A DNA stretch of 46,143 nucleotides from Hydrurus foetidus (Eukaryota). The notes beneath the pieces were generated by a model. That model had not been told where the DNA came from. It made no database searches and saw only the letters and a list, made by a program, of their open reading frames with translations. Of this stretch, positions 1-46,143 are shown piece by piece (within the stretch, counting starts at the first letter, position 1; each line of letters begins with the position of its first letter). The stretch spans positions 1 to 46,143 of the forward strand of contig UYFQ01000196.1 of NCBI GenBank assembly GCA_900617105.1, written 5' to 3'. Both the position numbers and the translations under genes were made by a program.

Positions 1-146
1 CTGTGGGATCATAAAATTCTTAAACAGTGTATCTAGCTATTACCTGCAGTGTTGCACCAGCAGCGAAAGCGATTGTACTAACGTGCAACATTTTACAGAT
101 CAAGCTTTTTCTAATTCGCCACTCTCTCAATTCTTTTTCTGTTTAG

Positions 147-2424
<2,278 letters not shown>

Positions 2425-3325
2425 ATTTCCTCACTAATTTTATAGTAACGCCTGATATTTTCGTGGAATCTACAGGTCCAAGATCTTTTTATGAGTACAT
2501 CGCAAAGTGTTCTAATCCAGATTAATCCAGATTTTTTAAATTCTTAAATTTTCGGCATCTTGTATGGCAACATAATGGGCTAGTGTTGAAGATTTCCAAC
2601 GGGATCGGCAGTATGCATGAAATTATTTATTGGACGTATGTAACATCACAAAAACTTTTCACGTTAATCACTTCTACATTTTAATAACTCCAACACTTTG
2701 CACCGGATTTCGTTGCGCTTTTTTCTTTTTCTCATGTGAGTTTTGGGGTCGAAAATTCGTTCAAAACTATTGAAACGGTTCCTGAGATCGCATGCAGTGG
2801 CGGATGTATTCACACAGCTAGATAGCTACTGTATCGTGTGCGGTATATCATACCATGTACACCGGCACCGCTGAGTAGAACATTTGAGATGTCCAGGACT
2901 AGAGATTTCTGTGAATTGACATAACGGATCGTATCATATCGCACAACCGGATAAACTGTGTGGTGCTGTGTATCATTTTTTACATATCATGTTCCTCTTT
3001 ATGTTCCTCTATTCCACGTCAATTTGAAGTGAAGCAGCCTGTTCTCTGTTCAGTGGTAAATAAATGTCGATAAGAAGGATCAAAAATTGTACCACTCATA
3101 GTGGCTAATAATTTTGTTGTTTTCGGTATGTTTGCTATGGCGAAGTATGCTCACATGAGGAGTGTGAAAGATAAAAGATAGTGCAGTCTTCTGGATTTGC
3201 ACTCGCAGGGAACCTGGGCTGAGGACCGACCTTACACGCAAATACGTGGATAGTTACACGGTTTCGGGATTGGATTCATCTCGCCCCTGCTGCTCTGTGC
3301 TCTGTGAGAGAACCTCTTCGACTCC

Positions 3326-4447
3326 ATGATAACTGAAGTTGCAAAGATGCCATCAACTAGGCTGCCGATGATGACGATCTGCAGCTTTCTCTGGATCCTC
3401 TTAGCTGTATTTACTTTAGAAATCAATAGTTTTGCTCTGAAATGGCACCAAAATGCACATTCCATAAGGTGACAGACAGCTTCTACATTCTACAGACACG
3501 CTTTCGAGAGAGCACAACACTTACTAGGTACTAAAATCTTCTCGTAACATTGTAGGAAATCGTTATTGGAGGCTTCGATTAGCGACGACACAGTTTCGAC
3601 AAAAAAAGCTTCCAAACTGAGAAAGGCTCCTAAACCGAAGAATTACTCGGGCGCTTCAAAACTACCCATTCCCACTAGTACAGATACAGCCTCTACGGTC
3701 ACTCCGTCCCCAGCATTGCAAACTGATGAAAAATTAGTCGCCGTAAACGATATCATTTCTGTAGAGGATGTCGAGAGCGGTCCCGTAACAATGGTAATCT
3801 ACGGCGAACCCACACCGTTGTCGCGTCACATGGTTTCTAGGGGACATATGTACAACCCCTCTGCTGGGCTGCAGAAAGAATTCGCCACTGCCTGCGTGGA
3901 GTTTCTTCCAGCATCGCCGCTTACAGGTCCTTTAGAAGCGACTTTGTTCTTCTACTTTAGCCGTCCTAAGAATCATTACGGAACAGGGAAGAATGCGAAT
4001 GTTCTTAAGCCCTTAACAGCTGGCAACTGGCACTGCAAAAGAAAAGGTGATAAGCTTTATCCTACTCGTTTACCTTTTTATTGCCTCCTCAGAATGCGAC
4101 ATAAAATCATGTTCACAAGACGCTTCATCAATTAGTTTTCATAACCTCCGATATTAACGGTTATTCACGGTCCACATTTATCGCAGTGTACCAACACGCT
4201 ATTTGCTCTTTACCTCAATAAAAACATTCAACAATCACTCACACACACTATCCACTTCTTATTTGATGTAGATTTAGATAATTTGGTGAAATTTGTTCTG
4301 GACGCTTTGAACGCCAAAGCATACGAAGACGATTCTCAAATAGCAGTTATCAAATCCGCGAAATTTTATACTGAAGGAGAACCGTATACGAAAGTAGTTT
4401 TACGGAAATTAACAGAGAAAGATTTTGAGGATTTCAAATTTGATTGA
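3326..4447 (+). CDS. rusA: RusA-family crossover-junction endodeoxyribonuclease (Holliday junction resolvase) with a predicted bipartite N-terminal targeting leader. Exons 3326-3468, 3556-4046, 4272-4447
   Basis: Splicing 4046 to 4272 creates HCKRKDLDNLVKFVLDALNAKAYEDDSQIAVIKSAKFY, the RusA DLDNxxK...DAL...DDxQI signature. Upstream are IYGEPTP, PLTGPLEATLFFYFSRPKNH, typical of phage-type RusA. Exon 1 encodes MITEVAKMPSTRLPMMTICSFLWILLAVFTLEINSFALKWHQNAHSIR. Which ATG (3326 or a later in-frame one) is used is uncertain. Confidence 0.88.
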
Positions 4448-5280
4448 AAATATAGGTGTCTATATTTGTGGCAGAACATCTTCTCAGGAAGAATATTCAA
4501 ATCAATTTTAGAAGATTTGTAGATTTGCACAAATTCTAAATACTGAACAAATTGTTTACATTCTCTCCAATATCACTGTGTTCTTTTTTGACAGTCTTAG
4601 GTCTCTTGTTTTAATTGTACTATTTACTCGTAACGTACATCTATTCGGCACAGTATTATTTTCTGTTTTCTTCTCATCAGCTTATTTGGCACGTCGATAT
4701 TATCGACAAGAGAGGCGTACAATATACATGACAAAATAGACGACAAACATGTTGTGCTCTGTGAGAAGCTCGACCTTATGAAATGTAGCTTTTACAACAT
4801 AACCTAAGTAGTGAAGAACCTGAACAGGATAAAAGACGCGTTTTCGGAAGAAAAAAGAGCTTTTTTAAGAGCCACGAAAACGTCTGAAGATAGGAATCAG
4901 CACAAGACGCTAGTCAGTTGTTGTGGTAGGAAAATAAGCAGTTCCGAGTTAGCAATCTTATGGATGCGTCAGCGACATCTTCAGTATTGGAAGGAAGATG
5001 GAAGATTGAGTCAGATTGACAGTGGGCCACGTGTATCGAATCTTTCACAGACTAATGCAGGTCGCATTTGTAATAGAGGGCAATCTGTGTATCATGTCTC
5101 CGTGTCGATTGATGCGTAGGAAGAGATTGGGTGGTCTGTGTGTGCTACTGTGTTAGGAGGAATGCGGATGCATGTTCTTGTTGATGCGTGTGTGTGTGTG
5201 TGTGCGTGTGGCTGCTACTGTAGTGTGTGGGGAGGTATAGATTGTTGTGCTGTTGTGTGTGCTGTCTGGAATCAAGGATC

Positions 5281-8200
5281 TTAGATCCATGTCGCCAGTC
5301 CCACCCACTGTCTGACCGTTACATCAGGGTCAGTCGACAAGGCAATCAGCGCGTCAATCTGTTGGTCCACCGTTAACACCGACTCGCACCCACCGAATGC
5401 AACACTACATTTTAGTGCTGCAGTACTCGTAGGCTGACCTCCACTAATTCCCTTCAGACAAGCCCTTGTTATGATAGCTTTGAGGGCAGGTAGAGATTTT
5501 TCTCTCTTGACCGTTTCATTCAACGCCAAATCTTCTAGAATTATAAGTCCAGGATCCACCCCCTTAAGTTTCCTAACGCAACTTTCGACTTTTCTTTTTG
5601 GTTCTTCGTCTTTTTCATCGCTGTTTCCGATCCAGTCTAGTAGGGGGTCGTTCACATACACTTGCAGCGCGTTTGACAACACTTGCACACCGTCGTCTGA
5701 CCGTAAGTGCGACATAGCACGTACCATGTAATGCCTCAGTAGTACCGTCCCGTCCAAGGGCTGGAGAACTCCGATTAGTTGGGGGGTCAATCTAAACGGA
5801 ATAAATTCAGGCACAGGGACTATGGACTGACCCATTCCGAAGCAATACCCAAAATCGATCTGCACGATACCACCCGTACGCGTGTCCAACAGTAGATTCT
5901 CGAGATGCCTGTCTCCCAGCCCCAATATATATCCGAACAGACTGCTGACAGCTAGGGATTTTGAATATTCCGTTCTGAGCGTTATGAAGGACTCTGGACT
6001 CTCAGCTACGCGAAGTAATCTGCGTCTAATAAAATCATCCGGCAGCAAACTTTTCATTTTTGCGTATACCTCATTGGCACTTTTTTGGCTCGCATCTCTG
6101 ATCATTTTATGGTACTTAGGTGCTTCATGTCCTTTGACCCAATCGTATCTCACTTGAAAAGCTTCTGTCTGTGTGATGTCTTTATCCGCGTTGAAGCTCT
6201 CATTTTTGGAGCAGAATTGCGCATCCTTTGACATCTCTTCTGATACCACTAACTTCACAGGAACGGTGTTGCTCACCCACTCTAATATTCCCACCTGTGA
6301 CGTCATCGGAATCACGATGTACGTACGTGCTTGCAATCGAGAAAATTGAGAAGTGTTGCACTCCTCTTCAAAAGAGGTAGTTTTTGAGGTAGAGGTAGAG
6401 GTAGAGGAGGCGGAAGATACGACCGTATTCATCAATCCGAATAGCAATTCTATTCTCTCATCATTCCTAAGATCCTCTCCTCCTTTCACTAAGAACATCA
6501 CTTCCTTTCCGTCACTGCCAAACATCTTTATTCTTTTTGGTTTCCTCATGGATGACATCACCAGCAATTGGGAGTCAAATCCGACTGGAGAGAATTGGAC
6601 AGAAAAGTGTCCATTATTGCGCGTTGTAAATAGGACAAATTGGACAAAGAAGTGTTCACAGAGGATTATGGCAAGATATCGCTTACACATTCGATGTGTG
6701 ATATAATGTGATACGATGCATTATAATGTATAATGTACGATGTACAATGTACGATATAGTATGCAACAACACGATACAGCAGGCATTCACAAGATGCAAA
6801 ATGTTTGACTGCTCTTCTGCTAATGGATGATGAGTATGTTGAGTGTAGTGGGTGATGTATCGATCATCTAACAGAAGTACACAGGTAGAAAGCAATACCA
6901 TCAACAGAGGAAAATCGCCATAAGATAGAAATAGAAAAAAAACAGAAATTGAGATGAAAATGAAGTACCACATCTGATAATTCAGCAAACGCACAATAAA
7001 ACAAAACACTATCACCGAATAAAACACATCACATCTCAGTTACCTATCATAGCATGGTGCTCTACATTGGGTGCTCTTTGGCCGGACTGGCCGTATTGTC
7101 CCGGTATTTCTATGCGGAAAGTGGCCGGATCGAAATCGTTCAGCCAAGTGGAGAATTCTTTCAAGGGAATCTGTTTGAGTTGTGTGTCGTGTTAGCAAAT
7201 ATGGCGTGTGGTGTGAGGTGCATGTCGGTGACGTATATCGTAGTGATTGATGTGTCACGATATTGAAATGAATAAATTAATATGTAAGTAAATAGATAAA
7301 TAAATAGATAAATAAATAGATAAATAACAGATAAATAAATAGATAAATAAAAAGACAAATAAGTAGATGAATAAATGGATAAATAAATAGATGAATAAAT
7401 AGATAAATAATTAGATAGATAATGAAAAGAAGAAGTATAGAAATAAATCACACGATACAGAAGTGCAAAGAACATAGTATCACAACCTATGAATGACATA
7501 CTAAATAATCAATATAACGTTACCTTTCCACCGGAGAATTTCATTGCATTCTTATCTGCTTGACCCCCTTTGATCAATCTCTTGAAGGCCTCTACATTGA
7601 TCAAGCTGGCACCTCGAACTCCTGCGAGGGAATCCATGTGTGATTTCCATTTTTTGGCACAGCTCAGATTATACCCTCCTATCTTATTCCCAACCTATCG
7701 ATAAATGATAAATAAGATACAGTGTCATGTAACTTTACATTGCACCATGTGAAACAAGAATAAAAAATAATGAATAATAAATAATAAATAGCAAACGACG
7801 TCTTGAATAAGGGTCTGTTCGGTAGAAACGGTGTATTGAAACTCTGCATTTCCGAATGCAGAGTTTCAGGAAAATACAGCGTAAATCAAAATACAGTAAA
7901 AAGTCGAATATGCAAAACTCCGCATTCTGACGGATACAGATTTTCATTCGATGTGTTAAACGCAACGAAATAAATCGAAATATTCTGCATTGCAAAAATA
8001 CAGTGAAATCGGTGAAATGCAGAGTTTTTCTGTGCTGCCGAACGGACCCTACGATATGACATATAACATATAACATTCTCAATGACAATTAACAGTATAG
8101 ATAATGAATAGCATGGTGAGTCACGAGTTACAAATAACACGTCGCACACAAGAGGCTGTACAATTCGATCGTACGCACCTTGGACCAGTTTGCCGTAAGT

Positions 8201-11200
8201 ACGTCATCGTACATTCCCCGATATATCTCAAGAGCCTTCGGTAAATCCGTCCCGACAATTTTCTTGATGGACTTGAGACCGTCATTCCACCTTAGTTCCG
8301 GATGTGTTAGTCCCCCTAGGGATTGGACAAAACAATCCTGTGTGGGGTCATTTAGTAGGGATGAAAGTCCACGATCCCTATTACACAGAGATTTCCCCTG
8401 AGGGCCTAGAAATTCTTTCGTGATATTATACGGATAGTAAATTGCCTTCGGGTACGTACGTGCCACTTTTTCAAGTACGCACACGGCTACCGTACCTTCC
8501 GGTTGATCGAGAGACCCCATTAATTGCGGGGCGAATTTTAAGAATATCCATGCAGGGATGTTCTTTAGGCGTGTTAGGAAAGAATGTTCTGTGTGTGGGA
8601 ACTTTCCTATGAGTGACGTCAGTCGAAGAAGTCTGTCTCTGCAGTACGTATTTTCTAATTCTAATCCTGCAGTCAGTGCTGCTACTGTCTGTTGTGCGAG
8701 TGTCATCAGGTCACTCTCGAAACCACCATTACTCCCGCTGCTATTCTGACTGTTATCACTATTATTCTTATTCTTACTGTTATTCTGAGTGTTATTATAG
8801 CAATCAGCTGTGCGTCTCTCTTCAACTGAGGCTTCCATCAGTCGTAACTGCTGTTCGCAGTGTTGTGCTAGCTTGCCATACGTGTCTCTCCTCATACCAA
8901 TACTTACAGGCACCCACACGTGACCTCTGGAATCGATGGATCCACAGTCCGTGTCTGCCTGGGTAACTGCTAATTGATACGTTTCAAGAGCCTGATTGTT
9001 TTTTTCTTTTATCCACCCCGGACCTTGGAATTCAATTACATCAATTCCACCATTTCCGTTATTTGCACCATTTCCATCTTTTCTGGCGGTTTCATAATTA
9101 GCCCATTTTGCGAGCCATTCTGCCTTCATTAAAAGTAACGGAATCTGATCCAGGATTCCTCCCTCTGTAGGCCTGTCCAATAAATCTAAAGTAGTTCTAA
9201 ATAGTTTATTTGCTTCTTGAGCTGTTTTTGTCGCGACACTTTTTTTGTTCCACGCACATACAATGCTCACTTCATCCAAGGACAGTCTGTCTTTCTTGGT
9301 AGGTAGGAGACGTTTCAGTGCATTGCTCGCTTGAAGCTGAGGCTGCACTACTTGCATGATGCCTTGTTGCACTGCTGCACTTGCGGTTGAAATATGCAGT
9401 CTGCTTAAATGCACCGCGACATCTGATGAGAATTCTGGTTGATTCTTACGTACGTCATTCCTGAGAGCTATCCTTCTCACGCAGATTATTTCGTCCCACA
9501 GCCACGTAGGGTCGGACATACTTGGACGGCTGGTTTCCCATACGGATATCAGACGGTCACGAGATACCGACCCTGTTCCTATTTCTACTCCATGGGATAC
9601 GTCAGTGACAAGTGAGGTGGAGGATGAGGATGAAGAAGAGGAGGAGGAAGAAGCAGAAGTAGAAGAAGAAGAAGAAGCAGAAGAAGAAGAAGAAGAAGAA
9701 GTAGAAGAAGTAGAAGAAGAGAAAGATGAGCGATAATTGGCAGAGTCTTCCAGCTCTACGACACGTTGCAGTCCCCTCAGCAATCCTCTTCTTGCCTCCA
9801 TTGCACACGGATGCATTGTCTGCCATCTCTGACCGAACTGTGCGTACGCCAATTCCGCACATACTCTCACCCTGCTCCACTCCCCCTTAAGGGCGAAACA
9901 CGTTGCGACATCGGCAGGAAAAATTGACATCACAGATTCCTTATTTGACCCAAAGTCTCCTTGCATGATCTGTCCGATAAATTGAGAAAATTCTTCTTTT
10001 TTGTTTTCACCGCTGTGTACTAGAGAACATAAATAACTAGGGAGTAAAAGTTGTTTTTGTCGATGAGAATCAGGGGAAATGTTCATATTTGACATTAAAT
10101 CTTGTATTTCAATGTCGGAATTAGACGGATCCACGGTCTGCATGATGTTTTCAACATTTGAATGTAGTTGATCCCAGTCACATAATTGTTTCAAACAGTC
10201 CATAGACCGATGTCGCCATAACTCCACTTCCTCTACTGAAGGCACTTCTTCGCTTATTTCGATTATTTGACTATTATCTTGTTGAGATAAATTTTCTTTG
10301 TTTATTTCTGTTTTATCCGTTCCGCCTGACACCACACTACCATCATCGTCACCATCATCATTATCACTATCATTATTGTCATCTTTATCACTGTCACTGT
10401 TACTGTTACTGTCATCACTGTCATTCTTAGAGCCTGAAGAGTTCCGGTCCCTTTTATTCTTCCCTTTGTTTTCTAGCTTCTTCTTCTTCTCGTCCCTACC
10501 ATCATAATGAAGACATATGTTGAGATAGCAATCTATGAGTTCGTTGATCTTTCGCACATACGACTTTGCATACTCACATCCACACTCACATTCACCATTG
10601 ATCATGTAACGCGCGTACACCACTGCAGTGACTTACACAGATACCATCAGCAACATTGCTGGAATACCATAAAACCAAATCAAATCAAATCAAATCAAAT
10701 CAAATCAAATCGAATCAAATTAAATCACATCATTTATCAAATACAAAAATAGTACGTCATTAATTACCTTTTACGAGCCACATCAAAAAGCTCCCCATAT
10801 AATTGCACCGCTTTACGGTAGTCCCCGCACACTTCTGCATCAATAGCTTTTCTCGTTTGTTTCGGATACGCACCAACTCTTTCAGCCAATCCTAACAGTA
10901 CGTCACTCTCTCCTAACGCACTGTACAGTCGTGATAAATGACGTAAAACTACTCTTTCATCCCTTGGGGGATGAGAAATAGACACATCTTCAATGTCCAT
11001 TTTCGCACTGCTCTTTCCACTTTTTTTCGTTTTATTTGCCATAATCACATCTTGAGTGCATATATTTATTCTTTCATTAACCACTAATAATTGTTCAAGA
11101 TATCTTATACCTGCATGAAAATGTAGACTCCTCAACGCTGCTTCGGTGATATCTTCCACACTAGAAAAGACAAGGAGGCCCCTACCCGGGGGTATTTTTC

Positions 11201-14200
11201 CTTTATTTTGGGTGGATCGTGGATCTTCAGATTCCAGACATAATAAACTGGACCGTAACATAGTTGCTGCAAAATGAGCATTCTGAGAATTTGACATGCT
11301 GAGCAGTGTAGCGATGTCGCTTCGCATGAGTGTCGCCTGAGGACTGTCGAGTGTAACACTCTGATAGAGGGAGTCAAACAAGGTAGAGAACAAGGTAGAG
11401 GCGGCTCTCGTGTCTCTCAGACACAGTCCTTGTAAAGGTTTTAGTAAATCACTGAGAGGTAGACATATATCCGGCAATTCTCCTTCCTTGTATTTGCGAT
11501 AAACAATTATTTTAGATGCTCTCTTCAGTTTATCTTCCGCTTGTTTGCTAGCCATTCTAGCTGCCACTAAAGAATAATTCGAAGTCGAAGAATTGGACGA
11601 TTTTTTGTACTTTTTGCCCTCTTCAGAATACGAACTTTCGTCACTTTCTGCTGTACTATTACTATTACTTCCCTTATTTTGTGTACTCGAGTCATATGAC
11701 TGAGAGTAAGAGGAAGAAGAGGAAGAAGAAGAGGGTGGTTTTATCCTGTATCTTTTCGGCACGCGTTGTGTGACTGTTGAAAAGTTTCTACGCCTCATAT
11801 AAGAAGGCAGGCCAGAAGGAGGCAACATTCCTAAGAACTGAGATTGGCCCCTATCCCGACCCCCTACTTGCGTACCCATAGTGTTAGAAGTCCCGGGGGT
11901 AAATAAGGACTGTGTAGATAGAGGATTACGAAATTCAAAATCCGCTTTACTTAATCCGGTTTTTGAGATTCCAGAAAAGTTCTGGGTCTGCATCCACGAC
12001 ACTTCTTGTGTGCCTCTTATTTGTCCAATTCTTCGCACTGAATTCTCTGTGGACTGCGTACCGTAGATTCCAGTATTATTGTTGTATTGATCTTGAGATT
12101 GAGAGGATTGTGTTCTTTCCATGGAGAATAAGGGAAGTGAAAAGTCCAAGTTCCGTCCCCCTGTTTTATTTGTGAGATTCAAATCCGTAAAAAGAGAATC
12201 CGTAACTAACTGTCTGGGATGTATGAATTTTGAGTACTCTTCTTTATTTCTTTTACTCATGCTTACGAGTAAGTACGTACTGTACAGCAGCCAGGAGTCC
12301 GTTCTGGTCGGTTCAAACAGCTGAGTCATCAGTGCGTGCAGGCGTACGTACGGATCAGTACTCAATCCGAACTGATCATTGAAGAAATCGAAAACACGTC
12401 TTCTGATGCCTATTCGTCCTTTAGACTTGACCCCCTCCCCTTGACCTGAATCAATATCTACATCCATGGCACCTATGTTCTCTTCCACCTCTCCCTCTCC
12501 TTCTTTCTCTACCTCTTTCTCTGCATCGTCAATTCCCTCGCTGTCCGGGTCTCTCAGTCCCCGAAGGAGGAGTATGCGCAACTGATGACGCACTCTATCA
12601 GCGATACCCGCCCTCCTAGCAGTGACGTCACTGCTTCCGATGACATCACTGTTCCTATCAGCAGTGACGTCATTGGAAGCAGTGACGTCATGAGAAGGGG
12701 TCGGATTTGTGTTGACCCCTACTACCGGATGGGAAGTGCAGAGCACTAGCAGAAAGTCGTACGATGACTCTCGCACCTAATCAAGTATTCGTGGCGGAAT
12801 GTGATAAAATATGCGTGTCTCGATGAATGAGTTGATAAATTTCAATGCGAGATAACGAGGCATAAATCATGAGGCAATTCGATAAGTTCGCAAAAAATGA
12901 TGGACCATAAAATGGAACAAAGAGAAGCAAAAAGTGCAGTGCACGCATGGTGTAGCACAGTGTAGTATAGTATAGAATAGTATAGTATAGTATAGTATAG
13001 TATAGTATAGTATAGTATAGTATAGAATAGTACAGTATAGAATAGTATAGTATAGTATAGTATAGTATAGTATAGTATAGTATAGTATAGTATAGTATAG
13101 TATAGTATAGTATAGTATAGTATAGTATAGTATATAGTATATAGTATAGTATAGTATAGTATAGTATAGTATAGTATAGTATAGTATAGTATAGTATAGT
13201 ATAGTATAGTATAGTATAGTATAGTATAGTATAGTATAGTATAGTATAGTATAGTATAGTATAGTATAGTATAGTATAGTATAGTATAGTATAGTATAGT
13301 ACAGTACAGTACAGTACAGTACAGTACAGTACAGTACAGTACAGTACAGTACAGTACAGTACAGTACAGTACAGTACAGTACAGTACAGTACAGTACAGT
13401 ACAGTACAGTACAGTACAGTACAGTACAGTACAGTACAGTACAGTACAGTACAGTACAGACAACATCAAGGTGGATATTTGAGAGGCACTCCGTAGCGTT
13501 GTTGCTCTCCAAGTTGGTGTTACACTTCCCGTGAAAAGTGTGTCTCAAAAAAATTTCAAATTCGACCCACAACTGTCAAGTAGCCATATAATCACAGGCA
13601 ACAGAACACAGAACACAAGATAAGCAGTACACACAAACCTTCAAGACAGCTTTCTCACTCAGCACTAATGCTAATCCATGACCCCCTTCAGGGCTGACAT
13701 TTAAATCGTCCCCGTTCTGGGGGGTGAAACCCTGGACCAACATTTCCAATAATTCTACATCAAGACTCTTAGCGTGTCTTGTTAATATTTTAATTGTTAA
13801 TAATTGTATCATGGGCAACCGAATTTTTGGAGGTGGTGACGGGTCGGATTTGGAATTACTGTCACCATCGTCATATCTCAAAACTACAGTCGATAAATCT
13901 GCCAATAATCCGGCCAAAAATGGCCGTAAATGATCCACAACACCCATATTACCGGAATTAGCCGGAGAGTTTACGGAAAATATGTCCGTACTGTTGTACA
14001 CTGCCTGTAAGAACTCGTACCTTCCTCTTGCTTTCAGTCTCCGAAAAGAACTCATCATTCTTAGGAACAGTGGTCTCTTCAAGAATTCCGGATAATTCTT
14101 GGAAATGGAACACAGACAAGAAGATATACCGTCAATACCGTCCTTCAAGACGAATTTTGATTCTATTTTCTGTAGAATGGATTGGGGTAGGGTAGCACAG

Positions 14201-17200
14201 ACAGGTCCCCCCCCGTCCCTTTTTTTCTTTGCAGAAGCCATTATCATTCCCAGAATAAAACTGGAACTTTCCGCGACTTCTTTTCGGGGAAATTTCACAC
14301 ATTGTTGTATGCATTCTAGAATTTCTGCGAGATTAGGTTCAGGGTCCGCGTTGTTTTGAGAGGGCAGCTTGTCATCTATTATGATGGAATAGCCTGATTC
14401 CAACAGAGTCTGTTGGTACAGCCAAGTGGAGTTGTGGTGGAACTTAGTGTGGATGGATTTAAAGAAAGGAAAAGGTACTGTGGGAAGCAGTTGGAAGGTA
14501 CAGATGATGATAAATAAGCAATAGTAAAAGTCAAAATGAAATTAATTGTATAGGAGGAAAATTAAAATATGACATAACTTCACAGGACAGTATCTCAGAG
14601 AGTAAGAAAGAGAAAAAAAAGAAATGATGCACCGAGAATGACGCAGCTGCGGTATTGGTGACGTCGGTCACAAAAAGATTTAATACACTGTTACCAAGAA
14701 TCCTCAGTGCACTGCACTACACTGCACTGCACTACACCACATCACACTACACTACACCACACCACACAACACTTCACCAGACTACACTGCACTACACTAA
14801 ACCACACTACACAACACTTCACCACACCACACTACACCACACGCACCTTCAAAATCGACAATCCAGCGAGTCTTTTACGCACACCCTCTGATCCTTTACT
14901 TTTAGCCGCAGCATTGGCTCCACCGGTAGGCCCGGCATCCACGGTTAAAAGGTCCGCCACTGCAGCTAAACTTAGAAGAAGCCCTTTTCTCCCGGGGGGA
15001 TCTTTGAACAAGCGTACTAACGCACCAATGCTTTGTACGTTCTCTTTGAGCACGTCAGACTCATCGTTGTAGGAGTGTTTGATTAGATAGGATATCAGAC
15101 GAGATACTTGTGTGTACTGCTCTCCTATTCCCCCAAAGGGATCTTCTTCAGTATTGGAGAGTACTTGACCCCAAGAATCGCAAAGAGTAAACACGACATC
15201 TCGAAGAAAATAGTGATATCCGTCTCCTATTTCAGGATCGCATAAATCTGTATTACAGCACTCTATCACCGCGGGTAGCAAATGATTGGCATACGGTGCA
15301 ACTATCAAAGATACCGGCTGATTCAACAGGAGTCTCAGAAAAAATAGCCGGACATTACGGCTGACTCCGGTATAGTCACTCAGTCTATCCTTCACTTCCA
15401 TTAACCAATTTGGCAGTATTTCCTCTCTCCATTTACCGGATTTAACCGAATTTGAATTCATATTGTCGGAGGTACCAAAAAGATAATTCATCCTCTGCAC
15501 TACACGTAACACTGACGTCATACAACTCTGCGTGTTTAGATCATTCATCTCTAATGCGATTACGCGGTCATCTAATCCACACACTACATCATCGTCATTT
15601 TCATTTTCGGAATTTAACGGCTCATAATCCGATGCGTACTGGCTGTATCCACTCCCCTTCAGGGGGTGGACATTAGTGGACCCTAGACCCAGATCCTCAA
15701 ATTCCATCTGACTTTGACTTAGACTTTGTGCTTGACTCTGTGTAGGGCGACTGGAATTTTCACCCAAGTTCCGGGTTTTGGACTTTGACCCGAATGGTGT
15801 GAGTTGAGTTTGAGTCATTAAACTGCTCCTTTCCATCATAGTACCTGAGAGATATTGCGACACATAACCCCCTACACTCCCGCTCTCCCCTCTCTTTCTT
15901 CTTCTCCCTGATTTTCTTTTTGACCCCTCCCCTGTCACACCGGGAGGTCCGATGTAAACGGTCTCGAATTTGGCCGTAGTACATTCAAATCTGTACGTTA
16001 CGCTACAATCTACAATGCGCCTCCACACACACTCCCCTGGTTTTTCTTTGAATAAAAACATATCGAAAAACTTCTCCTCGCTCTGTGATTTAGCAACTGT
16101 CATAGCCAGACACCCAAATGCTGCACAGTACAGCAACTGTATAATAGCCGGGTCTGCCGTAATAGGCAGGGAGGTACGGACGTGTTTGTACGCTGATTTG
16201 CTGACAGCACCGGTTAATTCGTTTCCCTTTGATTCTGGGCCTGAAAATGCTTTCGCAATGTCTCCCTTTAGGGAAGACAAAGAACATTTATCATACGCGA
16301 CTTCGAACAATTTGTAGCAACAGGTCTGAAGATATAGTAGACCATTCACAGTGTAGACACTATCGGATATTTTTGTTTCTTTTTGCGTTATTTCATACAG
16401 TCTTTTCACGACACTCACACTGTCCCCCGAGGGATATCCATTTATTTGGACCTTCAGGGATTTCCAAGGAGCACACAGAAGAGTGGTAAGTACGTACGGA
16501 CTGCATGACGTCAGTACGGGTATGCAGAAATACTGGAATATTGTTTGTTTGACCGTCAAGTCTTCTCTTTCGTCTGATAAAATCTGAAAACAATACCCAC
16601 ACACAGCTTGAACCGCACAGATTCTAGAATCTTCGGTCCAAGGTCCACCCCCATGATTTTCATTATTGATGAGATCGGATTGCTGAGTATGAGAGATCGA
16701 GGCTGCTAGAGACGAAAGCGCGTCTGTCAGCCATGGGTAGTATCTGTGATTTTTCCCTTCTCGCAAGGCGGGTAGAAGAGGAGAAAGAAGGCAGAATGAT
16801 CCTCCGAGGAGAAAAGAATCCAAGTACGTACGCAGCAGAATTCTGTACTGCTTTCCTAAGAATGTGACAAGTGGATTTTGTTCAGAATGACGCAGATCGT
16901 TAGACAGCTGTGTTACATGGCTACGTCTTCGTGGCAGTGGTAATTGCTTTTTGTATCTAACCTAACAGCGACTCCGGATCGAGTTGGGTAGACACCACTG
17001 GGAATCTGTTGGCCACTAATTCTTCCAAGGACTCCACCGCCTAAGAGCAGATGGGGTAGGGTTGAATGAGATGAGATTAATAGAATAGGACGAACAAGAT
17101 GTGTACGAGCCGGATATTTAAAGAAACTAATAATGAGTCTTGTATAGCTCGCACAATGTTCGGCGTTTATGAAGATTAGGTGGACGTTCACACACATACA

Positions 17201-19910
17201 TTCATACATACATACATACATACATGAATAAATATATAAATACATACATACATGCATACATACACACACACATACACACACACATACATACATACATACA
17301 TACATACATACATACATACACACATAGAGTAGATGAAAGGAGAATTAGAAAACATGAAAATGGACTCAGAAAAAGCACAAACATCAATAGTAATAGCAAA
17401 ACACGAACATCACAACATGTCTCACTTCATCGTATGTAGCCTGATCCTCCTGGAACAACAGACAGGGCCTAGGGGAAATAGCCGCATTTCCAGTTAAAAC
17501 ATACGGTAGATATTTCAACGCTGATATGACACATTCTAAAGAACTTTCCGCTGATTTCTTGAGACATAAAATGCTGTGGGATAGCAAGGTAGAGTGTAGT
17601 GTTTTGCTCTGACTGCCTGGGAGGAGTGAATTTAGTTCCAGTAACTGTAGCAGTACATCTCCATACCCACACTCAATCTCACTATTTCCTTCACTCCCAT
17701 TTTTTACCCGATTCCCCGAACCCGTCTTGGTCCCTACACCCCCGCCCCCTATTCCGAAGTCCAAAAATGGACAGAAGACGGGTTCAAAACAACACACCAC
17801 TTGGGCAGCAATCTCTTTGGGGATGGACTTCTCGCCCATTTGATCCGCTAATACAGCGGATATGATCATACCGGAGAGTTTCAACAATACGGTATACCCC
17901 TCTGAATTCACTCCCATGGGGAGTGCATTTGACCGTGTTCTTATTCCAGCTAGAGTGACGCACTTTGCGAATCCAGTACCGTGTAAGGCAAAGGCTGTCC
18001 CGCTCTCACCCAATATTGTCCGCACTAATAAAGGGGAGAATTTCTCGAGTAATACTGACCCAAGTTCTAACCCCGACCCCAACCCCGATCCTGACCCGTT
18101 ACCCCCTAACAGGAGCGCTATTATTGTCCAGCTCTTAAGAGACGCTTCTAAAATATCCTCTCCTTCTCCACCTCCATCTCTGCTTGCATTTTCATTTTGA
18201 TTGTCAGCCACCATGGCAGACGTTGCGCTGGACAGTGTCGAGGATGATGTGGGAGATAAGACTGCGATGAGGGGTATAACTGCTGTGTTGTGTGCATGTG
18301 TCGTGGAGACTAAAGAAGAAGATGAAGAGGAGGAGGAGGAGGAGGAGGAGGAGGAAAATGTTGGTGACAGTGGTGGAGTGGGTAGAGGTGGCCGATGGGG
18401 AGTGGTAGGAAGGAGCGATGAGAGGCAGAGAGAGATCGAGTGCCGCCTGAGCTATGCTGTCAGCAAGATCGGACAGCTCAGGAGAGAGAGACGATGACGT
18501 ACTCGCAGCTCTCAGCATGCAAAAGGCAGCGCACTGCACTCCGCTGTGAGGTAGAGAAGAGGCAGTGGTAGTGGAGGGGGTGAATGCTATGTGAATCAGT
18601 CTACTGTCCGCTGCCTCGATTAATCGGTACGTGCGTACGTAACACGTTATTTCTTCTTGACTCATATCGATGGTTTTCATCCTTTCTAGTCCACTTGCCA
18701 TCGCTGCTGCTAAACAATGGTAGAACCCTGTGGCAGACTCACCACCCCCCTCTTTTCTCCTCCCCATTCCCTCTTTTTCCCCTCTCTCATCTCTTTCTCC
18801 CCTTTCTCCTACCCCATATGTCCCTTCTTCTTTCTTACTAAATTCCAGCATTAAATGTTTACCGAATAGTTGCTTAGTGGCTGCTGGTATGAATACTCCC
18901 ACTTGTTCGGAAGAAGGGGAACAAAAGACTCCGTAGACTGATGGTCGCAGCAGCGCATGGAATATCTGTGTTGTGAGAGGAGGTAGTGTTATGATAATGT
19001 AGAGTGGATTATTGTGTGGAGGTGACTAGTTGTGATGTGCAATTTAATCGGCTTTGATGCACGATTTTAACAGATGATTTGAGCTGTGGGAAGATATGCT
19101 ATGCAAACATGTAGATGCAATGAGACAGCCAGCAAGTAAGCCAGCCAGACGTAAAGAGTGTCAACTCACCAGTGGATAGAATCCTTGACCCAGGATCCCT
19201 TCGACTGACCCCAGGCTTTCGTCCCCATCCACTGCACCTGATGAGATTGCAATCGTTGCTATCACCGCACTCCCACTCCCACTCCTACTCCCACTGCTAC
19301 CTATATCTTGATTTGTATCAGTGTTATTGATACCGCTATCATTAGTACCACTATTGTTGCCTGCACTCATGTTTGTCTTCTTGTTCATGCGAGTGTTCGT
19401 GTCTGTGTTGGAGTTGGTGTTTGTGTCTGTGTGTGAGAGTAGAACAAAGACAAGTTGGATTGTTCTTCTGAACACCTCCGCTCTGAGATCCAATAACCTC
19501 TCCCGCATTCTCTCCTTCTCCCTACTTTCGTCTTTATCTCCGTCCCCTTCTCTGTCCCTACCCCTATCCCTATCCTATCCCTATATCCTGTTCCCGCCTC
19601 TCATTTCTTTTCCGCTGCCATCCCTGTCCTGACCATGCTCTACTTCCCTGTAGTTGATTTCTTTGTCCGTTATCTTCAGACCACTGGAGTAGTTGTTGCT
19701 ATTGCTATCACCCTTCTGTTTTAATGCTCTGTACGTCAATCAACACAATATGTCAAGTTGAATACAATTGGAGAGAGATTATGAGGTGTAATGTGACCGA
19801 AATATAATAAATTGAGGTGGAGAATTTAAGAAGGGACTCACACTGTAGTTACATAATATAGATAAAGTTAACACAAGAAGACCTAAGCATTTCGAAAAAA
19901 ATGATAAAAA

Positions 19911-19970
<60 letters not shown>

Positions 19971-22900
19971 GAAGGAAGGAAGGAAGGAAGGAAGGAAGGA
20001 AGGAAGGAAGGAAGGAAGGAAGGAAGGAAGGAAGGAAGGAAGGAAGGAAGGAAGGAAGGAAGGAAGAGAGGATAAATGAATGCAAAACAAAATCATTGAG
20101 AAATGGAGAAGTGCGCACTTACTCAATGTCCCCCTTTAAGATCTTAAAATGACACGCATCCATAAAGTTCCTAAGAAACTTGAAGATGCGGGGACGTGCG
20201 TCACTCTGAGAATCATAATCAAAATGTTCTGCAGAAGACGACTGGCGCTCGTGCTGCTTAGGAACAGAAGAATATTCTGCAGAAGAAGAAGATAGAACAC
20301 TCGCTTTGCGCTTGGACCCTCTTTCCGCCTTAATCACCACTTCAACTTCAACTGCAACTTCAACTTCAAGTTGGGGAGATGAGAATAATTGCTGTGGTGT
20401 GAGGTATTTGGATTTCAATAGCCAGTGGTACGCATCCGTCACGGCGCTGAGTCTCTCCAGCCATCCGATCTCATTGAAAAGGGACCCTGGACCAGACCCC
20501 ATCCCGGACCTTAAACCAGACCCTGGACCTGATTCTGGGACAGATCCTGGACCGGATCCTGAACCTGACCTTAGTCCAGATTTCAGATTAGATAGAACTT
20601 GGACCGTAGAGTTCGGAAGTGTTACATCGTAGCAATCTTGAATGACACCGTCCCTAGTCACGCTCTCTATCACCGCTATGATGCCACGCATTCCCTTCTC
20701 CTCTGCAAGTCCTTTTAAGTACATCGCAACCCTCCCCTGGGACCCGCCGGTAAACCTGGTATGTCCGATATGATCCGACCCCACACCTGTATGTACGACT
20801 GTACGGAATGGCAGTAGCGGACAGAGAGTGGTGAAACACGCCATGCAAGACCTTCGAAAGTATGTGTTGCTGCTGCCGCAACCGGTCCACAGCCATTCCA
20901 CTAGTGCACCCAGGTTCTGGGGATGGGTCCGTGAGTCGTCCACCCTTGGGGAAAATATATTAGTATTAAGTGCATCAACTGAGAAAATGAAATTAGATAT
21001 TTAAATGAGAGTATTAGATAAAAAATCAAACAAGAAATGACATTAAGCGAACAAGGTAGGAAAATTAGAAAAGAGAAAAATATGGAAAGATAAATACTTC
21101 TCGACATCACCTACAAACAAATACCAATAAAAAATGCCCGCGTAAAGTGTAAGTAACGTGATAAAAAAAACATCGCTTCGTGGGTGATATGAATTGTATA
21201 TTGAATTGTCACTCCTCTTCTCTTATTCGACACAAGTTAATTAAATCCATTTTAAATGTGTTCTTTTTCAAATATTGTTTCTAATATTCTTGTTCAATGT
21301 TTGTGGCATTATTCCTATCACATATTTAGATACACGCCACACGACAGTAACATCTACACTTATCACACTTGTCATACTTGTCATACTTGTCACACTTATC
21401 AAAGGATTTACTCTTACTTCAGTAGAGAAGAATCTTCGCTGGACCTTATGAAACGGGCGATAAGAGTTTCATACTTCTGAGCAGTGCCAGCTATCTCCTA
21501 TACACCGGATGAGTTGATGATGAGTGGATAGACAGACCAGTAGGTGAATGCATCGCTTCATTGCATAGATTAATAAAATATCATGAAGTGCAGTTGGAAA
21601 CGAAAAGAGAAGAGGAGATCCCATACAAGTAACACGCACAGACACACTCACACCCTCATTCACACAGACCTGAAGTGTCTCGTTGGTCCCCCCTGCTCTA
21701 AGCGCTTTTAGGAGGGTGAAGAGAACTTGCATTGCATATCGGTGAATCAAACTTGTCTCCCCACCGAAGATCCTACAGTGAAAAAGTGTACGCGTACAGA
21801 ATACATTTCATTACAAATTTTGTATTTGTACGCATGGAGTATTGTGTTGCTGCTGCAGCTCTTCTTAATCTGAAGAAGAAATAATGAAAGCATTTAAATA
21901 AACACTATGTTCAATCATATAAATATAATAGGTACCCTGTTGTTGTACATGCGGCTCGAAAAGATAACACTGTTTAACACGTCACCACAAAAAGCTTACT
22001 TAAATATTTTGTTGAGAGTTGAGGCGGCTCCCAGCCTCTTCATCTCCTGTGGATGACACACTAAGAGCAGCAATCTCAATATCAGATCGGAACAGGTATT
22101 ATCTGCTGCTAATTCCTTTTTACTGGATTGTTTTACTATCCATTTAAAGTACTCCGTCAAAGCATCTGCGCACTGTGTATTATAGCGGAAATACGGTTAG
22201 CGGAAATACGGTTAAAAATTGGTCGTGAGATAGATTACTTTTGTTTTGAGAGTAATGAAGTGTTGATCAATGCAATATCGAAGGGCAGTAAGCGATGTTT
22301 CAGTGTAGTGTAGTGCAGTGTGGTATAGTGTAGTGTAGAGTAGAGTAGTGTAGTGTAGAGTAGTGTAGTGTAGTGTAGTGTGGTGTAGTGTAGTGTAGTG
22401 TATAAAGTGTAGTGCAGTATGATGAAGTGTGGTGTAGTGTAATGTAGTGTAGTGTAGTGTAGTGTAGTGTAGTGCAGTGTTGTGTAGTGTAGTGTAGTGT
22501 AGTGTAGTGTAGTGTGGTGTATGTGTGAGTGTAGTGTGGTGTAGTGTGTGTAGTGTAGTGTAGTGTGTGTAGTGTAGTGTGTGTAGTGTAGTGTAGTGTG
22601 GTGTAGTGTGGTGTAGTGCAGTGTAGTGTGGTGTAGTGTAGTGTAGTGTAGTGTAGTGTAGTGTAGTGTAGTGTAGTGTGGTGTAGTGTAGTGTGTAGTG
22701 TAGTGTGGTGTAGTGTAGTGTAGTGTGTGTAGTGTAGTGTGGTGTGAGTGTAGTGTGGTGTAGTGTAGTGTGGTGGTGTGATGAAGTGTGGTGTGAGTGT
22801 GGTGTAGTGAGTGGGTGTGTAGTGTAGTGTAGTGTAGTGTAGTAGTGTAGTGCAGTGTATGTAGTGTAGTGCAGTGTAGTGTAGTGTAGTGCAGTGTGTG

Positions 22901-25900
22901 TATAGTGTAGTGTAGTGTGGTGTGAGTGTAGTGCAGTGTAGTGTAGTGTGTGTGGTGTAGTGTAGTGTGGTGTGAGTGTAGTGTAGTGTGTGGAGTGTAG
23001 TGTGGTATGGTGTAGTGTAGTGTAGTGTAGTGTAGTGTAGTGTAGTGTAGTGTAGTGTAGTGTAGTGTGGTGTAGTGTGGTGTAGTGTAGTGTAGTGTAG
23101 TTGTAGTGTGGTGTAGTGTAGTGTAGTGTTGTGTGTGTGTGTGATGTGGTGTAGTGTAGTGTGAGTGATGTGTGGTGTAGTGTAGTGTAGTGTAGTGTAG
23201 TGTAGTGTAGTGTAGTGCAGTGTGTGTAGTGTAGTGTGTGTAGTGTAGTGTGGTGTGGTGTGGTGTAGTGCAGTGTTGTGTAGTGTAGTGTAGTGTAGTG
23301 TAGTGTAGTGTAGTGTGGTGTAGTGTGGTGTAGTGTAGTGTAGTGTAGTGTAGTGTAGTGTAGTGTAGTGTAGTGTAGTGTAGTGTAGTGTAGTGTAGTG
23401 TGGTGTAGTGTAGTGTAGTGTAGTGTGGTGTAGTGTAGTGTAGTGTAGTGTAGTGTAGTGTAGTGTAGTGTAGTGTAGTGTAGTGTAGTGTAGTGTGGTG
23501 TAGTGTGATGTAGTGTAGTGTAGTGTAGTGTAGTGTAGTGTAGTGTAGTGTAGTGTAGTGTGGTGTAGTGTAGTGTAGTGTAGTGTGAGTGCAGTGTAGT
23601 GTGTGAGTGTAGTGTAGTGTGTAGTGTAGTGTGTGGTGTAGTGTAGTGTAGTGCAGTGTGGTGTGTGGTGTAGTGTAGTGTAGTGTAGTGTGGTGTGGTG
23701 TAGTGTAGTGTTGTGTAGTGTAGTGTAGTGTAGTGTAGTGTAGTGTAGTGTAGTGTAGTGTAGTGTAGTGTAGTGTAGTGTAGTGTAGTGTAGTGTAGTG
23801 TAGTGTGGTGTAGTGTGGTGTAGTGTGGTGTAGTGTAGTGTAGTGTGGTGTAGTGTAGTGTAGTGTAGTGTAGTGTGGTGTAGTGTAGTGTAGTGTAGTG
23901 TAGTGTAGTGTAGTGTAGTGTGGTGTAGTGTGGTGTGGTGTAGTGTAGTGTGGTGTAGTGTAGTGTAGTGTAGTGTAGTGTGTTGGTGTGGTGTGTGTAG
24001 TGTAGTGTAGTGTGGTGTGGTGTGTGTGTAGTGTAGTGTAGTGTAGTGTAGTGTAGTGTGGTGCAGTGTAGTGTAGTGTAGTGTGAGTGTGTAGTGTAGT
24101 GTAGTGTAGTGTGGTGTAGTGTAGTGTGGTGTAGTGTAGTGTAGTGTAGTGTAGTGTAGTGTAGTGTAGTGTAGTGTAGTGTAGTGTAGTGTAGTGTGGT
24201 GTAGTGTGGTGTAGTGTAGTGTAGTGTAGTGTAGTGTGGTGTAGTGTAGTGTAGTGTAGTGTAGTGTAGTGTAGTGTGGTGCAGTGTGTGTGTGTGTGTG
24301 GTGTTGTGTGGTGTGGTGTGGTGTAGTGTAGTGTAGTGTAGTGTGGTGTAGTGTAGTGTAGTGTGTGTGTGTGTGTGGTGTAGTGTAGTGTAGTGTGAGT
24401 GTAGTGTAGTGTGGTGTAGTGTGGTGTAGTGGTGTGAGTGTGTGGTGTAGTGTAGTGTAGTGTAGTGTAGTGTAGTGTAGTGTAGTGTAGTGTAGTGTAG
24501 TGTAGTGTAGTGTAGTGTAGTGTAGTGTAGTGTAGTGTAGTGTGATGTAGTGTGGTGTGGTGTAGTGTAGTGTAGTGTAGTGTGGTGTAGTGTAGTGTAG
24601 TGTAGTGTAGTGTAGTGTGGTGTAGTGTAGTGTAGTGTAGTGTAGTGTAGTGTAGTGTGATGTAGTGTAGTGTAGTGTGGTGTAGTGTAGTGTAGTGTAG
24701 TGTAGTGTAGTGTAGTGTAGTGTGGTGTAGTGTAGTGTAGTGTAGTGTAGTGTAGTGTAGTGTAGTGTAGTGTAGTGTAGTGTAGGGTAGTGTAGTGTAG
24801 TGTAGTGTATCACAGCCCTAAACATGCGATGATGTAACACACAAGTTGTAAGGAGGAAGACAAGAATATTTCCACGTACTTGATTTCTGAGTTTCGCGTC
24901 ACTGGTGTCGGAGAGACCGTCAATAAGAGTGTCTAGCAGCACAGCAGACTCCGACTCATGCACATTGTCTCTCCCCGCAAACCACCTCACCACTTGATAC
25001 AGAAGAGTGTGGAACAACTGACTGCACAGTGCATCGCCGCTCACTGACAGTCTCACAGCGGTTGGGAGCACTAAAGAGTACATGGGGGTAAATCGAGAAT
25101 CCCCGGCCCGGACCTTGGACCCAGATGCTGCTGCACCCACCATGTAGCTGATTATTCCGTGTAAAAACTCCGCAGCTGCAAGGCGTGCTTGACGATCACC
25201 TTATTGTCCGAATATATGTGATAAAAAGAGTTTATGCTTGGGAAATTCAACATAAGTTGCATTCGAAACTTGCATTACATCTTATTTTTAAAAATAATTT
25301 GATTTTAAATTGGGTTAGTAGAAGTAAAATATCATTCCATCATGTCAAGGGAGAGGGAGGGGAAAGGGGAGAGAGACGACACCTTCGAGATCGTGACATA
25401 TGTTACAAAGTCACACTGCAGCTTATAATTCAATATACTTAAAGACAATTTATGATAGATCACGATATTTGAAGATAATTTGTTTCATCCTCTCACCTGA
25501 CTCGACTGAGGCACTCAAGGTAGACCCAGAACCAGATCTGGAATCTGACCCGGACTGCCCCTGGGGGCTGCACAACTCCACGACTCGAGGAAGGAGCTTG
25601 TCAAGGGACAGAGAAATGCTTTTCAAATGGGGAGTTGAGGCAAAAGATCGTGAAGACGTAGCAGAGTGGGAGAGAGGTAGAGAAAGAGGTAGTGGGAGCT
25701 CGATAGTAAGGCAGTCTGAGCCATTCCAAGCAGCAGACGCCTGTACTGCGAGAGATGGGTTCACCAACAACTTCTGGTTTCTCCCACCCAAGATCCCCAA
25801 AAGACGGACTATGGATCTGTGCAGATTCTTGTTTTCAGTTCTATCCGGAGTATTAAATTCGGCAGATCCTGGACCGTCCAGGGTGGAATCTGCTGTAGAC

Positions 25901-28872
25901 TGAATATCATAGAAATCTGTTTTTCTCATCATCATTGCTTTTGCTTTTTTCATCTGCAGAGTTCCCACACTGCTTTTTATCTGCAAGGATATTTGTCCAC
26001 TAGCTGACTTCTCACCTCCTAACGTCATCAAGTAGGGGTCTAACAAGGGCAGTAAAACATTCAAACTCTTGTCTAAATAGACAGAATCATCACATGTAGA
26101 CGTATGCCGTAACACGGCTGCATGCAGAGCATTTACGGCATCAATTGCTCTTACCCCTGTTCTTAGTGACAGTGCTATACTAGCCAATAGGGAGTGCAAG
26201 GGTACGTAATGATGAGGCGCACGGAGGACAAGAGTGAGTGCAGTGGAAAGCAATTCGTCTCGGAAATACGGCATCTGAGTTGACTGTACATCCGCTATAA
26301 AAGAACGTACGGTAAGCACAGCCGTAAGTACGGTAGAGTAGGTATCTTCGAGGGACAGAGAAGAGCCGAGGGAAGGGAGAGAGGAAGAAGATAAGGGAGA
26401 ATTGTCGAAGTGTGATATAAGCGCTGTAGCGATGGATGGAATAGCAGCAATTGCATTGGAGAGGCTTAACATCAGTCTATACAGCGGAGACACCAACGGA
26501 TGCATTCGAGCCAATTGGACAATCTCCGTGACCAATAAACGGTACCACACAATTAAGCGGGAGTACGTATGTACGGACATGAAAAGTTCGAAAAATATCA
26601 TCAGACTTAATAGGAGATCCTGGTCTGATGGATTCCTGGCAATTATGGAATCTTCGGTCTCAGTTCCTTCTGATTGTTCTGCATTTACGCATACGTCATC
26701 GAAATCTTGAGATTGGGTAGTATTTGAAAGAGATTGCTGCTCTTTAGGCGATGATGCACTAGCAGTAGTGTAGGACAAATCCAATCCTCTTAAGTACTTC
26801 AATGTCTCCAACATGAGTCGGTCATACACTATCACGCACACACTCTTATCTGTGCTACCCCCATCCCCTTCCCCTTCCCCTTTATCTGTTCTACTTATCA
26901 CATCCAATTCTCTCGATGAAAATATCTCGCACCATAGGGAAAAATAAGCCGGAACCAGCCGGTCCCCAAAAGGCCCGGCTCCGGTATCCCCCCCGCACAA
27001 CCCCCCTCCAATTCTCTCGATAAGAAGAGACAACAAAGCTGGATTAACAACGGCATCTTCCTCATCTACTTTCCTGCTTAAAGTGCGTAGTAGCAGTGTG
27101 GGTAGCACATTGTCTAAATACACTGCTAGCAGGGACTCTGGATCCATAGATTCCGCAGATTTTATACTACTGTATAATTGTGATGATGTGGAATTCATAT
27201 GTGCGCGGTCCATGTTGTTACTGTCATTATTTCTGTAGTCACCACGTGATAAATTCATTTCTTTCGCTGCTGTTTTCCTTGTTTTTGACGTGTCCGAATT
27301 GTTTGTTGATTGTGTATTTGAAAGTGAGTGATGTCCTTTTTTTGGATCCAGACCGTATAAGAGCAAACACAACGCTTTATGCACTGTAGTTTGCTGTTTG
27401 CCGTTCAGACGGCAATAAGCGACAATAATGTCAGTAGACGCTCTGTATAGATAGGACATGATGCTGGGTGGCATTGCCAGTGACCCTTGTGAAGAGTATA
27501 TAATGCTGGCAGCAGCGTGTAAGAACAGAGACGTACGTACGGCCGTGCTTGTTTTTAGCCGTAATACGCCGTATTCTTCCCCACCACCATCCTCATCATC
27601 TTCAACATTCCGATCAGCTGCTTGTACAATCGCTTGCAGAATTCCGAGAATTGTGTTAGGAATCTTTTCCATGATCTTTTTTTCCACACCCGTCAATGTC
27701 ACACTGCATTCCGACAAATTCAACAGAGATAAACAAGGAGCAACAGCAGAAATGCTTTTCACAGCTTCAACCACTGCTTTATCTTCAGTTGATGTAGATA
27801 TTAAAGAGCTTAGAGAAGCATTGAATAAATTTTGTAAGACCTTTAGGGCATCACCAGAAACTCCTGAAACGGCAGCAGAAGATATTTCCGAAAGTATAGA
27901 ATAAAGTGCGTCATCGGAATGTTTCACAATAGAAGGCTTCCCGGTCTTATGGCATTGCAAAACAGCTTTGTATGTTTCTATTGCGTTCTTTCCTATTAGA
28001 GTGTGGAAGATGTTTGTGTGGTGTTTTATCAACCGTAGAGCCTTGCACACGACAGCAAATCGTGTCAAGTCCCCACTTCCAGCTGCAGATATTGCCTTCA
28101 GCAAATATCCCCATAGCTCCGTATTCCCAGAGAATGTGTTCCTAGACTCTTCAAAGAACATGCATCGGTCAAGACAGGAGAACGTTCCTGCAATCGTGGA
28201 GAGTTCAGGCTCCTTAGCTCCTCCTGAGAAGTTCCTCTTCAACTCAAATAAGCAGAAGTCAATAAGAACGCCTAATTTCAATTTGATGTGCTCATGATCG
28301 CTGTAGAATTCAGTCAGTAAACCCATGACTTTTAAGAGTTCGCATCGCATTCCTTTAGTGATCTTTTTATTCGTTCTTAATTCTTTGAACATCATCTCAT
28401 AGACAGCAACCAAGTTTATCTTTTCTGGTAGCAAGATTCTAGAGAGATCATCGGTGCTCCGACCGCCACGTCTCAATATGTTCTTCAAGGGTAACAGGCT
28501 TGCTGTTTTTACCTCATTTGATTCTTCAATCATAAAGCTGCTGTAAAATGCAGAGAACGCATGCATTGCATACTGTTCTATAGACTCATCGCCTTTGATA
28601 TACTGTGCCAGAAATTTTAGGGCCTGCACTTTCGCTTTAACTAATTCCTTGTTATCTTTTGAGTGAGAGGAGTCCCTTAGAAATACCAGTAAACTTGGAG
28701 GATTCTCGCTCTGGAACAATAGATGCGAAATGTACTCTTGATCTACATCCCCAACCTCGTCACTAAATGCATGCGCAGCTATGTTGCTAACAATTGTGCT
28801 CGGCTCGAGGACACTATCATTCTGTTCAATCGAGGATTGTAAATCGAATAAGAGTCTCTCCAAAACTTCCAT
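5281..28872 (-). CDS. PRKDC: DNA-dependent protein kinase catalytic subunit (PIKK family), roughly 5200 aa. Approximate exons: 28872-25497, 25199-24880, 22172-22000, 21772-21670, 21497-21418, 20944-20123, 19728-19170, 18965-17426 (possible extra intron 18502-18310), 17040-16962, 16855-14847, 14409-13639, 12776-10768, ~10495-8179, 7694-7524, 7170-7044, 6584-5281
   Basis: Kinase domain: GFDSQLLVMSSMRKPKRIKMFGSDGKEVMFLVKGGEDLRNDERI...YILGLGDRHLEN...IDFG...PVPEFIPFRLT, ending in FATC STDPDVTVRQWVGLATWI*. DNA-PKcs-specific blocks: LDKLLPRVVEL, DRQARLAAAEFLHG, EYFKWIVKQ...HPQEMKRLGA, LEMNDLNTQSCM, YRKYKEGELPDI...LLKPLQ, LKEFSTWLNDF...IEIPGQY. Two local reading-frame anomalies are described under findings. 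Confidence 0.93.
10676..10726. repeat. (CAAAT)n pentanucleotide microsatellite, intronic
   Basis: About 10 tandem units read directly. Confidence 0.9.
12963..13458. repeat. Compound microsatellite (TAGTA)n then (CAGTA)n in a PRKDC intron
   Basis: The unit switches abruptly near 13300. It gives rise to the spurious YYTIL/YCTVL ORFs. Confidence 0.97.
14707..14840. repeat. Degenerate (CACTA)n pentamer repeat next to a splice donor
   Basis: cactacactgcactgcactacaccac... read directly. Confidence 0.85.
17191..17324. repeat. (CATA)n/(CA)n microsatellite, intronic
   Basis: Tandem catacata... read directly. Confidence 0.9.
19910..20066. repeat. Compound (GAAA)n(GGAA)n tetranucleotide microsatellite, intronic
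   Basis: Pure purine tract on the + strand. Confidence 0.95.
22301..24808. repeat. ~2.5 kb (TAGTG)n satellite with TGGTG/CAGTG/TG variants, filling PRKDC intron 2
   Basis: About 500 pentamer units. Source of the artefactual 947-aa HYTTL ORF. Confidence 0.98.
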
Positions 28873-29340
28873 TATCGTAAATTAAAGGACCACCGATCAC
28901 AACTTCCACGACCAAAAAGTTGACCACAGCACACTTTGAACTAGGACCACGACACACTTTACTCCCACGAATCTACAGCAATGTGTTACTTCGATGGCTT
29001 TGTTGATGCATTTTGAGGTAGAAGTAGACAACAACTTCTTCCACTTTCAAATATTTGAAATTTCAATTGGTTTTTAGATGCAGATACTGAATTTTCGCTG
29101 CTGCGTTAAATGTCGAGGAAACTGAGCTCGAGCTCACAGCTCGAGCTCTGTAAACTGTAAACTGAGTCCAACGTGCCGAAGATCCAGTCATAACTCGGTT
29201 TCAGCTTTGCTCTCAGCTCAAAGCTGTCTAGTTACTCGCGATGCAATCGTCTGTAAAACTAACCTATAAAATTCCCTGCTGAAGGGAATATATTCATGCG
29301 CTTATGAGTTAGCAGATCAGACGAATCTCTTGGAACTTCA
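28873..29340. promoter_or_regulatory. Probable bidirectional promoter region between the divergent PRKDC and membrane-protein genes
   Basis: Only ~470 bp separates the two ATGs. The interval contains palindromes TGAGCTCGAGCTCA (29123-29136) and AGCTCGAGCT (29138-29147) and an inverted pair CAGCTTTG/CAAAGCTG (~29202-29226). Confidence 0.5.
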
Positions 29341-32300
29341 ATGCACATGGCGCCGTTCATTTTGGCTGCTTGGTTCTTGCTGGTATGACGAGTTGCCTCT
29401 CGCTGATAGCTAGTTACCAGAAACACTTTAATAGAAATGTTCATGTCATAATTTTCTCGTACAGATCGCGGAAGCATATGTCGGAATGTGCTCCAACGAT
29501 GCAATATCTCCGCTGTGCTCTCAAGGTTTCTCCACAGCTGATTACAGCCAACATTTTGCCGCAGTATCGGCGAAGACAATGGTTAATCCCATCACAAACC
29601 AGTTGGATGGGCTAATTATGGATGTGGAGACATTGGTAAATCTACAGGTACGATTTCATTTCACGAGAGACTTCCTGTCCATACGAATGTCGCTTTGCCT
29701 TTTGAGCTCATTTAATTTCGCCAAAGTGGGTCTAAGATCAGTTTATTGAGAGCCACTATCAGACTTGATTGATTGTCACGGCGAATGATCTGAGACGAAT
29801 TTAATTACTTACATTTTCTGCAATAAACAGCGTGAGAAACTACTTATACTGAAAGAAATCAGAGACACGAAATTTCGCTTTCCAGCACGAGATGTTGCAG
29901 ATCGAGAGGGCGAAAGTGTAGGAGAAGGAGCAGAGAATAGCAGGTGGAATTTTCGCTGCTACTATACAGAAGCAGCTTCAAATGCTTCAACGAATATTGT
30001 TCAAATCGTGTCCATGCTGGTTATCTAAATTCAATCAATAAAGGTTAGTTCTGCTCCCTGACTTCTTATCATATTTATTTAGGATAATCGGAAGTAGAGG
30101 AAAAGATGATTTTCCCGAATGTTCTTCGACTTCTGTAGAGCATTCTGCAGAACACTACTATGTTCTGAAAATGCAACAGTTACAGCACTTGGAGAAGGAA
30201 ATAAATACTGTCACTGGTAGAGCTGGAAATCCTTTCAATGGAGAATCAATTAAATCGGTAGGAACAGATTTATCAGATGAGGAACAGAATTCGGACCCTC
30301 AATCATCATCAACAACAGAAATAAAAGCAGAATCGCTGTCAAGTATTATGACAGAATTCACAGACCGAGAACTTAAATTCCACACACCCTACACAATATC
30401 GGCTATTAAATTGCTCAATTTCAAAGTTGACACTATCAAAAATAGACATAAAAATGGACAGAAAAAGGCACAAATAAAGGATTCTAATACTAAATATGCC
30501 CAGAGAGATCTTTCCCCTAAAGGGATAGAAGGAAAACACTCTCCATTGGACAGAGAAAATGTTCATTCAACAGTCGATATTGTTGCTTTGATTGATGACG
30601 CTGGTAAGAGCATAAGTTACCTATATGTTCCTGTTATTTACATCACGGTAATAGTGTTATTTACATCACGGTGATGTTTGCACTAGCGCTGTTATAGTGC
30701 AATTTGCATAATTGTGAACAGAAGAATTTCAATTTTGATTTGTCTCCATCCATCTATGAATTACGTGTTGCACGTAGACTGCATCCTCGCAGAAACACCT
30801 TCTACGATTCAGATCTATTTCATGGTAACTTGACAAAATTTCATCACTCCATGTAATGAAAGACAGGATTCCAATTTCTTACAACACACGTTCTGTTTAG
30901 GAGTGCTACACTTATACGACACCAACTTCAATTCCAATGCAAATACGGAGAAGGCAGAAGGGAGCAGCAAAGAGCTCCTAGCTGTCCCTCTGCTGCATCC
31001 GAAGCACTCTACCGTAACCCACATCAGTTATTACGGTATCGACGGTAAGAATGTACGTTACTGGAATTGAAACTAAGATCCTTCTGATTAGAATCTCCGG
31101 ATAACATCGAGTCCAAGTTCTTCGTGAATAGTTTAGAGTGACTGTCTGGCGTTAATTTTGTAGCTTGTGGAAAATGCTCAGTGTTCTCGTCTTCTACTCA
31201 CTTCTGTCGATTGTGTGACACATGCTCCTTGTCTGCTACATGTTTCTACACTCAGTATCACTTCACTACATAATGCACTGCTCTAAACTCGTTGATGTCG
31301 TATGTACTGCATAGTACGTATCCATATTCTTCAGTACGCACCGTTCCTATCAACGGACTCCAAAATTTACAGATTTCACCTATGTTATGCAATTTGCACT
31401 GTTCTTATCATAGCCCCCTTGTCTATTTCCTGTCATGTGCACTGTTGTTATGCAAGCCACCTTGTGTATTTCCTGTGATGTGCACTGTTGTTATGCAAGC
31501 CCCCTTGTGTATTTCCTGTCATGTGCACTGTTCTTACTTGTTACCTCAATTGCATTTCAGAGTCATGCCCAGTCATCGTGACAGCTGCTACTGATGGATC
31601 TGTGCACGCTACGTACTTACAGGTATGGTATGTTCTACTGTCAGTGCCCATGATAGCTGTAATGCTATCCCTTCTCCGCATTTTCTCCTTACCCCTCCTA
31701 ACTATAATTCTCACTCATTTGTTACCCTGTTTTTTTTATTTTTTCTAAACTACTTTTCTATCAGAGCAACTCACGTATCTTTACGGTCTCTCACTGTGCT
31801 CAATGATTGATGACTTTTAGATTTTCAGATTCGGCTCTCTTGTGGCTGGATCCGATCCCCACAATTATCCTAAAAATGAAAACGTGAATGAAAATGAAAA
31901 TGAAAATGGCAGACTTCTTGATTCCTTCTTGTCCATCAGAGGTCAGTGTCGAGACGATAGTATGAGAGACATGCATCATATAACTTCATTAATTACAACA
32001 TGAAGTGCCTTTCTTAACTTCTAACTTCTCTCTCCCACCTACTCAATACGTACGTACTTTCACTTTCACTTGCACTTGCAGTTTCGAATATCTTGACCGG
32101 ATACACTCTGCCTGCTAGCCCTCTAGGGATAGAAACGAATTCAAATGGTGGAGGAGTGAACAGAGTGAAGTCGAAGTTGAAGTATGGTCAGTGGATTTTA
32201 CCGGACCCAAATCTTCAATCGTTCTCATCGTCATCCTCTACCTCTCCTACAGCCCATACCACCGACAGTCCACCTCTCTCCACTGCAGTATCTAGTGGCC

Positions 32301-35300
32301 ATACTAATCACCACATTGGTTCAACTTCAACTTCAACTTCAACTTCAACTTCAACTTCAATATCATCTCCCCAGTCGTTGTCTTCGTCTGTCACTTCACT
32401 TAGTACAACATTCAGCTCTGGAATCGGAAGGTCCAAAGTCTTCGGCATATATGTAGGTACGGAAAAGGCAATTTTCATAGAATGAACTATTTGTCGGTAT
32501 CAAATGTACGTATGGCTTCATATGTTTCTGTAAACCTCAGCATGTTTGGTATCGACTGGACAGTAATCCCCTATTCCTATCCTCTACCCCCTCCTTCTCT
32601 TCTATAATTGCACCCTGTGTGTGTGCTACTCGCAATAGCAGTTACAATCTGTTTCTTTTTCGAGGCACATCAATGAATTTAGTTGGCGGTCCTGTTCGTT
32701 GACTGTCCATCGTACCCCTGTCTCCTCTCCATTTCCATCTCCTTCCTTTTTCTTCTTTCTCCTTTAATCTTCAAATCCCCCATTTTTTTCCCTCTTCACT
32801 CTTATTACCCGTTTTTTTAAAATTATTTCCTTTCCTCTCCTCACCCTCTCCTGTACTACACACAAAGGGGATTCATCAGGATCAGTCCACAGATTGTCCG
32901 TTCCGACAGATCCTTACCCCTCGCCCAAACGGACTAAACAAACGAGTCCTCCTTCCCCTATATTTCTATTCCTCTCCAAATATATTCCATTCTTTTTTGA
33001 AATCAAAAGTCCAAGTTCCGTGCTTATTTGGGGCCTAAAAACCCTGGGGTCAATTAATTTGATAGAGTCTAGCACTGGTGATTCTGAGACACCCTTTTCA
33101 ATTCCTGAAAAGTTTCTGGATCCTCTAGAAAAAAAGAGTGAAAGAAAAGCAGAGATTGAGGTAGAGAAAGAGGAGGACCCGAAGTTGGAGCTGGAGGAGG
33201 CGATATCTGTGGATGGTGCAGTTGACGGGATTACCAAGGAACAAGTGAATGAGAGAGTGAAGGAGGAGATAGGAGTGGAGAGCGTAGAGGAGGTCAATGG
33301 GCAGGAAAACCAGCGAGGGGGATTGGAAGGAGAGGAAATGAGGGTGAAAGATGGTGAGGAGAAGAGGGGGGAAAAGGGTGGGGAAGAGAAGGTTTCTGTC
33401 AATTCGGTGCATAGAGAGATTCCAGGGCATGCTGTGAGAGACATTGCGCTGTCCAAATCAGGGGAGGTGAGATCAATAAAGACTGCTACCCTGTTATCTG
33501 TGATAATTTACCGCACTCACAGGTCTTCTAATTATTGATGATTCTTATCTGATTCTCACTTCACACCTATTTCCTTTCTCTCAGTAGTTTGTTTGAACTA
33601 GAAGTTTTCCTCTTATCCTTTGCTATTCGGTAACAATTCAAAAGCTTTGCTCCCTCTTCAGATATAGCCAGATGAACCATTTAGGCATGATGTGATATGA
33701 TACAACTTAATATAACATGATATGGTGTCATGCGACCTGACATGATAGGATAGGATAGGATAGGATAGGATAGGATAGGATAGGATAGGATAGGATAGGA
33801 TAGGATAGGATAGGATAGGATAGGATAGGATAGGATAGGATAGGATAGGATAGGATAGGATAGGATAGGATAGGATAGGATAGGATAGGATAGGATAGGA
33901 TAGGATAGGATAGGATGGGATAGGATGGGATGGGATAGGATAGGATGGGATAGGATGGGATAGGATGGGATAGGATGGGATAGGATAGGATAGGATAGGA
34001 TAGGATAGGATAGGATAGGATAGGATAGGATAGTGTGTCTAGTCACCACTGCCATGACTCCCAGTTAGTGTTGTCAACCCAATAGTCTCTCTAGAAGTAA
34101 CGTGCATAATCATATTTCTTATCCTCAATTATTAATTATACCAACAGCTATTGGCCGTGGCCGTAGGATCCACGGTACGGTTGATACAGCCACACCCCAA
34201 AGGTCTCCTCCCGTACTATTGCGCACACACGCACTGGGAAGAATTTGTTATTCAGAATGAGAATGAGAATGAGAATGCAGAACATCCCGATCCAGTGGCT
34301 AATGTAAGACTAAATTAGATTAGTTATGTAAAATTATATCGAGTGATTTAAGTTTTGGTTCGAGGGCAGCGTTGACTGATCATAACGTACTGCAGTATAT
34401 TTCATCATATCTCATTGCTTTGCAAAAGATGGAATGCGAAGGTGTACCACACACAACACACAACACACAACACATAACACACAACACACAACACACAACA
34501 CACAACACACAACACACAACACACAACACACAACACACAACACACAACACACAACACACAACACACAACACACAACACATAACACACAACACACAACACA
34601 CAACACATAACACACAACACACAACACACAACACACAACACACAACACACAACACATAACACACAACACACAACACATAACACACAACACATAACACACA
34701 ACACATAACACACAACTTAACACAAACACATAACACACAACACACAACACACATAACACACAACACACAACAACAGGCAATCTCAACATACACATTCCTG
34801 TACATATATAGAGTACAGCATGCATATCCACATACAAACATTTCTCCCTCAACATCTTCACTGACTCACTCGCTGACTCCCTTTCTTCCTAATGCCTATC
34901 CTGCAGGTTATATTCGACACAAAAAGTCCCACTCTCATCCTCGCTACTCATCAAAGTGGAATCATAACTGTCTACGATACCGCAGCCAGAAAAGCAAAAA
35001 AAGAAATGGTGTGCGCATTCGTATCAATGCACAAACCGTCTAAAAATATAAGCAAAAATAAAATAAATGACAAAAACAACAAAAACATAGTGTCGCTTAC
35101 AGAAGGACAGCTGAATGCCCGACTAATTAAGGGGCACTTACTAACTGCTGTGCAGTGCGGCATATCAGTCTACAGTTTGACTTCTTTTTTTTCCTCGTCA
35201 GTGAGATCGAGTAGCAGGAAGAAATTGGAGCTAGGGATCTCAAACCTTAAAATGGTGAGATTCCGGAATCTAGTGCAACAATAATTCATGTGGAGTTTAA

Positions 35301-36081
35301 TAGTGTTTTTTCTTGACTGTATAACATTTTATTAGACGTTGTTATTATCATTGTTTCTTTTTTTCTTCTTCCCGATAATTCATCATCTCTTTTCACAACT
35401 TCTTTTCCCCTTCGTACACTTCACTTTCCCTTTTCATTTTTTTATTAGATATTAATTCCAATTTTGAAATTTACCTAATTATCAGCACCCTTTTTCACGA
35501 ATCTCTACCTTGATCCTTACCCCTCAAATCCTCCCCTACGTCTCATCCTTCCCACACTCTTTCGCCCTGGTCTACTCGCCTCATTCTCCTCACCTCAACC
35601 ATCCCTCAATCTAATTACCATCGCATCCCACATTCTACAAGTTATCATCCCTCATTCTATTCAACTCCTCAACCCTCATTCTGACTGCCATTGTGTCAAT
35701 CTAGATTATCGAACCTGAAGGATACCACACAGTCCAGGAATGTTCTCCTCTAAAGGGATCAAGAATATTTCTTGACTCGTACACGCCTTCCAGGTAATCC
35801 TATGCACTGCATTGTGAAGTTGGTAGAGAAGTGCTTTATACGGTTCTATGCATCTACGTATTTTGTGAACGGATTTGTCATCTGATTTGTGAAGTTCTGG
35901 ATAGCGTGCGTCTATAGAAAATAATACTCATCTGCAGTTGCTCATCTTGCACTTCACTCCACTCATTTTCACCTTGATTTTGCACTACTCCACTCCACTC
36001 CATTCCTTCGATGATTATCATCATGATGATGATGATGATGATGATTGATGATGATGATGATTGATTGATGATTGATGATCC

Positions 36082-36112
<31 letters not shown>

Positions 36113-37358
36113 GATGATTGATTGATGATTGATTGATTGATTGATTGATTGATGATGATGATCGATTGATTGATTGATTGATTGTCGATTTTCGATTGAT
36201 TGATTTTGATTGATTGATGATTTCTCGATTCGATTGATTTGATCACTGATTTCCTCCCTGACTGACTCCACTCCACTCCACTCCACTCGACTCCACTCCA
36301 CTCCACTCCACCCCCTTTACTCCACTCCACACTACATCATATTCCATGTATTCCTTCCAACTCTGAACTCTTCAACTAGATTTAAACTAACAAAACTGGG
36401 CATACTTAATAGCTCAAGCAGATACCGCAAACCTGGAAACGTTGAAGAGTCCTCATCTCTGACAATTATCGCGTACAACACCCAACACGCAGCAGTCACA
36501 ACTAGTGATGACATCAGTATCAGTGCTCGTGCAAGTGTCAGTGACACAGTCAAGATGGAAGGAGGGACAGGCCAAGGCCCAAGAGAAGGCACGGGGACGG
36601 GGACGGGGACGGGGACGGGGACGGGTTCAGAGTCTGGGTCACAAATGGGAGTGGAAAGAGGGGACGGTTCGAGTCCCGGTCTGGGGTCAGGGTCAGATGC
36701 TAGAATGTGTGAGGGGGAAAGTTCTAGGTCCACCGTCATTATGTACAAGAGTGCAACAGCTTTTTATTCTGAGAGGGTCAGGGACAATGTGAGTAACTTC
36801 AATGGTCTCTAAGAGCTGCTGCGACTAGCACTCTCCGATCAGATCTGTAACAATGGATGACAGATTATACGTTACATACTACAATTCCCTAACACCAATA
36901 CTTGAAATTGTACCGTATCCAACCGCATGCTGTATATTTGTTATATAAGATCAGCATCTTTCTTCATGGTTCATTCCATGGAGCTCATATACGTGATGTC
37001 AATACGCCTCATCAAATCATCGTACATGATAAATTACAACTCAAGAGGCGCCTTCCCCCACACAGTTCAACATTGCAAATCAATGCTAATGTAACCCTTT
37101 TCTTAACAGTTTATGCCCCGGATGAAGATGTGCATGTTCGTGATAGTGGTCACTTGTGCCTCTGTATATAGCGTGTGCTCAGGTGGCAGGAATGGCATCT
37201 CTGTGTCCTCTCTCCTGTCTTCTAGCGGCACCGACCTGCCCTCTAGCAGAGCAGAGAGAAGGCGCGATGAACAGATGATGCGGGATGAAATCAATCAGCA
37301 GTTGAGAGAGGAGGCAGTAAGATATTCTATGCATGGAGACAGAGATATGATGGAGTGA
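29341..37358 (+). CDS. Uncharacterised single-pass (type I) membrane protein: signal peptide, short coiled coil, WD40/beta-propeller-like region, C-terminal TM helix and tail. Exons 29341-29382, 29465-29647, 29831-29943, 30083-30603, 30901-31044, 31561-31622, 31821-31941, 32082-32456, 32868-33466, 34148-34303, 34907-35254, 35705-35793, 36380-36788, 37110-37358
   Basis: Fourteen exons join in frame across GT-AG introns. N-terminus MHMAPFILAAWFLL/IAEAYVG looks like a signal peptide. Propeller-like strands: VALIDDA/GVLHLYD, VIVTAATDGSVHATYL, IYV/GDSSGSVHRL, DIALSKSGE/LLAVAVGSTVRLI, LILATHQSGIITVYD. TM-like segment MCMFVIVVTCASVYSVC near the C-terminus. Confidence 0.72.
31412..31533. repeat. 43-bp minisatellite, ~2.8 copies, intronic
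   Basis: agcc(c/a)ccttgt(c/g)tatttcctgt(c/g)atgtgcactgtt starts at 31412, 31455 and 31498. Confidence 0.9.
33744..34033. repeat. (GATAG)n pentanucleotide microsatellite with GATGG variants
   Basis: Read directly. Gives the spurious YPILS ORF. Confidence 0.97.
34447..34775. repeat. (CACACAA)n heptanucleotide repeat, intronic
   Basis: Read directly. Gives the spurious HNTQHTT/CCVLCVV ORFs. Confidence 0.95.
36012..36330. repeat. (GAT)n/(GATT)n tract followed by (CTCCA)n, intronic
   Basis: Read directly. Confidence 0.9.
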
Positions 37359-38099
37359 AGTGTGAAGGTATTGCACATTGCACTTCAAATGAAGAAAATC
37401 GATAAAAATCAACTATTCCTTTCGTGTCCGATGCTGTAAATATCTTATATATTGCCCATGAATGCAGTCAAATGATCAGGTGCGTGGCACTAGATTACAT
37501 GAAGACAGTAGATTACAAACTCTGTAAGAGCAAACACGTTTTTTTTGATTGTCTAAAATTCCAATTTTTCATATATTCAGAACGCCATAATTACTATTTG
37601 TCTGGCGAATTGTCGCCACGGCAATTATGGAAGTGAAGCGAACTCAACTGTAAAAGTATAGCAAAATCATTACGGCACATCACATACCCTGTAAAATAAC
37701 CGGGGACATCGCAAAGCCTACGGCAGTTACGGTCGGTTCGTTATGCAAAGCATACACTAAATTAGAGGACTTCTCGACTTCTAACTTCTTTTTTAATTAG
37801 GTCTCATAGATACCTACTAAGCACATATCATATATATCTAAGATGAACCACACCTCAGCACAGAAGTCACCTCATCCGTTGGCGAAAGTTTCTGTGCTAG
37901 ATAATTGCGCCTTGCCATGATGGGATGTTCCTATGCCTTTTCCCAACAACTCTCATATATTTTGCTTTCGAGTAACATCCACAAATCTGCGCATCCACAC
38001 CTGCTACCTGTCAATAAGTTATCATTCCCTCGACTTTATACTAACTGAAACGAACGTCGCACATAGTCTAATATTGTCTTTATTCATTTTAACTCACAG

Positions 38100-39239
38100 C
38101 AGCAGCAGCCGCCGCTCCAGTCGAAGGTAAACTGTTCGCAACAGATTCGTATTTGCTTTTGCGCTGTCCGCATATTATCCTCATTACATCTACACGTTTG
38201 CCATTGCCGCTGACTATTTCCCGAAGCATCCATCAATAAATTCTGCGTCAAGCAGTGATTAAGATTGGATGACGTCTGTGTATGCCGATCTATTGTTCAA
38301 TAATCTCTTGCCATCCCTAGACCTGCTCTATGATCCTTTCTACATTTCCGTTTATAACGAATTTTCTACATTTCCGTTTATACCTACAGAACTAATTTTA
38401 AATGAATTCGCTAATTCAATAAAATTCTTATTTATCTTTCAAACCTACAGTGCCAGCAGCAGCAGTAAAAACTGTAACAGTCGAAGACGTCACGGAAGCT
38501 GTCAGCTCGAGCTTGACCCCAATACTAAGTTTCTTCCAACATTAGTAAGAATTATATTACGTCATAGCAATCCATTTAATGGTGGATCGTCGAAAGGAAC
38601 GAGGTTCACAGAATTTCGAAACGAGTTGCGTGAAGCCGCATATGGTGAGAGCTTGGCCACTGTATGCTGTATGGTAACTGGGATTGAAGTTGGTGAAGAA
38701 ATTGGCGCATTGGACGAGGATATTGTTGCATCGCACATACTACCGAGTAGTACAGCTGTAGAAATTGCCGCATTTTGTGAGATGTCTCTGGGTGATATTC
38801 AGAAACCGAAAATTTTGACTTTCCTTTCAAAAAACACTGAAGTCAGTTTTGATATATTTTACAGTTATCGTTTGTTCCTTTTGACCTCGTGAACCTGACC
38901 ACTTTTTTAAAAGATGGTTATTTGGAAAGAAGTTTGCCGTAAAAAAATCAGTGTTCAGAGGCAAAAAAGAAAAAATCGGTGATTATGATGGGCTCGAACT
39001 GAAGTTAGGGAATCTGGAACCTTTTCGACGTGCACCATCGTTTAAAAAGCGCTCACCGCTTCCTGTCACCTGCGGATAAAGAGACCTTCCGAGCGAAGAA
39101 GCTGCCACATTTTGGCTCCCCGGTCAAAAGCGAAATGCTTTCGCAACTTTGTGGTGGATTTGAAGGCGCCCTGAAAGAAACGCTGATGACCTCGATTAAG
39201 TATGAAGGTCCTGATTCGGATGATGAATTGTCAAGTTAG
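38100..39239 (+). pseudogene. Frameshifted HNH (HNH_2-like) endonuclease gene, Crinkler-type C-terminal domain
   Basis: CCMVTG...IVASHILPSS...KPKILTFLSKNTEVSFD, continuing in shifted frames as LQLSFVPFD, KMVIWKEVC...KIGDYDGLELKLGNLEPFRRAPSF, and SAHRFL...HFGSP...DSDDELSS*. About four frame switches (near 38525, 38858, 38910, 39045). An Ala-rich micro-exon lies at 38100-38126 and the main exon starts at 38451. Confidence 0.62.
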
Positions 39240-40146
39240 GAAAACACATTTTTTAAACTCACCAACGCAACCCCAGTAAAGATAGTATCAGAGATGATAG
39301 CAAATCCCCTTTATTCAAACACTTTGATATCAGATATCTTCTCTCACAGATCCCACTGTTTGTTCTCTGGTTATTTGAAACCGACTGTGACGTTGTTTTG
39401 GTATCTGTAGCGGTCACATATTCTCGGAAGCAATTCAATGATTGCTGAGAACTGCCAGTTCGATTTCGGTCTGAATGAGTGAGCTGTACATTTCCCGATG
39501 TCATTTTTATCGTCAATCAAATTGCAGCGTAATTCATACAGTGTGCTACGAAAGGCAGCACAAGCTAAACCTAGCCGCCTCCTTCAATAGATGCACCTCT
39601 GGATTCACGTACGTACGTGGCTCCCATAGCTGCGCCGAAAAAAAATGCGAAAATATCGCCTAACCCCTAGGTGATCAAACTTCGCTCCAATTTTAATATG
39701 ATAGCTCAGCTGAGTAAAGGACTCCAAATTCAGTCAACAGATCGCTGAAAGTTGTTGCATTAAAGGGCAAGAAGACAGTGGAATATCAATAAATTGGATG
39801 AAATTCAATTGTATTCGACTTTTTAACACCTTAATAATAATTGTATTTTGGGTATTTCGAACACCTAGGCCTCGAATAGCACATGTCTTTTTCTCAGTTC
39901 TGAACATCACATGAATACGGAGGTAATGCCCGCAAGTCAATGACATCTAGTCTCTCCAATAACCATGATCTAGGAAGGCGAAGCAAAGCACTGTATCTAC
40001 CAGGTAATGTTGAGACAGACTTATACAATAAAAATAAGTGCCATGACATCACACCCTCGACTTCAATCTTTCCATTGAAGACGGGCTGAAAAGAAAGTTT
40101 CCTGTCATCAGTGTGTCGGTGGATTTAGTCAGTCCATACAATTTCT

Positions 40147-41940
40147 TCAAACTTCAAGTGCGGCTTCTGCCTCAGCGGCAGCAATAGCGGCTGCCTTCTC
40201 ATTCTCCGCTGCTCTGAAAAACGCCTCAGCAGCCGCGGCAGCTGCCTCATGTATCACTGCTGCTGCATCCGCCCTTATCTTATTCTCAGGCACAGAAAAA
40301 GCTCTTAGCTGTACCATTCTATCTTCGATTTTAACCACAGGGAAGGAGGGATTAACAACCCCTTTTGAGAGGTGCAATAATTGAAGTTGATCTCCTACAT
40401 CAGGTCCGCTCATCCTTCCAGTTAGCGCTAGTCTGACAGTGTGGAATAATGGTTTCCCCTTCAGTCCAAGTTCCTTCCCAAGTGTTTTCATGTATGTTTT
40501 CCACACTTCAGGAAAATTCTCTTCAGGCCCTGTGGGGAGTACTTTAGCATCATAATCACGCAGTAATGCATTGATAACTTTCTCACAGGTCTCTGACTCT
40601 GCTAGTACCTCCAGTACGTGTGGGTCAGCCTCGATAGTATCCGATAGTTCGTACTTCAAGCACCCGCCGATGAGTCTTCTGGCGTCTATTATGAGTTCCA
40701 TGTCCTTCTGAGCGACTCCAGCTGCACGTACGACAAAAGCCGTTACACCCTCTGTAACTTCCGCACCTTTGACAAGAATTGGCTCCTCTCCGCCCTGTAG
40801 AGTATCGCCCACTAATGCTTCAATCTCCGTCCTTGGAATCGCACGTAAGTGCTGACCGTTTATCCATCTCAACTTCACCATGTCGAATACTGCTGGGCTC
40901 TTCACTACTCTGTTAAGATCAAATGCTGCAATTAATTCTTCAGGAGAATATATCTCTTTTGGTGTGCCGTCGTTCCAACCCAAATTGGCGAGGTAATTCA
41001 TCATTGCCTGAGGGAGGAAACCTTGTTCCGCAAATTGAGAAACGGAAGTTGCTCCGTGTCTTTTTGACAACTTTGAGCGATCTTGACCGAGAATAAGAGA
41101 GCAATGTGCGTATGTAGGTGGCCTATATCCCAGAGCCTCAAGTATGAGCATTTGACGCAGAGTGTTTGTAAGATGTTCTTCCGCCCTTATCACATGGGTG
41201 ATCTGCATGTTCGCGTCGTCCACTGCCACACAGAAGTTGTACACAGGCATTCCATTGGACCTCAATATAATGAAGTCGCCCAACGATGCATCCGCCTCCC
41301 ATGTTACCTTCCCGCGGACAACGTCATCTATTGAAACTACTTTTCCGTCAGGAACTTGGAATCTTACTGTGAAAGGTTCATTGTTATCTAGCTTCTTCTG
41401 GATTTCTACAGGATCGGCATTGCGCCATGTTCCATCGTACTTTGGGTCTACACCAGCAGCCTCGGCGATCTCGCGCTTTTTAGTCAACTCCTCTTCTGTG
41501 CAAAAGCATCTAAACGCCTTTCCAGATGCAATAAGCTGATCAGCATATTTCTTGTAAATGTCCTTCCTCTCGGACTGCCTGTATGGTCCAAAAGGTCCCT
41601 CAACTTCTGGTCCCTCATCCCACTTCATATTCATCCATGTCAGGTCGCCCAAAATCATGTTCTCCGATTCTCTGGTCGATCGTGCCTCATCAGTATCTTC
41701 AACTCTTACGATGAATGTGCCCTTTGTCTTTCTCGCTAACAGCCAGTTAAATAGCGCGGTTCTGGCACCTCCTACATGGAGAGATCCTGTAGGTGAGGGG
41801 GCAAATCGAACTCGCACAGGTGCTAGACTAGAGCTTTTTGCCATTACTAATGTCCTCAAACTAGTTTTGCGGAACGACGTGCCCCTGAAGGCGTTCGACA
41901 TGGATAAAAGCATGACAGAGATCCCCATCAACATCCTCAT
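40147..41940 (-). CDS. gltX: Glutamate--tRNA ligase, bacterial/organellar type, intronless, with a bipartite plastid-targeting presequence
   Basis: VRVRFAPSPTGSLHVGGARTALFNWL (HIGH-like), RVEDTD, YRQSER, DDANMQITHVIRAEEHL, KLSKRHGA (KMSKS-like), and anticodon-domain VRLALTGRMSGPD. Leader MRMLMGISVMLLSMSNA-FRGTSFRKTSLRTLVM fits a signal peptide plus ASAF-type cleavage site. Confidence 0.96.
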   Translation of the reverse strand: MRMLMGISVMLLSMSNAFRGTSFRKTSLRTLVMAKSSSLAPVRVRFAPSPTGSLHVGGARTALFNWLLARKTKGTFIVRVEDTDEARSTRESENMILGDLTWMNMKWDEGPEVEGPFGPYRQSERKDIYKKYADQLIASGKAFRCFCTEEELTKKREIAEAAGVDPKYDGTWRNADPVEIQKKLDNNEPFTVRFQVPDGKVVSIDDVVRGKVTWEADASLGDFIILRSNGMPVYNFCVAVDDANMQITHVIRAEEHLTNTLRQMLILEALGYRPPTYAHCSLILGQDRSKLSKRHGATSVSQFAEQGFLPQAMMNYLANLGWNDGTPKEIYSPEELIAAFDLNRVVKSPAVFDMVKLRWINGQHLRAIPRTEIEALVGDTLQGGEEPILVKGAEVTEGVTAFVVRAAGVAQKDMELIIDARRLIGGCLKYELSDTIEADPHVLEVLAESETCEKVINALLRDYDAKVLPTGPEENFPEVWKTYMKTLGKELGLKGKPLFHTVRLALTGRMSGPDVGDQLQLLHLSKGVVNPSFPVVKIEDRMVQLRAFSVPENKIRADAAAVIHEAAAAAAEAFFRAAENEKAAAIAAAEAEAALEV

Positions 41941-42574
41941 TTTTCCAGTGGAAGACAGCGGTCGTTACGCGCTATTAAGTTCTTGTCGATCGGAGTGCAG
42001 TAGCGGCTTGTGTTGGTTGCTGCGGAAGATCGTGAAGTGAAGCACGCCGGCGCGGAGATGAAGGAAGATATTATCCCAGGCGGGGGGGGGCATACGGTAT
42101 GATTCTACCGTGGGTGGAACCCTGACTTGAATAGTGAATAGTACACTTCTATCCGGTTCTCACAGCATCAGCAGATTGACGAAGAAGTTCTTGTTGTTGA
42201 TATCAAGGGGGTATAAAAGGAGAGGGGGCAGTCTTCCACCCAGAGGGATTCTCACACCGGCCCCACTTGAATTTTGAAAAAACAGAATACCCATGATTTT
42301 GATATTGCATCTAATTTTCGGTTTCGTTTTATAAAAAACGTACGTTCTTCCATGACATACGTTCTCACCTGTCTATGTAGCATTTAATTTCGAAGTCTCG
42401 AATTGCAATTTGACCATTTAAAACTTTAAGAGACTTTCTAAAATTTTGCAGTGATGCTAAATGATTTAGATTACAATTCATCACATTTTATTCGGATTTT
42501 TTCGGTATCACTAAAAGCATCATATGCGCGTTACAAAATGAGAAAGTGGTACGCAGTGTCGACTATTCTACAGT

Positions 42575-43050
42575 CCAAATCGATCGCACTGCTCTGATGA
42601 CCACCCGCATAGCGGCAGAAGCAGCTGATATCAGCTGTCACATCGCTGCCAAAGTCTTGGAAGCTGTTTCATAATGGTTCCTATAGTCGGCACCTGATTC
42701 TATGCAAAAATCATGAGTTTCTTGGAGTCAACAAATCTACATTCCAAATCGACCGCACAGCACTGATGAGAATTCACACAGCGGCAAAAGCGACTAATAC
42801 ATACCATAATGTCGCTGCCAAAGTCTTGGCCACTCAATCGTGATGGTTCATGTCGCCGACACCTGATTCGTTGCAAAAATCATGGGTTTCGATGAGTGAT
42901 CAATTCTACGAGCGAGCCAAATCGACCGCACTGCTCCTACGATTACCGGCACAGCGGCAAAAGCAGCTTATATCTGCCATGAAATCGCTGACGAAATCCT
43001 GGATGCCGATTCGCAATGGCTCCTACAGCCGAAACCTGTTTCAAGCAAAG
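42575..43050. repeat. Diverged tandem repeat, ~170-bp unit, about 2.8 copies
   Basis: CCAAATCGA(T/C)CGCAC starts at 42575, 42744 and 42917. Shared blocks are AGCGGCA(G/A)AAGC, TCGCTG, ATGG(T/C)TC and ACCTG(A/T)TTC. Confidence 0.88.
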
Positions 43051-43090
43051 CAGCGACAAAAAAAATACGAAGGTCAGAAAACTTTCGTTT

Positions 43091-43177
43091 CTCGAGGGCA
43101 TCTGCAGAAATTTCGGCTGTCGACATGAAATATAAGATGGAATCTACAGCTTGAAAGGCTGCAGATGCCCTTCGGAG
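43091..43177. other. Long imperfect inverted repeat / hairpin
   Basis: AGGGCATCTGCAG (43095-43107) pairs perfectly with CTGCAGATGCCCT (43159-43171). Inner TTTCGGCTGTCGA pairs imperfectly with TCTACAGCTTGAAA. Confidence 0.75.
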
Positions 43178-44505
43178 GCTAGCTCAAACTCAAGTTGGCG
43201 TTTCAGGTTCGATGACAACGACAGAGAATTTAACAATCATGTGATGTCAAAAAGAAAAAAATCTCACATCATCAGGTGAGCACTCCGTTTCTTGAGAAGG
43301 AGCATTTCCTCGAAGCGTGAGGTGTAGACCGCAGAATTTCTTCTGTGCGTAGTAGCAGTAGCAAATCTGCTAGCGGTAGCTCACACTTCGTGTATTTCAA
43401 ACTTGGGTGAGGAGGCGGTGAGAAAAAGCTGGGCGGGGCGGGAGCTTGTAAATGCCCCTTGTTGATTTGGCGTGCCAAAGGTGTTTTATTATTTTCACCG
43501 TTTTCCTGAGGATCCTGTACTTTTCTTTCTCCGCTCCTGTACCCTCGCATCTCCAAACTCCAAACCATCATACTCCTCTCAACTCATAGCACTGTAGAAA
43601 ATGCAGCTTCACTCCAGTTGGAAAAGTGAATCAGCAGTTCCTCAACATGCCTATCATAGCAGCTATAGCCGCTACTCATTCCTTTGGAAATTTTCATCAC
43701 GAGAGAAATCAAGCATCCCGAAGACTCATGAAAACAGGAGATTTCACCATCTCCAAACCATACAGAGTATCTGCGACAGCAGGTAAGACTCTTCTAACGC
43801 TTGATTCTTGCTTGAACATGCACCAAAATCTAGCTACTTAACTTTAATACGTCAAAGGCTGACGCCAAATGTTCCATTCCACCGAAATTTTTTGATGCCA
43901 TTTTCGTCTTAAAAAATAGTTCCTCTCTATTTTGCAACTGAGCCGCTCAATTCACACGAAATTCTGAGCGAAGTAGCAAAGTATATCTGTCATGATGCTT
44001 GCAAATTCTTAGGGTCTCATGTATTATGTGGCATTTGCTGTTATAGTTACAAGCGTTCAAAAACATCACCTCAATATCACCATCACTTTTGCAAATATCT
44101 CGCGGATTATTACTCTGCTGATAGAATAGAATATTGTGATCATTACATTACATACTGAATAGAATGTCTTGAAGATTTCGCAGTAGAGCATAACAAATTG
44201 TAATTAAAAGCATTCTTATCCTGAGAAAAGTGCTCTTTCATGGACAGTTTTTGAATCTTCTATATGCTTATGCAAAATGCCGCTTGCAAAACGGCGGTTA
44301 AAAGAACCAGTCTAGCTCGAGTGCAAGGGGCAATGGGCTTTTATCTCCTTAGACAATTCTGGGTCAGCAGCACGCTAAGCACTGAGAAATTGCTGATGTT
44401 TCTCTAGTAAATAGGCAGAGATGAAATAGCTCCGGTTGCAACATCCTTTGAACAGCAAAAAGTGCAATGCTACCAGCGTTAGAAAGCCATTTGTAATTGA
44501 CGGTT

Positions 44506-44860
44506 TGTGACAGCGTTCTGAAACATGAAGGTCCAGCTGTCCATGAAAGAGCGTTTCTCGGGACCAGAATGCTTTAATTGATGCTCTGTCAATGTAACGT
44601 CTATTCTATCGCTGAAGCTCACAGCGAGTAGTGATATTTCTTCTCGTGCTGGAAGGCAAAAGAGGAAGGGAAATCTAAAGGCTAAAGGAGCTTGTTAGTT
44701 AGGGATGAAGACAGAAGGTACGCTAGTAACTTCTGCAAAGCTAGCTAGTGACTGATAGTCGTGGCTGTGAACACGAGGGGCACTAAGGTGGAAACAGCAT
44801 CTAATCGGCTGAATGGGGTAGCAGACCCTGAGGGAGCCACACTACCCCTACTTATCTCTC
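44506..44860 (-). mobile_element. Candidate polypurine tract (44842-44860) and 3' LTR of the gypsy element
   Basis: On the minus strand GAGAGATAAGTAGGGGTAG is followed directly by TGTGGCTCCC at 44841. A matching ...GTCACA end lies at 44506 (an alternative ...GCCACA at 44027). The partner LTR is outside the window, so the far boundary is unverified. Confidence 0.45.
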
Positions 44861-45212
44861 GTTTTCTCATTTCTCTCTCCCTCTCCCTCTCTCTCTCTTG
44901 GTGAGTCTCTAGCTACAGTGTGTAACAAAACAAATATGACTCAAGCGTGAGAAAAAAAAATGCAGAAAAAGATAATAAAAAATAAAAATAAAAATAAAAT
45001 ACAGAAATAAATGCGTACAATAAATACAGATATTTGTACATGTGAGAGATGGGGAAAGCGAGAAACGAGAGTGCCTAGATGTGTTGTAACTAAGTGTTCC
45101 CCTACACATTTATGTCAGATTTTTACTGACTAAACCTCCTGAAAAGCAACGTAACGTTGTAAAAATGAGGAGGAATCTTCCAAAGATAATGTGTAGGTCG
45201 TTCCTGGGGAAC

Positions 45213-46143
45213 TTACTTGTCTGTCGGAATTATTTTCGACATGCCGTGAAGGCGTAGATATGTGTGAAGAGCGTCTGTAAGACGAAGATTCTTCCACGAC
45301 TCCCACGTATTGTGCGAGTCATCAAAGTCAGTCCATTTGACTAAAAACCGCATTTGGGTTTTGCGCCTGGAATTACCTTGGTGTTGAAGAATGGAATCGA
45401 TAAAGAATTCCATATAATCGCGGCGTGATACATCAGCAGGATCCGTGTGTTTCGGATTGAAAACAAATTGTTTAAGATTACTAATATGAAGATGTTTATG
45501 TTTCTTCGTAGTTATATCTAACAACGTATAATCAGAATTGTGAATCGATATCACTTGAAACGGTCCCCGCCACAACGTGTGTAACCGTGTGGGCGGTTGT
45601 GTGGTATATCTAGCCAACACATATGAACCTACGGGAAAAACCGTTATATCCTGTGGACTTGTGGCAACGTGAGCCGCGTCCATTGTGCGCAAAGCAGTTT
45701 GTGCTTGGGCAATCAGGGTATCCTGGATGTGATACATCTCACAGACCACTTTCGATGCGGAAGTTTCCACTTCCGGTAATTGTGGGAATGGTGACAGTAT
45801 GCCCGAATCAAGATTGATTTGGTTACCAAACAATAAACTTGCTGGAGAGGCATTGGTACTGCTGTGAATTGAAGAATTCAAAATGCGCTGTACAAACGGT
45901 AAGCAGTTTTTGTACTGGTATACGTCGTTTGTATCATACAGGAACGAACGTAAGTACCGGTTAATTTCTTTATTAACTCGTTCAACTATAGCATTCTCTT
46001 GTTTAGAGTATGCTAGTGTCAAGTTGTGGGGTGTACCCGTTGACACGAGGAATTGTTTGATCAATTCGTTAGCAAAATGCGAACCCCGATCAGATCAATT
46101 TGGGGTGCACCGTATCTTGCAAAGTGCGAACCCCGACTAGTGT
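45213..46143 (-). mobile_element. Ty3/gypsy (chromovirus-like) LTR retrotransposon, 3' end of pol: integrase core, GPY/F region and chromodomain. Degenerate, runs off the window edge
   Basis: SDRGSHFANELIKQFL...AYSKQENAIVERVNKEI (second D and the E of DDE), LHTLWRGPFQV, HISNLKQF, and chromodomain FFIDSILQHQG...FLVKWTDFDDSHNTWESWKNL. Confidence 0.92.

Follow-up and report, generated by a model that had tools for sequence, protein, structure and literature searches.

A nuclear RusA-family gene of Hydrurus foetidus encodes a candidate plastid Holliday-junction resolvase

What does a gene of the RusA family of Holliday-junction resolvases do in the nuclear genome of an alga? Such a gene is present in the 46,143 nt of the Hydrurus foetidus contig UYFQ01000196.1 analyzed here (this whole stretch is referred to as the window), and a preliminary description of the DNA had proposed that its product acts on plastid DNA. 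Among characterized organellar resolvases, PMC7078210 names Cce1, Ydc2, and MOC1 and describes MOC1 and Ydc2 as RuvC-like; the same text describes MOC1, the protein of green algae and plants, as structurally closest to RuvC and reports that its loss leads to aberrant nucleoids. A resolvase of golden-alga or diatom plastids was not found in the literature searched. Among the results listed by full-text searches, none dealt with RusA in plastids or in eukaryotes, although relevant supplements might list the family. The main text of PMC5462543 contained no match for RusA, resolvase, or Holliday, and no matches were obtained in the supplements of PMC9546453 (8 files) and PMC11014865 (10 of the 14 files). 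In our assessment, with a probability of roughly two in three, the window protein is a Holliday-junction resolvase of the plastid stroma, whose proposed job and compartment match those of MOC1. As MOC1 is RuvC-like and the family described here has the RusA fold, the protein is proposed to be an analogue of green MOC1, not a homologue.

The gene was modeled with three exons (3326-3468/3556-4046/4272-4447) on the forward strand, which are open for 269 aa; an in-frame stop codon is located upstream, at 3305. The features of the model are:

3326..3468, forward strand: exon 1, N-terminal extension with the signal-like stretch and the beginning of the transit-like peptide
3374..3430, forward strand: signal-peptide-like hydrophobic stretch, residues 17-35, with the (-3,-1)-type site INS at its end (hydropathy, heuristic)
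3431..3433, forward strand: Phe36, predicted to be residue +1 in the transit peptide (from sequence)
3469..3555, forward strand: intron 1, GT..AG, 87 nt, phase 2
3556..4046, forward strand: exon 2, remaining transit-like peptide, Lys-rich and Ser/Thr-rich linker, and N-terminal half of RusA (from about 3785)
3593..3661, forward strand: Lys-rich segment in exon 2, residues 61-83 (from sequence)
4047..4271, forward strand: intron 2, GT..AG, 225 nt, phase 1, interrupting the codon of D212, the equivalent of E. coli D70
4272..4447, forward strand: exon 3, containing the catalytic half of the domain (D214 at 4277-4279, N215, K218 at 4289-4291, and D231/D232 at 4328-4333) and the stop codon

This is one of 30 open exon models in the ranges searched; openness by itself thus cannot select it, and other evidence is needed. 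The candidate start codons are Met 1, 8, 15, and 16, all ahead of the hydrophobic stretch, and position 3583 is an alternative to 3556 as the acceptor of intron 1. Both introns had been postulated in the preliminary description, and the GT..AG ends are indeed found at the proposed positions, with intron 2 located inside a catalytic codon. The homologues bear on this second intron. Among 54 homologue ORFs that end after the N-terminal half of the domain, 41 have a Gly at the D212 position according to a strict pattern, and the same break is visible by eye in 51. Gly instead of Asp is expected there if translation runs on as G|GT into an intron. In one further homologue (P0040), the open frame continues through an intron located at this position, and six others are continuous across it (L001-L003, P0037, P0038, and the transcript-derived P0042). 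Homology to such intronless or spliced homologues fixes the predicted 4046/4272 join, and by the same comparison intron 2 appears to be real, with a position common to the eukaryotic RusA clade. Because the intron interrupts a catalytic codon, gene callers miss or mislabel members of the family. The protein P0025, whose NCBI record RYH06785.1 describes it as a hypothetical protein of an "archaeon", looks like the N-terminal half of a eukaryotic RusA broken at the conserved intron, and this record is probably mislabeled.

Transcription was assessed with two raw RNA runs from one sample carrying the same species label; about 6% of each was read, and splice joints were listed only when represented by at least three reads. 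The library is well stranded: the gene upstream of the RusA gene shows five GT-AG joints with 150 to 250 reads each. For the RusA gene, 24 reads were found, corresponding to about 12 short fragments, of which about nine are sense by our reading; the depth is similar to that of the neighboring kinase gene. According to the bin depths, one sense fragment covers exon 1 from about 3346 to 3469, and its end coincides with the donor plus one shared G (bin arithmetic, 1.81 × 64 = 2 × 58). The depth is zero from 3476 to 3539 in intron 1, with coverage on both flanks, and sense depth is 2 to 6 across about 3556-3945 of exon 2. On the opposite strand, two fragments map to intron 2 and one to exon 2; read-through from the convergent PI3K-family gene may explain those in the intron. 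Thus, the RusA gene is weakly transcribed, and exons 1 and 2 are transcribed in the sense direction. At the threshold of three reads, no splice joint of the RusA gene was listed in the 6% samples, and exon 3 had zero reads in these samples, among about nine sense fragments. The reads of exons 1 and 2, coming without a listed joint, demonstrate transcription, whereas splicing is only deduced. A pseudogene was considered and ruled out, since the frame is open, the active site intact, and the gene transcribed.

The RusA gene is found in an ordinary nuclear setting, flanked by a gene of SDR type, which is spliced, and by a gene of the PI3K family; it has a signal-like leader, and no tyrosine recombinase is adjacent. 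The upstream neighbor (145-2700, forward strand) is highly expressed, contains five RNA-confirmed GT-AG introns, and extends at its 5' end beyond the window; from its motifs, we take it to be a FabG-like short-chain dehydrogenase. The downstream neighbor (5281-28881, reverse strand), which is convergent with the RusA gene, is very large, has many exons, and contains the Pfam domain PI3_PI4_kinase; it is presumably DNA-PKcs-like. Within it, apparently in an intron, there is a degenerate pentamer-type tandem repeat of about 2.6 kb (22212-24817) with a GC skew of up to 0.98, and a similar tract is present at about 12850-13450. An ORF close to the other end of the window (45213-46094, reverse strand) resembles a retrotransposon integrase with a chromodomain. 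Bacterial contamination was also considered and was ruled out by the GT-AG introns and the eukaryotic neighbors. In the region 2900-3460, upstream of and into exon 1 of the RusA gene, the DNA contigs represent two haplotypes with about half the depth each and up to 15 differences per 203 nt, which suggests a heterozygous diploid.

The identity of the encoded protein was assessed at the levels of domain, residues, and fold. Exon 3 matches positions 82-123 of Pfam RusA (PF05866) with an E value of 1e-9 and 39.2 bits, above the curated cut-off of 22.8, and exon 2 matches positions 2-66 with an E value of 0.005 and 17.8 bits, below that cut-off, so that the two exons are consecutive halves of the domain. 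When the eukaryotic homologues were compared as a profile with E. coli RusA (1q8r), the alignment spanned residues 67-117 of the latter (E value 2e-4); according to it, D70, D72, N73, K76, and D90/D91 of E. coli have their equivalents in D212, D214, N215, K218, and D231/D232. These six equivalents are conserved in 80 to 81 of the 82 rows of the clade. D72 and D91 presumably have roles in the catalytic site of E. coli RusA. D70 and K76 are named in PMC12120656, which also gives R69 as crucial. At the R69 position, the window protein has K211, and K is found in 57 of 81 clade rows; across the eukaryotic clade, K, P, S, C, or T occupies this position. The K at this position is a point against the reading as a plastid resolvase; as a substitution, it would be conservative. 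The RusA alpha/beta fold is predicted for the homologue L001, which is 63% identical to the window protein and has an AlphaFold model with a pLDDT of 95.6. In a Foldseek search with this model, the top seven matches, and all matches with E values of 0.001 or lower, were RusA chains, and neither RuvC nor MOC1 was among the matches listed. Exon 3 alone as a query against the PDB gave no match. Altogether, the comparisons show a RusA sequence whose predicted site of acidic residues and Lys is intact. They bear out the proposals that the protein would be recognized by the Pfam RusA model (exon 3 above the cut-off, exon 2 on the complementary half) and that splicing would retain the acidic triad and the Lys (D212, D214, K218, and D232 by alignment to 1q8r).

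The window protein shares with E. coli RusA (PF05866; PDB 1q8r, 2h8c, and 2h8e) the Pfam family, the fold predicted for L001, and the equivalents of D70, D72, N73, K76, D90, and D91. In contrast to the E. coli gene, its gene is nuclear, contains two introns, and lies outside of a prophage; the protein differs by about 120 additional N-terminal residues with a signal-plus-Phe leader, by an insertion before the catalytic helix, and by K at the R69 position.

The N-terminal extension is the feature that points to the plastid. Residues 17-35 reach a KD value of 2.7 over 11, and the protein passed our home-made heuristic, which requires an uncharged hydrophobic 9-mer within the first 45 residues, with a 9-mer of KD 2.96 followed by the INS site. 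The 20 to 21 residues after F36 contain three K/R and one E. Thus, the leader is much as first described, that is, a hydrophobic stretch (17-35), INS-F36, and a net positive segment. The described SNA-F layout of gltX in the same window (40147-41940, reverse strand) was also recovered; this intronless gene has a bipartite-type leader, which would imply plastid translation and a plastid genome. A Met lies downstream of the gltX leader, an arrangement that might permit dual targeting. The leader of the window protein resembles the bipartite ASAFAP-type presequences of red-lineage complex plastids described in PMC4329603: its hydrophobic stretch ends with small residues in positions -3 and -1, and F at +1 precedes a segment that is net positive and acid-poor.

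Leaders were counted in 79 Met-starting rows of the clade and in 124 rows outside of it. A signal-like stretch was found in 41 of the 79, versus one of the 124. In 33 of the 41 signal-bearing rows, F/W/Y/L comes directly after a (-3,-1) site (20.6 ± 2.9 in 1000 shuffles, maximum 31), and in 21 the residue at +1 is F (7.9 ± 2.4 in shuffles, maximum 16). In 28 of the 33 leaders, the 20 residues after +1 are net positive, and acidic residues are rarer there than further on (0.8 versus 2.3 per 20). None of the 33 leader-bearing rows ends in an ER-retention motif. As these rows are related and not independent, the counts speak for one trait that has been conserved and not for 33 events that occurred separately. 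A bipartite-like leader that exceeds shuffled controls thus appears to be a clade-wide trait of these RusAs, as judged by the heuristic. Basic patches like the Lys-rich segment 61-83 are, by eye, present in many homologues. In the intronless L001-L003, the N-terminal leader and the RusA domain are in one ORF, and eukaryotic-type genes adjoin. The remaining 38 of the 79 rows have no detectable signal, and many of them are evident fragments; P0070 (Epipyxis) and P0085 (Chlorochromonas) fail the heuristic, and P0118, P0246, P0197, P0176, and P0215, in or near the eukaryotic clade, seem to be truly leaderless. The Phaeodactylum homologue Phatr2a_54080 failed ASAFind in the published table of PMC4329603, where it is given as "Not plastid, SignalP positive" with cleavage at 18; its GSA-F motif is near residue 33, beyond that cleavage site. 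The same table gives a second Phaeodactylum RusA, Phatr2u_1304, without a signal peptide. The original reading of the gene as a plastid resolvase is thus backed by the intact RusA, the nuclear setting, and the clade-wide leader, and the ASAFind call on Phatr2a_54080 counts against it.

To which proteins is the window protein related? Out of 429 search hits, 357 had a domain coverage of 70% or more; a score floor and dereplication at 80% left 216 rows for a FastTree analysis, in which the clade containing the window protein comprises 82 rows. In an IQ-TREE analysis of 47 hand-picked rows, 20 eukaryotic rows form one clade with support of 100/98. The clade members with a named source are three chrysophytes, namely Ochromonas sp. 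CCMP1393, Epipyxis sp., and Chlorochromonas danica; most others are environmental proteins, for which the label "eukaryotic" derives from tree position, introns, and leaders. Many members carry the automatic JGI name "Holliday junction resolvase RusA-like endonuclease". Phatr2a_54080 was likened to the P0136/P0121 group by motif only, and no RusA of Thalassiosira pseudonana was among the motif matches listed from supplementary files. The eukaryotic RusAs thus group in one clade, which is consistent with a single old acquisition, the likely scenario on the basis of the trees.

The nearest non-eukaryotic RusAs are up to about 49% identical across the domain. Among them are loci that resemble phages or prophages, part of which lie in genomes of Bacteroidota. 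The closest are a phage/prophage subfamily (Sphingobacterium L016 and L017) and proteins of giant viruses (GVMAG contigs L116, L121, and L129), which have the same insertion as the window protein. In contrast to the eukaryotic proteins, hardly any of them (1 of 124) carries a signal-like leader, and they form separate branches. On several GVMAG contigs of the giant-virus group, RusA is located near MutS and DUF5767, and on other viral contigs its neighbor is a family B polymerase with an intein; the giant-virus and viral loci observed are L116, L121, L124, L128, and L129 (around 2998-3430) as well as L110, L111, and L112. The literature search returned no paper on giant-virus RusA among the results listed, and a single-protein scan of viral contigs found no relative. 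In a quick tree of 105 rows and in FastTree, the eukaryotes were placed together with rows of giant-virus type (92 and 93), whereas in the 47-row IQ-TREE the support for the sister group of the eukaryotic clade was only 48/66. As the grouping is unsupported in this careful tree, a giant-virus donor is not claimed. Of the idea that the gene was acquired horizontally from a phage, the acquisition fits the single eukaryotic clade, whereas a phage is only one of the candidate donors, given that giant viruses have a RusA clade of their own and the sister group has a support of 48/66. One may go further and suppose that ochrophytes took up RusA in a single event, whose source may have been a giant virus or virus-like mobile element, that they added a plastid leader, and that they now depend on it as their main plastid resolvase in place of RuvC/MOC1; we regard this extended scenario as rather doubtful. 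If true, it would be a third, virus-derived solution for organellar junction resolution, with leaderless sister copies still mobile on elements.

If the window protein is a stromal resolvase, the following course of events can be envisaged. A single acquisition at an early stage of ochrophyte evolution is probable, with the RusA of a phage, a bacterium, or a giant virus as the source. The precursor would enter the plastid ER co-translationally via the signal-plus-Phe leader, would be cleaved at INS/F36, and would pass to the stroma, where the transit peptide would be removed. A stromal homodimer would then bind four-way junctions and introduce Mg2+-dependent paired nicks, by analogy with E. 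coli RusA, which acts as a dimer with Mg2+-dependent nicking of four-way junctions according to PMC12120656. Members of the RusA family cleave such junctions at CC. Junction cutting would separate recombined or replicated copies of the plastid genome, for example, across the inverted repeat, and would unlink them after recombination or replication restart. The separated copies could then be partitioned into nucleoids, as with green MOC1.

Several alternatives share part of this evidence. An organellar resolvase could be dual-targeted to plastid and mitochondrion or be mainly mitochondrial; a title in the reference list of PMC8064548 credits MOC1 of algae and bryophytes with the maintenance of both organellar genomes, that of the plastid and that of the mitochondrion, and dual targeting in ochrophytes is discussed in PMC5462543. 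The window protein would fit with its four possible starts ahead of the hydrophobic stretch and its basic segment behind, but no Met from which a mitochondrial form could start is present between the cleavage site and residue 127, and in only seven of the 33 leaders does a Met occur 30 residues or fewer from +1. A signal peptide, in addition, sends a protein to the ER first, and we consider dual targeting or a mainly mitochondrial role quite unlikely. Entry into the ER would also suit a nuclease of the secretory pathway or the periplastid space, for example, one that digests prey DNA in the food vacuoles of mixotrophic chrysophytes. The ASAFind call on Phatr2a_54080 (table in PMC4329603) favors such an enzyme, as do the absence of an F/W/Y/L +1 site in eight of the 41 signal-bearing rows and an N-x-S/T sequon seen by eye in the linker of close relatives. 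The enrichment of +1 Phe and of a positive, acid-poor next segment over shuffles argues against it. The ochrophyte periplastid space is not known to contain DNA, which counts against a nuclease at that site. Moreover, RusA is a structure-specific junction cutter according to PMC12120656, a poor fit to bulk digestion, and overall a digestive role seems very improbable.

Leaderless eukaryotic RusAs (Phatr2u_1304, P0118, and P0197) and the RusAs carried by giant viruses could indicate that the gene is a relic of a mobile element or virus that is active in the nucleus, with an incidental leader. We find such a relic hard to believe, because the genes on both sides are ordinary and spliced and an ORF for a recombinase is absent from the neighborhood; in addition, the intron is clade-wide, the catalytic residues are intact, and numerous divergent members carry a leader. 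It is just as hard to believe that the protein is imported into the plastid and has ceased to be a resolvase, serving as a DNA-binding nucleoid protein or as a nuclease for other branched DNA. The variable R69 position (K, P, S, C, or T), the Lys-rich linker, and the insertion seen in comparison with E. coli RusA (TM-score 0.55-0.63) are compatible with such a change of function; yet, the six aligned residues of the catalytic region are conserved in 80 to 81 of 82 rows, and the insertion is common to phage and bacterial relatives.

A resolvase of the plastid stroma remains the preferred reading. The RusA family provides a named, conserved candidate for plastid genome resolution and segregation in the red lineage, and with Phatr2a_54080 a homologue is present in a genetically tractable diatom, so that these processes are directly testable. 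If the proposal is true, a viral or bacterial recombination enzyme would have been domesticated for an organelle.
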